A stretch of 64,000 nt of DNA, from positions 32,001 to 96,000 of the forward strand of contig JBBRPR010000019.1 in assembly GCA_038227875.1 (NCBI GenBank), written 5' to 3'. The notes under the pieces were generated by a model. That model worked only from the letters and a program-made list of their open reading frames with translations. It ran no database searches and was not told the origin of the DNA. This document shows positions 1-64,000 of the stretch, in pieces. The number at the start of each line of letters is the position of its first letter. The stretch's first letter is position 1. Source of the stretch: Planctomycetota bacterium. Its GTDB lineage: Bacteria > Planctomycetota > SZUA-567 > H5-PLA8. Both the position numbers and the translations under genes were made by a program.

Positions 1-1023
1 ACGATGAAGGAACTCGACGCCGGCGGTATTTCCTGGCGACGCAAACGCGGCGACCAGCATCAGCAGGCTCGACTTCGGAACGTGGAAATTCGTCATCAAA
101 CCATCGGCGACGCGGAAATTGTACGGCGGAAAAACGAACAGGTCCGTGGTCCCCAGCAACGGACCGGAGACGGCTTCCGTCGTGATCTGCGGGACACTTT
201 CCAGCGCGCGCAAGCTGGTGGTGCCGACAGCAATGACGCGGCGGCCCTCGCGCTTGGCCTGGAGCACGGCCGCGGAGGTCTCGGCGGGAATGAGGTACGG
301 TTCGGGATCGACGTAATGCTGCTCGACATCGTCGGCTTTCACCGGCTTGAACGTGCCTGGGCCGACATGAAGCGTGACGTAGGCGAGAATCACCCCGCGT
401 TCGCGCAACGTGTTCAACAACTCGCCGGAAAAATGCAGTCCGGCGGTCGGCGCGGCGACGGCGCCCGGGTTTTGCGCGAAGACTGTCTGGTACCTCTGGC
501 GGTCGGCGTTGCTCGACGGACCGGGATCGCGGCGAATGTAAGGCGGCAGCGGCACTTCACCGTAGTGTGAGACGTAGACATCGAATTCGGCGGCGTTGCA
601 GGCGAAGGCCACGGTGTCGCCGGCTTCGCCGTGGCGTTCGTGCAGGGTGGCTTTCAGTCCGCCGCTGAGCGTGAACGATTCTCCGCGCAGCAGTTTGCCG
701 CCGGATTTCGCCAGCGCTCGCCGCAGCGTGACCGGCGCGCTGGAATTCTCCCCTTCTATGGGCGGTCCGGGAACGAGCAGAAATTCGACTTTGCCGCCGC
801 TGGAATCGCGCGTGGAGCGCAAGCGTGCGGGGATCACGCGGGTATCGTTGAGCACCAGGACGTCGCCGGATTTCAGAAACGCGGGAAGGTCGCGCACGGA
901 CGAATCCTGCCACGTCTGCTGCGCGCGGTTGAGCACCAGCAGCTTCGCGGCCTCGCGTTCCGGGAGCGGTTGCTGAGCGATCTGTTGTTCAGGAAGGTGG
1001 AAATTGAATAGCTCGGTCTTCAT
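1..1023 (-). CDS. queA: S-adenosylmethionine:tRNA ribosyltransferase-isomerase QueA (3' end runs off the left edge, so absent from the ORF track)
   Basis: Manual translation from ATG at 1023 gives MKTELFNFHLPEQQIAQQP...GDVLVLNDTRVIPAR...RYQTVFAQNPGAVAAPTAGLHF...TNFHVPKSSLLMLVAAF, all hallmark QueA motifs. Confidence 0.95.
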   Translation of the reverse strand, partial: MKTELFNFHLPEQQIAQQPLPEREAAKLLVLNRAQQTWQDSSVRDLPAFLKSGDVLVLNDTRVIPARLRSTRDSSGGKVEFLLVPGPPIEGENSSAPVTLRRALAKSGGKLLRGESFTLSGGLKATLHERHGEAGDTVAFACNAAEFDVYVSHYGEVPLPPYIRRDPGPSSNADRQRYQTVFAQNPGAVAAPTAGLHFSGELLNTLRERGVILAYVTLHVGPGTFKPVKADDVEQHYVDPEPYLIPAETSAAVLQAKREGRRVIAVGTTSLRALESVPQITTEAVSGPLLGTTDLFVFPPYNFRVADGLMTNFHVPKSSLLMLVAAFASPGNTAGVEFLHR

Positions 1024-1135
1024 CGCCGGGATTTTCGAAGAGGGACGCCTAAACGGAAAGTGCAATTCGCAATATTGCGATTAAGCTTTTCGACCTCGAC
1101 CAACCACCAACCTTTGGCACAAGGAGCTCCCGGCT

Positions 1136-1915
1136 ATGGGCTATGAAGAAATCACGATCTCGCATGCCAACGTTTCCGCCACCATCGCCCCCGCGCGCGG
1201 TGCGCTGGTAACCGGATTGAAAGTGAAGGGCAAAGACGTGCTGTACCTCGACCGAGCCTCCTTCGACGACCCGACCAAGAATGTGCGCGGCGGCATCCCG
1301 GTGCTCTTTCCGTACGCTGGAAAACTGGTCGACGAAGTCTTTGTTCATGCCAAGACCAAGATGAAGCAGCACGGTTTCGGCCGCAACAAGGAATGGAAGG
1401 TCACGCACAAGACTGCCGATTCGCTCACCGTACAGCTGAAGCCCGATGCCGACACCAACGCGCAGTATCCCTATGAATTCCTGGCGGAGCAGACCACCAC
1501 GGTGCTGCCGCGCGGACTGCAGGTCGATCTGCTCGTCTGCAACTACGGCGACAAGCCGATGCCGGTCTCGCCGGGCTGGCATCCGTACTATAATTGTCAC
1601 GGCCCGTCGAAGGGCAAGGTGACTGGCGATGTCGAAGGTCTTACCGCCGACAAGCTGGGCAACGACAAGGAATTCGATTTCGGCGTCGTGGCTCCGATGA
1701 CCGGCCAGGGACGCTTCGACGTTCCGGGACTGGGTAAGCTGACGGTAAAATTCACGCCGGTAATGAAGCACATGCAGTTCTGGTCGCAACCGGGCAAGGA
1801 TTTCATCTGCATCGAGCCGTTCTTTGGTCCGAACAACACGGTCAACACGGACAAGCGCTACGACATCGCGCCAAAATCCTGCCGTACGTTCTGGATGCGG
1901 ATCGAATTGGACTAA
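1136..1915 (+). CDS. Aldose 1-epimerase / galactose mutarotase-like protein
   Basis: Motifs RGGIPVLFP, HGFGR, GWHPY and FICIEP. SD AAGGAG upstream. Confidence 0.85.
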   Translation: MGYEEITISHANVSATIAPARGALVTGLKVKGKDVLYLDRASFDDPTKNVRGGIPVLFPYAGKLVDEVFVHAKTKMKQHGFGRNKEWKVTHKTADSLTVQLKPDADTNAQYPYEFLAEQTTTVLPRGLQVDLLVCNYGDKPMPVSPGWHPYYNCHGPSKGKVTGDVEGLTADKLGNDKEFDFGVVAPMTGQGRFDVPGLGKLTVKFTPVMKHMQFWSQPGKDFICIEPFFGPNNTVNTDKRYDIAPKSCRTFWMRIELD

Positions 1916-1924
1916 GTCGCAGCC

Positions 1925-1954
1925 GTACCCTGCCGCCAATTGGCGGCAGGGTAC
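1925..1954. repeat. 30-bp perfect palindrome, member of the AATT-centred palindrome family
   Basis: GTACCCTGCCGCCAATTGGCGGCAGGGTAC. Confidence 0.9.
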
Positions 1955-1995
1955 AAACTGGTCAATTTCCGACAATTCAGGTCCATTGGAACGCG

Positions 1996-2988
1996 ATGAC
2001 GAAAGCGACCGCGAAAAGCAGAGCAACGAAGCCGCTCGACATCCTCGTGACGGGCGGATTGGGCGCGGTGGGCGGGCATCTCGTTCCGGAGCTCGAACGC
2101 CGCGGACATCGCGTCTTCGTCGCGGATATCCGACATCATCACAATGCGCCGAACTATGCGCGTTGTGATGTCTCGGCGTACCGCCAGGTCGAACGACTCT
2201 GGACGGGAGGCGGTTGGCCGCAGGGCTACACGCCCAAGCCGCGCAAATTTGATGTCGTTTACCATCTCGCGGCGGAGTTCGGCCGCTGGAATGGTGAAGA
2301 TTATTTTGAAAATCTTTGGAACACCAATGCGATCGGCACCAAGAACATCCTCCGCATGCAGGAACGGGAGGGGTTTAAGGCGGTCTATTTCTCATCTTCG
2401 GAAGTCTACGGCGACTACGACGGCGTGATGAGCGAAGACGTAATGGACAAGGTCGAAATCAAGCAACTCAACGACTACGCCATGACGAAGTGGGTCAATG
2501 AGCAGCAGGTGCTGAATTCGGCCTCGCAATTCAAGACCAAAAGTGTGCGCGTGAGGCTCTTCAACACCTATGGGCCGGGCGAAGTGTACAGCCCGTATCG
2601 ATCGGTGATCTGCCTCTTCTGCTATCGGGCGCTGAATAATATTCCGTACACGGTCTACCGCGGGCATAAGCGGACCAGCACGTTCATCACCGACATGAGC
2701 CGCACGCTGGCGAACATCAGCGGGAATTTCAAGGCCGGCGAAGTCTATAATATAGGAGGCACGGACTATCACGATATTGAGACCTGTTCGGACCTGATTT
2801 TGGGGCATCTTAAGAAGAGCGACAAGGCCTTGGTGACCTACAAGGATTCAGAAATCCTCACGACGCGACAGAAACTGGTCGATTGTACAAAAGCCAAACG
2901 GGATCTGGATCACCGGACCACGGTGACGCTGAAGGAGGGAATTCGTCGCACCTTGGTGTGGATGCGGAAGGCCTATGGGATACACTAA
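1996..2988 (+). CDS. NAD-dependent epimerase/dehydratase (extended SDR; nucleotide-sugar modifying)
   Basis: TGGLGAVG Rossmann motif, HLAA, SSSEVYG, YAMTK (YxxxK), RLFNTYGPG. Confidence 0.9.
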   Translation: MTKATAKSRATKPLDILVTGGLGAVGGHLVPELERRGHRVFVADIRHHHNAPNYARCDVSAYRQVERLWTGGGWPQGYTPKPRKFDVVYHLAAEFGRWNGEDYFENLWNTNAIGTKNILRMQEREGFKAVYFSSSEVYGDYDGVMSEDVMDKVEIKQLNDYAMTKWVNEQQVLNSASQFKTKSVRVRLFNTYGPGEVYSPYRSVICLFCYRALNNIPYTVYRGHKRTSTFITDMSRTLANISGNFKAGEVYNIGGTDYHDIETCSDLILGHLKKSDKALVTYKDSEILTTRQKLVDCTKAKRDLDHRTTVTLKEGIRRTLVWMRKAYGIH

Positions 2989-3018
2989 TAATAGGCTTAC
3001 ATAAGGGAGGAATTGCCC

Positions 3019-3249
3019 ATGACTGTGTCCATCACCTACTGCACGCTCTGAAATTTTGAGCCACAAGCCGCCAGTCTGGCGGACGAATTAAGGGCGAATT
3101 TTGGGGTGCAAGCGAAGTTGATCGAAGGTCGCGGCGGTGTCTTTGACGTGGTTTGTGACGGAAAAATGATTTATTCGAAAAAACAGACCGGACGGTTTCC
3201 GAACGCGGGTGAGGTCAGTAAACTGCTGCGGGAAACGAGTAATAACTGA
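3019..3249 (+). CDS. SelW/SelT/SelH (Rdx family) selenoprotein, 76 aa, in-frame TGA at 3049-3051 read as Sec
   Basis: Strong SD GGGAGG, then MTVSITYCTLUNFEPQAASLADELRANFGVQAKLIEGRGGVFDVVCDGKMIYSKKQTGRFPNAGEVSKLL. Shows the CxxU motif plus the Rdx motifs GxFDV and YSK...GRFP. Missed by the ORF track. Confidence 0.9.
3068..3082 (+). promoter_or_regulatory. Candidate bacterial SECIS apical hairpin
   Basis: CCGCCA-GTC-TGGCGG. The G-containing loop lies about 22 nt downstream of the in-frame UGA. Confidence 0.7.
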
Positions 3250-3301
3250 GGGATGTTTGGTTGATGTTTCATTCGCACGGAACGATGTGCAGGATTTTAC
3301 C

Positions 3302-3330
3302 TTGACGAGAAGTTTTTACCGCATTACTGT
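3302..3330 (+). promoter_or_regulatory. Candidate sigma70-type promoter for the pil operon
   Basis: TTGACG-N17-TACTGT, about 40 nt upstream of the pilM start. Confidence 0.5.
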
Positions 3331-3370
3331 CAGTGCCTTGTTTTGAATCTTGGGTCAGGAGCATCTTCGC

Positions 3371-4411
3371 GTGGGTCTTTTCGGTCGAAAAAAGAGCCTG
3401 CTCGGTCTGGACATTGGCTCCTCCTCGGTGAAGGCGGTTGAGCTCACACGCGTGGGCCAGAGCGTCGTTATCACCGGCATGGGCAAGGCGGAAGTCGAAA
3501 GCCCGGAAGCCGTGGGCGAAGCGATCACGGCGGCATTGCGCGAAGGTGGCATTAAGACCAAGCGCGCCTGCAGTTCGGTCTCCGGACGGTCGGTGATTCA
3601 CCGCCAGGTGCCGATGATGTCGATTCCAGACGCCGAGCTCAAACAGGCGATGGAATACGAAGCCGATAAATATATTCCCTTCGACGTGACCGAAGTGCAG
3701 CTCGACGCGCAACGCATGCGCGAGGGCGACACGGAAGAAAATCAGGCCGGCGCTCCTGCGGGGCAGATGAAAGTGCTGCTGGTCGCCGCCAAGAAGACGC
3801 TGATCGAAGAGCACATCAATCTGCTGCAGTCGGTTGGACTTTCGCCGGTGGTCGTCGACGTGGACTTCCTGGCCTTGGGCAACGCCTTCGAACTGCGCAA
3901 TCTGATGCTGGGCATCAATGATAACGAAGTTCGGGCGCTGGTGGACATCGGCGCGAGCAAGACGGACATCAACATCATGCGCGGCAACAGTTCGTACTTT
4001 CAGCGCGAAATCTTCATGGCCGGCAACGATCTGACAGACGCGGTCGCCAAGCGCTTCGGTGAAGATCCGAAGGACGTCGAGAAGATGAAGAAGGATCCGG
4101 GCGGCGCGCTGGAATCCATGCAGGACGCGATGCTGCCGGTGCTCGAAGACATCGGAAGCGAAATCCGGCTCTCGTTTGACTACCACGAAAATCAGCACGA
4201 TCAGGAAGTGAAGGAAGTGTACATTTCGGGCGGATCAGTACTGTTCCCGGGCATCGACACGATGCTGGCGCAGATTTTCAATCTGCCGATCAAGGTGTGG
4301 GATCCGACGGAAGGGCTGGAAATCACAGGCTTCAATCCTGGCGGCATGGGCAGTGCCAATTCCGACATGGCAATTGCGCTCGGTTTGGCCAGCCGCTTGA
4401 GGAACATGTAA
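3371..4411 (+). CDS. pilM: Type IV pilus assembly protein PilM (actin-like)
   Basis: LGLDIGSSSVKAVEL, EADKYIPF, ALVDIGASKT, YISGGS, IALGLA. GTG start after SD AGGAG. Confidence 0.93.
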   Translation: MGLFGRKKSLLGLDIGSSSVKAVELTRVGQSVVITGMGKAEVESPEAVGEAITAALREGGIKTKRACSSVSGRSVIHRQVPMMSIPDAELKQAMEYEADKYIPFDVTEVQLDAQRMREGDTEENQAGAPAGQMKVLLVAAKKTLIEEHINLLQSVGLSPVVVDVDFLALGNAFELRNLMLGINDNEVRALVDIGASKTDINIMRGNSSYFQREIFMAGNDLTDAVAKRFGEDPKDVEKMKKDPGGALESMQDAMLPVLEDIGSEIRLSFDYHENQHDQEVKEVYISGGSVLFPGIDTMLAQIFNLPIKVWDPTEGLEITGFNPGGMGSANSDMAIALGLASRLRNM

Positions 4412-4413
4412 GC

Positions 4414-5169
4414 ATGATAGAAATCAATCTATTACCGGAAGATCTCCGGCAGGCGGAAGGCACGCCCATCATACGGCTCGCGGCGATCATGGGATCGGTC
4501 GTGGTGGCCTGCGGTCTGGGCGTGATGATCAGTTTCTACTACATGGTTTACATTCCGCGCGTCAAAGACGACATCAAGCAGCGCGAAGTGGACATCGCTA
4601 ATTTGAAGGTGCGCGAAGCCGAAGTCAAAGAAATCGACAACCAGATTGCCAAGCTGCAGGAAAAGGTCCAGGCGCTCGACAACCTCAACCAGAGCCGCAT
4701 GCGCTACGGCCGTCTGTTTGATCATCTCACCAATTCGATGCCCGATGGCGTATGGTTCAAAGGCTTCACGGTTGGACCGGAAGCAGGCACGATTGGTCTG
4801 CCTCCCAGCCTGGGCGGCAAACGCTACACCATCCAATTGACCGGCGTCTCCACGGGCGGCACGGACAAGGAAATGGACAATCGCATTACCGAGTTGGTTC
4901 ACAACATGGAACGGGAATTCGGCGTGGCTCGCGAAGAATGGAAGCCCAAGCCCGGTGATCCGCCCGGCGCAGTTGCGCCTCCGCTATTTGGTTTCAACAA
5001 GGAGTTGGGAGCGCGATTCTTCCATCCCGACACACCGAACATCACGGTCACCACGTTGCCTGCGCCGCTGGATGTGCCCAAGGAAGCGCTGAAGGCGCTG
5101 AATGCTCCAACGGTGGGACACGATTTTACGATGTCGTTCACGTTTGAAATGCCGCCGCCCAAGAACTGA
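4414..5169 (+). CDS. pilN: Type IV pilus assembly protein PilN
   Basis: N-terminal MIEINLLP motif, one TM helix, coiled coil, PDGVWF; lies directly after pilM. Confidence 0.88.
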   Translation: MIEINLLPEDLRQAEGTPIIRLAAIMGSVVVACGLGVMISFYYMVYIPRVKDDIKQREVDIANLKVREAEVKEIDNQIAKLQEKVQALDNLNQSRMRYGRLFDHLTNSMPDGVWFKGFTVGPEAGTIGLPPSLGGKRYTIQLTGVSTGGTDKEMDNRITELVHNMEREFGVAREEWKPKPGDPPGAVAPPLFGFNKELGARFFHPDTPNITVTTLPAPLDVPKEALKALNAPTVGHDFTMSFTFEMPPPKN

Positions 5170-5235
5170 GGACGGCAGTAGCCAGATCTGCAATACGCGT
5201 GAGGGTGGCGGACGTAAAGAAGGAGCAGGTGTAGC

Positions 5236-5805
5236 ATGGCAGCCAACGAATGGTCGGAAAAAACCCGCATGATCGTCACCATCGCCATTGGCGTGGTGGC
5301 CAACATTGCCCTGGGTACCGTGCTGTACATGGCCTATAGCGACTGGAAGGTCAAAGACGCCGAACTAACCAAGAAGAAGAAGGAAATCGAATCGCTGAAG
5401 CAGGTGGTCGACAAGAAGCCGGAAAAGGAAACGCAGTTGAAAGGTCTCCAGGCCGATTTCGAACACAAGAAGGAACAACTTCCCGACGCAGCCGCGATGG
5501 AAAAGCTGATCGACGACTTGGCGCCCATTGCTGACCACAATTCCTGCAAACGAAAAACATGGCGCAGGACGGTGGCGACCGATGCGGGTGCCGGCAACAA
5601 TCTGGTGAAGTCGGTCTTTAGCACAACCTGGGAGGCGGATTTCTTCGGTTGGTGCAAGATGATCAATGAAATCGAAGAACGGTTTCCACGATTCATCGGC
5701 TTTGAGAACATGCGCCTCACGCCCAAGAATTCTGGCATGGTGGCCACTGGAGCGGTGCACGACCTTTCGGTTGATATTGTCTCGTACCAGTACGTCCGCC
5801 AATAG
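5236..5805 (+). CDS. pilO: Type IV pilus assembly protein PilO
   Basis: TM helix, coiled coil, QLP...LIDDL and a ferredoxin-like C-terminus; operon position; SD AAGGAG. Confidence 0.78.
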   Translation: MAANEWSEKTRMIVTIAIGVVANIALGTVLYMAYSDWKVKDAELTKKKKEIESLKQVVDKKPEKETQLKGLQADFEHKKEQLPDAAAMEKLIDDLAPIADHNSCKRKTWRRTVATDAGAGNNLVKSVFSTTWEADFFGWCKMINEIEERFPRFIGFENMRLTPKNSGMVATGAVHDLSVDIVSYQYVRQ

Positions 5806-5893
5806 CGCAAATAGCGCCACACGTGGATGTTCCGGGTGATGGTTTCAGTGCGGTAAAGCGGGGTGTGTAGTGCGGAATCAAAAGGGTCTAGTT

Positions 5894-6640
5894 ATGAGCG
5901 AATCGGGACAGCGCAGAAGTCTTTTGCCTCTGCTCGCCGTTCTCCTGCTGCTGACGGTTGCCCCGTTTGCACGTGCGATCGCCGGCGAAGCTCCGCCTCC
6001 TCCGGCGGGCGGCGCGGAAGCCACGCCAGAAAATAAGGAAGGCGAGAAGAAGCCGATCGAAGAGTCGTTCAACTTTGTGCCTGGCGAGCGCCGCGATCCG
6101 TTCACGTTCACCAAGGTCATTCCGAAGGTAGCACCGCCGCCGACGGGCGTGATCACCACTCCCGACGAAGACAAGACTCCGCAGCGCATGGATGCCGCGC
6201 AGATTGCCGCCAAGAAGAACGAAGCGTTGAATTTTTACGCGCAGGCGGAAGGCTCGTTGATGGAAATGAACGCGACGGAAAGCATGGCACGTTGTGACCG
6301 CGGTTTGGAAGTTTTCAAAGACGTGCAGATGAATCTTTACAAAGAATTACAGGAAGTTCGAGATGTTTTATTGCGGCTGCGAAAGGCCGCCGAACGCATC
6401 CGCCAGAGGCAGGATGCGGAGCGTGATTTTGGCATGATGAACATCCATTTAACGGGCGTTGTAGCGCGCGATAAAAACTCACAAGCCATTATCAATGCAA
6501 AGGTTGTAGCAAAGGGTGACGTCGTTCCTTCCTCCACGGAAGGTTCTGACGTGGTGGTCTCGGACATACTGCCTCAGCAGGTGGTCTTCATCTATCGTGG
6601 ATACAAGATGATGCTGACGTTGTCCGAAATAGGGAGATGA
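5894..6640 (+). CDS. PilP-like exported protein (no lipobox seen)
   Basis: Signal peptide, RRDPF motif, C-terminal IHLTGVV...AIIN (PilP/GspC-HR-like); lies between pilO and the secretin gene. Confidence 0.6.
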   Translation: MSESGQRRSLLPLLAVLLLLTVAPFARAIAGEAPPPPAGGAEATPENKEGEKKPIEESFNFVPGERRDPFTFTKVIPKVAPPPTGVITTPDEDKTPQRMDAAQIAAKKNEALNFYAQAEGSLMEMNATESMARCDRGLEVFKDVQMNLYKELQEVRDVLLRLRKAAERIRQRQDAERDFGMMNIHLTGVVARDKNSQAIINAKVVAKGDVVPSSTEGSDVVVSDILPQQVVFIYRGYKMMLTLSEIGR

Positions 6641-6775
6641 CAGGCTACGAAAGGTCGATATAGTAGCTTCTCATCGTGAACAGTGTGCGGGGGAAAACCG
6701 AACAGCCTGCAAAGGCTGGGCAACGAATAGTCTGTCTTTGGTGCGCCAATACCAGAGTCAGCCAGGAGGGGGCCA

Positions 6776-8767
6776 TTGGTTGAGGAAATGTCGTTTCCTC
6801 GAGCGTCCATCCGTTGCACGGGCTCGCTGCAGATCAGCGGACGTGTGCGGTACGCTCACGCCAAATTAGTGTCGCGCTTTATGCTCTGTGGAGTTCTGGC
6901 CTGTGCGGCCGGGGCGCTCCAGGCGGGCGACGATTCAGGTCCGGTTCTACGCCGCGTAGAATCGATCACCAGCAGCGAAGATATCCAAGCCGGCACGCAA
7001 GCGCCCGGCGCGCTGATCACGCTTGAAGTCAATGAGCGTCCCCTCAAGCAGGTGTTGGACTATCTCTCCACCGTCAGCGGAAAGAACATCCGCGTCGTCA
7101 AAGAGAAGGACAACAAGCTGCTGATCACGTTCAAGCTTGAGAACGTGACCTACCGCGCGATTCTCGATTTCATTGCCCGCAAATATGGCATGGTCATCGA
7201 TGACACGCAGTTGCGCACCGGCAACATCATTTTCGTGGATACGCCTGAAAAGGTCTCCATGGTGTTCCAGCGCGCCGACATCCGCGACGTCATCAACACC
7301 ATCGCGATCCAGTCGAACGCCAACATCGTGATCGGACCGGAAGTAACCGGCGAAGTCTCGATGCGCCTGGAGAACGTGCCTTGGAACGACGCGCTGAACA
7401 TCGTCGTCAAGACGTTGGACTTCGTGGCGGTGCCGGAAGTCAACAACACCATCCGCATCACCAGCCCGGCGAAAATCGCACAGCAGCTGGACATCCGCAT
7501 CTTCCGACTGGCGTACATTTCGCCGGAAGGTTCGAAGTACACCGCGGTGCTCAACAGCGAATTTGCCAAGCGTGAAGAATCCAAGGATACCGCCGCCGCC
7601 GGCCAGTCGTTGATCGACGTGCTGACGAAGGTCAAGGGATCCCAGGGTACGATCTCGTTTGAAAAACGCTCCAACGCCCTGGTTGTCCGCGACACGTCCA
7701 CCAGCCTCGACCAGATGCAGTTGATCATCGACAAGCTGGACGTTCCGCCCAAGCAGGTGCACGTGGCCGTCAAGCTCGTCGAACTCTCCGATTCCGATTC
7801 GGAAGCGATCGGCGTGGACTGGGGCAACGGACTGCAGCTCCAGGTCAATCCGATCAGCGGCTTCTCGACTGCCTTCCCATTTGACGTCTCGAACGGGCTG
7901 AGCAACTCGCTGCTGGGCAAGTTGGCGGTCGGTCTTGCGCCCACCCGCGTCCCCGCTGGAAACACGCACGTCGGATCTGACATCTTCGGATTGGGATCCT
8001 CAGTCAACCGCGGCGGCGATGGACTGCCCACCTCCGTCTCCCCCTTGGGTCTGGGTTCGGTGAGCACGGCCGGCACCAATGCTCTCCTGCAGTTGATTCG
8101 CACCAAGACCAGCGGCCGGGTCATCCAGGCACCGCAGATCATTGCGCTGGATAACGAAGAAGCCACGATTCAGGTCGGCGAACTGGTCCGCTACGCGGAA
8201 ACGTTCGTGGCGAACACTGAAGGTGGTGGAAACGTTTCCGGTTTCCGCGAAGCTTCCGGCTCGCCCATCAAGCTGGGAACGCAGCTCCTGATCATCCCGC
8301 ACGTGACCGGACCTGAAAACAATGTGCTGATGACGGTGGTGCCGAAGGTTGAAAGCTTCAGCACTTCCCGCAGCGGACTCAACGGCGCTCCGGCCGGATT
8401 CCAGCGCTTCAACGGCGCGGGCATCTCGTTGGACTTGCCGCAAACCGCCCAGCGCATCGTGGTGACCAAGATGATGCTGCGCAACGGCGAAACGGGCGTG
8501 ATCGGCGGACTGCGCGCCGAAACCGACGCGACGTCGGAAACGAAAGTTCCGATCTTCGGCGAAATTCCGGTGCTCGGCCGGTTGTTCAAGCACCGCGGCG
8601 CCTCGTCGTCCAGCACCAACCTGCTGGTCTTCGTGACACCGACGATTGTTGACTTCCACGAAAGTGATACGTTCAAGAAGGAACTCGACCGCCTGAAGCA
8701 GGACTTCTCCCGGCCTTTCACGCCGCTGGGCGAAGAAGAAGAAACCACGGCCTCGGCGGCCAAGTAA
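6776..8767 (+). CDS. pilQ: Type IV pilus secretin PilQ / GspD family (start codon uncertain)
   Basis: N-domains (ADIRDVI...VPWNDAL), LDVPPKQV, APQIIALDNEEATIQVG, GETGVIGGL, KVPIFGEIPVLGRLFK, LLVFVTPTIV. Confidence 0.9.
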   Translation: MVEEMSFPRASIRCTGSLQISGRVRYAHAKLVSRFMLCGVLACAAGALQAGDDSGPVLRRVESITSSEDIQAGTQAPGALITLEVNERPLKQVLDYLSTVSGKNIRVVKEKDNKLLITFKLENVTYRAILDFIARKYGMVIDDTQLRTGNIIFVDTPEKVSMVFQRADIRDVINTIAIQSNANIVIGPEVTGEVSMRLENVPWNDALNIVVKTLDFVAVPEVNNTIRITSPAKIAQQLDIRIFRLAYISPEGSKYTAVLNSEFAKREESKDTAAAGQSLIDVLTKVKGSQGTISFEKRSNALVVRDTSTSLDQMQLIIDKLDVPPKQVHVAVKLVELSDSDSEAIGVDWGNGLQLQVNPISGFSTAFPFDVSNGLSNSLLGKLAVGLAPTRVPAGNTHVGSDIFGLGSSVNRGGDGLPTSVSPLGLGSVSTAGTNALLQLIRTKTSGRVIQAPQIIALDNEEATIQVGELVRYAETFVANTEGGGNVSGFREASGSPIKLGTQLLIIPHVTGPENNVLMTVVPKVESFSTSRSGLNGAPAGFQRFNGAGISLDLPQTAQRIVVTKMMLRNGETGVIGGLRAETDATSETKVPIFGEIPVLGRLFKHRGASSSSTNLLVFVTPTIVDFHESDTFKKELDRLKQDFSRPFTPLGEEEETTASAAK

Positions 8768-8780
8768 GGATCAACATCTG

Positions 8781-8817
8781 AAACGGGCGGCGGAAAATTT
8801 CCGCCGCCCGTTTTTTT
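8781..8817 (+). terminator. Rho-independent terminator of the pil operon
   Basis: AAACGGGCGGCGGAAA-A-TTTCCGCCGCCCGTTT followed by a T run. Confidence 0.85.
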
Positions 8818-9138
8818 ATTCCCGCTCTGCCTTGGAACATTGCCACAAAAGTGTGATGGAAACGGAGTAGGTTTAAGGCTAGACTCGATTTTGGCTTTGG
8901 GAGGGTATTCAGCCTTCCGCCGACGATTCCGGTGGCCAACGAATTTTCAGTAGAACTGCCGGCTCGGGGCGGTCCCAGGCCGGATTCAGGTGAACTCAAG
9001 GATCTGTCGCGCGGCATCTCCTCCTATCGCACCCGAAATGTAAGCGGGCTGATTCCCCGGTCGTGAGCATGAAGCTCGCGTGGAAGGTGAGTAGCTTGCA
9101 AGTGTGCGGATGTGAAGGCCCCAGTAGTGTTCGCTGCG

Positions 9139-9870
9139 ATGATTCAGCAAAAGGTAGAAATCCGTTTCGAGAAGGGTGAGGCGATCCGCTTCATCTCGCA
9201 CCATGACCTCATGCGCGCGTTGATGCGTGCAGTGCGCCGGGCGAAGTTGCCGGTGCGGCTGACCGAGGGATTCAACCCCCGGCCGCGCATCGTCTTTCCC
9301 GTGGCGCTCGAGGCTGGCGTCGCTTCCCTCGACGAAGCAGCGGAAATCGAATTGACTCAATGTCTAGCCACACAGGAAGTTTTCAGTCGTCTTTCCTCCG
9401 TCTTACCCCCGGGCATCCAGCTGAAGGCAGTGAAGGATCTTCCGCCGCGTCGGGCGGGACAGACTCCGATTCGGATTCAGTATCTTCTTCATCTGGTGGA
9501 AGCGGGGATTCAACTCCAAACGCTCCAACTGGAAAACCTGCTAAAAGCTCCAGCGCTGCCCTTCGAGCGACCAAGGGAAAAGCATCTGCAAAAAGTGGAT
9601 CTAAGGCCGGCGCTGCTCGCGCTAAGCCTAAATCCACAGGGAAATCTGCTGGTCGAAGTGAAGCCAAGCCCAAGCGGGTCAGTAAGACCGCTCGAAGTGC
9701 TAAGCCTGCTGCTGAACGTGCCGCTGGACGACGTGAAGCGAGTGCGCGTGACGAAGCTGCTCATGGAACTGCAGACGCCACCGGAACTGACGCCGGAACA
9801 GCAAACCGAACGCGAACTGCTGCTGCAGAGGGAACTCGACCGGGATCAGGAGCAGGAAGCGGAAGCGTAA
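9139..9870 (+). CDS. Radical SAM-linked protein (TIGR03936/DUF2344-like)
   Basis: RFEKG..RFISHHDLMR..RRAKLP..TEGFNPRPRI..AL..G..S..E, then LPPGI, VDLRP and GSVRP.EVL. Sits in the usual position upstream of rne/rng. Confidence 0.85.
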   Translation: MIQQKVEIRFEKGEAIRFISHHDLMRALMRAVRRAKLPVRLTEGFNPRPRIVFPVALEAGVASLDEAAEIELTQCLATQEVFSRLSSVLPPGIQLKAVKDLPPRRAGQTPIRIQYLLHLVEAGIQLQTLQLENLLKAPALPFERPREKHLQKVDLRPALLALSLNPQGNLLVEVKPSPSGSVRPLEVLSLLLNVPLDDVKRVRVTKLLMELQTPPELTPEQQTERELLLQRELDRDQEQEAEA

Positions 9871-12800
9871 CAACGCACGCTGCTCCGACTCAGGAATCCG
9901 CGCCGCCTGCTCCAGCACCGGTTCAACACACGCCGCCGGCCCCAGCGTCCCATTCGACGCCTTCATTCAACGAATCGGCCGCCGATGCACAGCCGGCTCC
10001 CATGCGCCCTAAGTCCGGCGACGTCGACGAATCGGCCGCCGATGCCGCCGCCGCCGCGCGCGCAGCACAGATTGTCGCCAGCATGATCGGCGTACCTCCC
10101 GGCGCGGCCGGTCCGCAGCAATTCCGCCCCGGAAGCCAACCTCGACCGGGCCAGGGTGGACCTGGACAGGGTCAACACCGGGGCCCCGGACAGGGCCAAG
10201 GCCAGATGGATGGCGGACGGCGTAAGCGTCGGCGGCGCGGACGCGGCGGTGACCGCTTCGCTCAGCCCGGCGGTTTGCCCGGCCAGCCCGGCCAACCTCG
10301 ACAGCCCGGAGTGCCTCAGGGCAACCGGCCTCCGCACCTGCCCCGCCCTCCGCACGTTTCGCCGCCGGTTTCCGGTGCCGTTACGCCTGACACGGGCACG
10401 CAGATATCCACACCCGTCGATCCTGCCGTCGTCATTACGCCACCGGCCGCTGTGATCATGGATACACAGAACGTTCACGCCGTCGATCTGAATGCGACGT
10501 CGTCCGTCGCGCCTGTATCCGCGCCGGCGCAGACGGGTCAGCCTTCGCAACAACTTCCGCGCCATCAGCAACCGCGGCGTGATCGGGATCCGCGCGACCG
10601 TGATCGGGATCGCGATCGCGACAGTGGCCAGGTTTCATTGCCCCCCGTGAAAAAAGTGGTGTTAATGAACGCCACCGATCCCGGCGAAATCCGCGTCGCG
10701 ATTCTTGAGAACGGTGAGCTCGCAGAAATTTTCATGGAACGCAAGAGCCGCGGGCAGCAGGCGGGCAACATTTATAAGGGCCGCGTGGTCAACGTGGAAC
10801 CGTCGCTTCAGGCGGCATTCGTCGATCTGGGCACGGAACGCAACGGCTTCTTGCACGCATCGGACTGCATTCCGCCCGACGGCGGCTACGGCGACATCCT
10901 GACAAAATTCAAGCCCGGCGCGGGCCGTCAACCGTTGCCGCCGCAGGCGCAGGTCCAGCAGCCGCAGCAGCAGCACCGAGGTCCGCGCGACCGGAACGAT
11001 CGCAACGCCGCGCGCCGTGAACAGTATCAGCAGCGCCGCGATGCGCAGCTGCCGGGTGGTGTGCCGCAATCCGCGCCCACCTCTCCAGCAATTTCGTCAC
11101 TGCCCTCGGCTCCGCCTGCCGATGCAGTCGCAGCCACAGCGCCAGTTTCTGTTCCGGTCACACCCGCTCCGGACGTCGACCCGACGGTGATTCGGATTGC
11201 TCGCCCCGGCGTTCCGTTGCCTCCCGCGCCAGCTCCGGTTGCACCGGCCGCGCCAGTTGATTCAACGTCAGCCGCAACGCCGACGGACGCGCCCGCTTCC
11301 GCGCAGGACGCCGCCCCCTCAAATCCTTCCACCCAGTCGTACGACTCGGATGAAGATGAAGACGAAGACGATCTCGAAGGCGGAGAAGGTGAAGGCGACG
11401 ACGACGAGGGCGATTCTGAACAGGGTGAAGGCGGCAACGCTGCGCCCATGATCGCCGGCCAAGGCGCGCCGGGAACTGGAATCGCGACAGGTCAGCCGCA
11501 GCACTCCGGCCAGCGCCCGCCGTTTGCCGCCAACAGTCAAAATGGTGGACGCCGCCGGCGCCGACGCCGTGGTGGACGCGGACGTTCCGGACGTGGCCGC
11601 CCGCCGGGTCCCGCGCCGATGATGGCCCCAAATCATGGCAATCCGGAAGGCTCCGGAAACGCCGACGCACCGCAAGGTGGTGACGTTCATCCCGTCACGC
11701 CTCCGGTTTCGAATCCGATTGTTGAAAAGCCGCCCGAAACTACGGCGCCCGCTCCCGTCATTGTTCCAGATGCTGCGCCCGAAGCCGTGCCCGTCAGCAG
11801 CAGCAACGAACCGGTCACGAGCGCGCCTGTGGCCACCGAAAGCAATTCCCCTTCACAGCCGGCGGAAGTGCCCGCCTCGGAACCGGCCGCACCTGAAGTT
11901 GTCGACGAAGAGTCCGAAACGGAAATCGATACCGATAACGTTCCGCCTGTGTCGAATGGTACCGGCGAAAGCGAAAGCGAATCCGAGAACGGCAATGAGT
12001 GGCATGAGCATCCCGTGAGCGAGGAAGCGCCGCCGACGGAGATTATCGTCCCGGAAAGCAAGCCCGCTCAGTCTCCGCGCGAAGCCGCGCCGATTCCCGC
12101 GCCGGGACAGCCCGCGCCGGTTCAGCAGCGCCGTCCGGACGGTGGCGGACGCAGCGGTCGCGACCGTGGCGATCGTCGCTACACGATTCAGGAAATGCTC
12201 CGCGAAGGCCAGGAAGTGCTCATTCAGGTCGCCAAGGAAGGCATTGGTCAGAAGGGCCCGGCGCTCACGACGTACCTGAGCATGCCCGGCCGTTACCTGG
12301 TATTGATGCCGGCCGTGCAGCGTCTGGGCGTTTCCAAGCGCATCGAGAACGAAGAGCAGCGCCGCGCCCTCAAGGACGCGCTCAACCAGCTCAACCCGCC
12401 CGACGACATGGGCGTGATCGTGCGCACCGCCGGCACGGGACGTTCGAAGGACGAACTGCAGCGCGACATGGATTACCTCGTCCGCGTCTGGGATACGTTG
12501 AAGAAGAAGGCGAAAGTTGCCCGCGCTCCCGCACTGATCTATCAGGAAGGCGACGTGGTGACGCGCGTCTTCCGCGACGTGATCACCGACGACGTGGCCG
12601 AGATCATCATCGACGATCCGGTGGTCGCTGACCGCGCCCGCGAATTCCTGCGCGAAAACGCGCCGGGAACGGAAGGCAAGGTCAAGCTCCACGCCGACGC
12701 CGAACCGCTGTTCCACAAGCTGGGCGTCGAACAGCAGCTCCAGCGCCTGTTCAACCGCAAGGTCAATCTGCGCAGCGGCGGCTCGATCGTAATCGAGCAG

Positions 12801-13445
12801 ACCGAAGCGTTGATCGCCATCGACGTGAACACCGGCCGCTTCCGCGAAAAGCGCAGCCAGGACGACACCATCCTGGCGACGAATCTCGAAGCCGCCCGCG
12901 AAATCGCGCGTCAGTTGCGGTTGCGGGACATCGGCGGCCTGGTGATGATCGACTTCATCGACATGGAACCGCACGAACACCGGCGCCGCGTCGAACGGGA
13001 ATTGAAGGCGCATCTGCAGCGCGACAAGGCCCGCATCAACGTGCTGCCGATCAGTTCGCTGGGCGTCGTGGAAATGACGCGCCAGCGCATCCGGCACAGC
13101 CTGCGCAAGACGCTCTTCGACCGCTGCCCGCATTGTTCAGGCTCGGGCCACGTGAAATCGGCCGAATCGCTGGGGCTGGAAATGCTCCGCGAAATCAAGG
13201 GGCAGTTGCGGGACGCAACGGTGAAGCGGGTGCTGGTGAAGGTGAATCCCGCGGTTGCCTTTGACATTTTGAACCAGTTCAGGAAAGATCTGGCACGTTT
13301 GGAAGAAACTCGCGGGATCGCCATTGAAGTCCGGGGGGACGGCACTGTGCCGTTAAGCCAGATCCAGGTTTCGACCGCCAAAGAGGGCGGCGAGTGGGTG
13401 CTCAAGAAAATAAGTGAGGTTGATGACTATGTACGCAATTCTTAA
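9360..13445 (+). CDS. rne: Ribonuclease E/G family, 1361 aa, with a long disordered N-terminus and an ~435-aa insertion in the S1 domain (start uncertain: 9360 or 10002)
   Basis: EIRVAILENG, GNIYKGRVVNVEPSLQAAFVD, QEVLIQVAKE...KGPALTT..S.PGRYLV, IDVNTG, RLRDIGGL..IDFIDM, CPHC Zn-link. Confidence 0.93.
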   Translation: MSSHTGSFQSSFLRLTPGHPAEGSEGSSAASGGTDSDSDSVSSSSGGSGDSTPNAPTGKPAKSSSAALRATKGKASAKSGSKAGAARAKPKSTGKSAGRSEAKPKRVSKTARSAKPAAERAAGRREASARDEAAHGTADATGTDAGTANRTRTAAAEGTRPGSGAGSGSVTTHAAPTQESAPPAPAPVQHTPPAPASHSTPSFNESAADAQPAPMRPKSGDVDESAADAAAAARAAQIVASMIGVPPGAAGPQQFRPGSQPRPGQGGPGQGQHRGPGQGQGQMDGGRRKRRRRGRGGDRFAQPGGLPGQPGQPRQPGVPQGNRPPHLPRPPHVSPPVSGAVTPDTGTQISTPVDPAVVITPPAAVIMDTQNVHAVDLNATSSVAPVSAPAQTGQPSQQLPRHQQPRRDRDPRDRDRDRDRDSGQVSLPPVKKVVLMNATDPGEIRVAILENGELAEIFMERKSRGQQAGNIYKGRVVNVEPSLQAAFVDLGTERNGFLHASDCIPPDGGYGDILTKFKPGAGRQPLPPQAQVQQPQQQHRGPRDRNDRNAARREQYQQRRDAQLPGGVPQSAPTSPAISSLPSAPPADAVAATAPVSVPVTPAPDVDPTVIRIARPGVPLPPAPAPVAPAAPVDSTSAATPTDAPASAQDAAPSNPSTQSYDSDEDEDEDDLEGGEGEGDDDEGDSEQGEGGNAAPMIAGQGAPGTGIATGQPQHSGQRPPFAANSQNGGRRRRRRRGGRGRSGRGRPPGPAPMMAPNHGNPEGSGNADAPQGGDVHPVTPPVSNPIVEKPPETTAPAPVIVPDAAPEAVPVSSSNEPVTSAPVATESNSPSQPAEVPASEPAAPEVVDEESETEIDTDNVPPVSNGTGESESESENGNEWHEHPVSEEAPPTEIIVPESKPAQSPREAAPIPAPGQPAPVQQRRPDGGGRSGRDRGDRRYTIQEMLREGQEVLIQVAKEGIGQKGPALTTYLSMPGRYLVLMPAVQRLGVSKRIENEEQRRALKDALNQLNPPDDMGVIVRTAGTGRSKDELQRDMDYLVRVWDTLKKKAKVARAPALIYQEGDVVTRVFRDVITDDVAEIIIDDPVVADRAREFLRENAPGTEGKVKLHADAEPLFHKLGVEQQLQRLFNRKVNLRSGGSIVIEQTEALIAIDVNTGRFREKRSQDDTILATNLEAAREIARQLRLRDIGGLVMIDFIDMEPHEHRRRVERELKAHLQRDKARINVLPISSLGVVEMTRQRIRHSLRKTLFDRCPHCSGSGHVKSAESLGLEMLREIKGQLRDATVKRVLVKVNPAVAFDILNQFRKDLARLEETRGIAIEVRGDGTVPLSQIQVSTAKEGGEWVLKKISEVDDYVRNS

Positions 13446-13743
13446 CGACCGCGGCCACCAGTACAAGGTTAAGGAGGGTGAACTCCTCCGCGTCGATCAG
13501 CTCAGCGCCGCCAAGGGCGCGGCGGTGACGTTCGACCAGGTGTTGCTGCTGGGCAAGGACGGTGGCAGCGTCACCGTCGGTTCGCCCAACGTCAGCGGCG
13601 CGAAGGTGACCGGCGTGGTGGAAGATCACGTCAAGGGCGAGAAGACCATCTCGCATCACCGCGTGCGCACCAACTCGCTGGGTACCCGGCGCGGCCACCG
13701 CACCAAGTACAGCCTGGTTCGCATCCAGAAAATTGTCGGCTAA
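13429..13743 (+). CDS. rplU: 50S ribosomal protein L21
   Basis: MYAIL...GHQYKVKEG...G.P.V.GAKV...RRGHR. SD GAGGT; overlaps the last 17 nt of rne. Confidence 0.93.
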   Translation: MYAILNDRGHQYKVKEGELLRVDQLSAAKGAAVTFDQVLLLGKDGGSVTVGSPNVSGAKVTGVVEDHVKGEKTISHHRVRTNSLGTRRGHRTKYSLVRIQKIVG

Positions 13744-13769
13744 ACCGCGGTTCGTACGTCCATACTTAC

Positions 13770-13847
13770 GCAGGCGGGACGCCTGCACCACAATTCCCGC
13801 AGGTGTAATGCCTGCAGCAAAAGTTGTGGTGCAGGCGTCCCGCCTGC
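13770..13847. repeat. Inverted REP doublet (GCAGGCGGGACGCCTGC family, GTGG foot)
   Basis: GCAGGCGGGACGCCTGCACCACAA ... TTGTGGTGCAGGCGTCCCGCCTGC. Confidence 0.8.
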
Positions 13848-13985
13848 ATAAACTTACCTTGGCCGCAGACGATTCTTGATTGGCTCTACCGGTCTCTGGC
13901 GGCTAAGTTGTAACGCAGGTCTTGACGTGCACGCGCGGGCGTGATAACAGGGGTTCTTCACAAGCTTTAGGGTGGGACCACCAGG

Positions 13986-16169
13986 ATGGCAGCACCTGCC
14001 GAAATCATAGTCACCGGTCCAGACGGCAGCGTCGCACGCTTTCCCGTCAAGGAACGCACGGTCATCGGACGGCACCCCGAGTGCGAAATTGTCCTGACCG
14101 ATCCGATGTCCTCGCGCCGCCATCTCATTGTCGAACGTTCCGCCGACGGCTTCACCGCTGAAGACAACAAGTCCGCCAACGGTTCAATCCTCAACGGCGA
14201 ACCGCTCAAGACCAAGGTCACGATCAAAAACGGCGACACGATGCAAATCGGGTCGACGATCATGGTGTTGCGCCTGGATGTCCCCGCCGCGCGCCCCTCA
14301 ACGCGGCAGCCTGCTGGGTACGAACAGAGCCTTTCGATCGTGCGGCTGGAGGAAGAATCGGCGGCCAACGTGCCGTCGTTCGACTTCGCGCAGAAGGCCG
14401 ACGCTTCGATGGTCTCCGAAGAAGAAGCCGCGACGTCCGATCCCGCGGCGCTCAAGCGCGTGACCGAACGCCTCAAGCTGCTGATCGACGTCAGCCAGTC
14501 GATGGGCACCTCGCTGGATCCCCAGAAGCTGCTGAACACCTGTCTTGAAAAATTGTTTGAAGTCTTTCCGCAGGCCGACCGCGGTCTGATCGTGCTGTAT
14601 GGTCCCGACGGCTCGCTGCCGGCCACGCTGGCGCCCGAGAAGGATCAGACGGCGACGCTGGACCGGCGCAAGAGCGCGATGACGCGCGTGAAACTGCGTC
14701 ACGCCCACTCGGCGCTCGACAACGAAATCAAGCTCTCTAAGACGGTGCTCAACCGCATCCGCACGCAACGCCAGTCGGTGCTGGTCTCCGACGCGGCGGC
14801 AGAATCCGGCGGCATGTCGCTGGCGAAATTCGAAATCAAGTCTTTGATGTGCGCCCCACTGCTGATCGGCACCGACGATCTGGGTTTCATCCAGCTGGAA
14901 ACCAAGAGCCGCCAGTCGCCCTTCAATCCGGAAGACCTGGGCGTGATGACCGCCGTCGCCGGACAGGTGGCCGTGGTGATCCGCAATTCCGATTTGGCGC
15001 TGGAAGCTGCCGCGGCCGCCGCGCAGAAGGAAAATTTGTCGCGATTCCTCTCGCCCAATCTCGTCGACCAAGTGCTGAAGGGCGCGCTTTCCGTCGAACT
15101 GGGCGGCACGGAAAAGAAGGGCACGATCTTCTTCTCCGATATCGTCAGCTTCACCAAACTGGCCAGCAAGATGAGCGCGCAGAACGTGGTGACGCTGCTC
15201 AACCGGTATTTCACGGTGATGCAGAACATCATTTTCCGCCGCGGCGGCTCGATCGACAAATGCGCCGGCGACAACATCATGGCGCATTGGGGCGTCGTCG
15301 GCGACATGCCCGACTTCACTGCCAGTGCCGTGACCTCGTCGGTGGAAATGCAGATCGCGCTCTTCCGCTTCAACCGCGACGAAACCCGCAAGGCCGAAAT
15401 TCAGCTCCCGACCGTGCCGCTGGGCCATGGCATTGGCTTGAACACCGGCATCGTCTGCGCCGGAAACATCGGGTCGGACCGCAAGATCGAATTCACCGTG
15501 ATCGGCGACGCGGTCAATCTCTCCGCGCGCATCGAAGCGATGGCCGGCCGTTTCCAGACGTTCATCGGCGAGCCGACGTACATGGAAATTCAAGACCGCC
15601 TGCTGTGCATCCGCATGCCCGATTGTCCGGCGAAGAACGTCGCCAATCTGCTGCCGGTGTACTCGGTGCGCGGCATTGTTCCGCCGCCGCTGGACGGAGA
15701 GAGCGCCGACACAAAGCACGAATTGCTGCTGGCCATGCCCTGCGTGATCAAGGGCGCCGATGGTCTGGCGGTTCCCGGCATGGTGACGCGCATCACGCCG
15801 GCGGCATCCGGTTCGGGCGGCGCGATCGTGATGCAGATTGAAAAGCACATTCCGCCGGGCACGCCCGTGGAATTGGAATGGGACGTCCCCGAAAAGCCGA
15901 CGCTCTCGAAGGTACCCGGCACCGTCGACAAGTGCCCGAAGGATCCTGAGCCGAACAAGGCGCTGACTGAAACGGCGCAGACGCCGGCAGCCACGGCGGC
16001 GAAGCATCATGATCACGTGAAGGGCTTCACCGCGATTCTCGGAGGCCCGATCGCTCCCGGCACGCTGGTAATGAAGACCGACGCGCTGCCTCCGGACGTT
16101 GCCGCAATCAAGGCTGGCGTGCTGATCCCGTCGGACCTGAAATCACACGAAGACATTGTTCGCGCGTAA
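13986..16169 (+). CDS. FHA-GAF-class III adenylate/guanylate cyclase
   Basis: FHA motifs IGRHPEC, SRRH and SANG; GAF motif SLMCAPL..LGFIQL; cyclase motifs FFSDIVSFT, IDKCAGD, GIGLNTG and FTVIGDAVNLSAR. Confidence 0.9.
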   Translation: MAAPAEIIVTGPDGSVARFPVKERTVIGRHPECEIVLTDPMSSRRHLIVERSADGFTAEDNKSANGSILNGEPLKTKVTIKNGDTMQIGSTIMVLRLDVPAARPSTRQPAGYEQSLSIVRLEEESAANVPSFDFAQKADASMVSEEEAATSDPAALKRVTERLKLLIDVSQSMGTSLDPQKLLNTCLEKLFEVFPQADRGLIVLYGPDGSLPATLAPEKDQTATLDRRKSAMTRVKLRHAHSALDNEIKLSKTVLNRIRTQRQSVLVSDAAAESGGMSLAKFEIKSLMCAPLLIGTDDLGFIQLETKSRQSPFNPEDLGVMTAVAGQVAVVIRNSDLALEAAAAAAQKENLSRFLSPNLVDQVLKGALSVELGGTEKKGTIFFSDIVSFTKLASKMSAQNVVTLLNRYFTVMQNIIFRRGGSIDKCAGDNIMAHWGVVGDMPDFTASAVTSSVEMQIALFRFNRDETRKAEIQLPTVPLGHGIGLNTGIVCAGNIGSDRKIEFTVIGDAVNLSARIEAMAGRFQTFIGEPTYMEIQDRLLCIRMPDCPAKNVANLLPVYSVRGIVPPPLDGESADTKHELLLAMPCVIKGADGLAVPGMVTRITPAASGSGGAIVMQIEKHIPPGTPVELEWDVPEKPTLSKVPGTVDKCPKDPEPNKALTETAQTPAATAAKHHDHVKGFTAILGGPIAPGTLVMKTDALPPDVAAIKAGVLIPSDLKSHEDIVRA

Positions 16170-16214
16170 CCGCGAAGGTGTCAGTATCTAGATTTTAGTG
16201 CTGGCTGTCCGAGT

Positions 16215-16643
16215 TCAGACTACATTTGCCAGCACCTGAAAATCATTGTAAGCGCCGCGTCGCTCCAATGCCTCTATTGTGCTACCCGCCAAATCGGGTT
16301 TGAACTCCATTAGCCATTGCTTGGTGTATCGAAAATTTCGCTCGAATGCGCCCGCGATCCTCATCTTCTCTAAAAATTCACCAAGCTTCTCAAGCTTCAT
16401 GGCTCGTTCAAGGCACCGGATTGCTGCGCAATAGCGTAACAAGCATTCCTCCGCGCAAGCTAAAAGACGCCACACTTCCTCCGTTGGCTCGTTATTTTCA
16501 ATATGGCGAATGAGGTCGGTTCTGACCGAATTCAGAAAAGGAAGTGCAGCAGCATTTGGTGCCCGGCGAGCATACGACGACTGCATCGATAGTTTTCGAC
16601 CGCGATTGAGCTGCTCGCGAATCTCATCCAAGCCATCATCCAT
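16215..16643 (-). CDS. Hypothetical protein (TPR-like helix plus DUF2695-like C-terminus), lower GC
   Basis: ATG 2 nt after the stop of the upstream gene. C-terminal RRGAYNDFQVLANVV resembles the GGYCDCEVL.N motif of DUF2695. Confidence 0.5.
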   Translation of the reverse strand: MDDGLDEIREQLNRGRKLSMQSSYARRAPNAAALPFLNSVRTDLIRHIENNEPTEEVWRLLACAEECLLRYCAAIRCLERAMKLEKLGEFLEKMRIAGAFERNFRYTKQWLMEFKPDLAGSTIEALERRGAYNDFQVLANVV

Positions 16644-16645
16644 TT

Positions 16646-17956
16646 TCACACCTTCGCCAACGCCCTGCCCAAGTCTCGGATCAAATCGTTCGCATCCTCC
16701 AGCCCGATCGACAATCGCACGCCGCCCGGGTCGATGCCTTCGCTGACCTGCTTCGGCAAGGGCACCGACGAATGGGTCATGCTTGAGGGATGTTCGATTA
16801 GCGTGCGCACCTGGCCCAGCGACACGGCCAGCGTGATCGTGTAGCTTTCGCGGGCGATGATGTCGATCAGTTTCTCGGCCAGTACGCGCGCCTTGGCGTG
16901 CGTGCCCTTCAGGATAAAATAGAGCAGCGTGCCGGGCGCGAAGTTGCCGTCGTAATCGGTCATCTGCTTGCGCGCCAGACCGTACTGCGGAAACGAAAGC
17001 AGGCCCGGGTACTTCACTTCCTTGACCTTCGGATGCTGCCCGAGGAAGACGGCCAGCGCCATCGCGGCCTGCTCCTGCTTCTTCACGCGCATCGCCAGCG
17101 TCGAGAGTCCATAGACGAGGATCGGCCAAGCGGCCTTGGGCGACAACACGCCGCCGAAATCCTTGCGGTACGAGAGCAGCGACGGCAGGTAACTTCGCGC
17201 GCCCACCACCACGCCGCCCATGTCGGTGCCGAAGCCGCAGATGTTCTTGGTGAGTGAATGGATCACGAGATCCGCGCCGTGTTCGATCGGGCGCTGGCAG
17301 AACGGCGAGGCGAAGGTGTTGTCGACGAGCACGTGGATGCGTTCGTGCGGCGGGCGTTCGGCGTTGGCGCGGCCGACCACGCGGCGCACGTGGGCCATGT
17401 CGATCAATTCTAGATTGGGATTCGACGGCGTTTCGAAATAGACGACGCGCGTGTTCTTACGGATGGCCTGCTCGAGTTCGCCTTCGCCGTTAAGATTGGA
17501 GAGCGTGACGTCGATCTTGTAGCGCGGCATCCAGTTGGCCAGCAGGCTGTAGGTCGAGCCGTAAATCACGCGGTGCGCGATGATGTGGTCGCCGGAGTTG
17601 GCGCAGATGCCCAGCGCCGCGGAGACGGCGGCCATGCCGCTGGCGAAAGTGACGGCGATCTCGCCGCGTTCGGCGGTGGCGAGAGCTTCTTCGAGCATGT
17701 CGCGAGTGGGTTCGCCGAGGCGGTCGTAAATGTAAATCGGCGCGCGTTTGGCATCGTCATCGCCTTCGGCGCCGAATTCCGCAAACCCGCGCGCACCACG
17801 GGCGGCGCTGTCGAGGCGGTAGGCCGTCGACGACGAGAGCGGCGGCACGACGTGGTGGCGATAATCCCAGTGCTTGTCCTTGCTGTTGCCATGGATCAGC
17901 AGGGTGGGCACGGAATAGAGAGGCGCGGCCGGTTTTTTGCGTGGTTTTTTTGCCAT
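16646..17956 (-). CDS. Cys/Met metabolism PLP-dependent enzyme (methionine gamma-lyase/cystathionine gamma-synthase-like)
   Basis: YIYDRLGEPT, FASGMAA, YFETPSNP, VDNTFASP, HSLTK (PLP lysine), AVSLG..TLIEHP.SMTH, RLSIGLE. Confidence 0.92.
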   Translation of the reverse strand: MAKKPRKKPAAPLYSVPTLLIHGNSKDKHWDYRHHVVPPLSSSTAYRLDSAARGARGFAEFGAEGDDDAKRAPIYIYDRLGEPTRDMLEEALATAERGEIAVTFASGMAAVSAALGICANSGDHIIAHRVIYGSTYSLLANWMPRYKIDVTLSNLNGEGELEQAIRKNTRVVYFETPSNPNLELIDMAHVRRVVGRANAERPPHERIHVLVDNTFASPFCQRPIEHGADLVIHSLTKNICGFGTDMGGVVVGARSYLPSLLSYRKDFGGVLSPKAAWPILVYGLSTLAMRVKKQEQAAMALAVFLGQHPKVKEVKYPGLLSFPQYGLARKQMTDYDGNFAPGTLLYFILKGTHAKARVLAEKLIDIIARESYTITLAVSLGQVRTLIEHPSSMTHSSVPLPKQVSEGIDPGGVRLSIGLEDANDLIRDLGRALAKV

Positions 17957-18008
17957 GTGTGGACTGTATCTGGATTTTCAGTTTTGCGAGTACAAAGCGC
18001 TGCGCGCG

Positions 18009-18036
18009 AGGGGTCAGGGGCCAGGGGTCAGGGGCC
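18009..18036. repeat. Heptamer tandem repeat (AGGGGYC)x4
   Basis: AGGGGTC AGGGGCC AGGGGTC AGGGGCC. Confidence 0.75.
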
Positions 18037-18105
18037 AGAGATAGGAACAGGGTTGCCAGAGTAGTCTGCGCCAATCGCGGTCGGCACAGTTAGCAAGAAA
18101 AGAGG

Positions 18106-18238
18106 ATATGACTAATTGGTCATATGCTGGAAATTAACCAGCGGCCAAATTTGAACGACCCTCAGGCAAATTTGCCTGACCCACTACTAATGGTAGAATT
18201 GTACCTGTGGAACACCTAGGCACCAATTGGTGCCCAGG
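18106..18238. repeat. Cluster of AATT-centred palindromes
   Basis: ATATGACTAATTGGTCATAT (18106-18125), TCAGGCAAATTTGCCTGA (18162-18179) and CCTAGGCACCAATTGGTGCCCAGG (18215-18238). Confidence 0.75.
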
Positions 18239-18309
18239 GAAAACGGGTAATCAGCTTTCAAACCTTTTCCCAGCGCGTGCATTTTGAAATTTTAATTTTG
18301 AATTGCCGT

Positions 18310-20088
18310 TCAAGGCGCGGGCGGCGCGGGCGCGTTTTCGTTGGGCTTGAAGAGATCGTCGAATTGCATCCCGGAGCGCTGAAGGCGCTGCGTAAGCTGG
18401 TAGATCGCGCTGGGAATGTCGGCGGGGATTTCGAGCTTGATCGCGGCGGTCTTTTCGGCCACCCGGACGCTCAGCGAGAACACCGGGTTGGGCAAGCCGG
18501 CGGTGAGTTTCCCGGCCGGGCCGTCGGGGTTGGCTTTTGCGGCGATGAGCTTCACGATCGAGAGCGGGCGCAGCATCAGGACGGCGGCGGTTCCTTTGGG
18601 AATTGCCGTAAAGAGCGTCTGAATTTCCGCCGGAACCGGCGCGGGCCTGGCGGAATTTTCGACCAGCACTTTAAACGTCTCGTGCGAACCCGTGCCGGAG
18701 GCGATGCCGACGGCGTGCTTCAGGTCAGCCATCTTCATGTAAAAAATGTCGTCCATGAAGTTATCGGTCGTGCCCATGATCGCCATGCGCCGGCCGACGA
18801 CAGGCACGCCAGCGATCGTCTCCTCGGGCGCTTTTTCCTCGGAGAGAAAATCCTTGCCATTCTTCAAACGGCTCTCGGCGTTGATGGCGTCGATCGCCTT
18901 CTGATAAAAGCCGACCAGCGTGGCGAGCGTCTTCTTGCTGTCAGCAGTTTCGACGACGACAACGGGCGTCGCCGCCTGGCCGGTCCGCGCGCCGATGGCC
19001 AGCATCGCGTCGCCCTTGGCGCTCTCGAGGAAGGTGGCTAATGATTCGAGTACTTTCAAGCGCGCTTGCACGTTGTCGTCGGCGGCGTCGGAGCGGAGAT
19101 TGCTGAGCTTGATCAGATTGCGCACGGCGCCAGCGGAATCCTGCGGATTGACATTCCACGCGATCAGCAGCGCCGGATCGAAGGGCAGCAGCGACGTGAG
19201 CTTGCCGGAAAGCGTCGGCGCGTCGCCGGTCAGGTTAGCGGCGAGCACCGTGCCCGCGCGGCCGGTTAGTAGTATTTCGAGCGCTGCGACGGCCTTCTCC
19301 GTGTTGAAGTTGGCGCGGACCTGCACGGTCTCGGCCTGCCAGACGGCATCGAGAACGTTGTGGACCTGGCCCTTGAGCATCTCCCCCTGCTCCACCGTCT
19401 GGCCGGCGACGAGCGCGCCGGATTCCAGGCTCGAGGTCAGGATGCTGCCGTAGACGCGCTTGATGTTGGCCACTTTGAGCGTGAGATCGAGATCCGCATC
19501 GGTCGCCAGCGTGCCAACGTCGCGCGTGCCGAGGAAGTCTTCCAAGCTGCGCAACACGGCTGCGTTGGGCGCGACGAGCAGATTGGCGCGCACGATTTTC
19601 ATCACGATCAGCTTGTCGGGATTGGGCAGCGGCTGTGGGATTGAGTACGTCAGCACGCCATTCTCGTCGGTCGGCATGCCCAAGCTGCCAGCCATCGCCG
19701 CCTTCAGCGCCGCGGCGTCAGAGATGGGCAGAATCATCGCTTTGTCAACGGCCTGCCCCACGGCGGCGGGCGCGACAAAGTAGACCAGCGCCGTGCCGTC
19801 GGGCTTCAGGCCGGCATTGAGCGGGATGGCGAAAACATAATTGAGCGCGACGTTGGTGCCGAGTTCGCCGGAGTTGGGGACGACCTTGTTGGCGTAGCCG
19901 GCCAGCTTTTCACGCATGCCCGAGATCGACTTGATCGTGAAGCTGCCCAACGCCCAATCGGGGACGTCCGCCACCGGCGCAGGTTTTGGCGCATCAGCCG
20001 CGTGGGCGGGAAGTCCAGTGATGAGGCAAAGCACCACAGCGACCGAGCAAACCGGGGAAATGAAGCGATGCACCATAAGCGTTTCCAA
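18310..20088 (-). CDS. Exported hypothetical protein (~590 aa)
   Basis: Signal peptide ending AHA; typical codon usage; no recognised motif. Confidence 0.7.
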   Translation of the reverse strand: METLMVHRFISPVCSVAVVLCLITGLPAHAADAPKPAPVADVPDWALGSFTIKSISGMREKLAGYANKVVPNSGELGTNVALNYVFAIPLNAGLKPDGTALVYFVAPAAVGQAVDKAMILPISDAAALKAAMAGSLGMPTDENGVLTYSIPQPLPNPDKLIVMKIVRANLLVAPNAAVLRSLEDFLGTRDVGTLATDADLDLTLKVANIKRVYGSILTSSLESGALVAGQTVEQGEMLKGQVHNVLDAVWQAETVQVRANFNTEKAVAALEILLTGRAGTVLAANLTGDAPTLSGKLTSLLPFDPALLIAWNVNPQDSAGAVRNLIKLSNLRSDAADDNVQARLKVLESLATFLESAKGDAMLAIGARTGQAATPVVVVETADSKKTLATLVGFYQKAIDAINAESRLKNGKDFLSEEKAPEETIAGVPVVGRRMAIMGTTDNFMDDIFYMKMADLKHAVGIASGTGSHETFKVLVENSARPAPVPAEIQTLFTAIPKGTAAVLMLRPLSIVKLIAAKANPDGPAGKLTAGLPNPVFSLSVRVAEKTAAIKLEIPADIPSAIYQLTQRLQRSGMQFDDLFKPNENAPAPPAP

Positions 20089-20156
20089 TCCGTTGATGGA
20101 GAAATCCGACAGGTTCGGTATTCAACGCCTTGAATAGCAAAGAAAAGACCGCACGC

Positions 20157-20185
20157 AAAAGAAAATGCCGGATCGCTCCGGCATT
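20157..20185 (-). terminator. Probable intrinsic terminator
   Basis: AATGCCGGA-TCGC-TCCGGCATT, with an A-run to its left that gives a U-tail on the minus strand. Confidence 0.55.
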
Positions 20186-20239
20186 CTCGTTACGACAACC
20201 TCGAATTCCGCTTAGTTACTATTGTAACTAAGCGACTGT

Positions 20240-21175
20240 TTAGAATCCAAATCCCAAACCCACCCCCACGCGCGAATGACCGCCGTGGTAGTAACCAAAG
20301 TTCACCGAGCTGCGGGGATAATAGTAGTACGGGTACGTGCGGTAGTAGCTCGGCGCGTAGATGATCGGCGGCGACACGTAGACGGGATCGCGGTAGATCA
20401 CGGTCGACTGCGGCACGGAGTAGACCACTGGCGGCTCGGCCGGCGTGACGTACTCCGTTGACGGCACCGTCACCTGAGCTTGCGCCGGAGCAGGGCCATC
20501 GCGGAAAACCGCCAGGCGGCCGCCCTGCTTCTTCTCGCCGTTTTCGAAGACGCTGACATACAGCGCTTCCAGTTGCGCCGTATCGACGCGCGAGATCAGG
20601 ACCTGCGACTTCCGGTGGTTGTAGACCGTCACGGTCGCGCCTCTATCCTGGCCGCTATAACGGATCTGGTAGACGCCCGTCTTCATGCTCAACCGCAGAT
20701 TCGCGTTCGGCGCGATGCGGCCACCCCGTTCGGCGGGGACGATCCAAATCGTGTTCAAGTCCGGTTCGTAGCGGTAGGACCACGCGCGGTTGTCGAGGTT
20801 CTCGAGATCCAGCGAGCCTTCGCCCGCTTCAATCGGCGCGGCCGGCACAACTTCCGGCGGTGCAGCTGGCGACGGCGCAGCCTGAACCGGCGGCGCGGCT
20901 GGCGCGACGGCTACAGGCGCCGAGGCGGGAGCGGCATGGTGTTTCAACATCGCCGTGATCACCGAATTCGGCACATTGGCGTTCTTGAGCTTGATGATGT
21001 CTGGCGCCGTAAGGTTGAATTCCGTTTTGGAATTGCTGACCGTGGCGAGAATGATTTCTTCGCCGACGTTTTTCTGCGACAAGGTGACAATGTCATCGAC
21101 CGATTCCGCGTGCGCCGCGAACGGCGCGAGTGCGCCAACGAAGAGCGTCAACGCGGCAAGCTGTAAAATGCGCAT
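20240..21175 (-). CDS. Exported protein with a small helical N-domain, Pro/Ala linker and Tyr/Pro-rich tail
   Basis: Signal peptide (AHA-E), DDIVTLSQ...LTAPDIIKLK, C-terminal YYRTYPYYYYP...GLGFGF. SD GGGAGG. Confidence 0.75.
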   Translation of the reverse strand: MRILQLAALTLFVGALAPFAAHAESVDDIVTLSQKNVGEEIILATVSNSKTEFNLTAPDIIKLKNANVPNSVITAMLKHHAAPASAPVAVAPAAPPVQAAPSPAAPPEVVPAAPIEAGEGSLDLENLDNRAWSYRYEPDLNTIWIVPAERGGRIAPNANLRLSMKTGVYQIRYSGQDRGATVTVYNHRKSQVLISRVDTAQLEALYVSVFENGEKKQGGRLAVFRDGPAPAQAQVTVPSTEYVTPAEPPVVYSVPQSTVIYRDPVYVSPPIIYAPSYYRTYPYYYYPRSSVNFGYYHGGHSRVGVGLGFGF

Positions 21176-21392
21176 GGCAAACCTCCCTTACCCCACGACC
21201 ACTTCCGAATGGTAGAGTAGACCCATTCCCCCTGCCGTCAATAGGACGCGCTAGACCCTTGCGCATTCAAAGTTTCTGGCGCGGATGGCCGCTGACACGC
21301 GAAGAGTCCAGCCCGCTGCGCTCTTGCACCAGACGCAACCCGATGTAAGATTTTGTTAGGTACTCCACGCATAAATTCCCAAGGACACGGCA

Positions 21393-22508
21393 TTGAACTC
21401 ATCGTCGCCCTTTGAAGGGTCCATTCTGCTTGTGGCAGAGCCGCTGAATCCGGGCGGAATCGCGGTGTATACGCGCTCCATTTTGGCGGGGTTGCGGCAG
21501 GCCAATATCCGCCACCGCCTGATCACCTCCGTGCGGCCGAGCGAAGGGGCGTTGCTGACCGAAGAGCAGAGCAACATCGACGTGGTGCAAGGCTTGTTCT
21601 GGAGCGTCTGGCGACCGTTCATTTTCCGCAAACTGGTGGCGTGGGCGCGCGAAAATGAGCCGGTGATCATCCACGGGCTCTCGGCGTTGGCGGCGCCGAT
21701 CTGCGCTCAGCTCTCGAAGGCGCTGGGCATTCCGTTTGTCGTCACGGTCCATCATTTTCAGAAACCGGGAGTTTTGCGGCAGGAAGAAGGCTGCCACGCG
21801 TTCATCGCGGTGAGCGAATCGTTACGCGAGAATCTGGTCAACGACGCGCGCATTCCGCGCGAGCTGGTGCGGCTGATCCCCGCCGGCATCAGTGTGCCGA
21901 AGGAACTCGCGGCGCGCCCGGCGGAATACAACCGCGGCGAATCGATTCCGCTGATCAGTTCGTTTGGCAAACTGATTCCGCGCAAGGACTATCCGACTTT
22001 CTTGAAAGCCGCGCGGCTGGTCATCGACCGGCTCGGTCCGCAGAACAGTTTTGTGATCCTGGGAGAAGGCCCCGACGAACCGGCGCTGCGGAAACTCGCG
22101 CGGGAATTGAAAATCGACAAGCAGGTCACCTTCTGCGACACGACCGCCGCCGTCGAACCGATCTTCCGCGACACCGACGTCTATGTGCAGTGTTCCAAGC
22201 AGGAAGGCTTCGGCACGATGGTGCTGCAAGCGATGGCTCACGGCGTGCCTGTCGTCACGACCGCGGCCGGCGGAATATTGTCGCTGGTACGCGACGGCGA
22301 AACGGGATTCATCGTCCCGATCGGCGATCACGAAGCGCTGGCCGGGCGCATCTGCAATCTGCTGACCGACCCGGAACTCGCGGCCCGCATCGGCGATGCC
22401 GCGCGCAAGATGGCCGTCGAGAATTACGACCTCGATGCGATGATGTCCTCCACGCTGTCGCTATACAGCGAAGCGGTGAGCGAGGACGTGAAGATCACGA
22501 AAACGTGA
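21393..22508 (+). CDS. Glycosyltransferase family 4 (GT-B)
   Basis: PGG, IAVSE, GKLIPRK, G.GP, EGFG..VLQAMA.G.PV, DGETG. Confidence 0.85.
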   Translation: MNSSSPFEGSILLVAEPLNPGGIAVYTRSILAGLRQANIRHRLITSVRPSEGALLTEEQSNIDVVQGLFWSVWRPFIFRKLVAWARENEPVIIHGLSALAAPICAQLSKALGIPFVVTVHHFQKPGVLRQEEGCHAFIAVSESLRENLVNDARIPRELVRLIPAGISVPKELAARPAEYNRGESIPLISSFGKLIPRKDYPTFLKAARLVIDRLGPQNSFVILGEGPDEPALRKLARELKIDKQVTFCDTTAAVEPIFRDTDVYVQCSKQEGFGTMVLQAMAHGVPVVTTAAGGILSLVRDGETGFIVPIGDHEALAGRICNLLTDPELAARIGDAARKMAVENYDLDAMMSSTLSLYSEAVSEDVKITKT

Positions 22509-22527
22509 ACTCCAAGAGCACAGCGTC

Positions 22528-23217
22528 ATGGTAAACATACGCCCTGCGCTGATCGCTCTCTGTGCGCTAATCTTAGTCTGCGGCTGGAGCCAGGCGCCGA
22601 ATCTCGCCGCGCAGGCGTACGACCGGCCGCATGCACTCAAAATCCAAGCACCACAAATTATCACATTGGATTGCGAAGAGGCGACTATCGAGGTCGGCGA
22701 GTTGGTGCGGTATGCCGAAACATTTGTCGCCGCGAATGTCCGGGACGGGGCTACACCGCGGATGTACATCTGCCCCAAAGATTGCCAGCACGGCAAAATT
22801 TATCCCAGTGCGGCCGGGGAGAAATGTCCTGTCTGCCATTACCGCTTGTATGAAATTCGCGACGGCCGGATTGAACACAGTAACCACCGGCCGCGGCATG
22901 GCGGTGTCTTCTTCATGGGACAGGATGGCTTTCATCACGTTGAAGGCGTTTTGATTTCCGCTACTGAATTCCGACTCTATGTGTACGACAACTTCACCGA
23001 ACCGCTGAAAGAAACCTGCTCCGCGAGCGCGGAATTCATTCAGAACAAGAATGCGCCGGTGAAAGTGGACCTGAGCCGCTACGCGGACGGGGCATTTCTG
23101 TCCGGCGAGGTTCCAGTGGGATTTCCGATGCCTCTGTCGCTGGCCGTGCGGGTCCGCTTCGGTGAGCAGCGGGAGGGCATGCTCTTCAATTTCACGTTTG
23201 ATCGTTTGACGCGCTGA
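22528..23217 (+). CDS. Exported putative metal-binding protein carrying a PilQ-like 30-aa segment
   Basis: Signal peptide; YICPKDC...KCPVC (heavy-metal-binding-domain-like); HSNHRPRHGG...HHVEG; residues 39-68 match PilQ. Confidence 0.7.
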   Translation: MVNIRPALIALCALILVCGWSQAPNLAAQAYDRPHALKIQAPQIITLDCEEATIEVGELVRYAETFVAANVRDGATPRMYICPKDCQHGKIYPSAAGEKCPVCHYRLYEIRDGRIEHSNHRPRHGGVFFMGQDGFHHVEGVLISATEFRLYVYDNFTEPLKETCSASAEFIQNKNAPVKVDLSRYADGAFLSGEVPVGFPMPLSLAVRVRFGEQREGMLFNFTFDRLTR

Positions 23218-23223
23218 AATCCG

Positions 23224-23249
23224 ACCACATGGCCAATTGGCCATGTGGT
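23224..23249. repeat. 26-bp perfect palindrome between convergent genes (AATT-centred family)
   Basis: ACCACATGGCCAATTGGCCATGTGGT. Confidence 0.85.
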
Positions 23250-23262
23250 TAGAAAGCACCAC

Positions 23263-24771
23263 TTACTTCTTCGGCTTGCCTTTGAACAGGTCCAACCAAT
23301 TGCGTTCCTTGAAGAAAAACGTGTAGCTGCGGCCGTCTTCGAAGGTGGCTTTGGCGTCGCTGGGGATCTGGTTGGCTTCGAGGGCGTAGTTTTTCTCGCC
23401 GCCAGCGGAGCTGGAGAATTTCACCTGGAAGCTCACGGCGCCCGGACAGGTGTAGAACCAGCCTTTGCCGTCAGGAATTTTGCCTTGAGCCCAGCGCGTG
23501 TACGAGCCGTCCCATAATTTCCAGCGGCAGACGATCGAGATATACTGCGAAGACGTCGCCAGCGGATTGTGAAAGGCGACCACGCCCTGCCGCGTCAGCG
23601 CGATGGCGCGCTGCTGGGCGAGAAACTGTTCCTGACGCGCTTTGGCTACTTCACGCTTGGCGCGTTCGATCTCGTACTTGCGCTGCGCTTCTTCACGGGC
23701 GCGGGTGACAGCGGCGTCTTCCTGCTGCTGTTTGGCCTTGATCGCGGCCAGTTCGTCCTGGGCGCGCTCCAGTTCCAATTCATCTTTCAAATCTTCCTGA
23801 GCCTGCGCGATGGCTTCGCGGCGGGCTTTCTCGAGTTCGCGCGCGTTCTCGGCGGCCTTGGCGCGCGCGGCGGTTACGGCGGCGGCGTCTTCTATGGCGG
23901 CGTTGTTGTCCGCGGCGTTGATTTCATCCAGACGCTGCTCGAAGCTCCAGACCTGGTACGCGCCGGTTTGGGAATTCCATTCGAGAATGCGGTCGCCGTC
24001 CATGTAATGGAAGCTGACACCCGGGGCGGCGTGCGGCCATTCGCCTTCTGCCAGCGGCTTGCCGGGGAAGGGATCTTCCGCGCCGCGCTGCGTCATGTCA
24101 TAAGCCCAGATCCGGTAGCGGCCGGAATCTTCCCAATCGAGCACACGGTCGCCGTCGAATTGCATCAGATGGTGGCCGGCCTTGATCGATTTCCACGTGC
24201 CTTCCGCGATGGGCTTGCCGGGAAACGGATCGTCGGCGCCCTTCTTTTCGCGGTCGTAAAACCAGATCCGATAGTGTCCGGTCTCCTCGACCCAATCGAG
24301 GACCGCGTCGCCGCCCATGTAAATCAACGTGTGTCCGGCATTGATCGAGCCCCACTTGCCTTCCACGTCAATTCCGGTGAGCGGGTCGCGATTTCCCGCA
24401 ATGCTGCGATCGTAGGCGAAGATGCGGTAGCTGCCGGTTTCCGGTTCCCAATCGAGAATCCGGTCGCCGCCCATGTATACGAGTTGATGGCCATCGGCGA
24501 TACTTTTCCACGTACCTTCAACCACGGGGCCGCCGGGAAGCGGATCGGCTTTGCCGCTGCGCTCGCGGTCGTAACGCCAGATGCGGTAGTGACCGGACGA
24601 TGGCTCCCAGTCGAGCAGGCGGTTGCCTTCTAAATAGACCAGTTCATGCCCGCTCTTGATGGACTTCCACACGCCACTGCAGACGGGGCCGTTGAAGGGA
24701 CCGTCTGCCGCCACGAGGCTCAGCGAAAAGACAACCGCCAACAGCACCGCGCTTCGCAGAATGGGTTTCAT
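23263..24771 (-). CDS. Secreted protein with five ~52-aa Trp-rich repeats (probable beta-propeller), a coiled coil and a C-terminal beta domain
   Basis: Repeat consensus GxWKSIxxGHxLxYxxGDRxLDWExxxGxYRIWxYDRxxxGxxDPxPG. Confidence 0.75.
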   Translation of the reverse strand: MKPILRSAVLLAVVFSLSLVAADGPFNGPVCSGVWKSIKSGHELVYLEGNRLLDWEPSSGHYRIWRYDRERSGKADPLPGGPVVEGTWKSIADGHQLVYMGGDRILDWEPETGSYRIFAYDRSIAGNRDPLTGIDVEGKWGSINAGHTLIYMGGDAVLDWVEETGHYRIWFYDREKKGADDPFPGKPIAEGTWKSIKAGHHLMQFDGDRVLDWEDSGRYRIWAYDMTQRGAEDPFPGKPLAEGEWPHAAPGVSFHYMDGDRILEWNSQTGAYQVWSFEQRLDEINAADNNAAIEDAAAVTAARAKAAENARELEKARREAIAQAQEDLKDELELERAQDELAAIKAKQQQEDAAVTRAREEAQRKYEIERAKREVAKARQEQFLAQQRAIALTRQGVVAFHNPLATSSQYISIVCRWKLWDGSYTRWAQGKIPDGKGWFYTCPGAVSFQVKFSSSAGGEKNYALEANQIPSDAKATFEDGRSYTFFFKERNWLDLFKGKPKK

Positions 24772-24793
24772 CAGCAGGGAATCTCCCTCGGTA

Positions 24794-25183
24794 TTATTTT
24801 TTCTTCTTACCCTTGGCCTTCGGAATCACGGCATCATCACCGACTTGAGTGACGGTGATGCCCTCGGCCGTGCGTGTGCCAGTCACGGTGACTTTGGCGT
24901 GCTGCGTGGCGAGGTCATCGAGCTTTTTCGCCGCATCGCCGGTGGCCTTGAGATCAACCCATTCGACTTTATCGCCGGTCGTGATCGACATCAACGCAAC
25001 GACGCCGTCCTTGGCGCTCAGGCCCTTTGTCGTCAGGGAGCCGTTCCAGCTTTGCGCGGCGCCGGAAGCCGCAGGCGCAGTGGCAGGCGGAGGCGCGACC
25101 GGGTCCGGTGCATCTGCTCCGAACGCCGTGCTTGCCGCGAGCAGTACGACCGTTAGCGAACCGAGCTTTAGACGCCTGTACAT
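24794..25183 (-). CDS. Small exported hypothetical protein (possibly OB-fold-like)
   Basis: SD AAGGAG, signal peptide, Pro/Ala linker, Lys-rich C-terminus. Confidence 0.65.
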   Translation of the reverse strand: MYRRLKLGSLTVVLLAASTAFGADAPDPVAPPPATAPAASGAAQSWNGSLTTKGLSAKDGVVALMSITTGDKVEWVDLKATGDAAKKLDDLATQHAKVTVTGTRTAEGITVTQVGDDAVIPKAKGKKKK

Positions 25184-25260
25184 GGATGACTCCTTCGACA
25201 AGACAGTTTCGGCATTCAACATAGCCGTGCAGGCGGCGGTGTCACGTCTGTTGGCAGGAT

Positions 25261-25788
25261 TCAGTGGCGCGTGTCACGCAAGGCTTGCATCACGCTGCGT
25301 TGATGAGGGAACGCCAGTTCGGTGTCGCTGGGCAGCGCATCGAGCGGAAACCAGCGGACTTCTGCGGCGTCGTCTGCCGCAACAGGATCGCCACTCTCGG
25401 CTCGCGCGGTGAAATAGATGTTCAGTGTGAAATCCGGCTCGACGCCGTTGGCGGGAACTTCGCCGTAAATATCGGGCACCGCGATCAGGTAAATGAGATC
25501 GGTGATGACCAAGCCCGTTTCTTCGCGCAGTTCGCGAATCGTGGCCTGCTCGGGGGTTTCATGCGCTTCCATGAAGCCGCCGGGAACATCCCAGTGCCCT
25601 TTGGCGGGTTCAATACCGCGCTTCACCAGCAGGACTTTGCCCTCGCGGATCACGAGCGCGCCGGCGCAGGGCTTGGCGTTGCGCCAGTCAATGAAGGTGC
25701 AATTCGGGCATGCCGGCAGGCGGCGGTGGTCGATCTGGCGATCGGCCACCGCGGTCGCGCAGTTGGGGCAGAATTTGAATTTGGACAT
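25261..25788 (-). CDS. NUDIX hydrolase with N-terminal zinc ribbon
   Basis: CPNC...CPNC; Nudix box GGFMEAHETPEQATIRELREETG. Confidence 0.9.
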   Translation of the reverse strand: MSKFKFCPNCATAVADRQIDHRRLPACPNCTFIDWRNAKPCAGALVIREGKVLLVKRGIEPAKGHWDVPGGFMEAHETPEQATIRELREETGLVITDLIYLIAVPDIYGEVPANGVEPDFTLNIYFTARAESGDPVAADDAAEVRWFPLDALPSDTELAFPHQRSVMQALRDTRH

Positions 25789-25798
25789 GCGCTGATTT

Positions 25799-27022
25799 TT
25801 ACTGCTTCGCGTTGTCGCTTGCCACTGCCGTCACCGCGGCTTTCGCGCGCTTCCATTCGGCGTCCCATTCGGCTTCGTAACCCTTGGTCCATTGAGACTT
25901 CGTCAGGTTCTCGTACAGGACGATGGAATCCGGAATGTGTTCGGTTGTATTTTCCAGAGTCAGCGTGCGGTAGTAGTGCCAGTAGTAATCCAGGATCGTT
26001 TCAATCTGCGTCTTTGAAAGGCTGGGATCGAAAACGAGCGTCATGGATGCGTAAACTGACTTATCAAACGCCATTGGCGCTTCCAGCTTGAAGTTCTGGA
26101 TTGCCGTCGACGGATTGATCGCGATGGAATTACTGAGCACCGCCGGCATTTTTGCGAAGACCACTTCTGGCTGCAGTTGCGGGCGCATCTGATCGAACGC
26201 CTGAGCGCTGGGCGGCACGTTGAGGTGAATTCTCATATAAGCCGTGGTCGGCGCGTGGACGGTAATCATTAAAGGCGCCAATCCAGACACTGCCACTAAA
26301 ATGCCGGAGAGGAACAACGCTTTGAGTGTGAAGCGCTGCTTCAAAGCGAGAATCGCCACCATGGCCAGTAACGCTGCGTAGATGAACTGTGAGCTCACTC
26401 CCCGGCGGACGGCGTCGCCGATGGTGCTGATGTTTTCGTAGTGATTGAGGTGGACGTCCAGTTCGCAGAAGACGATGTTCTTCTCGCCGTTCCGCAACCG
26501 GTGCAACTCGTACTGACCGTCGTAAACCATATGCGCCGCCAACGCGAGTAACAGCACGCAGCCCAAAACCACCGCAGCTCTGCGGCGGGTAAATTTGACG
26601 GTCGGGGCTAAGAGGGGTTTCGATTCGAAAGCAGGTGCTGCGCCTTTTCGTGTGCGACGCACGATCCGTTCGCACGCCAATACGGCCACGACGGCAAGCG
26701 CCAACCCCACGCCCACATCGGCCGCCAGCGGACCCCATTCAGTGGGAGTCTCGTCGAAGTCGCTGCTGTAGCCGCCGATTTTCTTGTTGTCGGTCAAGTC
26801 CACTTCCAAACGACTGCGATGCTGCCACGCCCAAGGCCAGCCCAGACCGCTTTCGCGCAGAGCGTGAGTGACGCCGGAACGCGTCATGACCTTCTCGGAA
26901 ATGACGCGCATCGTGAGGTTGCCCCAGGCGAACGCAGCCACGACGCAGCCCAGTACGAGCAACGACTGGAGGCTCAGCTGGTAGTGGTGTCGCGCGGAAG
27001 TTTCGTCGGTTTGCCCCATCAT
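25799..27022 (-). CDS. Hypothetical multi-pass membrane protein
   Basis: About five hydrophobic segments; SD GGGAGA before the ATG at 27022. Confidence 0.6.
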   Translation of the reverse strand: MMGQTDETSARHHYQLSLQSLLVLGCVVAAFAWGNLTMRVISEKVMTRSGVTHALRESGLGWPWAWQHRSRLEVDLTDNKKIGGYSSDFDETPTEWGPLAADVGVGLALAVVAVLACERIVRRTRKGAAPAFESKPLLAPTVKFTRRRAAVVLGCVLLLALAAHMVYDGQYELHRLRNGEKNIVFCELDVHLNHYENISTIGDAVRRGVSSQFIYAALLAMVAILALKQRFTLKALFLSGILVAVSGLAPLMITVHAPTTAYMRIHLNVPPSAQAFDQMRPQLQPEVVFAKMPAVLSNSIAINPSTAIQNFKLEAPMAFDKSVYASMTLVFDPSLSKTQIETILDYYWHYYRTLTLENTTEHIPDSIVLYENLTKSQWTKGYEAEWDAEWKRAKAAVTAVASDNAKQ

Positions 27023-27217
27023 TGATGCAATCTCCCGAGTATTGGACACTTTACCTCAGCGCAGAGAGGACGGAAACGAGGGAGAAAATTTTTTTACCTA
27101 TACGAATCGACTTAAGCTGTGCGTATCCCGCGAAGCGTTCCATTGCGAGGGATGAGAAAAACGGAGATAATGCGCCACATCCAATCGCACGAATGCAGAA
27201 TGAGGGACGACGGGAAA

Positions 27218-27838
27218 ATGGCATTGCATGAGAAACTGGCTCGCTATTCTTCCGAAGGAAACATCTACCGTTTTAATAAGATACTCAACTTCGCGGCTAA
27301 AGACCTGTCCGGGCTGGATTCGACCGATTGGCAGGTCGAACACATACGCGTAAACAAAGTTACAGATCGTGAACGATTCTTTACGCTGCTCGACGCCTAT
27401 CCCGTAGAACAAATCATGACCGTCAGCGGGCATGCTTGCGGTGTCACCTTCACCGCCATATTTCCGATGAGTGTCGGCTTGTTGCTGCCGTATCGAATCG
27501 AGATTCTCCTCAACGCTTCTATCGACGGAAGTGCCATTTTCCGTCGAGGATTCTTCTGGCCGTGGTGGGATCTTGTTCCGCAAAATGAAACGAGGCTGGA
27601 GCAATTGAGGCAACTTAGCTTGCCAGGCGTGAATCTTAGGCATACATGGGGCGGTTATAAATACGTGTTGAAAGTTGGACATGAGATCGTACCTGTTGCC
27701 AACGATCCAACTCTAAGTAGGTGGACTGTGCACTCTGGATTCCAAGGGTTTGTGATCGGCGTAGGACCTCGCATTGCCAAATACGTGAAGGCAGCGGGAC
27801 GGCTTGAGACACTGTTGAAGGCATGGAGCAAAAATTGA
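27218..27838 (+). CDS. Hypothetical protein, lower GC (start uncertain)
   Basis: Long open frame in a visibly AT-richer segment; no motif recognised. Confidence 0.5.
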   Translation: MALHEKLARYSSEGNIYRFNKILNFAAKDLSGLDSTDWQVEHIRVNKVTDRERFFTLLDAYPVEQIMTVSGHACGVTFTAIFPMSVGLLLPYRIEILLNASIDGSAIFRRGFFWPWWDLVPQNETRLEQLRQLSLPGVNLRHTWGGYKYVLKVGHEIVPVANDPTLSRWTVHSGFQGFVIGVGPRIAKYVKAAGRLETLLKAWSKN

Positions 27839-27884
27839 GTTCAGCACCTCACCGTGGCGCCCCCCACGTTTTGCCAACTCTGCC

Positions 27885-27913
27885 TTGCACCGCGCCGGAC
27901 TTGCCGTTATAAG
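27885..27913 (+). promoter_or_regulatory. Candidate sigma70 promoter for ffh
   Basis: TTGCAC-N17-TATAAG. Confidence 0.45.
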
Positions 27914-28032
27914 GGTCCGTTCTGTCGCATTCCGTTACGCTTAAGGGGATGGCGTGGCGGTGGTTGCGGCTTTTTTTGTTTTGACCTTTATTCCGTCTTC
28001 ACGCGGATGTTGTTGCTGTCGGGGGAGAGTAC

Positions 28033-29457
28033 GTGTTCGAAAGTTTGACCAACTCGCTCGGCACCTTCTTCAACAAGGTCCGAGGCAAAGGCCGGAAACT
28101 CACCGAAGCCGATGTTAAAGAAGGCCTCCGCACCGTCCGCATGGCGCTGCTGGAAGCCGACGTCGCATTGCCGGTGGTCAAGGCGTTCATCGAAAAAGTC
28201 ACGGCCAAGGCCATCGGTTCCGATGTCCTGACGGCCGTCGAACCGTCGCAGCAGCTCGTCAAAGTCGTCCACGACGAACTCATCCAGTTGATGGGCCCCG
28301 TCGACGCGCGCGTGAATTACAAGACCGCCGAAGGCGCGACGACAATCATTCTCATGGCCGGTCTGCAGGGATCCGGAAAGACCACGACCTGCGGCAAGCT
28401 GGCGATGTACCTCAAGAGCAAGGGCAAGCGTCCGCTGCTGGTCGCCGCCGACTTGCAGCGCCCGGCCGCGATCGAACAGTTGAAAGTGCTCGGCGAGAGC
28501 CTTGAGACGCCGGTCTTCAACGAGCCAGGTCTCGCGCCGCCGGAACTGTGCGCCAAAGCCATCGCCTACGCCAAGGCCAATAACCGCGACGTCGTGATCC
28601 TTGACACCGCCGGCCGTCTGCAGATCGACGAGCCGCTGATGAACGAGCTGGCCGAAGTTCAGAAAGTCACGCAGCCGGACGAAGTGTTCCTCGTCGTCGA
28701 CAGCATGGTCGGCCAGGACGCGGTGAATTCGGCCAAGGTCTTCAACGAAAAGCTGCCGATCACCGGCGTGATCCTGACCAAGCTCGACGGCGATTCACGC
28801 GGCGGCGCGGCGCTCTCGGTCAAGCACATCACCGGCAAGCCGATCAAGTTCGTCGGCGTCGGCGAAAAGCTCGGCGCGCTCGAAGAATTCCACCCCGAAC
28901 GCATGGCCACGCGCATCCTCGGGATGGGTGACATCGTCAGCCTCGTCGAAAAGGCGCAGGCGGTCATCAACAAGGACGAAGCGGCGGCGTTCCAGGAGAA
29001 AATGGTCAAGGACACCTTGACCCTCGACGACTTCCTGACGCAGCTCCGCGCCGTCAAGAAGATGGGTTCGTTCAAGGACCTGCTGGGCATGATCCCCGGG
29101 TTCGCGCAGTTGAAGGAACTCGATGGCTCCGATGAACAGTTCGGCACGGTCGAAGCGGTGATCTGCTCGATGACGCAGGAAGAGCGGCGCAACCCGCAGA
29201 TCATCGGAGCCAGCCGCAAGAAGCGCATCGCGGCGGGATCCGGCACGACGGTCAACGACGTCGCGCATCTGCTCAAGGAATTCGAAAACGTCACCAAGCA
29301 TCTGTCCAGTTTCACGAAAGCCGCCAAGTTCGTCGACCGCATGGTCCCCGGCGCCGCCGGCCCGGGCGGGGTGAAGACGCTCAGCGCCGACGAACGGAAA
29401 GCGATCAAGAAACGCCGCAAGCAGGAGAAGGCGAACAAGAAAAAGAACAGAAGATAA
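28033..29457 (+). CDS. ffh: Signal recognition particle protein Ffh
   Basis: GLQGSGKTT, DTAGR, TKLDGD.RGGAALS, RILGMGD, SMT..ER.NP, RIAAGSG. Confidence 0.97.
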   Translation: MFESLTNSLGTFFNKVRGKGRKLTEADVKEGLRTVRMALLEADVALPVVKAFIEKVTAKAIGSDVLTAVEPSQQLVKVVHDELIQLMGPVDARVNYKTAEGATTIILMAGLQGSGKTTTCGKLAMYLKSKGKRPLLVAADLQRPAAIEQLKVLGESLETPVFNEPGLAPPELCAKAIAYAKANNRDVVILDTAGRLQIDEPLMNELAEVQKVTQPDEVFLVVDSMVGQDAVNSAKVFNEKLPITGVILTKLDGDSRGGAALSVKHITGKPIKFVGVGEKLGALEEFHPERMATRILGMGDIVSLVEKAQAVINKDEAAAFQEKMVKDTLTLDDFLTQLRAVKKMGSFKDLLGMIPGFAQLKELDGSDEQFGTVEAVICSMTQEERRNPQIIGASRKKRIAAGSGTTVNDVAHLLKEFENVTKHLSSFTKAAKFVDRMVPGAAGPGGVKTLSADERKAIKKRRKQEKANKKKNRR

Positions 29458-29528
29458 TTATGAACGATGATTGATGAATTATGAATCCGGGCCGTTCATT
29501 CATAGTTCATCAATCATCATTCATGATT
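29456..29528. repeat. AT-rich hairpin built from heptamer repeats
   Basis: AATTATGAACGATGATTGATGAATTATGAAT ... ATTCATAGTTCATCAATCATCATTCATGATT. Confidence 0.8.
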
Positions 29529-29659
29529 AGTAGTTTTCCGGACTCTCCCGTCCGAGCGTTGCACCGGAACTTACTCCGGGCGCTGAACTGGGAGTAAGAA
29601 AGACCTTCGGGTCTAGGCGGGCAAAGAGTGCCGGCCTGTTGTGAAAGGGGAAATGCCGA

Positions 29660-29971
29660 GTGGTAAAGATCCGTTTACAGAAATTGGGAAGACGCAACCG
29701 TGCGTACTTCCGCATCGTGGTGGCTGACGTGCGGGTGAAGCGCCAGGGCGCCTACCTCGAGAAGCTGGGCACGTACGATCCGATCGAACCGCTGCCGGAG
29801 AAGGCCGTCGTGGTCAATCTCGAGCGCGTGAAGCATTGGACCGCACTGGGCGCCCAGCCGTCGGAAGCCGTGATCAATCTGCTCCGCAAGCGCGGCCTGC
29901 AGTACAACAACAAGCCGACGCCGAAGCCCAAGAAGAAGAAGGAAAAGAAGCCCCTGCCGGCTAAGAAGTAA
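29660..29971 (+). CDS. rpsP: 30S ribosomal protein S16
   Basis: MVKIRLQKLG...YFRIVVAD.R..R.G..LEKLGTYDP...W...GAQPSE. Confidence 0.96.
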   Translation: MVKIRLQKLGRRNRAYFRIVVADVRVKRQGAYLEKLGTYDPIEPLPEKAVVVNLERVKHWTALGAQPSEAVINLLRKRGLQYNNKPTPKPKKKKEKKPLPAKK

Positions 29972-29998
29972 CGCCGCAGCGGGACTTCGCGAGCGTCC

Positions 29999-30694
29999 AT
30001 GCGCATCGACATCATTACGCTCTTTCCCGGGATGTTTACGGGAGTGCTCAACGAGTCGATGCTGAAGATCGCGCAGGAGAAGGGCCTCTTAAAGCCCGTC
30101 GTGACCAACCTGCGGGACTTCACGACCGACCGGCACAGAACCGTCGACGACCGGCCCTACGGGGGCGGACCGGGGATGGTGATGAAGCCGGAACCGGTGG
30201 CCGCGGCAGTCCGCGCGGTCCGCGATCAGGAACCTGCTGATCCGGGACGGCTGGTGATGATGTGTCCGCGAGGACGGGTCTTCAACCAGCAGCACGCACG
30301 CGAATTATCGTCCGCCTCCCGGCTGATCTTTGTCGCGGGGCATTACGAAGGGTACGACGAGCGCATCATCGATGTGCTCCAGCCGGAACTGCTGTCGATC
30401 GGCGATTATGTTCTTACCGGCGGTGAACTGCCGGCGCTGGTGGTGATCGACGCGGTGGTGCGGCTGCTGCCGGGTGTGCTTGGCGACTCTGAATCGGTGG
30501 TCAGCGAATCGTTCGCTCCTGCCAATGACGGATTGCTGGAGTATCCGCAGTACACGCGCCCGGCGGTGTTTGAAGGCCTGGCGGTGCCGGACGTGCTGGT
30601 CAGCGGCGATCATGCAAAGATCGCAGCCTGGCGGCGCGAACAGGCGCGCAAGATGACCGAAGAACACCGGCCGGACCTGCTGAATGAAACTTGA
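29999..30694 (+). CDS. trmD: tRNA (guanine37-N1)-methyltransferase
   Basis: VDDRPYGGGPGM, GHYEGYDER, SIGDYVLTGGE, LLEYPQYTRP, SGDHAKI. Confidence 0.97.
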   Translation: MRIDIITLFPGMFTGVLNESMLKIAQEKGLLKPVVTNLRDFTTDRHRTVDDRPYGGGPGMVMKPEPVAAAVRAVRDQEPADPGRLVMMCPRGRVFNQQHARELSSASRLIFVAGHYEGYDERIIDVLQPELLSIGDYVLTGGELPALVVIDAVVRLLPGVLGDSESVVSESFAPANDGLLEYPQYTRPAVFEGLAVPDVLVSGDHAKIAAWRREQARKMTEEHRPDLLNET

Positions 30695-30750
30695 ACTGGA
30701 AGCTTAAAAAAGCACTCGCAAGACCTGAAGAAAGAAAGGGACTGATAATC

Positions 30751-31197
30751 ATGGCCAAGAAAGACTACATGGAACTGGTGGCGCAGACGGGAATGAAGAA
30801 CGACCGCGTCCGCTCCTTCCGCATCGGCGACACTGTCGACGTCCACGTCAAGATCACCGAAGGCGAAAAGGAACGCATTCAGATCTTCACCGGCATCGTC
30901 ATCGCCCGCCGCGGCAGCAAGCTCAACGAATCGTTCACGGTGCGCCGCCTCGTCGGCACCGAAGGCGTGGAACGCGTCTTCCCGCTGCACAGCCCGATGA
31001 TCGACAAGGTCGACATCAAGAAGAGCGGCAAGGTGCGTCGCGCGAAGCTCTACTACCTGCGCGACCGCGTCGGTAAGGCCACGCGCCTGGCCGAGAACAT
31101 CGAAGGCGGCATCAAGCCCCGCGCCGCCGGTTCGGTTCCCGCCAAGCAGGAAAAGAAGAACAAGGAAAAAGAAGAGGCTGCGCCGGCCAAGGCGTAA
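30751..31197 (+). CDS. rplS: 50S ribosomal protein L19
   Basis: FRIGDTV.VH.KI.EG.KERIQ.F.G, GVERVFPLHSP, KVRRAKLYYLR. Confidence 0.97.
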   Translation: MAKKDYMELVAQTGMKNDRVRSFRIGDTVDVHVKITEGEKERIQIFTGIVIARRGSKLNESFTVRRLVGTEGVERVFPLHSPMIDKVDIKKSGKVRRAKLYYLRDRVGKATRLAENIEGGIKPRAAGSVPAKQEKKNKEKEEAAPAKA

Positions 31198-31210
31198 GCT
31201 GCTGCTCTGC

Positions 31211-31284
31211 TGCAGGCGGGACGTCTGCGCTACAATTGATCCGCTCTGTCGGATGAAAATTGTGGCGCAGGCGTCCCGCCTGCA
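31211..31284. repeat. Inverted REP doublet (same family as 13770-13847)
   Basis: TGCAGGCGGGACGTCTGCGCTACAATT ... AATTGTGGCGCAGGCGTCCCGCCTGCA. Confidence 0.8.
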
Positions 31285-31328
31285 GGTTTTATTTTATCCC
31301 AGTTCCATTCCCGCTCGGGAACCGACCG

Positions 31329-31835
31329 ATGCGCCTCCGTCACGTTCTACTCCTGGGATCCGGCGCTGGCGCGATGGGCGCATTATTGCTCGCCGCCGAC
31401 ATTCATCGCCGCGTGCAGGAAGCGCAGCGCGATTCGGTGCTCGGCACCGTGGCGACCGGCGCAGATTCCGTCATTCATTTCGGCGACGCCCACACCCTGG
31501 GGCTACTGGCACTGGCGTTCCTGTTCATCGCGATGTTCCTGATGGTGATCTCCGAACCGCTGCGCAAGAGCGCTCCGGAAACGCTGCCGGTTGCGGCTGC
31601 GATCCCTGCTTCAGTACCTGTACCCGTTTCAGTTGCCACGCTCGTTTCCAATTCGGTTCCTGAGCGACCTGCTGAAACGCCGAAGCCCGTTGAACGTGTT
31701 GCGCCTGCGATTGCTGAACCTGCCGCGGCCGCTCCCGCTGAATCTCCGGCCGCGCTGTCCGCTCCCGAAACTCCAGCAGCAGTGCCTCAAATCAGTGAAA
31801 CTAAAGAGACACCGGCCAAACCAGACGCCGTGTGA
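31329..31835 (+). CDS. Hypothetical membrane protein with Pro/Ala/Glu-rich tail
   Basis: Two hydrophobic segments followed by a low-complexity tail. Confidence 0.6.
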   Translation: MRLRHVLLLGSGAGAMGALLLAADIHRRVQEAQRDSVLGTVATGADSVIHFGDAHTLGLLALAFLFIAMFLMVISEPLRKSAPETLPVAAAIPASVPVPVSVATLVSNSVPERPAETPKPVERVAPAIAEPAAAAPAESPAALSAPETPAAVPQISETKETPAKPDAV

Positions 31836-32220
31836 AGACGGCATGACGATTGGTTGAAGAATCCCGGTCTGCATCACGATCGCGAGTGGTCAGTCGCGGT
31901 AGATTATCAGTAAGTCGTTTTTGCCGCTGCACTTGTGCGGTCGAACTTTACTGATATTAGTATTTCTAATAGTGAGTATATTGTTAAATTTAGCGTGAAT
32001 TATAACCATTTTCGTATACAAGCTTAATCTTCGTAGGTTATCTACGCAGTGGGCTTACACGAAGCAACCTTTTGCATCGTGGCTCCACCGAAAAAATGGG
32101 TTTGTTTGATTTTAGCCTACCCTCCACAGGTGGACGGGTCTTTGCGCTAAACAAGTAGGCAGGAACGGCTCGAAACGGGCAGGAAAAGTCGGAAAGCCGG
32201 AAGAAAAGAAGGGGAAGAGC

Positions 32221-35200
32221 ATGGATCAGCACATTGGTTTGCCACCCGCGCAGGGATTGTACGACCCGGAGAACGAACGCGACGCCTGCGGCGTCGGCTT
32301 CGTCGCGCATTTGAAGGGCAAACGATCACACCAGATCGTGGCCGACGCACTCCAAGTCCTTGTAAATCTCTTGCATCGCGGAGCTTGCGGCTGCGAAGTC
32401 AACACGGGTGACGGCGCCGGCATCTTGATCCAAGTGCCCCATACATTCTTTAAGCGCGAAGCCTCGAAGTTGGGTTTTGCGCTTCCTGAACCCGGTCACT
32501 ACGGCGTCGGAATGGTCTTTCTTCCGAAGGATGCTGCACAACGTGACCAGATGGTGAAATTATTCGAAAAGGCAGTCGTCAACGCCGGGCAAAAGGTGCT
32601 CGGCTGGCGCGACGTCCCCACCGATAACCGGAAACTTGGCCAAAGCGCCATCGACGCCGAGCCCGTCATCCGCCAGGTGTTCATCGGCCGCGGCACGAAA
32701 GCGGAGACCGAAGACGCGTTTGAACGCCGTCTGTTCTTGATCCGCAAGGACGCCGGCCACGCTGCCAGCGAGTCCAACCTGAGCCAGAAGGGATTCTTCT
32801 ACCTGCCCAGCTTGTCGTGCCGCACGATCATCTACAAAGGCATGCTGATCGCCGACCAGATGGAAAGCTACTTTCCCGATCTGCTCGACCCGGAGATGGA
32901 TTCGGCGCTGGCGCTGGTCCATCAGCGCTTCAGCACCAACACGTTCCCGAGCTGGAGTCTGGCGCATCCGTTCCGCTACCTCGCGCACAACGGCGAAATC
33001 AATACGCTCCGCGGCAACATCAACTGGATGCGCGCACGCGAAGCGCTCTTTGCCTGCGAGGAGTTCTTCACGCCCGAAGAAATGAAGCGCATCGTTCCCG
33101 TGGTCAACGAACGCGGTTCGGATTCCGCGATTCTGGACCAGGCGCTGGAGATGCTCGTGATGTGCGGCCGTTCACTGCCGCACGCGATGATGATGCTCAT
33201 CCCGGAAGCGTGGAGCGGGCATGAGAGCATGAGCCAGGAGAAGAAGGACTTCTACGAATTCCACTCCTGCATGATGGAGCCTTGGGACGGACCGGCTTCC
33301 GTGGCGTTCACCGACGGACAGGTGATCGGCGCGGTGCTCGACCGCAACGGGCTGCGCCCGTCGCGCTACTACGTCACCACTGACGACCGCGTGGTGATGG
33401 CCTCCGAAGTCGGGGTGCTCCCGGATATCCTGCCGGAAAACGTGGTTCAGAAAGGCCGTCTGCAGCCGGGCAAGATGTTCCTCATCGACCTCCGCCTGGG
33501 CCGCATCGTCGATGACTCGGAGATCAAGGGCTGCATCGCCACCGCCCTGCCCTATGGCAAATGGCTGAAGGAAAGCCTCGTCGACCTTAAAGATCTGCCG
33601 GAAGCGCCGCACGTTCCGGAACCGGATCATCACACCGTCTTCCAGCGCCAGCAGGCGTTCGGCTACACGCTCGAAGACCTGAAAATCATCCTGCCGCCGC
33701 TTTCGACAAACGGCGAAGAAGCGATTGGCTCGATGGGCACGGACACGCCGCTGGCCGTGCTCTCCGACAAGCCGCAGCCGCTGTACGCCTACTTCAAGCA
33801 GCTCTTCGCGCAGGTGACCAACCCGCCGCTCGACGCCATCCGCGAAGAACTCGTCACATCCGTCGCGACGTCGATCGGACCGGAAGGTAACATTCTCAAG
33901 CCGGGACCGGATTGTTGCCGCCAGGTGAAGGTGCAGTCACCGATTCTCGACAACGATGAACTGGCGAAGTTCAAGCACCTCTCGATCCACGGCTACAAGA
34001 CCAAGACGCTCTCGATGACCTTCGAGGTGAAAGATGGCGGCGAAGGGCTGCGCAAGGCCGTCGACGATCTGTGCGAAAAATCCGTGCAGGCGATCAAGGA
34101 CGGCTACAAGATCATCATCCTCTCCGACCGCGGCGTCGACGCCGACCACGCGGCCGTGCCTGCGCTACTGGCGACGGCCGGCGTGCATCACCATCTCGTC
34201 CGCAACGGCATGCGCACGCAGGTCGGGCTGATCGTCGAATCCGGCGAACCGCGCGAAGTCCATCATTTCGCGCTGCTGCTGGGCTACGGCGCCGGCGCAG
34301 TCAACCCGTACCTCGTCTTCGAAACACTCGACGACATGGCGCGTGAAGGCATGCTCAACAACGCCCCGGATCACAAGACGCTGGTCAAGAATTTCATCAA
34401 GGGCATCAAGAAGGGCTGCGTGAAAGTGATGTCCAAGATGGGCATCAGCACGATCCAGAGCTACCGCGGCGCGCAGATTTTCGAAGCCGTGGGCTTGAAC
34501 AAGGAATTCGTCGAACGCTACTTCACCGGCACGGCTACGCGAATCGAAGGCATCAGCTTCGACGTGATCGCCAAAGAAACGCTGTCGCGCCACGAACGCG
34601 CCTACCCCAACCGCGACGTGCCGGTCGAATCGCTCGACGTCGGCGGCCAGTACCAATGGCGCCGCGAAGGCGAGTACCATCTCTTTAATCCCGAGACGGT
34701 TCACAAACTGCAGTACGCAGTCCGCGCCGGAAATTACAAGACGTTCAAGGAGTACTCGAAGTCAATCGACGATACGTCCAAGCGCCTGTGTACGCTGCGC
34801 GGTCTGTTCGACTTCAAGTTGGAAGGCCGCACGCCGGTGCCGATCACGGAAGTGGAACCGGCGTCGGAGATCGTCAAACGCTTCGCGACGGGCGCCATGA
34901 GCTACGGCTCGATCAGTAAGGAAGCGCACGAAAATCTCGCCATCGCCATGAACCGCATCGGCGGAAAGAGCAATACCGGCGAAGGCGGCGAAGATTACGA
35001 CCGCTTCGTGCGCGACCCCAACGGCGACTGGCGCAACAGTGCAATCAAGCAGGTGGCGTCGGCGCGCTTCGGCGTGACCAGCGCGTACATGGTTTCAGCC
35101 AACGAACTGCAGATTAAGATGGCGCAGGGTGCCAAACCCGGCGAGGGCGGCCAGTTGCCCGCTCATAAGGTGTATCCGTGGATCGCCAAAACGCGCCACG

Positions 35201-36777
35201 CGACACCGTACGTCGGGCTGATTTCCCCCCCGCCCCATCACGATATTTATTCAATCGAGGATTTGGCGCAGCTGATCCACGATCTGAAGAACTCCAATCC
35301 GCGCGCACGCATCAGCGTGAAGCTTGTCGCCGAAGTCGGCGTCGGCACCGTCGCCGCCGGCGTGGCGAAGGCGCATTCCGACGTCGTGCTGATCTCCGGC
35401 CACGACGGCGGCACCGGCGCGTCGCCGCTGACCTCGATCAAGCACGCGGGAGCTCCGTGGGAACTGGGCCTGGCCGAAACGCAGCAGACGCTGGTGCTCA
35501 ACGACCTGCGCAGCCGCATCGTCGTTCAGGCCGACGGACAGTTGAAGACCGGCCGCGACGTCGCCGTTGCCGCGCTGCTGGGCGCGGAAGAATTCGGCTT
35601 CGCCACGGCGCCGCTGGTGGCGTCGGGTTGCATCATGATGCGCGTCTGCCATCTCGACACCTGCCCGGTCGGCGTCGCGACGCAGAATCCCGAACTGCGC
35701 AAGAAGTTTGCCGGCAAGCCTGAACACGTCGTCAACTTCATGATGTTCATCGCTGAAGAACTGCGCGAGATCATGGCGCAGTTGGGCTTCCGCACCGTCA
35801 CGGAAATGGTCGGCCACGTCGAACTGCTCGACACGCGCAAGGCGATTGCGCATTACAAGGCCAAGGGCCTGGACTTCTCGAAGATCTTCCACAAGCCCAT
35901 CCCGAAGAACGGCTCGCCGCTGCATCAAGTCATCGCGCAGGACCACGGCATCGACAAGGCGCTGGACAACAGTCTCATCCAGCGCTGCGCCCCCGCGCTG
36001 GAAAGCGGCAAGCCCGTCACGCTCGACGTGCCGATCCGCAACGTCAACCGCACCGTTGGCACCATGCTGGGCAGCGAACTGACACGCCGCCACGGCTACG
36101 ACGGCCTGCCCGACGACACGATCACGCTGAACTTCACCGGCTCTGCCGGTCAGAGCTTCGGCGCGTTTGTGCCCAAGGGCATGACGATGAATCTGGAAGG
36201 CGACGCCAACGATTACGTCGGCAAGGGACTCTCCGGCGGCCGCATCACGGTGAAGCCCTCGCGCAAGGCGTCGTTCCCGGCGCAGGACAACATCATCGCC
36301 GGCAACGTCATCGGCTACGGTGCGACCAGCGGTGAAATCTACCTGCGCGGCAAGGTCGGCGAACGCTTCTGTGTCCGCAATTCCGGCGTACAAGCGGTGG
36401 TGGAAGGCGTCGGCGATCACGGTTGCGAATACATGACCGGCGGCCGCGTGGTGGTGCTGGGCAAGACCGGCCGCAACTTCGCCGCGGGCATGAGCGGCGG
36501 CATCGCGTACATTTACGACGAAGACGGAAGTTTAAGCAAACGCTGCAACACCGGCATGGTGGAAGTGGAAGCGCTGGAATCCGAAGACCTGGAGACGATC
36601 AAGGACCTCGTCGAGAAACATCAGCGATATACGGGCAGCTCGCTGGCCCGGGACATCCTGGCGAACTGGAAGAAGAGTTCGGCGAAGTTCGTGCGCGTGA
36701 TGCCGATCGAGTTCAAGCGCGTGCAGAAGGAACTGCGCGAGAAGATGGCCAGCGCGACGGTGGCGGCGGGGGAGTAA
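32221..36777 (+). CDS. gltB: Glutamate synthase large subunit
   Basis: DACGVGF (N-terminal nucleophile Cys), [48 protein letters not shown] repeats. Confidence 0.98.
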
Positions 36778-36840
36778 GCTCCTGGCGCCCGGCTTTCGGG
36801 CGACGATTTTGGAAAAGTGTGCAAGGGGATAGGTGCAAAG

Positions 36841-38283
36841 ATGGGCAAGCCGACAGGATTCATGGAAGCGACCCGCGAATTGCCGAAACGGCGGCCGGTC
36901 GAAGAGCGCATCAAGGATTGGAAGGAAGTCTACCTCCCCTTCCCCGATGAGAGCTTGAAAAAGCAGGCCGCGCGCTGCATGGACTGCGGCGTGCCGTTCT
37001 GCCACATCGGCTGCCCGCTGGGGAACATCATCCCTGACTGGAACGACCTGGTCTATCGCAACCGCTGGCGCGAAGCGATCGATCGCCTCCACCTCACCAA
37101 TAACTTTCCGGAATTCACCGGTCGCATCTGTCCCGCGCCTTGCGAAGCCGCGTGTGTGCTGGGCATCAACGAACCGGCCGTGACGATCAAGCAGATGGAA
37201 GTCTCCATCGTCGATCGCGCCTGGGCCGAAGGCTGGATCGTTCCGCAGATTCCCCATCACAAGACCGGCAAGAAGGTCGCCGTGATCGGCTCGGGTCCTG
37301 CCGGCATGGCTTGCTCGCAGCAGTTGGCGCGCGTCGGCCACGACGTCACGCTTTTCGAACGCGCCGACCGCATCGGCGGGTTGCTGCGCTACGGTATTCC
37401 TGAATTCAAAATGGAAAAGCGCCAGATCGACCGCCGCATGAAGCAGATGGAAGCCGAAGGCGTGAAGTTCGTCGTCAACGCGCACATCGGCGTTACGCAC
37501 CCGATTGAGGAACTGCGCAAGAACTTCGACGCCATCGCCCTCTGCGGCGGCGCGACCCAGGCACGCGATCTGACCGTGCCCGGCCGCGAACTGAAAGGCA
37601 CGTACTTCGCCATGGAGTACCTGCCGCAGGCCAACAAGATCCAGCACGGCGACAAAGTCCCCGACCAGATCCTGGCGACGGGCAAACACGTCGTGATCCT
37701 GGGCGGCGGCGACACCGGAGCCGACTGCCTCGGCACCGCCACGCGCCAGGGCGCCAAGTCGATCAAGCAGTACGAACTGCTGCCGATGCCGCCGAAGGAA
37801 CGCGGCGTCAACAACCCCTGGCCGCAGTGGCCGAACATCTGGCGCTCGTCGCAGGCGCACGAAGAAATGGAATGCCGCGACTACAGTATCCAGACCACCA
37901 AGCTCACCGGCGAAAACGGTGTTGTGAAGCAGCTCCACGCCGTGCGCCTGAACTGGGTGCCGAATCCCGCGGGCGGACCACCGAAGCCCGAACCGGTTCC
38001 CGGCAGCGAATTCTCGCTCGACGCCGATCTGGTCTTGCTGGCGATGGGCTTCGTCGGACCGGAGAAGAACACGATGCTCGCGCAGCTGGGCGTCAAGCTC
38101 ACCGAACGCGGCAACGTCTTCGCTGACGACAATAAGATGACCTCGATCTCCGGCATCTTCACCGCCGGCGACATGACCCGCGGACAGTCGCTGGTCGTCT
38201 GGGCCATCGCCGAAGGCCGCAACGCCGCGCATGGCATCGATAAATATCTGATGGGCGCGACGACGCTGGCGAAGTCGTTCTAA
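36841..38283 (+). CDS. gltD: Glutamate synthase small subunit
   Basis: MGKPTGF, CMDCGVPFC...CP, GSGPAG, GGGDTGADC, GQSLVVWAI.EGR. Confidence 0.97.
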   Translation: MGKPTGFMEATRELPKRRPVEERIKDWKEVYLPFPDESLKKQAARCMDCGVPFCHIGCPLGNIIPDWNDLVYRNRWREAIDRLHLTNNFPEFTGRICPAPCEAACVLGINEPAVTIKQMEVSIVDRAWAEGWIVPQIPHHKTGKKVAVIGSGPAGMACSQQLARVGHDVTLFERADRIGGLLRYGIPEFKMEKRQIDRRMKQMEAEGVKFVVNAHIGVTHPIEELRKNFDAIALCGGATQARDLTVPGRELKGTYFAMEYLPQANKIQHGDKVPDQILATGKHVVILGGGDTGADCLGTATRQGAKSIKQYELLPMPPKERGVNNPWPQWPNIWRSSQAHEEMECRDYSIQTTKLTGENGVVKQLHAVRLNWVPNPAGGPPKPEPVPGSEFSLDADLVLLAMGFVGPEKNTMLAQLGVKLTERGNVFADDNKMTSISGIFTAGDMTRGQSLVVWAIAEGRNAAHGIDKYLMGATTLAKSF

Positions 38284-38307
38284 GCTGACGAGGCTGTTTG
38301 AATTGAG

Positions 38308-38338
38308 ACGGCCCGGACGATGTCCGGGCCGTTTTTTT
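38308..38338 (+). terminator. Rho-independent terminator after gltD
   Basis: ACGGCCCGGAC-GAT-GTCCGGGCCGT followed by a T run. Confidence 0.85.
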
Positions 38339-38452
38339 GTAGTCCGTGCGTCCCCGCCCGGTCATCCTGAAATGGCCGTAACCTTCTTGCGACATTCCGT
38401 CTCTTCTATGATAGGCCCGTCCGTCGCAGACCGGGCGGGACGCCCGGACTAC
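38339..38452. repeat. REPIN-like doublet with GTAG feet
   Basis: GTAGTCCGTGCGTCCCCGCCCGGTC ... AGACCGGGCGGGACGCCCGGACTAC. Confidence 0.7.
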
Positions 38453-38537
38453 GAAAGAGCGCTGGAATGAATGGCGCTGCTTGTTACATCAGGCAGGCGT
38501 TCCCTCATTTGCATTTCGACTTTTCGAGGCAGCCGAC

Positions 38538-40679
38538 ATGGAACACGTCCAGGCGATTCGCGAGCGCCGCGAGAAGACCGTGCTTCGCGCGCTGACGACG
38601 CTGGAACTCTATGCCGCCGGCGACGCCGAGACGAGTTCGTCCCTGCTGCAACTTTCCGCCAAATCCGTAGCCGACCCGCGCGTCGCCGCGCGTTGGATTG
38701 AACTCCTCGCGACCGAAACCGATCAGGGCAAGCGCCAAACGCTGCTGCGCGAACTGGCCAAGCTCGACTTCCGCCAGATCCCCGACAGCGACGCGTGCGT
38801 GACCCAATTGTTGAGCTGCTTGAATCAGCCCGACGCGCGCGAATGGGCGCTCTATTGCCTCACGCGCATCGCGCCGCAGAATCCGAAGATCATACCTCCA
38901 CTAGTCGACGCTTATCGAGCGCAGCGCGACGACCGCGTGGCGCGACGGATCCTGGCGATGCTGCTGAGTATCGGCGAGCTCACCGACGCGTTGATCGCGT
39001 TCTTCATTTCGGTACTCGATGCGGTCAACGCTGAAACCAAAACGGTCCTCGTCAAACGGCTGCTCGAACGCGATGCGCTCCAACCGGCGCAGTTGGCAAA
39101 GCTGCTAATCGTCTCGGAACCGCCCGCCATCAAGGCGCTGGTCCTCGACCATGCCATTGACCGCTCGATCCAACTGAATCGTGCGGCCACCGACCTTCTC
39201 CGCAATGATCCTGACGCCGCCTGCCGTTACGCCGCTGCATGGGCGCTGACGGAAACCGGCGCGCCCACTCCCGAGGCGCTCGACGCGCTGCTCCACGCGG
39301 CCAGCGCCGATTCGGACGACCGCGTGCGTTTATTTACGATCTGCGCCTTCGAACACACGCTCGCGAAAACGCCGGCCGTCATTCGCATGCTGCTGGACGC
39401 GCTGAAGACGGAAACGTCGGTGCCCCGCGCGTCGCTGATCGTGAAATTACTCGCCCCGCATCTGCAACGCGCACCGGAGATCGTGCCGGCGCTGACCACG
39501 CTCCTCGAAGCCAATCTACAGACGGAGATCGCACTCGAGATCTACTCGCAACTTGGCACGCTCGCGCCGTGGAACGCCGCCGTGCGGGAGTTTCTGATCG
39601 CGGCGTGCACGCGCGAAAAAGAAGACCGCGTGAAGGCGACGATCTTGAAACCACTTTCGCAGCTCAACCTCTGCGATCCGAAACTTGTTGCGCTCTATGG
39701 CGAAGCGTTGAAACTGCCACACCCCGGCATCCAGACGTGGGGCCTGCAAGGGATCCTGCTGCTGCCGGCCACTCCGGATAACGTGCCGCTGATCGCGCAA
39801 AGCGTCGAGGCGCTGCTGATGCCGGACATTTCTCTTCACTGGCGACTCGCGCTGGCGCAGAAACTCGCCGCGCTGCCGGAAAAGTCCGCGGCCCTGCTCG
39901 AACGCTTGAAATTCATCGCCGCGAATGCGCGCGAGTCGGAACTCAAACGGGTCTGCGAAGACGTTTTCAACACCGCCGCGTCAGACGCGCTGGACACTGC
40001 TGATGTCCAGATCGATTGGGAGAGCTGGATTCATCGCGCGGAAGTCGAACACCGCGGCGACGGCATTTTTCCTGCGCTCTACGAACACTACGAGTCCGCG
40101 CCCGCGCAGGCGCGCCGCGTGCTCAAGGCGCTGCTCAATCCGCAGTGCTCCGACAATTTGTACGGACTCTACGGATACGATGTGAACGAAGGCGTGATCC
40201 TTGCTTATCTCGAAAGCAAGGACGCCGTCGACGACGACGTTTCGCGATTTTGCGTCGGCCGGACTCTCAACCAGAACGCCGGCACGCCCAATCTGTATCT
40301 GCAAACGCTGCTGGCCAATCCCACCTTCCCAGGATTAAAGGACGCGGTCTGGCAGATTCTGGAGAAGCGCCAGGATGCTTCGCCGGCGCTGCTTCGCACG
40401 TTGTTGATCACCGCCCATTCATCCCAAGACGCCGCCGTCGCAGCATTCTCGGCACGAATGAATACGCGATCCGGTGAGGCGCTGAAACCGTACGCGCGGC
40501 TGCTGCTCGAAAATCTGGGCTGGCCGCCCGCGCGCGCTCTGATTAAGTCGCTCGCGACACGCAAAGATCTTCCTGCCGCATTGCGGGATCAACTCGCGGC
40601 CGCAATGAAAAAACTGGGCATCGCCAACGCGCCGGACAATCCGCCGCAGCCCGCCGGACCGGGGTTTGCCGATGAGTGA
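38538..40679 (+). CDS. HEAT/ARM-like alpha-solenoid protein A
   Basis: Leu/Ala-rich helical repeats (LLRNDPDAACRYAAAWAL, DSDDRVRLFTI); no signal peptide. Confidence 0.75.
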   Translation: MEHVQAIRERREKTVLRALTTLELYAAGDAETSSSLLQLSAKSVADPRVAARWIELLATETDQGKRQTLLRELAKLDFRQIPDSDACVTQLLSCLNQPDAREWALYCLTRIAPQNPKIIPPLVDAYRAQRDDRVARRILAMLLSIGELTDALIAFFISVLDAVNAETKTVLVKRLLERDALQPAQLAKLLIVSEPPAIKALVLDHAIDRSIQLNRAATDLLRNDPDAACRYAAAWALTETGAPTPEALDALLHAASADSDDRVRLFTICAFEHTLAKTPAVIRMLLDALKTETSVPRASLIVKLLAPHLQRAPEIVPALTTLLEANLQTEIALEIYSQLGTLAPWNAAVREFLIAACTREKEDRVKATILKPLSQLNLCDPKLVALYGEALKLPHPGIQTWGLQGILLLPATPDNVPLIAQSVEALLMPDISLHWRLALAQKLAALPEKSAALLERLKFIAANARESELKRVCEDVFNTAASDALDTADVQIDWESWIHRAEVEHRGDGIFPALYEHYESAPAQARRVLKALLNPQCSDNLYGLYGYDVNEGVILAYLESKDAVDDDVSRFCVGRTLNQNAGTPNLYLQTLLANPTFPGLKDAVWQILEKRQDASPALLRTLLITAHSSQDAAVAAFSARMNTRSGEALKPYARLLLENLGWPPARALIKSLATRKDLPAALRDQLAAAMKKLGIANAPDNPPQPAGPGFADE

Positions 40680-43600
40680 CGCCGACAAAGCCGACGACGC
40701 GCTGAAAGCGGTGCTCGCCGTCGACCGCCCCACGCCGCAGCGACTGGAACTGCTCGCCAGCTTGCGCAACGAACTGCGCGGCGAAAAGGCCGTGCTCACG
40801 CTGCTGGCCGCCGCGCAGGAAGAGAAAACGCTCGATCTGCGCCGCGCGTTTTTGCAACACGCCGCGGCGTGCGAGGTCACCCGACTTACCGATCGCGAGA
40901 TGTACTTGAAAGGCATGCTCCACTTCGCCGCATGCGACGACGAGCGCGAACTGCGCCGCATCGCGTTGGGGCAGCTCGGCGGCTTTCTCGGCCACAGCCC
41001 ACTTGTGGAAAATGTCGTGCTAGCCACGCTGGTTTACGACTTGAGCCCCAAAAACCAGCGCATCGCACTCGACATACTCCTGTCGGGAAAATCGCTGCGA
41101 CCGGAAAATCTCCCGACGCTGCTGGCCTTCCTGCCACGCAGCCCCGCGGCATTTCGCGGGCCGCTGATCGACCTGCTCGTGAAATTCGACGCCGAAGCCA
41201 CGCAAACCGGGCTCGTTACCTTTCTGGATTCAGCGGAAGCTCCCGACGTCCGCGGCCGCGCACTCTCGGAGCTCGCGTTGCTGCCGCGCCTGCAACCGGC
41301 AACGCTCCGCGCGCTCGAAACGTTGCTGCTCAACGAACCCAGTGCCGCTCTGCAGGAGCAGGTCGCGGCAATGCTCCGCGACAACACGCAGATCAACCCG
41401 GAGCTCTTCCAAATCCTCTTCGCGCTATTTTTGAAATACCCTGACCGCACCGGGCTGCTCGAAGCCATGCGCCACCGCCTGGCTTCGTTTCCCACGTTAC
41501 TGCCGGCGATTTGCGAAGCATTCCGCACGATTCGTTCCGGCCAGATGCGGGTACGGATGCTGCGACTGCTTCAGAAAACGCCGTCGATCCCACTTTTCAT
41601 CGCCGCGCTAAGCGACGCCAATCCGCAGGTCCGGCGCATGGCCATCGAATGCTGCGAGCACCATCATGCCGAGCAAAGCGAAACGATCGAAGCTGCCTCG
41701 CTCGCCGCGGCGAATGTGGAAACCATCGTCTCGCTGCGCGAAGCACTCGCAGGTCTGTTCGCATCACGCCAACGCCGCGCGGCAGAGATCAACCGCGGCC
41801 TCGTCGCGTGGCTCGACCGTGAAACCGAACCGCGCGTCGAACGTGTACTCGCGCAAACGCTCCCGGCGATTCCGCTCTCCAGCGAAAACGGACGCGCGAT
41901 TCTCCGTGTCTACGCCAAGCTGCTCCTCGATCCGGCCACGACGCAGGAAGAGCGCGCGGAGATTGTGTCGCGGCTGCGCGATGCGGCATTTGTGGATGCG
42001 CCGGAACTTGCAGGCTGCCTGCGCCAGTTGCTGGAACGCAGCGGCTCGATTGAAGAAGTCGAAACGCTATACGCCCGTCTGCGGGAACTGGAACCCGACG
42101 CCGGCGCGCACGCGGACCTGCTGCTGACGCTATTTTTCCGTTTCGCCGCCGACTACCCGCGTTCGCCGCTGGACGGTTGGATCAAAGACTTTGAAACGCT
42201 CGCCGCCTCGAACGAGCGCGTCCGCGCACAGATTCCCACGATCGTGCGCATGACCGGAGCGACGTGGATCTCGTCCAGCGCGGAGACTTCGGCGCAGAAG
42301 TCGATCCTCCTTCCCTCGCTGATGGCACAAATCCGCCGCGGCAACTGGATCGAAGCCGGACGCCTGCTGCGCGAAGCGTGGGAAAATCGCACGATCCGCA
42401 AGAGCGACATGCTGGTCTTTTTCAAGAAACTGTTGCGCCTGCCCCGCGAAGAAGGGCTGTTGCAGTCGTGCCTGGTGATGATGGCCAAGGGCGGGCTGAC
42501 CACGCCGGAGATTTTCGATCTCTGCTTCGCTTACATTCAGGAAAACCCGCGCAACGGCAGTTACACCTCGCTGCTCGGCGAATTTCTGCAGGGCAAAAAT
42601 CAGGATTCCACGCCGATGCGTTCGATCGACGAAGTCCGCGTCGATCTGGAACCGACCCGCCGCCAGGATCCGGCGTACCGCGAACGGCTCTTCGCCGCGT
42701 TTTCTCAGCGCGAACTCGACCGGTACTGGCGCGGATTTCCTGAAGAACTCGACTTCGTGCCGCCGCCGGACAACTGGAATAATTGGGAGTACCAACTCTG
42801 GCCCGACAAGGGCACCGACTGGGTGATCGCGCGGATGTTCTTCGCGCTCAAACCGTACGATCGCATCGCGGCGCTGCTCAAGTCGCATATCAGTCCTACG
42901 GCGCCGGGCGCGCGTTCGATTCAATATCTGTTGCTGCTCCATCTCTGGCAGGAACTGGCCGACAATCTTCCAGCTCCCGTGCTCGACGAAATTCTGCGCG
43001 GCATCGGCGAACTGCTCAGAAAAACAAACGGCCGCCCCGGCTTCGAATTGCTCCACGACCGCGCCGTACTCGTCTTTCAGAAATATTGGACGCGGCAGAT
43101 CAATTCGCAGACCGGTGGCCGCGCCGTCGCGCCCGATCTGGCCGATCTCGCCGCTGAAGTCTACGTCGAACTCTGCGGCATCAGCGAAAAGTTCGACGCC
43201 AACGCGAAAACAAAATTCCCCGCGCTGCTGCCGGAGGTTCTGCAAGGCATGAATCCCGCGCGCGTCGAAGCGCTCTGGACCTTTGACGCCGCCGCGTGGC
43301 AGCGCCTCTATCGTGAAAATTTCGAAGGCGCCGAAGCTGAAGCAGCCGCGCGTGCGCTTTATGAAAAGGCGCAGCTTGCGGAAAGCGACGTGCACTTCGA
43401 GGACGCGTTTGCGCTCTACAGCGGTCTGCTCGCTACGCACGCGGCCACGCGGTTCGTCAAGAAGCTGCGCAGCAACCTTGAATACAGCCGCGACGAATGC
43501 GATCCCAATCGCACCTTCGATCCAGCGGAAAATCAGGGGGCGACAGTCCAATACGAATTCCTGCAAACGCTGCTGCAGCAAGGCAAGCACGACCAGGCGC

Positions 43601-43707
43601 TACGTACGTTGGAGCGCCTGCTGAAGCGCTGGTGGCGCACGCCGCTGATCCAAGAAAAGCGCGCCGAGTTGATCGCCAAACGAGCAGAACTGAAAGTCCC
43701 ACTGTAA
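40672..43707 (+). CDS. HEAT-like alpha-solenoid protein B with two C-terminal TPR-like motifs
   Basis: DDERELRRIAL, ALSDANPQVRRMAI, EAPDVRGRAL; start overlaps the stop of A (ATGAGTGA). Confidence 0.75.
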   Translation: MSDADKADDALKAVLAVDRPTPQRLELLASLRNELRGEKAVLTLLAAAQEEKTLDLRRAFLQHAAACEVTRLTDREMYLKGMLHFAACDDERELRRIALGQLGGFLGHSPLVENVVLATLVYDLSPKNQRIALDILLSGKSLRPENLPTLLAFLPRSPAAFRGPLIDLLVKFDAEATQTGLVTFLDSAEAPDVRGRALSELALLPRLQPATLRALETLLLNEPSAALQEQVAAMLRDNTQINPELFQILFALFLKYPDRTGLLEAMRHRLASFPTLLPAICEAFRTIRSGQMRVRMLRLLQKTPSIPLFIAALSDANPQVRRMAIECCEHHHAEQSETIEAASLAAANVETIVSLREALAGLFASRQRRAAEINRGLVAWLDRETEPRVERVLAQTLPAIPLSSENGRAILRVYAKLLLDPATTQEERAEIVSRLRDAAFVDAPELAGCLRQLLERSGSIEEVETLYARLRELEPDAGAHADLLLTLFFRFAADYPRSPLDGWIKDFETLAASNERVRAQIPTIVRMTGATWISSSAETSAQKSILLPSLMAQIRRGNWIEAGRLLREAWENRTIRKSDMLVFFKKLLRLPREEGLLQSCLVMMAKGGLTTPEIFDLCFAYIQENPRNGSYTSLLGEFLQGKNQDSTPMRSIDEVRVDLEPTRRQDPAYRERLFAAFSQRELDRYWRGFPEELDFVPPPDNWNNWEYQLWPDKGTDWVIARMFFALKPYDRIAALLKSHISPTAPGARSIQYLLLLHLWQELADNLPAPVLDEILRGIGELLRKTNGRPGFELLHDRAVLVFQKYWTRQINSQTGGRAVAPDLADLAAEVYVELCGISEKFDANAKTKFPALLPEVLQGMNPARVEALWTFDAAAWQRLYRENFEGAEAEAAARALYEKAQLAESDVHFEDAFALYSGLLATHAATRFVKKLRSNLEYSRDECDPNRTFDPAENQGATVQYEFLQTLLQQGKHDQALRTLERLLKRWWRTPLIQEKRAELIAKRAELKVPL

Positions 43708-43726
43708 TCCCAACGTGTCTGGTTTT

Positions 43727-43754
43727 AACCATGGGACAAATTTGTCCCAGGGTT
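43727..43754. repeat. Near-perfect palindrome (AATT-centred family)
   Basis: AACCATGGGACAAATTTGTCCCAGGGTT. Confidence 0.8.
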
Positions 43755-43918
43755 AGATCGATAGAATTAGTAGGGCAAGGCTGCTCCATGTGTAGCTCAA
43801 ATCGTTATTGACTCAGAGTTTATAAAATAATTTTCAGCTTATTTCTTGTTTGCCGTCTCGTCGTACTTAGACTTTCTGACTGTTGCATCTTCGAATACAC
43901 GAGTTGAGACACGACGCT

Positions 43919-45811
43919 GTGAACTATCGCCTACCTTCTCTTGTGCTGCTAGCGGTTTTTGCTTTGCCGTGCTTCGGCGCGGATGGGACGCTGGCGCATT
44001 ACACTTTTGATGAAGGCTCGGGCAGCGTCGCGCACGACAGTTCCGGCAACGGATATGATGGCAATCTGGTGAATGGGCCGGTTTGGACCACTGGCATTCG
44101 CAATGGCGCACTGCAATTCAACGGCAGCACGACTTACGTTTCCGTGCCTAACTCGCCGGATGTCAGCGTCTCCAGTTTCTCCGTGTCGGCGTGGATCTTC
44201 AGCACCGCGTCTGGCGTGGACCGCAAGTTCGTGGACAAATGGAATGACACAACCAGCCAGTTCCAATTCGATTGTCAGATTTATCACGACGACAAGACGT
44301 GGTTCGGCGTGGAACAGACCAACGGAGTCGAGCGGATCGCACGTGGCATCACCGTGATTCAGCCCGGCCGTTGGTATCACTACGCTGCGGTTGCCGACAC
44401 TGCCACGCATCAGCTCCGCATCTACATCAACGGCGTTCAAGAGCCGCTGCAATTCGATCCGGGCTGGGACGGCACGATCCACAGCTGGAACATGGAGATG
44501 GACATCGGCCGCAAGACTTCCAATTTCGATTACTGGCCGGGAAAAATCGACGACGTCCGCCTGTACTCCCGTGAGCTGAGATCACTGGAAGTCGGAGGCC
44601 TGGCTGGTGTGGTGGTTGCCGGAACGGACGGCAATGTGCTCGACGGCGAGAACAATGGTACCGGTGTGCCCAGCGGCGATGGCACTCCGGGCGGCGATTA
44701 CGTGCGGACGTTCGCGCTTTCCACGTCCAAGTTGCAGATTCAACAGACGACGCCCGCGGCAAATGCCACGATCAGCTCGCTGTTCAGTGTTACCGTGAAG
44801 TTCAACAAAGACATCGACGCAGCGACAGTAACCACGTCCACCGTACTGCTGTTGAAGCCCGGCGCTGACGGAGTTTTTGGGACCGGTGACGACGTCGTCG
44901 TTACTCCGGCAACCGTGTCGATGACCGACAGCAAAACCGCGGTACTTGATCTGTCCGGCGCACAACTGCCCAACGGAAGTTATCAGCTTCGCGTGACCGG
45001 ATCCGGAACCACGCCGGTGGCGGACGTGAACGGCAATATTCTCGATGGCGACGCGAACAATTCTGCGGGTGGCGATTTCAGCGCGCAGTTCCAAATTCAG
45101 CCCGCGTCTCCCGTGATCACTTCCGCTGCGTCCGCCACACCGAATCCGGCGACGACGGGCCAGGCGGTGGCCTTCGCAGTCGGCGCGCAAATCACGTCGT
45201 CTGAAACCTTGACCTGCGCCTGGGATTTTGGCGATGGCAGTCAGGGGTCCGGCAACAGTCCGACGCACACTTACACAAATGCCGGATCGTTCACGGCAGT
45301 AGCCACCGTCTTCAGCAGTGCCAGTTCGGTGAGCAGCAGCGTGGTGGTCGTGGTCGAGAAGGCACCGGTCAATTTCACGATCGACAAGATCACCGGTTCC
45401 GTCAATTTCACGCGTAGCGGAAAAGACACGGTGAAGTTCTCGGGCGTATTGCCCGGCGTTACGCCCGCGTTCATTCCGCTCGGCGCGATAGTTACGGTGA
45501 ATCTCAGCGGCGCGGCAGCCACGTTTACGCTCGATAAAAATGGACAGGGCAAAACTCCGGTGGGCACGCTGGTGCTCAAACCGGTGACGCCTTCCAAATC
45601 CAAAGTGAAAACGTTCGGCGGCGATTTGAATTTCACCGCGCAGTTGACGGGATCGTATGCGGCTGGCTGGGGCATGAACGCGGCGACGACCGTAACCGCG
45701 CAACCGATCACTCTTGCCGCAACGATCGTGCTAAACGGGACGACCTATCAATCGTCGGTGCAGGTCATTTACTCTGGCAAGGCCAAAGCAAGCGGCAAGT
45801 TCAAGAAGTAA
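43919..45811 (+). CDS. Secreted LamG/concanavalin-like + Ig-like + PKD domain protein
   Basis: Signal peptide; HYTFDEGSG..AHDSSGN, WYHYAAV, G.IDDVRLY; GN.LDG motifs; PKD motif WDFGDG...PTHTY. Confidence 0.82.
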   Translation: MNYRLPSLVLLAVFALPCFGADGTLAHYTFDEGSGSVAHDSSGNGYDGNLVNGPVWTTGIRNGALQFNGSTTYVSVPNSPDVSVSSFSVSAWIFSTASGVDRKFVDKWNDTTSQFQFDCQIYHDDKTWFGVEQTNGVERIARGITVIQPGRWYHYAAVADTATHQLRIYINGVQEPLQFDPGWDGTIHSWNMEMDIGRKTSNFDYWPGKIDDVRLYSRELRSLEVGGLAGVVVAGTDGNVLDGENNGTGVPSGDGTPGGDYVRTFALSTSKLQIQQTTPAANATISSLFSVTVKFNKDIDAATVTTSTVLLLKPGADGVFGTGDDVVVTPATVSMTDSKTAVLDLSGAQLPNGSYQLRVTGSGTTPVADVNGNILDGDANNSAGGDFSAQFQIQPASPVITSAASATPNPATTGQAVAFAVGAQITSSETLTCAWDFGDGSQGSGNSPTHTYTNAGSFTAVATVFSSASSVSSSVVVVVEKAPVNFTIDKITGSVNFTRSGKDTVKFSGVLPGVTPAFIPLGAIVTVNLSGAAATFTLDKNGQGKTPVGTLVLKPVTPSKSKVKTFGGDLNFTAQLTGSYAAGWGMNAATTVTAQPITLAATIVLNGTTYQSSVQVIYSGKAKASGKFKK

Positions 45812-45823
45812 AAGGGACCGGAC

Positions 45824-46546
45824 ATGGGCAGCACGACGGGGTTGAGCAAATTGGGGTGGGCACTGCTGGGGGGTATTCCCGCAGCCGCGGTGATTACGCT
45901 CGGCGCGTTCGTCCTCCACTCGAGTTCCAACGCGCCAGCAGCCACGTATGGCGTCGGCTCGCGCGGCGGCGTGGACGGCCCGCGTGTGATCAACTTTTCC
46001 CTGGCGCCAGGAAGCAACGGCGTACCGTCGGCCATTGTGGTTACGTTCGACAAAGCGGTGCAGCCCGAAACGATCAACGTCAACACCTTCAAAGTCGTGC
46101 GCGCAGGCGGAGACGGTGTCTTCGATAACGGTAACGACGTCACAATTCCCGCAGCATCCGTCACGCTGACGGCACCCGACACCGCGAGACTCGATCTGCC
46201 GGGCGCAAAATTGCCTGATGACGATTACCGCGTGACGTTGGTCGCCACGGTCGCTCCTCCCCCACCACCGCCTCCCCCGCCGAGTTCCAGTTCCGGATCG
46301 AGCTCCAGTTCAAGCTCAAGTTCGAGCAGCAGTTCAAGTGGGGCGAGTTCGAGCAGTTCCAGCGGAGCGAGCAGCAGCTCAAGCGGCGGAAGCAGTAGTT
46401 CGAGCACTACCTCAACGTCGAGTTCGTCGGGAGCGAGTTCCAGCGGTGCAAGCAGCTCAGGTGTTGGGAGTTCAAGCGGCGCAAGCAGTTCCAGCGGAGC
46501 GAGCAGCTCCAGCGGAGCAAGTTCGAGCAGCTCTAGCGGAAGTTAG
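45824..46546 (+). CDS. Membrane-anchored Ig-like domain protein with poly-Pro and Ser/Gly tail
   Basis: N-terminal hydrophobic segment; domain similar to the Ig-like unit of the upstream gene; about 85-aa Ser-rich C-terminus. Confidence 0.65.
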   Translation: MGSTTGLSKLGWALLGGIPAAAVITLGAFVLHSSSNAPAATYGVGSRGGVDGPRVINFSLAPGSNGVPSAIVVTFDKAVQPETINVNTFKVVRAGGDGVFDNGNDVTIPAASVTLTAPDTARLDLPGAKLPDDDYRVTLVATVAPPPPPPPPPSSSSGSSSSSSSSSSSSSSGASSSSSSGASSSSSGGSSSSSTTSTSSSSGASSSGASSSGVGSSSGASSSSGASSSSGASSSSSSGS

Positions 46547-46606
46547 ACTCCAACATTGAATGGCCGACCCTTTGCATTCCGCTTATCGGACTTGGAGGAG
46601 GCCTTC

Positions 46607-47074
46607 ATGCTTAAACGCATATTCGCAATTTTAATGTTTGGCATTGGTATATTTTCTTTTCGACTCGCTACGGCGTCAGACGAACCGGTTCAATACGACT
46701 GCGATTGGCGCGCAGGGACCACGGTAAGTTCCTCCGCGGCGCGATCTTCGCATACTTTGGAATCGGGATACCCCTATGAGAAGAACAGGGTCCTCGAGTC
46801 CGACATTTACGGTCGAGGTTATCCAGCGGAGAGGAACACGATTATTGAATCTAAAAGCTATGGCGGACAAGGGTATCCTTACGATCGGAATAAAATTATA
46901 GAGTCCAAGAATTACGGAGGCCAAGGATATCCGGTCGAACGCAATAAAGTGATTGAATCAAAACACTACGGCAGTGGGTACCCCTATGAGCGTAATAAGG
47001 TCATCGATTCGAAGAAATTCGGGTCCGATTTCAATCCCATGAGCCACAGCTTTATTGACTCGTCGAATTTTTAA
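46607..47074 (+). CDS. Small secreted protein with five 17-18-aa GYPxERNxxIES repeats
   Basis: SD GGAGGAGG, signal peptide, clear internal repeats; lower GC. Confidence 0.7.
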   Translation: MLKRIFAILMFGIGIFSFRLATASDEPVQYDCDWRAGTTVSSSAARSSHTLESGYPYEKNRVLESDIYGRGYPAERNTIIESKSYGGQGYPYDRNKIIESKNYGGQGYPVERNKVIESKHYGSGYPYERNKVIDSKKFGSDFNPMSHSFIDSSNF

Positions 47075-47676
47075 GGCCGTTCGGACACCGGCTTGTCCTT
47101 CGGAATTCCCGGCAGCGCGCGCTTGGTTCCGCCGTGCGCTTCGCCTTCCAGCAGAGCGTCAATGTCATCGTACGGATACACAACCGGGGCTTTGTACGCC
47201 ATCAGGCCGCCGGTGTCGCTCGTCGGGCCGTAGGTGCTGTAGACGTCGCGGCCGAGCATACGCAGGTAGGCGATGAGCTGCCCGCGGTGGTGCGACGTGT
47301 GCGTCATGCGCCGCGTCATCACCCACGCGCGCGAGCGGTTCACTTCGAAAAATGGCGTGCGCGCTTCCCACCACTCGTCCGGCTCGGTCTTCAGGCGCGC
47401 GAGGCGCTCGCCGGATCGGTCGGCGTACGTCGCGATGAATGCGAGTCGCGTTTCGCTTTCAGGCAGCGGTTTCCTGCCGAGATCGATGCCGAGCATCGTC
47501 TTGAACCACAGGTCTTCCGAGACGCATTGATGGACCATCTGCTCGAGGACACTGCGGCCACGGCGCTGCGGATCGGCCGGCCGCCAGGGCAGGTCGTCGT
47601 CGCGGAACATCGACCAAGCGCTGAGCACTTTCAGGCGCTCGGTCTCGTAGCTTTCAATCAGGAAATCGTAGCGCAT
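47071..47676 (-). CDS. DinB/YfiT-like protein
   Basis: RSVLEQMVH...E..W and HTSHHRGQL..YLRMLG..V.S.YGP. Confidence 0.85.
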   Translation of the reverse strand: MRYDFLIESYETERLKVLSAWSMFRDDDLPWRPADPQRRGRSVLEQMVHQCVSEDLWFKTMLGIDLGRKPLPESETRLAFIATYADRSGERLARLKTEPDEWWEARTPFFEVNRSRAWVMTRRMTHTSHHRGQLIAYLRMLGRDVYSTYGPTSDTGGLMAYKAPVVYPYDDIDALLEGEAHGGTKRALPGIPKDKPVSERP

Positions 47677-47699
47677 GGGATCGCTCCCGGAGCACGGCA

Positions 47700-48794
47700 C
47701 TACTTATTGAACAGGAAGTGCATCACATCGCCGTCTTGAACAATGTAGTCCTTGCCTTCCGTGCGCAGCTTGCCGACAGTGCGGCAGCCTTTTTCGCCTT
47801 TGTTGGCGATGTAGTCGTCGTAGCTGGCGACTTCCGCGCGGATGAAACCTTTTTCGAAGTCGGTGTGAATCACTCCGGCGGCGCGCGGCGCTTTCCAGCC
47901 TTTCTGGATCTGCCACGCGCGCACTTCGATTTCACCGGCGGTGAAGTACGTCGCCAGGCCCAGCAGGTCGTACCCGGCGCGGACCAGGCCGTCGACGCCG
48001 GCTTCCGTCATGCCCAGCGTTTCCATGAACGATTTGCGTTCATCGGCGCTGAGTTGCACGAGCTCGCTTTCGATCTTGCCGGAGATCATCGTCGCGCGCG
48101 CGCCGACCTTCGCGGCGTGCGCGTAGACGCCTTTACTGTAATCGTTGCCGCCGGCCGCAATGTCGTTCTCGCCGATGTTGCAGACAAAAAGCATCGGTTT
48201 GGCGGTGATCAGATGACAGTCGGCGAGGAAAACCATTTCTTCCGGCGTCAGGTTCATCGCGCGGACCGGTTTCAGTTCGTTGAGCAGCCCCATCACCTTC
48301 TGCAGGGTCGGCACAGCGGCCAGCGCGTCCTTGTCGTTCTTGCGCTTGATGCAGCGGTCGAGCTTGGTCTTGACGGTCTCTTCGTCCTTGAAGATCAATT
48401 CCAAGTCGATGACTTCGATGTCGCGGACCGGGTCGACCTTGCCATCGACATGGACGACGTCGGGGTCATCGAAGCAGCGGACGACGTGAAGCACGGCGTC
48501 GACCATTTTAATCGCGGAGAGGAAGGAGTTGCCCTTGCCCAATCCTTTCGCAGCGCCTTTGACCAGGCCGGCGATGTCGACGAGTTCGATCTTGGTCGGG
48601 ACGACGCGGTCGGTTTTGACGATCGCCTGGAGCGCCCAGAGCCGATTGTCGGGCACGGTGACCATGCCCGCGTTGGGATCGATGGTGCAGAACGGATAGT
48701 TGGCCGCCTGCGCCGCCTGCGTCATCGTCAACGCATTGAAAATGGTGCTCTTGCCCACGTTGGGCAGGCCTACGATACCGCAATTGAAACCCAT
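47700..48794 (-). CDS. ychF: Ribosome-binding ATPase YchF
   Basis: [48 protein letters not shown]. Confidence 0.97.
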
Positions 48795-48816
48795 GGTAAC
48801 TCCGGCTGGACAGTGC

Positions 48817-48844
48817 AACCCTGTTGCAAATTTGCAACAGGGTT
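48817..48844. repeat. 28-bp perfect palindrome (AATT-centred family)
   Basis: AACCCTGTTGCAAATTTGCAACAGGGTT. Confidence 0.9.
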
Positions 48845-48900
48845 CAAAGTGAAGTGGGGAAGTCTACACGAAGGGAGTGCGGATGCAAATGTGCCGATTG

Positions 48901-49044
48901 TCTGTGCCACGGATGCGCGAATTTCTGAGCGTAGCGAAGAAATTGGCTCATCCGTGCTTTACGTCTTCCCATTTCCGTGCGTAACGGCACGGATGAACGG
49001 ACATTTTCGCTCCGCTCAAATGTCCGCGCATCCGTGGCACCAGA
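48901..49044. repeat. Nested inverted-repeat element (second REP-like family, CACGGATG core)
   Basis: GTGCCACGGATGCGCG...TCATCCGTGC, then GCACGGATGA...CGCGCATCCGTGGCAC. Confidence 0.7.
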
Positions 49045-49070
49045 TTGGAAAGGGCGGTACACTTCCTCGC

Positions 49071-49943
49071 ATGAGCTCCGTGCTGTCGCGACTTTCGCCC
49101 TACGTTCGCATCGCGCACGATTTTACCACGCCTGCATTCAGCCTCAAACCGCGCTGGATCAACGATCACGCGCTGCTTTACTTCAAACACGGGACGGGCA
49201 CGTTCTATCATCGCGGCGAGCGCTATCCGATTACGCCCGGCACGCTGTTTTTCGTCGGGCCGAGCGTCGAACATGCGTTCGACGGCGCGGGGCAGCCCTT
49301 TCACATGCTCAATCTGCACGTCGATCTAATCGAACGCCCCGACAGCGCGACGATCGATTACAACCAGCGACCCGGCAGCCATTCACCACCGCCGAAGCGC
49401 GACACGTTCGAGCCGCTGGCCAAAGAACTGGCGCTGCCGGTCTGCATCCGCATCCGCAGGCAGGCGGTCTATGAGCGCCTCTTTTTTCGCGTGCACGGCC
49501 TATTTACGCTCGGCGACGTCGCCAGCCGCTTGCAGATCAAGGCGGCGGTGATCGATGTGTTCGCGTTTCTTTTCCGGGAGCGGCAGCAGAGCGAAGTCTC
49601 TCCGGCCTTGCGCGCGCAGTTGCCGGCGCTCGAGGATGCCGTCCGCTACCTGCAGGCGAATTTTCGCCGCCGCATCGGCCATGCGGAAGCGGCGGCGAAA
49701 GCGGGCTTGAGTAGTTCGTACTTCGCGCGCTGCTTCAAGGAATACTACGGCGTTTCGCCCATCCGTTTCCTGACGCAGTTGCGGATGGAGAAGGCGAAGA
49801 CCGAACTGACGCTGACGCAACACCCGATCAAGCTGATCGCCGCCGGCGTGGGCTACGGCAGCATCCATCACTTCACGCGCGCGTTCACGCAGCACGTAGG
49901 CGTTTCTCCTGCGGCGTACCGTGAGACGCACGGAGCTTCGTAG
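49071..49943 (+). CDS. AraC-family transcriptional regulator (cupin + HTH)
   Basis: Cupin-like N-terminus; LSSSYFARCFK...G.SP..FL...RMEKAK..L; IAAGVGY.S.HHF.RAF. The ORF-track extension to 47718 is a ychF antisense shadow. Confidence 0.92.
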   Translation: MSSVLSRLSPYVRIAHDFTTPAFSLKPRWINDHALLYFKHGTGTFYHRGERYPITPGTLFFVGPSVEHAFDGAGQPFHMLNLHVDLIERPDSATIDYNQRPGSHSPPPKRDTFEPLAKELALPVCIRIRRQAVYERLFFRVHGLFTLGDVASRLQIKAAVIDVFAFLFRERQQSEVSPALRAQLPALEDAVRYLQANFRRRIGHAEAAAKAGLSSSYFARCFKEYYGVSPIRFLTQLRMEKAKTELTLTQHPIKLIAAGVGYGSIHHFTRAFTQHVGVSPAAYRETHGAS

Positions 49944-50115
49944 TTCGGGCGTCTCGCCCGGTCTAACCAATGCATTAGCAAGCATTGCCTTTGTGCGATG
50001 GAATGTTTCTATACCGCAAGCAACGCGGCTTTGCTGTCGCAAGAGAGATCGAACTTCGGCGGTATCGCACATCTCACATAGGGATTGGTTAGACCGGGCG
50101 GGACGCCCGGTCTAC
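49940..50115. repeat. REPIN-like element: 32-bp inverted arms with GTAG feet
   Basis: GTAGTTCGGGCGTCTCGCCCGGTCTAACCAAT ... ATTGGTTAGACCGGGCGGGACGCCCGGTCTAC. Confidence 0.82.
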
Positions 50116-50223
50116 AAAAATAAGAATGTGCAAAAGATGAGGAACCCGCGTCAAAGACGATGCGCTCGCGCGCGTGTATGTTCTCAGCAGAGATAAAACT
50201 CATCCCTGCGGAGAACTGAAAAC

Positions 50224-51069
50224 ATGGACAGCCTGGAACAATACGAATTCGATCGGCTCGGCTACCTGATCATCAAGAACATGCTCAAGCCCGACGAAGT
50301 TCGAACGCTCAGCCGCACAGTTGATGCGTTGGAAGAGCACGCCGCTCAATGCGTTCATTTGCCGCCACGCAAGGCGTTTCCGTGGGGCAATGGCGATGCG
50401 CACCGCAATCCCGAGCGGGGTTACCACGTCCACGGCTCACAGGCGGAAGGCAGCACCATCGTGGTCGACGACTTCTGGAATTTCTCGCCCGAGTTTGATG
50501 TGCTGCTCAACCACGGCAAGACCATGAGTTACATCAAAACGATCGTGCAGTCGCGGCCGACGATCAACAATTCGGAAGTGCGCATCCGCTATCCGCAGAA
50601 CGCCACCGGCTGCCACATGGGCGGGCCGATCGATCACAAGTACCGCTACAGTTTCACGCAGGGCAAAATCGACTGCATGATGGTGCGGATGATCTATTTC
50701 CTTCACGACGTCAACCTCGATCAGGGTCCGTTCTCCGTTGTGCCGGCAACGCACAAAACCAATTTCAAGCCACCGTACGGCCACAACCCCGATCAGGAAC
50801 CGGGCATGATTGGATTGGAAGTGAAAGCGGGCGATGCGATTTTGTTTACCGAAAATCTGCGCCACGGCGGACTGACCAATCGCTCAAAGCAGACACGCAA
50901 GACGCTGCATGTCGGCTACGGACCGAATTGGATGATGTCTCAGAACATCGCGACAATGGACGAACCCAATTACATCACCGCCGAAACCCGAGCGCGGCTC
51001 ACGCCCGAACAACTGGCGCTGTTCGATGCGTGGCCCGCTCCGAAGGAAGAATTGGCGGCGGCGAAATAA
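50224..51069 (+). CDS. Phytanoyl-CoA dioxygenase (PhyH)-like Fe(II)/2-oxoglutarate enzyme
   Basis: FDRLGYLII..L, FL.DV...GPF.VVP.TH, KAGD.ILF...LRHGG..N...R. Confidence 0.85.
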   Translation: MDSLEQYEFDRLGYLIIKNMLKPDEVRTLSRTVDALEEHAAQCVHLPPRKAFPWGNGDAHRNPERGYHVHGSQAEGSTIVVDDFWNFSPEFDVLLNHGKTMSYIKTIVQSRPTINNSEVRIRYPQNATGCHMGGPIDHKYRYSFTQGKIDCMMVRMIYFLHDVNLDQGPFSVVPATHKTNFKPPYGHNPDQEPGMIGLEVKAGDAILFTENLRHGGLTNRSKQTRKTLHVGYGPNWMMSQNIATMDEPNYITAETRARLTPEQLALFDAWPAPKEELAAAK

Positions 51070-51073
51070 AAAA

Positions 51074-52870
51074 CTACAGCGCGTCGATACTGGTGAGCGG
51101 ATGCCAGCCCTCGTCGGTGGGACCCTCGATCGCAAACCAGACCTTCGGGTTGTCCTTCTCATCGACGATGCCGAGCGCCACTTTCACTTCGCCTTTCGTG
51201 AAGCCGCTAGGAAAGGCGATGTTCTCCTGGAAGAAATTCTGGCCCGGCATCCAGGTGCGAATGTCTTCCTTGAAGTGCACGACCTTCGCGCGCTTGCCCT
51301 GTTTAAAGCGGATCGCCAGCTTGTAGGGCCGATAGATCGGCGCGCAGCCGACGTTGTCGGTGAAGACTTTGAACTCCATCTTCGCGCCGGGCTTGGCTTC
51401 CAGCGGCAGGCGCATCTGCCGCAGCGTAAATCGGTAGCCGATCTTCTTGTCGAACTCGATGAGTTTCTTCAGGGCGCGTTCGGGGAAGAACGCGTTCTTC
51501 GGCATGAAGACTGACATGTGGTACTTGTAGCCTTCCTGGACGATGTAATCGAGATCGTGGTCGCTCAGCACCCACGTCGCGACGTTGCCGCACGTTTCCA
51601 TCGTCACCGGCGCGGTCTGCCACGCCTCTTTGACGCCGCAAAGCTCGATCTCCTGCGGATAGCTGTCAAAGGTGTGATTGAAGCAGAGATGGCGCGGCAC
51701 TTCGGGCACATCCTTGAAGCGCAAGTCGCCGAAGCAGTCCGCGCGCCAGCCAATCGGATGGCCGGTTTTCTTCGACCACTTCGCGGAGTGATGACAGCCG
51801 GGTCCACCGAGCATGGCCAGTAGCTGCGTTTTCTTGAACGACTTCAAGTAGACGTCAGTCAGCTTGTACGCCGTCTGCGCTGTGGAATTGCCGCCCGATT
51901 CGCCCCAGAATCCGGCATAGGCCATGTCGATGCTCTCGAGGTCCGGATGGCCGTCGTACTTCTTCGCAAAGGCGCGAATGAAATTTCCGAAATGCTTCAA
52001 GTAGAGCGGATCGTTGCTGTCGGGCTCGTGCTTCGCGTATGGTCCGCGGTCGATCCACGCGGCGCCGGTGTCCCAGTACCAATCCGGGAGATTGACTGTC
52101 CAGCCGGGCGGATGGCGCTTGGCCTTCAGCGGTTCCTTGTCAGTGTCCACGCGCGACGTATACGGCTGAAAGCGGAGCTGCGCAGTCTGGCCGCGATCGT
52201 GAGCGGTCTTCAAGGCCGCGTCGACCAGCTTCCAATTGTACTTTCCCTTTTCCGGCTCCAGCCACTTCCACGGCCAGCGGCAATAGGTCAGCGTGGTGCG
52301 CGGGATGTACTTCACGTTGTCGGGGACTGTTTTTCCGCTCGGGAATTCGAGCGGGCCATGCGTGTCAGACGTAGCCCACGACGGGTATGTGTCTTCGCCC
52401 TGAAAACGCTGGAACGTGGTCGTGCCGCGGTGCGGGTTGTGGATGTAGTCGAAGTGTTCCTTGGGGCGCACGCGCTGGATGACTTCATCGGGTCCAAATG
52501 CGTCGCGCCAATATACGATCGGCTTGCGCTTCACGGCCTTGCGGTTGGTGTTGGCGTGAATTTCGCGAAGCAGCGCCGGAACCTGTTCCAGGCCCATGTG
52601 ACGCGAGAATACTTTTTTCCACGCGGCGGGCGTGTTGGTTTTCGGCGCGTGATTGGTGAAGGCGGGAAGTTCGCGCAACACTTCCATGACGGACTCAGCG
52701 TGCTTGTTCTTCGACGAAAGCGACTGCTCCCAGTGCTTGCGGCTCTTCAGTTCCGGCGGAAGGTCCTGGATGACATCGGGAAGCGCGTTGACCACATCCA
52801 TGATGCGGTCGATGACCTGGCGGTCGGACAGTTTACGGTGCGAGGTTACGGGCGTGTGTGATCCTGCCAT
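51074..52870 (-). CDS. DUF4832-like glycoside-hydrolase-related protein with ~120-aa N-terminal extension
   Basis: NPHRG, W..LEPEKGKYNW, G.WGE, GWRADC.G, IGYRF, NVG.AP.Y. Confidence 0.7.
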   Translation of the reverse strand: MAGSHTPVTSHRKLSDRQVIDRIMDVVNALPDVIQDLPPELKSRKHWEQSLSSKNKHAESVMEVLRELPAFTNHAPKTNTPAAWKKVFSRHMGLEQVPALLREIHANTNRKAVKRKPIVYWRDAFGPDEVIQRVRPKEHFDYIHNPHRGTTTFQRFQGEDTYPSWATSDTHGPLEFPSGKTVPDNVKYIPRTTLTYCRWPWKWLEPEKGKYNWKLVDAALKTAHDRGQTAQLRFQPYTSRVDTDKEPLKAKRHPPGWTVNLPDWYWDTGAAWIDRGPYAKHEPDSNDPLYLKHFGNFIRAFAKKYDGHPDLESIDMAYAGFWGESGGNSTAQTAYKLTDVYLKSFKKTQLLAMLGGPGCHHSAKWSKKTGHPIGWRADCFGDLRFKDVPEVPRHLCFNHTFDSYPQEIELCGVKEAWQTAPVTMETCGNVATWVLSDHDLDYIVQEGYKYHMSVFMPKNAFFPERALKKLIEFDKKIGYRFTLRQMRLPLEAKPGAKMEFKVFTDNVGCAPIYRPYKLAIRFKQGKRAKVVHFKEDIRTWMPGQNFFQENIAFPSGFTKGEVKVALGIVDEKDNPKVWFAIEGPTDEGWHPLTSIDAL

Positions 52871-52990
52871 TACGAGTGGCTCCTTTTCGATGCGGAAATG
52901 GATGAACTCTTATAGCATACACCGCAGTTGGCGTTGTGTGCGAATGTACACCCTTGAATGAAACTCGCGTCGTGACTACACTCCGGTATT

Positions 52991-55900
52991 GTGGCTGAAT
53001 TGAATCCATCGTCTGATCCCATCCGTAATTCCGTGCCGCCTCCGCGTCCGGCTGATGAGCGGCCGTTGTCCCCGCTGGCGCTGGCGGTCTGCGTCGCAGT
53101 AATTTGTGCGGCGGGCATTGCGGCGTACAGCAATTCGTTCTCGTGTCCGTTCATTTTCGACGACACGAGCGCGATCATGACCAATCGGGACATCGTGAAT
53201 CTGTGGCCACTGAGCCGCTCGATGTTCGGCTCCGACCAGACCAGCATCGCCGGCCGTCCGCTCGTGGCGTTTTCGCTGGCGATCAACTTTACACTCAGCG
53301 GATTGAAAGTGTGGAGCTACCACGCGCTCAATCTTCTGATTCACATTATCGGCGCGCTGGCGTTGTTCGGAATTCTGCGCCGCACGCTGCTGCGACCGAA
53401 ATTCAAAGAGAACTTCGGCGCACACGCGGTGCCGCTGGCGCTGGTCTGCGCCCTGATCTGGCTTGTCCATCCGCTGCAGACGGAGTCGGTGACGTACGTG
53501 GTCCAGCGCTGCGAATCGTTGATGGGCATGTTCTTCCTGCTGACGCTCTATTTCGCGATTCGCGGCTGGGACGCCCCGCGCAACCGTTTGTTGTGGCACG
53601 CGCTGGCCGTGGTCGCGTGCGCGTGCGGCATGGGTTCGAAGGAAGTGATGGTTGGCGCTCCGCTGCTGGTGCTGTTGTACGACGCACTCTTCAATGCGCC
53701 ACCGCAGCGGGGTCTGCGTTTCCAGCCGGCATTTTACGTCCCGCTGTTCGCCACGTGGATTGTGCTGGGCCTGCTGCTTGCAGCCGGCGGCCAGATCGGC
53801 GCGTCGAATCTTCATATCAATCCCATTTCGCCGATGGAATACCTGCGCTCGCAAGGCGGCGTGATCTGTCGCTACCTGCAGCTGACATTCTATCCGGGAA
53901 CACTGTGTCTCTATTACGCGTGGCCGGTCGCCACGCGGGTCATCGACATTGTGCCGCCGTGCCTGTTCATCGCGGCGCTGGTATGCGTAACGGGCTGGGG
54001 TCTGTGGCGCGGCCGCGCGTGGGCGTATTGCGGCGCGTGGTTTTTTCTGATTCTCGCGCCGACGTCGAGCTTCCTCTCGATTCCCGACATCGCCTTCGAA
54101 CACCGCATGTACCTGCCGCTGGCGGGCGTGATCGTGCTGGTGGTCTTGTGCGTGTACCGCGCCGGGCTGCGCATCACTTCCTCTCCGGCGCTTCAAGTCG
54201 CGCTGGCCGTGGTTGTCGTCGCGGCGCTGGGCGCGCGCACCTACGCGCGCAATTACGACTACCGCTCGGTTGAATCGATCTGGCGCAGCGTCCTGGCCTT
54301 CCGTCCGGACAATCCCGGCGCGCGCAACAATCTCGGCGACGCGCTCTTCAACGCAGGCAAGATCGAAGAAGCGAAGGTCGAGTTCGAAGCGACGTTGAAA
54401 ATGCAGCCGAACAACATCGAAGCCATCGACAACATGGGCAACATTCTCAACAAGGAAGGCCTCAACGACGAGGCGATTCAGTACTACCACCGCGCGATCG
54501 AACTGCGACCGGACTACGCGCTGGCTTACAACAACCTCGGCGTGGTCCTGCTCTCCATCAACCGCGACACGGAAGCGATGGAAGCGTTCAAGAAAATTCT
54601 GGAGCTCGAACCCGAGAATCCGACAGCGCACGTCAACTACGGCAGCGTATTGGACAAGATGGGCCATCACACCGAGGCCCTCGCGCAATACAACGAAGCA
54701 ATCCGCTTGTCGCCGGATAATCCCGAAGCCTACGCCAATCTCGGCCAGTCCATGGCAAACCAGGGAAAATTCGAAGAGGCGATTGCCTACTATCAGAAGG
54801 CCCTCGATCTCGAACCCACCATGGCCCTGTCATACCTGAACATGGCCATCGCCAAACTGCGTGTTGGAAAGAAGGACGAAGCGTTGAAGTGCGTCGAGAC
54901 CACGCTGCAACTGCAAAGTTACTACCCGGAAGCGTACCTGACCAAGGGCGCAGTGCTGAATGAAATGGGGAAATTCGACGACTCCATCGCGGCCTACAAG
55001 AAGGCTCTGGAGCAAAGCCCTCGCATGCTGCAAGCCGCGGCCACCGCCAGCGATCTGCTCGACGGCGCCGGCCGCACCGACGAAGCGATCGCGATCTGGA
55101 ATGGCATTCTGGAGAAAACGCCCGACGACGGCTTCTCGCAGTTCCGCGTCGCGCTGCTCTACGCCCGTCAGAAGAAATCCAAAGAAGCGCTGGAACACTT
55201 GACGCTGGCCGCGAAGTTCTCGGCCACTCCGGACGCGCACTACGCGCTGGCGGAAGCGTTGCGCCAATCCGGGCGCACCGACGAAGCGCTGTTGGAAATC
55301 CGCGAAGCCTTGCGACTCGCGCCCGAGAACCGGGAGGCCATGAACAATCTCGGCCGCGCCCTGCTTGATGCCGGCCGGCCGGACGAAGCCGTCACACAGC
55401 TCAAAACCACGGTGGAGAAGTTCCCGACGTTTGCGCCGGCGCTATTGAATCTGGGCTGGGCGTATTTGACAAAGCGAGAATTGACGCTGGCGATTGAAAA
55501 TTTCGAGCTGGCCATCAAGCTCGATCCCAAGCTGCCCGATGTCCGGAACTTCCTGCGGCGCGCGTACATTGACCGCGGCGACGAACTGGAGAAGGCAAAA
55601 AAAGGCGACGAAGCCCTGCAGCTTTGGACACGCGCGTCCGCGTCTTCGCTCGACGATCCTTACTTCGAACACCGCGCCGGCCGGCTGCTGCTCAACATGG
55701 GGCGTATAAATGAAGCTGTGACGCACTTCGAAGCGGAACTTAAATCCGGAAACGCAGACCCCGTGGCCGAAGAAGACCTCGGCTACGCGCTGGGACGTGC
55801 CGGGCGCAAGGACGAGGCGCTCAAGCATCTGAAGGAAGCATTGACGCTGCAGAAGGAAAATGTAACGGGTCTCAACAATATTGCGAGGGCCATGGCCGAC

Positions 55901-56530
55901 CTTGGGATGACGGCCGAAGCCATCGACGTATTCAAGGACGTGATCAAGCAGAATCCCGCTTACACCGACGCCTACAACAACATGGCCGTGGCCTACAGCA
56001 CGCTGGGCAAGCACGAGGAAGCGCTGGCCACGTTCAAGGAAGTCCTGCGGCTCCGGCCTGTCTCGGTCGATGCCGAGCGCAACCTGGCCATCTGCTACGG
56101 ACGATTGCAGAACCTCCCGGCTGCCATAGAGCATTTCAACCGGGCGATCGCACTGGACCCGAAGAACGCTGACGCACGCGAAGGATTGGCGCGGCTGTAT
56201 GCCAAGAATGCGAAGCTCCCCGAGGCAATCGCGCAGTTTCAGGAACTCATCCGCGCTGATCCGGCCTCGCCGCGGGGTTACGTCGGACTGGGAACGCTAC
56301 TGGCTGACAGCGGCAAGCCCGACGAAGCCGCCGCCGCGTTCAAAGATGCGCTGAAAGCCGACCCCACCGACGGACCCGCGCACAACAGCTTCGGCGCACT
56401 CCTCGCCTCGCGCGGCGCCTTTGACGAGGCCGCGTGGCACTTCGACGCCGCTCTGAAAAAGAACCCCAATGACGCCCTGGCGCGGGAGAATATGAGCAAG
56501 GTTCTGCGACACCTGAAGCCCCGGCCGTGA
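52991..56530 (+). CDS. TMTC-like membrane glycosyltransferase (GT-C) with a long TPR array
   Basis: F.FDD..AI..N, RP....S.A.N, HPLQTESV.Y..QR, SKE, EHRMYLP; many TPR repeats (AYNNLG, AHVNYG). Confidence 0.82.
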   Translation: MAELNPSSDPIRNSVPPPRPADERPLSPLALAVCVAVICAAGIAAYSNSFSCPFIFDDTSAIMTNRDIVNLWPLSRSMFGSDQTSIAGRPLVAFSLAINFTLSGLKVWSYHALNLLIHIIGALALFGILRRTLLRPKFKENFGAHAVPLALVCALIWLVHPLQTESVTYVVQRCESLMGMFFLLTLYFAIRGWDAPRNRLLWHALAVVACACGMGSKEVMVGAPLLVLLYDALFNAPPQRGLRFQPAFYVPLFATWIVLGLLLAAGGQIGASNLHINPISPMEYLRSQGGVICRYLQLTFYPGTLCLYYAWPVATRVIDIVPPCLFIAALVCVTGWGLWRGRAWAYCGAWFFLILAPTSSFLSIPDIAFEHRMYLPLAGVIVLVVLCVYRAGLRITSSPALQVALAVVVVAALGARTYARNYDYRSVESIWRSVLAFRPDNPGARNNLGDALFNAGKIEEAKVEFEATLKMQPNNIEAIDNMGNILNKEGLNDEAIQYYHRAIELRPDYALAYNNLGVVLLSINRDTEAMEAFKKILELEPENPTAHVNYGSVLDKMGHHTEALAQYNEAIRLSPDNPEAYANLGQSMANQGKFEEAIAYYQKALDLEPTMALSYLNMAIAKLRVGKKDEALKCVETTLQLQSYYPEAYLTKGAVLNEMGKFDDSIAAYKKALEQSPRMLQAAATASDLLDGAGRTDEAIAIWNGILEKTPDDGFSQFRVALLYARQKKSKEALEHLTLAAKFSATPDAHYALAEALRQSGRTDEALLEIREALRLAPENREAMNNLGRALLDAGRPDEAVTQLKTTVEKFPTFAPALLNLGWAYLTKRELTLAIENFELAIKLDPKLPDVRNFLRRAYIDRGDELEKAKKGDEALQLWTRASASSLDDPYFEHRAGRLLLNMGRINEAVTHFEAELKSGNADPVAEEDLGYALGRAGRKDEALKHLKEALTLQKENVTGLNNIARAMADLGMTAEAIDVFKDVIKQNPAYTDAYNNMAVAYSTLGKHEEALATFKEVLRLRPVSVDAERNLAICYGRLQNLPAAIEHFNRAIALDPKNADAREGLARLYAKNAKLPEAIAQFQELIRADPASPRGYVGLGTLLADSGKPDEAAAAFKDALKADPTDGPAHNSFGALLASRGAFDEAAWHFDAALKKNPNDALARENMSKVLRHLKPRP

Positions 56531-56579
56531 GCGATAGTTTTAAACTGGGCCCGCTCTGCATTCCTCGTCAAACGACATG

Positions 56580-56606
56580 AAACGCCCCGCTTGCGCGGGG
56601 CGTTTT
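56580..56606. terminator. Probable bidirectional terminator between convergent genes
   Basis: AAACGCCCCGC-TTGC-GCGGGGCGTTTT. Confidence 0.75.
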
Positions 56607-56639
56607 CAGTTCATTCGACATTCACCACTCGACATTCCA

Positions 56640-57350
56640 TTAGTCGTCGCGGTCGTGCTTCTTCTTTTTCTTGAACAGGTCGATGTCAATGTCAATGGCC
56701 GGGCGGCGGTCGCGCTCGACAACCGTGGTCGGCGGCGTGACGATCGTGCGTTCTTCGAAGTGGCCGGGGATCACGACATTTTTGGTCACGTCTTCAAAGC
56801 GCGGCGGGACGCTGTATTCCTTGGTGACGGTTTCGTACTGAGCGGGGACCGTGAATTCCTTGCGCACCACTTCGAAGCGGGGCGGCGTCTGGACTTCGCG
56901 TTCGACGATCTTGTACTCCGCCGGGAATTCCACATTGCGCCAGTGGCCTTCTTCAACGACGCCCTTGATTCGCACTGGACCAATCTTCGCTTCACCGGTT
57001 ACTTCAGCCGGAACCCACTGCCGTTCCACGCGCGCGGGGGCGACCAGAACCTTCTCTTGAATGCGTTCGATGCGGCCGGGGCTGACCATCACGCGCTCTT
57101 CGCGGGTCTCGACGCGCGCCGGCGAAACGAGAACCTGCTCCGAACGCCGTTCGACGCGCGCGGGTGAAACCAGGACATGCTCGGTCTTCGAGATCACCGA
57201 CTCGGGAATCCAGACGCGTTCGGTCACGGCCTGACCGGGAATTTGAACCACGCGCGGGGGCGTGCGGCCGGCGTTGATGTCAATGTCGACGTCGACGGCC
57301 ACAGCACTAACCACCGGCAACACCAACAATAAAGGAAACAGAAAACGCAT
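56640..57350 (-). CDS. Secreted Val/Pro/Glu/Arg-rich repeat protein
   Basis: Signal peptide; 14-aa VLVSPARVE repeats, then 13-aa VP..YE.V repeats; SD GGAGA. Confidence 0.75.
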   Translation of the reverse strand: MRFLFPLLLVLPVVSAVAVDVDIDINAGRTPPRVVQIPGQAVTERVWIPESVISKTEHVLVSPARVERRSEQVLVSPARVETREERVMVSPGRIERIQEKVLVAPARVERQWVPAEVTGEAKIGPVRIKGVVEEGHWRNVEFPAEYKIVEREVQTPPRFEVVRKEFTVPAQYETVTKEYSVPPRFEDVTKNVVIPGHFEERTIVTPPTTVVERDRRPAIDIDIDLFKKKKKHDRDD

Positions 57351-57592
57351 CGGTTTGGATCTCCAGGGAACTTAAGCTGAATGACGGCTCTTGTCCGCGC
57401 AGCCTTCAGACATTTCGGGCCGCAGGCGCACAGTACTTTCGGCAGTCTGCGGACAGAGTGCCAGAATAGTGATCGGTATTTCTAAGCGGAAAATGAAGGA
57501 TTCAATCTCTTTCTTACAAAAAAGTGTCACAAATTAGAGAAATATGCGTGCGTCATCTGGTGCAGCGCAATATCCGATGCATGCACGTTAAT

Positions 57593-59704
57593 TCAGGCCG
57601 TCGCAATCGAATCCCGGACCGCGGCAAAAGTAGCCGGCGCGGAGTCCGTGGTCACGATGCGGAATTGATTCGGCGCGGAGCGGAGCCTGAAAATCGCACC
57701 GGCGAGCGCGTATTCGCGCTGCACTTCGGCGGCTTCGCGGCGCTCTTTGCGCGAGTTCACGGGATTGATGATCGTCAGCGGCCGCGGTGCCAGACAGGCG
57801 GCCACGTGCGGCAGGTCGAAGTCTCTCAAGCAACCCGGCAGATAGATGGAGAAGTGATGGTTGTGCCGGCGACGTTCGGTGAGGCTTTTGTACGCGTCAA
57901 GGCTGCGCAACATCACGCACTGGGCGACGCTGGTGTCGATCGCGGCGGCGTAAAGGCCCCACAATCCGCCGCGCCCGACGCCGACGATGGAGATCTTGTC
58001 TTTCTGCACGTCCCAACGGCTGCGCAAATATTCGAGCGCACGAAGAACCGTGAAGGTCCGCAATCCGAATAGGCTCTGTCCGGCGTTGAGCGCCCGGCGG
58101 CTCCATTGAGATTCCGGACCGCAGAGTAGTGTCTCGTAAGCGTCGTGGTCTTCGGCCTTCGGTTGCATGCGCGTTTCGCCGACGCCGCAGACATCGATGG
58201 CCATCACGTGGCAACCCGCCGCGGCAAAGCCGCTCATCCACGCCGACTGGGAGGAGACGCCGGCTGTGCCGCGTTCGTGGAGAATCAGCACCGCCGGGGC
58301 GACTTTGTGCGAGCCTGGCGTGTCGGCGCTTTCCGGCAGCGCGAAGAAGCTGTACGGCGCGTAGAGCTTCTCGTCCATGATCAAGCGGCCCTTCTCGACG
58401 GCATAGCCCCAATCGCTGGAGCGGCTTTCGAGTTCGCCTTTGATCGGCGTCAGCGGTTCCGGAAGGCGGAGGTGCGGGCGGAAACTATCGCGAACGTCGT
58501 TCTGCAATTTGATCGCGCCATCGGCATCTTTGGGCACGGCCTTGGAGGGTGGAAGTTCCTGCGCCAGACCTTTCTGATAGTCGAAGAGGCTCAGCGCATT
58601 GAGCGAGTTGCTGACCTGACCGGTTTCGGTGCAGTAGAGCGACTCCGGCGCCTCCGGCGGCGTCTCCGGTTCGCGCGCGCGGGAATCGGGAAGGCGGAAG
58701 GCGCGCGCAAAATGTTCGGCGGCGCGGGAACGGATCAGCTTCAAATATCCAGCCGGGCCGTCGGCTTCGAAGGGAATCAGGTGTTCCGCCGCGTTGAGCA
58801 GACCGTAGAAGCGGATGAGTTCCTCGGTGCGCGCGTGGCTGCCGCCGCGAAAACGGTCCTGCGTGCAGTTGGTGATCAGCAGCGGCTTGGGCGCGAAGGG
58901 CAGCAGCATGTCCTGCGCCGCGACGCCGTAGGCCAGCGCGCTGAAGTGGACGTGGTCTTCGTCGCCACCTTCCAGGTATTCCGCTTCGTAATGGTCAGCG
59001 ACTGTCGCGGCCGCCTGGATGCGCGGCTCGACACAGCATAGCACGCGGGCGACCAGCGCACTGCCGCCACACCCGATCACGCCCAATCGCAAGGGATCGG
59101 CGTCGCCGCGGGCGGAGATCAGATCGAGTCCGCGGATGACGTCCCACGCCATCAGGTTGACGAGATTCCCTCCGCTCAGGAGCAGCAGGTTTCCCAGCAG
59201 CGCGTGTTCTGCGGCGACGAGCTTTCCGGCCAGCGAACGGCGCAGCGTGGAGTCGTAAAACTCCAGGCGTTCGCCTTGTCCGGGCAGATCGATGATCAGC
59301 GTGGCGATGCCGCGGCGAGCGAAGAGCTGGCCGAGGCGCTGGCACTCCGCGTGGCCTTTACCCTGCGTGTTGAGCGCCGGTAGCGCAACGACGGCGGGGA
59401 ACGGTGACGCGCCATCTTCCGGAACGTAAAAATTCGCGGTGGTGATTACGCCCGGCAGGCTTTCGTACGTCAGCACTTCGACGCGGTAGCCTTCGTGCGC
59501 GAACGTTTCGATCGGTTTGACATTAAGCGGCGTGCGTTCGGGAAAAGCGCCGAGATGTTTGGCGCAGACTTCGCGCACCTGCGCCTGTCGCGTCTGCAGA
59601 GCTTGAGCCGTGGTGATCGCAGCCGCACGTTCGTTCCGCACGGCCATGAGCGCGGCGCCGACACCGGCGATGTAGTTCTCTGTCATTCCGCGACTGATGG
59701 CCAT
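57593..59704 (-). CDS. Tandem alpha/beta-hydrolase (acetyl xylan esterase-like) protein, catalytic Ser apparently absent
   Basis: P..TPLN, YES.PG...TAN.Y.P, D..GQGER, WD.IRGLD, D..RLG, APKPL; second domain DVCGVGE...APRPL. Confidence 0.75.
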   Translation of the reverse strand: MAISRGMTENYIAGVGAALMAVRNERAAAITTAQALQTRQAQVREVCAKHLGAFPERTPLNVKPIETFAHEGYRVEVLTYESLPGVITTANFYVPEDGASPFPAVVALPALNTQGKGHAECQRLGQLFARRGIATLIIDLPGQGERLEFYDSTLRRSLAGKLVAAEHALLGNLLLLSGGNLVNLMAWDVIRGLDLISARGDADPLRLGVIGCGGSALVARVLCCVEPRIQAAATVADHYEAEYLEGGDEDHVHFSALAYGVAAQDMLLPFAPKPLLITNCTQDRFRGGSHARTEELIRFYGLLNAAEHLIPFEADGPAGYLKLIRSRAAEHFARAFRLPDSRAREPETPPEAPESLYCTETGQVSNSLNALSLFDYQKGLAQELPPSKAVPKDADGAIKLQNDVRDSFRPHLRLPEPLTPIKGELESRSSDWGYAVEKGRLIMDEKLYAPYSFFALPESADTPGSHKVAPAVLILHERGTAGVSSQSAWMSGFAAAGCHVMAIDVCGVGETRMQPKAEDHDAYETLLCGPESQWSRRALNAGQSLFGLRTFTVLRALEYLRSRWDVQKDKISIVGVGRGGLWGLYAAAIDTSVAQCVMLRSLDAYKSLTERRRHNHHFSIYLPGCLRDFDLPHVAACLAPRPLTIINPVNSRKERREAAEVQREYALAGAIFRLRSAPNQFRIVTTDSAPATFAAVRDSIATA

Positions 59705-59794
59705 GGCTTTGTCTCTTCAGGTCTGTGTAAGTTTGACGTTACAAGTAGCCCAAAACATTCAACAAATCTGAACGTACTGCCGTCACGTTGCAGG

Positions 59795-61207
59795 CTACAG
59801 TTTTACCTTTTCACCGGGCTGTATGGTCTTCACTGGTGCACCGGTCAAACCTTCGCCGCACAACCCCCCGCTCGTGCCAATTTCGATCACGCAGTCGAGT
59901 GTTCCGTCCGGCTTGCGTGGTACTTTCGTCCCCGCCGCGCTAAGCCAGCGCGCGTACTCTTCCATCAGATCGCGGCGCGCCGTATGCGGAGAATCTTCGC
60001 CTTCGGCATTTTTCACCGGACTGAAATCATCCTCGCGCGCCGTCTCCATACTGACTGTCGCATTTGCCTGCGATAGCGCGTCGAACACAAACGTCTCAAA
60101 TTTGATGCCGTTCTTCTCGCCGGCTTTTAGTTGCACCGGTTTCCCGTCGGCGCCGATGGCGGGCACGGCTTTTTCCGCTTTATGGTACGGCAGTTGGAAA
60201 CCGCCTTTGTTCAGGCGTTCAATGAACGCCGTGTTGAGCACATGAATGGCGATGCTGCCGGCCCACCATTTTAATTGCCCGCTTGAATCGGTTTCCTTCG
60301 CCAGAGTTTCCGGCAGGTCGGAATATTCGATGACATTCAGCTTGCCATCGGAGAGACCCAGCACGCCGACTTTCTCTTTCCAGTCGCGCTTGCGGACGAC
60401 CTTGGAGGACATCTCGGCATTGGCTTGGACGTGGTAGCCGACGAACGTCGGGTCGCCGATCTTCGTCAGCACGTTGTCGACCTGGAAGTAGAAGAGCGTG
60501 TCGACGCCCGTGTTCTTCAGCCACGCGATCGAGCCGGAATCCCAGAGCGCCTTGATCGAGCCGCCGTGCCCGTTGGGGCTGAGCGCGATTTCGCCGGGCG
60601 CCTGGAGGAGGATCTTTCCCTCTTTACTCACCGCCGGCATGTTCGCCTGCTTGAAGATGCGGACGGAATCCTGGCCGAGTCCGAAATAATTGTGCTTGGC
60701 GAAGAACGTCTTGGTTTCGGCGTCGTTAGCGTCGGAGGTCATCACCAGCCACGGCACGGACGCATTATACTTTTTGCGCAGCACCTGAATTTTCTGCGCA
60801 TGGACTTCGAACAAAGTCCGGTTGGAGACTGGCCCGATTTCGAACGCGCCCTTCGGGCCTTGCAGGCCGAGCCGGGTCCCCTGCCCTCCCGCGACGAGGA
60901 ACGTCGCGACGCGGCCGGAACGGAAGGCCGCTTCGCCGGAAGCGCGCGCGGCGGCGGCCGTTTGCTTTTCGGCCGGCGACTTCGGCAGCGCGATCACGGG
61001 CGCGGGTTCGAGCTTCGCGGCGACGGGCGCTGCTTTGCCTTTCACGAATTCAGCGATGAGCTTGTCGACGACATCGAATTCGATGAGCGCAACCTGGTCG
61101 AGAAGTTTCTGTTGCTGGGCTGCATCGAGCTTATCGTAGAAATCGAAGAGATGGCCTTGGTGGTGGGCTGCTGCTTTTTCTTTGAGTTTCTTCGGGTCGT
61201 GCATCAT
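59795..61207 (-). CDS. UDP-N-acetylglucosamine/UDP-glucose pyrophosphorylase (eukaryote-like UDPGP type 1 family)
   Basis: AGGQGTRLG..GPKG, SPNGHGG, QVDN, EKVG, VIEYSD, KFETFVFD, FSPVKN. Confidence 0.9.
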   Translation of the reverse strand: MMHDPKKLKEKAAAHHQGHLFDFYDKLDAAQQQKLLDQVALIEFDVVDKLIAEFVKGKAAPVAAKLEPAPVIALPKSPAEKQTAAAARASGEAAFRSGRVATFLVAGGQGTRLGLQGPKGAFEIGPVSNRTLFEVHAQKIQVLRKKYNASVPWLVMTSDANDAETKTFFAKHNYFGLGQDSVRIFKQANMPAVSKEGKILLQAPGEIALSPNGHGGSIKALWDSGSIAWLKNTGVDTLFYFQVDNVLTKIGDPTFVGYHVQANAEMSSKVVRKRDWKEKVGVLGLSDGKLNVIEYSDLPETLAKETDSSGQLKWWAGSIAIHVLNTAFIERLNKGGFQLPYHKAEKAVPAIGADGKPVQLKAGEKNGIKFETFVFDALSQANATVSMETAREDDFSPVKNAEGEDSPHTARRDLMEEYARWLSAAGTKVPRKPDGTLDCVIEIGTSGGLCGEGLTGAPVKTIQPGEKVKL

Positions 61208-61272
61208 CGTCTCCTCTGGAATTTCAACACGACGACAACTGCCATCAAGGTGCCGAGATTTGAACAGTTTGT

Positions 61273-61298
61273 ACCCTGGTACAATTTTGTACCAGGGT
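61273..61298. repeat. Near-perfect palindrome (AATT-centred family)
   Basis: ACCCTGGTACAATTTTGTACCAGGGT. Its flank CAGTTTGTACCCTG is the reverse complement of the flank at 1947-1960. Confidence 0.85.
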
Positions 61299-61356
61299 CC
61301 CCCTCGCGCGTTTAAAACTTGCTCTCGGCCCGGCGCTCAGTCCTCAGTCCTTCCGT

Positions 61357-62271
61357 TCACGCCTCCGCTTTCTTCTCCGCTTCCAACCACTCCACGCCCA
61401 TCCCCATGCTGTGGTAGCCGTGGTCGACGTAGACGATCGTGCCCGTGATGCCGGCGGCGAGATTCGAGGCGAGGAAGGCCGCGGTGTGGCCGACTTTTTC
61501 GCCGCTCATCACATCCGGGATCGGGGAGTTCTTGCGGTAGTAGTCGACCATGGCGTCGATGGTGCCGATGGCCTTGGCCGCGCGCGTGGGCATCGGACCG
61601 GCGCTGATGCAATTGACGCGCGCGCCGTACTTGCGGCCCGCTTCGTAGGCGAGCACTCGCGTGTCGCTTTCCAGCGCCGCCTTGGCGGAGCTCATCCCGC
61701 CACCGTACTTCGGGATCACCGATTCGGAGGCAAGATACGTCAGGCAGACGAATGAACCGTTGGGCCGCAGCAGCGGAGCGAAGCGCTGGATCATCGAAAC
61801 GTACGAGTAGGCGCTGGCGCTGACAGCGGCCAAGTAGCCTTTGCGGCTGGTTTCCAGCAGCGGCTTTTTCACTTCCGGTCCGTTGGCGAGACTGTGGACG
61901 ACGATGTCGAGGGGCTTCTCGCCGAAGTCGGCGCGGATCTTGTCGGCGCATTCCTGGACGGTGTAGCCGCTGAGTTCCTTGTAGCGCTTGTCGTCGCGGA
62001 TTTCCGGCGGAACGTCTTCGGCCGTGTCGTAGACGGCGTCGAAGGGATAGACCTTTTCGATGCTGAACTTGCCATCGGCGTAGTGCGTGGACTCCTCAAA
62101 CTTTCCGCGCTCGAGGCTCTTGGTGAACAGCGTCATCACCGGCGGCCACGTGCCCACGCAGACGGACGCGCCGGCCTGGTGCATGGCCTTAGCGATCGCC
62201 CAGCCGTAGCCGTCGTCGTCGCCCACGCCGCCCACGAATACCCGCTTACCCTTCAAGTCGATCGGAAGCAT
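61357..62271 (-). CDS. fabI: Enoyl-ACP reductase, chlamydial/plant-type
   Basis: MLPIDLKGK..F..GV.DD.GYGWAIAK, VGTWPP, HSLANGPEV.KPLLETSRKGY, YGGGMSSAKAALESD. Confidence 0.93.
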   Translation of the reverse strand: MLPIDLKGKRVFVGGVGDDDGYGWAIAKAMHQAGASVCVGTWPPVMTLFTKSLERGKFEESTHYADGKFSIEKVYPFDAVYDTAEDVPPEIRDDKRYKELSGYTVQECADKIRADFGEKPLDIVVHSLANGPEVKKPLLETSRKGYLAAVSASAYSYVSMIQRFAPLLRPNGSFVCLTYLASESVIPKYGGGMSSAKAALESDTRVLAYEAGRKYGARVNCISAGPMPTRAAKAIGTIDAMVDYYRKNSPIPDVMSGEKVGHTAAFLASNLAAGITGTIVYVDHGYHSMGMGVEWLEAEKKAEA

Positions 62272-62393
62272 CGTTTCAGTTCCTCGAGTCCAGACTCTAC
62301 CCATGAAATTCGTTTCACGGTTTAGTGTAGAGATTGAAAGACGGTTGTGAAGAAAAGATTACTATTGGAATTTCGGACGGGTTTTTAGTCTCG

Positions 62394-62416
62394 CGCAAAG
62401 ACGCAAAGTCGCAAAG
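62394..62416. repeat. Short 8-nt-period repeat (CGCAAAG)x3
   Basis: CGCAAAG-A-CGCAAAG-T-CGCAAAG. Confidence 0.5.
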
Positions 62417-62483
62417 AACAGCTTGGAGTTGACGTCGCTCGTGATGAATCCCAACTCAAAACTCAAAACTGCCTCAAGCGGCT

Positions 62484-63686
62484 TCACGCCAGTACGCACA
62501 GCAGTTCACGCTGCGGCGAGCCGCCGGTCACGCGGGCTTCCCTTTCGCCGACGTACATATCGATCTCGCTGCGTACGCCGAATCGACCTTCCAGGTAAAT
62601 GCCGGGCTCGATGGAAAACAGCGTGCGCGGAATCAGCAGGCGCGAATCCTCCGTCTCCAGGTTGTCGATGTTCGCGCCGTTGCCGTGGATTTCCGTCTGG
62701 ATGCTGTGCCCGGTGCGATGGATGAAATGCTCGCCGTAACCCGCCTTCACGATCACGCCGCGACTGACGTCGTCGACCTGCGCGCCGCTGATCGGACGCC
62801 CCGCACGCACGGCGTCGATCACGAACTGCGCGGCGGCATCGCGAGCATCGCGAACGATGTTGAAGACGCGCGTCATCTCGTCCGGCGCTTGTTTGCCGAC
62901 AAAACCGGTCCAGGTGATGTCAGCATAGATCGACGCGGGTTCCATCAGCTTCGCCCACAGATCGATCAGTACGAAATCGCCTTCCTTGATCGGCGCGTTG
63001 AGATCGATGGTCGGCTCGTAATGTGGCGATGCGGCGTTGCCGTTGACGCCGACAATCGGCGCGTCGTGCGTGACCATGCCGCGGTCGGCGAAGGCGTTCA
63101 TGATGTTGCGCTGGATGTCGTACTCCGTGGTCGGCATGCGATTTTTCAGGCGGCGGCCGACTTCATCGAAAGCGTTCTGGACGATTTCATAGAGGTACTT
63201 CGCCGCCGTCTCGTGCGATGCAAGCTGTTCGTCGCTGACCGTCGATTCGAAGGTGGCTACGAGCGTTGCCGAGGTCACGACCTCCACGCCGAACGAGCGG
63301 ATGAGCTCAATGGTGCCCGCGTCGACGCGCGAGACATACGGAATCGCGCCGTTGGGCGAATACTGCATCGCCACGCGCGGCGCGCGTCCGGGCGCGAGCG
63401 CCAGCAGTTCATCTTTGATGAAGCCGTGCAGCTGCTTCCACGGCAGGTAGATCAACTTGCGGCCCGGCAGGTGCGCCAGCGTGTCGCGTTCGATCGAATG
63501 GACAATCTTGACCGGCTCGCCGGTTTGCGGAATCAGGTAGAGCCAGCGGCGCGTCGCCATCGGCCCACCCGGCGCCATCTCCAGAATCTCGCCAGCAATC
63601 GGATCGTTACCGCGAAAGCTGTAAAACAGCCAGCCGTCGATATTGGCTTCTTTGAGTGCGCTTTGAATTTCAGCGATGCGAACCAT
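62484..63686 (-). CDS. Xaa-Pro peptidase family (M24) metallopeptidase
   Basis: PHYEP, LIDLW, YADIT, HRTGHSI...H, FSIEPGIY, GVRSE. Confidence 0.9.
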   Translation of the reverse strand: MVRIAEIQSALKEANIDGWLFYSFRGNDPIAGEILEMAPGGPMATRRWLYLIPQTGEPVKIVHSIERDTLAHLPGRKLIYLPWKQLHGFIKDELLALAPGRAPRVAMQYSPNGAIPYVSRVDAGTIELIRSFGVEVVTSATLVATFESTVSDEQLASHETAAKYLYEIVQNAFDEVGRRLKNRMPTTEYDIQRNIMNAFADRGMVTHDAPIVGVNGNAASPHYEPTIDLNAPIKEGDFVLIDLWAKLMEPASIYADITWTGFVGKQAPDEMTRVFNIVRDARDAAAQFVIDAVRAGRPISGAQVDDVSRGVIVKAGYGEHFIHRTGHSIQTEIHGNGANIDNLETEDSRLLIPRTLFSIEPGIYLEGRFGVRSEIDMYVGEREARVTGGSPQRELLCVLA

Positions 63687-63719
63687 GAGACCTCGATTCA
63701 TGAGCGGAGGTTACGCACT

Positions 63720-63802
63720 GGCAATTTTGAATTTTGAATTCTTAATTCTGAATTAGATTTACCTTCGCATTCCTAATTAAAAATTAAGAATTCAAAATTG
63801 CC
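63720..63802. repeat. AT-rich hairpin of heptamer repeats (AATTTTG-like)
   Basis: GGCAATTTTGAATTTTGAATTCTTAATTCTGAATTAG ... CTAATTAAAAATTAAGAATTCAAAATTGCC. Confidence 0.8.
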
Positions 63803-63804
63803 GT

Positions 63805-64000
63805 TCATCCGCCGCTCCCGAACTTCTCGCCGCCCGGCAGATCTTCGCCGAGGCGGCTGCGCAGGAATTCCAGGATCGATGCGGTGTCGGTCATGCCCAT
63901 CACCTTTTCAGCGACTTCCTTGCAGCGGTCGTAACGAACGTTGCGGATGATCTTTTTGATTTCCGGAATCGACGGCGGCGAAATCGAAATCTCCGTCAGT
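63805..64000 (-). CDS. ptsI: C-terminal fragment of a PEP-protein phosphotransferase (PTS enzyme I); gene continues beyond the window
   Basis: Manual translation LTEISISPPSIPEIKKIIRNV.Y..C.EVA.KV resembles enzyme I C-termini. Confidence 0.7.
   Translation of the reverse strand, partial: LTEISISPPSIPEIKKIIRNVRYDRCKEVAEKVMGMTDTASILEFLRSRLGEDLPGGEKFGSGG

Follow-up and report, generated by a model that had tools for sequence, protein, structure and literature searches.

Gene callers do not permit core genes of cellular organisms to overlap out of frame over long distances, and such overlaps are mostly dismissed. The closest documented case to the one described here is the Thermus rnpA/rpmH pair. 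The two genes are nested out of frame on the same strand, rpmH being fully nested, with AUGs one nucleotide apart and a shared Shine-Dalgarno sequence; their expression was shown by experiment (Feltens et al. 2003, as described in PMC9841429). The planctomycete DUF2344-rne locus is similar in that two core genes share DNA out of frame and the N-terminal part of an RNA-processing enzyme component lies over a neighbour. Unlike in Thermus, the proposed rne start is set 220 nt into its neighbour, the shared stretch measures 511 nt, the overwritten part is a predicted folded, TruA-like domain, and the double coding is predicted from sequence.

Two further kinds of overlap bear comparison. Elongation of the 5′ end of a downstream gene gives unidirectional overlaps, of which those of 4 nt and 1 nt are the commonest and for which simulations were capped at 59 nt (PMC3887535). 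The same mechanism, in which a downstream gene takes an upstream in-frame start inside its neighbour, could apply to rne; the overlap at rne is about ten times as long and a conserved feature of a family. In Pseudomonas aeruginosa, long antisense overlapping ORFs of 957 and 1536 nt were argued to be under selection (PMC8850804). These are likewise long alternative-frame ORFs within annotated genes; they are antisense, embedded and young, while the rne overlap is on the same strand and extends an essential, ancient gene.

As to the enzyme, the C-terminal disordered domain of Caulobacter RNase E is described as having alternating charge blocks and as linked to BR-bodies, with its positive blocks proposed to bind RNA (bioRxiv 10.1101/272286). 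The planctomycete protein also joins a charge-block disordered region, here a predicted one, to the catalytic core. In Caulobacter this region is C-terminal and encoded on its own DNA, whereas the predicted disordered regions here are N-terminal and inside the S1 domain, and the first 170 residues are overprinted. A long N-terminal extension is also reported for mycobacterial-type RNase E (NCBIfam NF052588; PMC12767347); the catalytic part of the planctomycete protein aligns to positions 410–750 of the 945 in that profile, so that about 400 residues precede the core there too. Membership of NF052588 itself was ruled out (258.8 against a cut-off of 1400). A literature search found no paper on a DUF2344-rne overlap, on DUF2344 biology or on planctomycete RNase E.

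Results

Organization of the DUF2344-rne locus

The locus lies on the forward strand of the window, by which we mean the whole 64-kb stretch of DNA that was analysed. Its features are as follows.

6776..8767, + strand: secretin gene (ORF list and Pfam), the upstream neighbour of the DUF2344 gene
8780..8814, + strand: intrinsic-terminator-like hairpin 3′ of the secretin gene, with a 16-pair stem (10 G-C pairs) followed by a T run
9139..9870, + strand: DUF2344/TIGR03936 gene of 243 aa when started at ATG 9139; its ORF extends back to GTG 9112 (252 aa)
9330..9390, + strand: low-structure, relatively A/T-rich stretch round the internal start, the proposed rne translation-initiation region
9360..9362, + strand: ATG conserved in the family and proposed to start rne; its A is the third base of DUF2344 codon 83 (CAA), its TG the first two bases of codon 84 (TGT)
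9360..9870, + strand: candidate dual-coding overlap of 511 nt, holding DUF2344 residues 84–252 (counted from GTG 9112) and, in the +2 frame, residues 1–170 of the rne arm
9420..9749, + strand: oppositely charged blocks within the arm (rne frame), acidic at residues 21–50 (9420–9509) and basic, Lys-rich, at residues 51–130 (9510–9749)
9871..10649, + strand: non-overlapping part of the N-terminal arm, residues 171–430, with a conserved helix at residues 222–242 (10023–10085) and an Arg cluster near 285–297
10650..13445, + strand: RNase E/G catalytic body, with S1 split by a low-complexity insert of ~430 aa (10875–12164), then RNase_E_G and a thioredoxin-like domain
13414..13743, + strand: rplU (L21; PF00829, E 5.4e-26), whose start overlaps the rne end

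In the ORF list, rne runs from 9360 to 13445 (+) and encodes 1361 aa from its ATG. This confirms what an earlier, sequence-only reading had claimed, namely that the rne frame is open from ATG 9360 across the last 170 DUF2344 codons, an overlap of 511 nt; the peptides that it quoted from the rne frame are present in the ORF translation. The distance of 9360 from GTG 9112 is 248 nt, or 82 × 3 + 2, which places rne in the +2 (that is, −1) frame relative to DUF2344. ATG 9139 is most likely the start of the DUF2344 gene, and the rne ATG sits 220 nt inside it. The RNase E/G body is recognisable only from residue 431 (nt 10650); the 430 residues before it form an N-terminal extension, the first 170 of them overprinted.

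The hairpin at 8780..8814 marks off DUF2344-rne as a separate transcription unit. An Rfam scan of 8600–10800 gave nothing at the gathering score, its weak sub-threshold matches falling on this hairpin, and a scan of 8700–10100 for sigma-70 promoters returned 0 sites; planctomycete promoters may differ.

Conservation of the proposed start codon and its open frame

A search of 41 related genomes detected DUF2344 in 40, and its adjacency to rne is maintained across Planctomycetota. An ATG occupies the homologous site in all 17 family genomes and in 39 of 39 family-like sequences. The latter set, MAGs and metagenome contigs dereplicated at 97%, spans DUF2344 identities of 54–100% to the window; three members stop at contig ends, one (L127) is interrupted by what appears to be a chimeric junction, and one that reads through (L045) was counted over 400 codons. 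No conclusion depends on the unpublished genome G017. Across these 39 sequences, codon 84 is only ever TGG, TGC or TGT (Trp/Cys). Codon 83 encodes five amino acids (Q, E, T, A and I) and always ends in A: CAA in 28, GAA in seven, ACA in two, and GCA and ATA in one each. In the window, CAA accounts for 19.5% of Gln codons, ACA for 6.4% of Thr codons and GCA for 8.3% of Ala codons. Among outgroups with TGG at codon 84, an A precedes it in only 7 of 33 (Fisher P 1.5e-13, relatedness ignored). The sequences compared are related, so that P values overstate the case; their synonymous positions, though, are close to saturated.

Synonymous resampling of the 39 sequences predicted 134.4 rne-frame stops in the overlap, and 2 were found; upstream of the ATG, where the same frame of the same sequences serves as an internal control, there were 93 against 92.0 expected. 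The depletion is not compositional, because the frame upstream of the ATG matches expectation. With locus-specific codon usage, calculated exactly from each locus’s own reference usage for 15 loci, the overlap held 1 stop against ~47 expected, and the stretch before the ATG 38 against ~36. The +1 frame has 3–18 stops per locus. In 15 of the 17 family genomes no rne-frame stop occurs from the ATG through the DUF2344 stop and beyond, and in 10 of 17 the nearest upstream in-frame stop lies no more than 27 nt from the ATG. Among the 12 relatives whose catalytic domain could be traced, the overlap measures 424–556 nt. All nine of the more distant loci in the first batch (L022–L030) have stops in the rne frame.

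Logan contigs of other sequencing runs added local information on the window’s sequence. Contigs of an independent DNA run (X2) are identical to it over 9432–9678, and strain indels downstream, at 10598 (an 18-nt insertion) and 10964, are in frame. The sole RNA run (X20) gave a 259-nt contig over 9127–9368 with 6 differences, uninformative on starts.

Outside the family the picture differs. In the outgroups (Brocadiaceae, Gemmatales, Phycisphaerae and other MAGs), the first rne start mostly lies 5–30 nt past the DUF2344 stop, where the catalytic domain begins, and only 1 of 61 loci (L087) combines the ATG with an open frame. A sister family is split: six sequences have both the ATG and an open frame, four have CTG or GTG together with stops, and there are no mixed cases (P 0.0048). 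Openness alone is uninformative there, with a chance of 0.4–0.5 for an open frame at a GC3 near 0.9. The families f3 and f6 are without the overlap, while the locus tree groups f1 with f3 and f5 with f6, which implies either losses or two origins. The arm is thus not universal; it is lost or broken in some lineages.

The site of the ATG also stands out at the level of RNA structure. The region from −30 to +30 round the ATG has a dG of −7.8 against a gene mean of −15.5, which puts it among the weakest 5% of 61-nt windows in the gene of the window. The 61-nt window with the ATG at its centre falls within the least-structured 10% of the gene in 14 of 16 family loci; 6 of 61 outgroups reach that level at the homologous site, and the outgroup median rank is 0.47. 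Synonymous codon identity in DUF2344 peaks just upstream of the ATG, at 0.62 against 0.41–0.57 in neighbouring windows. No Shine-Dalgarno-like motif is evident at the conserved ATG. The family conserves the ATG, the open frame and the unstructured region proposed for initiation; the outgroups do not. An alignment of orthologous loci, which the sequence-only reading had proposed as a check, therefore bore out its expectation of a conserved −1 frame: the frame is open and its ATG kept family-wide, the upstream control is at chance, and the outgroups differ.

Codon choice in the overlap

DUF2344 codon usage shifts where the overlap begins, and the counts given in the earlier reading were exact. 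CTA codons occur at 9364, 9541, 9601, 9622, 9628 and 9700, and none in 9139–9357. Five of these six give AAA or AAG (Lys) in the rne frame, where CTG would give Glu. CTA makes up 2.1% of the 1,490 Leu codons in 27 long window ORFs and 6 of the 36 in the overlap, for which ~0.8 would be expected (binomial P ~1e-4). The overlap has six CCA codons, one TTA and one AGA, none of which appears in the DUF2344 N-part. More generally, 44 of 170 codons in the overlap end in A (26%), as against 12% in the DUF2344 N-part and 11% in the window ORFs (P ~5e-8). The codon-usage score of the DUF2344 frame drops from 0.36 to 0.08 in the overlap.

These choices add Lys to the rne frame and sharpen its charge blocks more than synonymous resampling of DUF2344 would. 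The arm in the window has 13 Lys residues against 2.4 ± 1.1 expected, and its most basic 40-aa window reaches +12 against 4.9 ± 1.6. Net charge per 10 aa places the acidic block (residues 21–50) ahead of the basic one (51–130), again as had been read. Of 15 family loci compared with this synonymous null, 12 have a most acidic 40-aa window that is more acidic than expected, 10 have a most basic window that is more basic than expected, and 10 have more Lys than expected. The sum of Lys and Arg is high in only 2 of the 15, since GC-rich DNA read out of frame yields much Arg in any case. Relatives’ arms hold blocks rich in Arg, not in Lys.

With synonymous variation at most weakly suppressed (see below), what selection acts on in the rne frame looks like openness, initiation and charge, as judged from these sequence comparisons, rather than a particular residue order.

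The DUF2344 protein

The DUF2344 gene keeps its family features inside the overlap, as had been noted, and the family match extends ~130 codons into it. PF10105 matches residues 14–193 over profile positions 1–176 of 176 (E 4.9e-38), and TIGR03936 matches residues 15–216 over positions 2–206 of 209 (153.6 bits against a cut-off of 71.9). Because the match is full-length through residue 216, the overlap is not the tail of a decayed gene. A structural model built on an 80-sequence alignment has a mean pLDDT of 95.8 and is without a weak segment, the overlap part included. Its best structural match in Foldseek is TruA (1vs3_A, E 3.3e-7, TMq 0.58), followed by PUS3 and TruA; the predicted fold is TruA-like (pseudouridine-synthase) over the whole length of the protein. 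The TIGR03960 radical-SAM partner is neither adjacent nor fused to DUF2344, the only TIGR03960 match of the genome (705 bits) being on another contig. The 243-aa DUF2344 protein is present in a public protein collection.

The C-part of DUF2344 diverges faster than the N-part by a ratio of 3.9 in the window’s family, compared with 2.4–2.7 in matched outgroup pairs. This faster C-terminal divergence fits a cost of double coding and is no proof of it.

The RNase E protein and its N-terminal arm

The catalytic body carries an RNase_E_G domain (PF10150, E 8.7e-104, residues 974–1243) and a thioredoxin-like small domain (PF20833, E 1.6e-17, residues 1256–1337). TIGR00757 matches in two stretches with 506 bits against a cut-off of 325.95. 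S1 (PF00575) is matched at residues 467–502 only, at 22.7 bits (cut-off 22); the ~430-aa insert, which carries strong acidic and Arg blocks, interrupts this domain. The protein is without a C-terminal disordered region. It scores below cut-off for both equivalogs, RNase E (NF008074, 419.7 against 908) and RNase G (NF008689, 414.2 against 594), and the name RNase E rests on size and gene context only.

The arm is 5% hydrophobic residues and 69% Ser, Gly, Pro, Ala, Gln, Thr and Asn. Residues 1–213 are predicted without secondary structure (pLDDT 33–54). The helix at 222–242 is the sole confident element of the extension (pLDDT 73–83, the remainder below 55), and in the alignment it is a motif conserved in the closest genera. 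The description of the arm as histone-H1-like did not hold up beyond composition (Lys/Ala/Pro/Ser), and even that is found in this genus only: with Pfam at E up to 0.01, the 1361-aa protein matched S1, RNase_E_G and the thioredoxin-like domain only, with no match on the arm and no linker-histone or H1-like family.

Thirteen candidate rne proteins, namely nine forms from conserved ATGs and four shorter ATG-start forms from the window, are absent from a collection of ~15 billion predicted proteins. Arm residues 1–175, used as a protein query, matched nothing among proteins of 748–2382 residues. On these two grounds, the RNase E of the family is probably annotated with a wrong N-terminus everywhere.

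The site of rne translation initiation

Based on the conservation, structure and codon-choice data above, we consider it likely that the RNase E of this organism, and of the whole family, is translated from ATG 9360 and has an overprinted N-terminal arm. The main competing explanation, which we regard as improbable, is that translation starts only downstream of the DUF2344 stop, at ATG 10002 or later, and that the overlap frame is untranslated and kept open for another reason. From 9871 to the catalytic domain the window offers 12 in-frame ATG, GTG or TTG codons, which leaves room for shorter isoforms, and the conserved helix and the Arg cluster of the extension both lie downstream of 10002. 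In codon usage, the rne frame scores as non-coding within the overlap (−0.63 bits/codon against −0.60 for the same frame upstream). Synonymous constraint, too, gives a downstream start some room. The suppressed synonymous variation that the earlier reading predicted was not seen at deep divergence, where synonymous codon identity is 0.48 in the overlap and 0.52 in the rest; it appeared weakly in close, non-independent pairs, as four-fold differences of 0.272 against 0.338. One family genome (L035) even has a TAA in the rne frame 70 nt before the DUF2344 stop, followed eight codons later by an ATG.

A downstream start nonetheless leaves three observations unexplained: the 2 stops where ~134 were expected alongside a normal upstream control, an ATG kept through five identities of codon 83, and the unstructured region centred on that ATG. 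Moreover, no start downstream of the conserved ATG is positionally conserved in the family alignment. Two loci (L040 and L041) have no other ATG, GTG or TTG at all between the conserved ATG and the catalytic domain, where only ATC or CTG near-cognates occur.

A programmed −1 frameshift or a gene fusion that yields a DUF2344-RNase E fusion protein is very unlikely. The rne frame is the −1 frame of DUF2344, as a frameshift would require; such a mechanism, however, would work without a conserved ATG and without an open frame starting exactly there, and a slippery heptamer is absent from the overlap in 7 of 10 family loci, the other three having single matches at differing positions. In one family genome (L045) no stop separates the DUF2344 frame from the RNase E catalytic domain, as expected for a fusion; that locus comes from a six-contig MAG and its same-genus relative L043 has a truncated rne, and an assembly indel is a plausible source of the merged frame.

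Chance or artefact is just as hard to credit: GC-rich DNA often leaves alternative frames open and Arg/Gly/Ala-rich, as seen in the 13 of 61 outgroup loci with an open +2 frame (all at GC3 0.77–0.97) and in the sister family’s even odds, but the family has a GC3 of 0.55–0.83 and a chance of only 0.001–0.12 per genome of an open frame, the pre-ATG control equals expectation, a single outgroup joins the ATG with an open frame, and chance would need near-copy sequences where family DUF2344 identity falls to 54%.

Discussion

Initiation at ATG 9360 would make the DUF2344-rne overlap an unusually long and well-supported case of same-strand overprinting; it is of an already known type and not a new type. 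The comparative evidence is unusually clean, with an internal control (the frame upstream of the ATG) and an external one (the outgroups).

We propose the following origin for the overlap. In an ancestor of the family, the 5′ end of rne would have been extended upstream into DUF2344 by overprinting. The new start may have landed on the conserved Trp/Cys codon 84, the sole conserved codon able to supply NTG in the +2 frame. The length of the overlap would then follow from the code itself, because in this frame the TG of an NTG has to come from a DUF2344 codon for Cys or Trp. The outcome is probably a disordered arm, an acidic block followed by a basic one, written over the DNA of the folded C-terminal two thirds of the TruA-like DUF2344 protein, both the disorder and the fold being model predictions.

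Together with the rest of the N-terminal extension and the S1 insert, the arm could supply charge-patterned disordered regions in an enzyme without a C-terminal scaffold. In other RNase E proteins, regions of this type bind RNA and bring about self-assembly, and by analogy this would be their putative function here. A more far-reaching version, which we think rather doubtful, sees a regulatory device in the locus besides an accident of evolution: ribosomes on DUF2344 would cross the rne initiation region, so that translation of this TruA-like, RNA-binding protein would set the output of arm-bearing RNase E. The arm and the S1 insert would then be the N-terminal equivalent, in Planctomycetota, of a condensate scaffold, and the merged frame of L045 a genuine fusion that reflects physical partnership.

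With initiation at ATG 9360, the locus would be a naturally occurring case of overprinting in which a disordered arm is written over a folded domain. It would also illustrate how the genetic code fixes where such starts arise, NTG being possible only on Cys/Trp codons. For the organism and its family, the overlap adds a physical link to the widespread and unexplained pairing of DUF2344 and RNase E/G genes.

Departures from the usual frame arrangement at the DUF2344–rne locus

Among the 61 outgroup loci, a single one (L087) carries an ATG at the site homologous to the proposed rne start, followed by a +2 frame that is free of stops and in register with rne. The third-position GC content of this locus (GC3) is 0.92. 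In close relatives of L087 the ATG is replaced by CTG or GTG, so the combination of start codon and open frame in this locus probably arose by chance.

At L045 (a locus of a relative; genome G014, 3501–4926), the DUF2344 frame has no stop codon and runs directly into the RNase E catalytic domain, and the former arm frame, which corresponds to the overprinted N-terminal rne residues, is open up to the start of that domain. Either DUF2344 and RNase E are apparently fused here, or the assembly carries a one-base indel. At L035 (genome G005, ~779–805), one TAA breaks the rne frame 70 nt upstream of the DUF2344 stop; the conserved ATG is retained upstream of this TAA, and an in-frame ATG lies 8 codons downstream of it. 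The rne frame of L043 (genome G006) stops ~300 codons into the catalytic domain, unlike that of its genus-mate L044, and this short rne is probably due to a frameshift in an eight-contig assembly. In L127, a family-like metagenome contig, the DUF2344 and rne frames are both unbroken as far as ~680, where the sequence switches in mid-DUF2344 to one resembling a secretin gene in reverse orientation; this junction likely reflects a chimeric assembly or a rearrangement.

Contigs assembled from an independent DNA sequencing run (X2) differ from the window by an in-frame 18-nt insertion at 10598, within an Arg-Asp repeat, and by a 3-nt deletion at 10964. Both indels are length variation between strains that preserves the rne frame.

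Gene neighborhood and architecture of the RNase E protein

The following features were located in the window:
10023–10085, + strand, predicted helix (rne residues 222–242)
10875–12164, + strand, low-complexity insert of ~430 aa separating the S1 domain from the remaining RNase E/G catalytic core
13414–13445, rplU/rne overlap, in which the rplU ORF opens ahead of the rne stop codon

The rplU/rne overlap amounts to 32 nt if rplU is counted from GTG 13414 and to 17 nt if it starts at ATG 13429, where the L21 match begins. The gene for TIGR03960, the radical-SAM protein that customarily partners DUF2344, was found (locus L111, 705 bits) at 137574–139331 of contig C1 in the window genome, a different contig from that of DUF2344–rne; the genes are hence not adjoining.

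The S1 insert contains two charged blocks, one acidic (net charge about −19 across 30 aa) and one of Arg (about +11 across 20 aa), and the protein lacks a C-terminal disordered region. Within the N-terminal extension (residues 1–430), helix 222–242 is the sole element predicted with confidence (pLDDT 73–83). It coincides with the motif kept across the closest genera and is followed on its C-terminal side by an Arg cluster. This helix may serve as a docking motif.

Follow-up and report, generated by a model that had tools for sequence, protein, structure and literature searches.

The window, that is, the whole stretch of 64,000 nucleotides of a Planctomycetota genome (G000) analyzed here, contains a gene for an exported protein of 229 aa, from here on the host, in which residues 39-68, from here on the piece, resemble a stretch of a PilQ-type secretin encoded in the same window. 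The features of both loci are collected in Table 1. The host gene is located 14 kb from pilQ and outside any pilus operon. Its neighbor is a glycosyltransferase gene of the GT4 type, with which it is possibly co-transcribed. The layout that an earlier note had read from this DNA holds, with a signal-peptide-like start and, further on, CPKDC (residues 82-86), CPVC (100-103), HSNHRPRHGG (117-126) and HHVEG (136-140).

Table 1. Features of the host and pilQ loci, in positions of the window
Feature	Position	Strand	Remarks
PilO-like gene	5236-5805		Upstream of pilQ and adjoining it
PilQ-type secretin gene, 663 aa	6776..8767	+	Pfam Secretin 3.1e-36, Secretin_N, N0, STN
Matching stretch in PilQ, residues 450-479	8123..8212	+	Pivot Gly468 codon at 8177-8179
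GT4 glycosyltransferase gene	21393..22508	+	Directly upstream of host gene; Pfam Glycos_transf_1 2.5e-35
Gene of the 229-aa exported host	22528..23217	+	Starts 20 nt after the stop of the GT4 gene
Signal-peptide-like N-terminus, residues 1-30	22528..22617	+	Basic residue, hydrophobic run, 'AAQA'; read from sequence
PilQ-derived piece, residues 39-68	22642..22731	+	Two inner-barrel strands, pivot-Gly equivalent, ascending gate arm
Derived Cys49 of the piece	22672-22674	+	
HMBD-like four-cysteine motif, residues 79-111 (CPKDC ... CPVC)	22762..22860	+	Relatives carry PF19335
His-rich beta-sandwich domain, residues 115-229	22870..23214	+	Alignment of 72 sequences, AF2, fold comparison

The piece and its counterpart in PilQ

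The secretin ORF combines N0/STN, Secretin_N and Secretin domains with a PilO-like neighbor, and its best matches among solved structures are PilQ structures, so it encodes a type IV pilus secretin PilQ. We call it a divergent member because its TIGR02515 score, 231.8 bits, is below the cut-off of 284.35. The piece and the PilQ stretch are identical at 27 of 30 residues and at 65 of 90 bases, with sharp borders beyond which the flanks have no similarity to PilQ. Different codons are used at 20 of the 27 identical residues. Both figures had been given before; translating and counting again reproduced the residue match exactly and returned the same number of codons. The Nei-Gojobori values were pS = 0.98 and pN = 0.058. 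We also distributed 25 base differences at random over the PilQ segment, which in 200,000 trials led to 15.6 amino acid changes on average and to 8 at the least; with 3 observed, the match is far outside what chance would give. Such a strong excess of synonymous differences means that conservation has acted on the peptide and not on the DNA, and the view that this is a conserved peptide instead of a recent DNA copy stands.

The piece maps to positions 11-40 of the 169 positions of the Pfam Secretin profile (PF00263). The glycine of 'IQVGELV' (Gly468 of PilQ), equivalent to Gly57 of the host (codon 22696-22698), falls in an ungapped alignment on residue 453 of V. cholerae GspD (5wq8_A). In the passages that deal with the gate in the respective papers, G453 is the gate hinge of V. 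cholerae GspD (PMC7545093), Gly267 the equivalent glycine of pIV (PMC8563730) and G466 the 'pivot' of XcpD (PMC10550240). As described in those passages, the secretin subunit has four inner-barrel strands with ends bent at conserved glycines to make Gate 1, the central gate (PMC7545093, PMC8563730, PMC10550240). The profile positions and the hinge glycine confirm that the stretch belongs to the conserved secretin domain, as the earlier note had it. The AF2 prediction of the C-terminal part of PilQ has three strands (455-458, 463-471, 474-480) and, after a turn (481-485), one that returns (486-492); for the secretin domain alone the mean pLDDT was 48.9, and the strand pattern is used here only as agreement with the literature. 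What was copied, then, begins as a short hairpin of the inner barrel, passes through the pivot glycine and follows the central gate up its ascending arm as far as the tip. This glycine is invariant in 15 PilQs of the family, and is an Ala in P0005, one of the orthologues of the host.

By its profile score the host falls outside the secretin family, since the whole-domain Secretin match reached 13.1 bits against a gathering cut-off of 27.5 and residues 39-68 alone were aligned. It shares with the secretin domain of PilQ, GspD and pIV the inner-barrel strands, the pivot glycine and the first Gate 1 arm, but holds only 30 of the 169 profile positions. The outer-barrel strands, the second gate, the N domains and the descending arm are missing, so the piece cannot form a channel.

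The host protein and its orthologues

We have examined the remaining parts of the host by alignment, modelling and genomic context. H117, H120, H137 and E139 do not vary in an alignment of 72 sequences, which suggests a metal site, and H124 and H136 hardly vary. The AF2 model built on the same number of sequences has pLDDT values above 94 for the sandwich (115-229), of 76-91 for the four-cysteine motif and of 44-63 for the piece. The piece is predicted to be flexible in this monomer model, with residues 56-70 drawn as a helix at low confidence; another helix is found at residues 6-17. The sandwich gave VIA-align Z scores of 10.2-9.3 (scores below 8 are common background) against DUF4426 (3uc2), the copper-resistance protein CrdA (9ll2), HftA (8t7m), FtrA-P19 (7r4z) and Tp34 (3pjl). 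With these periplasmic sandwich proteins, binders of copper or iron among them, the fold of residues ~122-229 is shared at an rmsd of 2.5-2.9 Å over 96-103 aligned residues, and at only 9-12% identity the likeness is one of fold alone and not of family membership. A Foldseek search of the host model against the PDB returned nothing at E <= 0.001.

The host without its piece belongs to a family of 392 detectable members, which have a four-cysteine motif followed by a His-rich domain; the closest known system for this part are the periplasmic HMBD proteins of heavy-metal RND efflux operons (PF19335). All four cysteines of the motif are present in the host, and two of them are invariant in 12 sequences. 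The PF19335 profile, which has 28 positions and two Cys pairs, gave no hit for the host at E <= 0.1; a paralogue in G000 and 13 relatives scored 26-74 bits, and the metagenomic protein P0019 reached E 0.054. We have looked at the loci of 16 distant relatives, where 77 of 134 ORFs were compared with Pfam. Five of the genes are inside RND efflux operons, between the genes of the pump and of the outer-membrane factor, one has a membrane-fusion gene nearby and 10 are without such neighbors. Besides, the paralogue in G000, which does not have the piece, adjoins an RND pump. Unlike these relatives, the clade with the fusion has a motif diverged below the Pfam threshold and has the usual N-terminal domain replaced by the PilQ piece, and the host gene is found outside an efflux operon. 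Given the fold resemblance and the five relatives in RND operons, the exported metal-binding host of the earlier note is likely, and we describe it as a putative exported metal-binding protein. A Cys that ends the N-terminal hydrophobic run is common to the orthologues and may be a non-canonical lipoprotein signal.

The junctions are supported by contigs from two studies that agree with the window, a point that had been left to read mapping. A Logan contig of 2844 nt, obtained from the probable source sample with another assembler, has no differences from the window over 22300-23252. Positions 22572-22721, across the 5' junction, are found in a contig of 151 bases that comes from another study. 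The runs X2 and X3 cover parts of the stretch only, and the uncovered parts do not mean absence; the single RNA run gave a contig at 22300-22427, inside the GT4 gene, and is uninformative on the host gene. The genome consists of 176 contigs with an estimated contamination of 4%, and one could think of an assembly chimera or of a mis-called reading frame. With these contigs and with orthologues from other sources sharing the architecture, such an artefact is hardly credible.

Two full-length orthologues, P0004 and P0005, were found in large protein collections at 59% identity (BLASTP, 97-98% of the length; 60-62% in the alignment). The piece is kept in all three full-length proteins (host, P0004 and P0005) with 22-24 of the 30 residues in common, which answers the question of its retention in orthologues raised before, and the 5'-truncated calls P0006 and P0015 begin inside its last third. 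The five proteins form one clade (SH-aLRT 97) in a quick IQ-TREE of 68 rows, from which 4 of the 72 sequences had been left out because under 120 of their residues fell in the region. P0019 belongs to the same wider group (support 94) and can be placed to that group only. P0006, P0015 and P0019, as well as P0172 (see next section), are metagenomic gene calls known here from the protein alone. The length of 30 residues given in the earlier note is right for the window protein and too short for its relatives, in which the similarity to PilQ extends back to 'GRV' (P0004) or forward to 'TEG' (P0015 and P0006). In the truncated call P0019 the first residues are 'VSGFREA', from the descending gate arm. 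About 45 residues were probably captured at first.

Between orthologues the identity of the piece (73-80%) is similar to that of the four-cysteine motif (70-82%) and of the His-rich edge (76-93%). Lower values were found in the signal and linker region (32-41%), in the rest of the sandwich (52-61%) and in true linkers (25-63%). One replacement, Asn to Cys, is fixed in all the orthologues ('LDCEEAT' where PilQ has 'LDNEEAT'), at a position where the Asn is invariant in PilQ. The piece is under purifying selection.

The fusion is rare. It was found in one of 17 genomes of the family, and among 392 family hits in a search of 1.84 billion representatives only the 50%-identity cluster of the window protein aligns through the N-terminal part. 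Relatives carry other N-terminal domains at the place of the piece, and in distant relatives from genome and metagenome contigs (<= 41% identity) the piece was absent from the 18 N-termini that were read. Alignments of distant relatives that start at query residues 50-58 looked like remnants of the piece and were rejected, as they correspond to a helix, 'EMVKLTETL...', the resemblance of which to 'ELVRYAETF' is due to chance or is microhomology-like. This rarity, the low AF2 confidence and a location between signal peptide and folded domains that tolerates linkers would fit a neutral relic, a captured scrap that serves as linker and persists by chance or hitch-hiking. We consider this very improbable. 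It is already strongly disfavored by the values of pN and pS and the 3 amino acid changes where 15.6 are expected, by a conservation equal to that of the metal motifs and unlike that of true linkers, and by a second conserved copy in another protein, described below.

Origin and recurrence of the piece

G000 has nine genes with a secretin domain. Against seven of the eight others than pilQ the piece matched at most 9 of 30 residues and 42 of 90 bases. Against 18 PilQ segments of the family (own included) the values were 20-27 of 30 residues and 56-65 of 90 bases. The piece is specific to the PilQ type and not to other secretins, so the donor was a PilQ of this bacterial family. The stretch is conserved in the family, since 17 further segments have 20-27 of 30 residues in common with the PilQ of G000, and PilQs of different genera are identical to each other at 63-76 of 90 bases. 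We rejected the idea that the piece matches its own PilQ best and therefore co-evolves with it, as PilQs of other genera reach 26 of 30 residues and the stretch is conserved in the whole family. Searched by blastn against its own genome, a query of 150 bases found only itself. No donor was recognizable at the DNA level among the 18 PilQ segments of the family and the seven other secretins of the genome; the DNA match to another secretin gene that the earlier note had named as refuting its functional reading is absent in this set. The same note had considered a captured fragment of a foreign secretin gene. Captured it is, from the PilQ type of the family itself, and the fragment is old and selected instead of neutral. 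The capture dates back at least to the time when the genera diverged. Another possibility is that the host gene as a whole came from a relative with a different codon usage, which is suggested by its GC3 of 0.66 compared to 0.75-0.79 in the neighboring genes.

We searched for the same stretch in other proteins. Among proteins of less than 364 aa, a query with residues 440-500 of PilQ found nine PilQ fragments with a Secretin hit, a PilQ-like fragment of 101 aa (P0171) and two others. P0172, with 204 aa, has an unrelated helical N-terminal part and ends in GRVLTEPQLICLDGEEATIQVGELVRYAETFVASTEG and an acidic tail; a fusion like this one was not found in 20 genomes of the order with a P0172-type query. 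P0173 represents a mini-secretin-like family of ~350 aa, of which two members are encoded in tandem on contig C10 of G000, and has a gate tip of the PilQ type instead of the one of its own family.

A 45-residue PilQ probe was used against 62 genomes of the class (the genome counts, for order and class, include G019, which is flagged unpublished). All the hits were in frames of 291-776 aa except for the host gene and one on contig C58 of G011, the genome of another genus of the same family. The frames of 291-776 aa that were inspected are PilQ-like; in the host and in the G011 protein the match stops at the end of the piece. Copies outside PilQ are present, then, in two of the 62 genomes. The G011 protein is exported, has 1139 aa with sandwich repeats of the CarboxypepD_reg type, and contains RVIPPPQLIVLDNEEATIQVGELVRYAETFVA. 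Three homologues align with it on both sides and are without a net ~32 residues at this place, which identifies the piece in the G011 protein as an insertion. Compared to the two PilQ genes of G011 itself, the inserted piece has 25 of 30 residues and 65-66 of 90 bases identical, with pS of 0.85-0.86, and reads 'AETFVA' where both PilQs have 'AESFIA'. Placing 24 base changes at random gave a mean of 15.2 residue changes, and 5 are observed. A run of 18 residues, EEATIQVGELVRYAETFV, is shared without a change by P0004, P0172, the G011 protein and the PilQ of G000. One further unrelated exported protein at the least, and probably a second, has the same piece with the same borders.

We also compared the copies with each other. 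The piece of the window and the insertion of G011 have a pS of 0.65 and use the same codon at 13 of 24 shared residues. With the PilQs, the window piece shares 3-10 codons of 20-27 and the G011 piece 11-15 of 24-26, so that at synonymous sites the two copies resemble each other more than either resembles any PilQ. Based on about 21 synonymous sites, this is a weak hint that the copies outside PilQ might share one origin, the module having then moved between host genes.

When sliding windows of 40 PilQ residues were run against G000, the gate piece had a close copy (90%, E 2e-11) and nothing else in the C-terminal secretin domain had one. The N-terminal domains of PilQ have whole-domain paralogues, at 50-74% on contig C12 and 39-57% on C18. 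A giant protein encoded on C10 has two short PilQ-like patches. By these comparisons, exported proteins made up of PilQ-like parts are unusually numerous in the lineage. Such a number makes an association with PilQ more plausible, and also means that PilQ sequences are simply a frequent building material here.

Possible roles of the piece

We regard as highly probable the descriptive part of our interpretation, that an old capture, selection, the junctions and the recurrence make the piece a portable peptide module. Reuse of whole domains is commonplace, whereas it is unusual for 30 residues to be sliced out of the middle of a beta-barrel domain and used again. This slice is near-invariant in several unrelated hosts over DNA diverged to saturation, which indicates a function of its own. 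Phenomena of this kind are known as fragment capture and module shuffling, possibly also as molecular mimicry. What is new here is the insertion of ~32 residues with the same borders in the unrelated G011 protein and the piece that ends P0172. In open-access papers and bioRxiv we have come across no account of part of a secretin gate within another protein.

As to mechanism, a putative docking of the host onto PilQ is the one we prefer, tentatively. A piece of 32-45 residues of the PilQ of the family itself was captured long ago into an exported protein and then retained by purifying selection. It would act, most likely, by beta-strand pairing, because the copied strands pair in PilQ with neighboring strands of barrel and gate. 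In this way the piece would dock the host onto PilQ or onto PilQ assembly intermediates, and the docking would either place the host at the pilus channel or modulate assembly or gating. Such a role is made more plausible by the recurrence of the same piece in other exported proteins. The closed secretin barrel has no free strand edge, so docking needs an assembly intermediate or a displaced gate arm. The closed barrel counts against docking, as do the changed Gly and Asn, the absence of linkage to pilus genes, the rarity of the fusion and the low-confidence AF2 helix at residues 56-70. For docking as such we find the case somewhat doubtful. The complete statement, a captured and selected portable module that docks onto PilQ, is likewise put forward with reserve. 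If recognition of PilQ is true, it would give a handle on recruitment to or through secretins, which is poorly understood, and a natural peptide that addresses the secretin gate.

Binding by a donated or mimicked beta-strand is found in the donor-strand complementation of chaperone-usher pili. The mode proposed here is alike, with an exposed strand or hairpin that completes the sheet of a partner or competes for it. There is no homology between the two systems, and here it is the sequence of the putative partner itself that is copied.

The Ala at the pivot in P0005 and the Asn to Cys replacement in the orthologues indicate constraints different from those of PilQ. They would also fit a module re-purposed away from PilQ, in which the self-pairing hairpin and strand oligomerizes the hosts, possibly locked by Cys49, or binds another partner. 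In the relevant passages of PMC8563730 these strands pair with like strands of neighboring subunits in secretins. Besides, the hosts are functionally unrelated to pili and the host gene is outside a pilus operon. Actually, the G011 copy has kept the Asn, without a Cys at that position, which rules out a disulphide as the general mechanism. The identity of EEATIQVGELVRYAETFV across three hosts and PilQ is more readily understood if what matters is the PilQ-like surface as such. We take this re-purposing to be rather unlikely. If the function is something other than recognition of PilQ, the piece would even so be a clear natural case in which part of a domain has become a portable module.

Exposure offers a different explanation. 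In the assembled channel the stretch lies hidden between the two barrels and within the gate, according to the parts of PMC8563730 and PMC10550240 that describe it, and would be exposed only before assembly. The piece could then be a tag read by some factor that normally meets this stretch in unassembled PilQ alone, be it a chaperone, a quality-control protease or a factor like a pilotin. Through the tag the hosts would enter the pathway of that factor, for handling, targeting or degradation, or they would serve as decoys. All of them are exported proteins and the piece is flexible and exposed in the host model, in line with such a tag, but nothing in the neighborhood suggests a factor of this kind. 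We know of no factor that recognizes this region of PilQ, and the known pilotins bind the C-terminal S domain. This reading is improbable in our view.

Going back to docking, it can be extended to all the hosts. The piece would then be an address tag by which unrelated exported proteins engage the PilQ gate from the periplasm. These would be a metal-binding protein, a giant protein of beta-sandwich repeats and a small helical protein. The tagged proteins would ride at the channel, hold the gate or pass through it. In this extended form the proposal is quite unlikely; if true, the piece would be the first recognizable linear signal for targeting to a secretin.

Codon divergence and the distal junction of the fragment

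The fragment in the 229-aa exported protein (window 22642-22731) and the matching stretch of pilQ (8123-8212) differed at synonymous positions with a pS of 0.98, in excess of the value of about 0.75 expected at saturation. The fragment favours A/T-ending codons where PilQ has G/C-ending ones, with GC3 values of 0.57 and 0.73 respectively. In so small a sample, these values could fit either a foreign origin of the gene or selection that disfavours resemblance to pilQ at the DNA level.

Distant members of the host protein family (loci L024-L026 and L051-L057) carry a helix, 'EMVKLTETLxKYxPK', directly ahead of the four-Cys motif. In its place, the clade of proteins that bear the PilQ piece has 'ELVRYAETFVA' (window 22693-22731). 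The two may resemble each other by chance, or a microhomology may have directed where the original junction formed. P0003, which represents the window protein's cluster in the database, shows a single-residue difference: position 68, the first past the conserved 'ETFV', is Asp in P0003 and Ala in the window protein.

PilQ-type gate parts in other proteins

The piece was also found in an exported protein with CarboxypepD_reg-type repeats in G011, a genome of another genus of the same family (see table for coordinates). There it represents a net insertion of about 32 aa when compared with the homologues in G010, G012 and G013. It matches G011's own PilQ genes at 25/30 aa, yet at only 65-66/90 nt.

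Two metagenomic proteins carry similar parts. P0172 (204 aa) is a helical protein that ends in the PilQ piece ('GRVL...FVASTEG') plus an acidic tail after it. Many weak paralogues of the N-terminal part of P0172 occur in the source genome, G000, and the piece was found in none of them. P0173 (342 aa) belongs to a family of exported mini-secretin-like proteins of about 350 aa, with two tandem members in G000. Its gate tip is swapped for a near-identical PilQ-type tip, with 30/68 residues identical to PilQ 454-521.

Secretins and PilQ-like proteins of G000, and other window genes

In the 9.3-Mb G000 assembly, nine genes encode a full Secretin domain, and PilQ-like parts appear in other proteins as well. 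In the 418-aa protein the PilQ-like domains are permuted, the N3-like part coming first and then two N0/STN-like parts, followed by a C-terminal domain unique to it; the secretin domain is absent from this protein. Of the two patches in the ~2590-aa frame, one spans 31 aa at 61% identity (E 2e-7) and the other 23 aa at 65% (E 2e-3).

Coordinates of the features described
Feature	Location	Strand	Remarks
1361-aa RNase E/G-like protein	window 9360-13445	+	read from translation alone
727-aa FHA-GAF-adenylate/guanylate cyclase protein	window 13986-16169	+	Pfam
502-aa exported protein	window 23263-24771	-	five ~45-residue repeats
1139-aa exported protein, CarboxypepD_reg-type repeats	L158:2789-6208 (G011:C58)	-	carries PilQ piece
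PilQ piece within the 1139-aa protein	L158 3383-3472		
418-aa exported protein of PilQ-like N-terminal domains	G000:C12:140274-141527	+	50-74% identity
215-aa exported paralogue of PilQ N-terminal domains	G000:C18:122127-122771	+	39-57%
~2590-aa frame, anti-sigma-like N-terminus	G000:C10:116652-124427	+	two short PilQ-like patches
Two tandem mini-secretin-like genes, P0173 family	G000:C10:113971-115796 (L141 158-1210 and 1261-2343)		

Within the window, the 502-aa protein gave no Pfam match. Its repeats follow the pattern 'WKSI..GH.LVY..GDR.LDWEP..G.YRIW.YDR', and the protein's middle is long, charged and coiled-coil-like; a C-terminal domain is present as well. The RNase E/G-like protein, as judged from its translation, is of low complexity and rich in Pro/Ala/Ser/Gly over the first ~900 residues.
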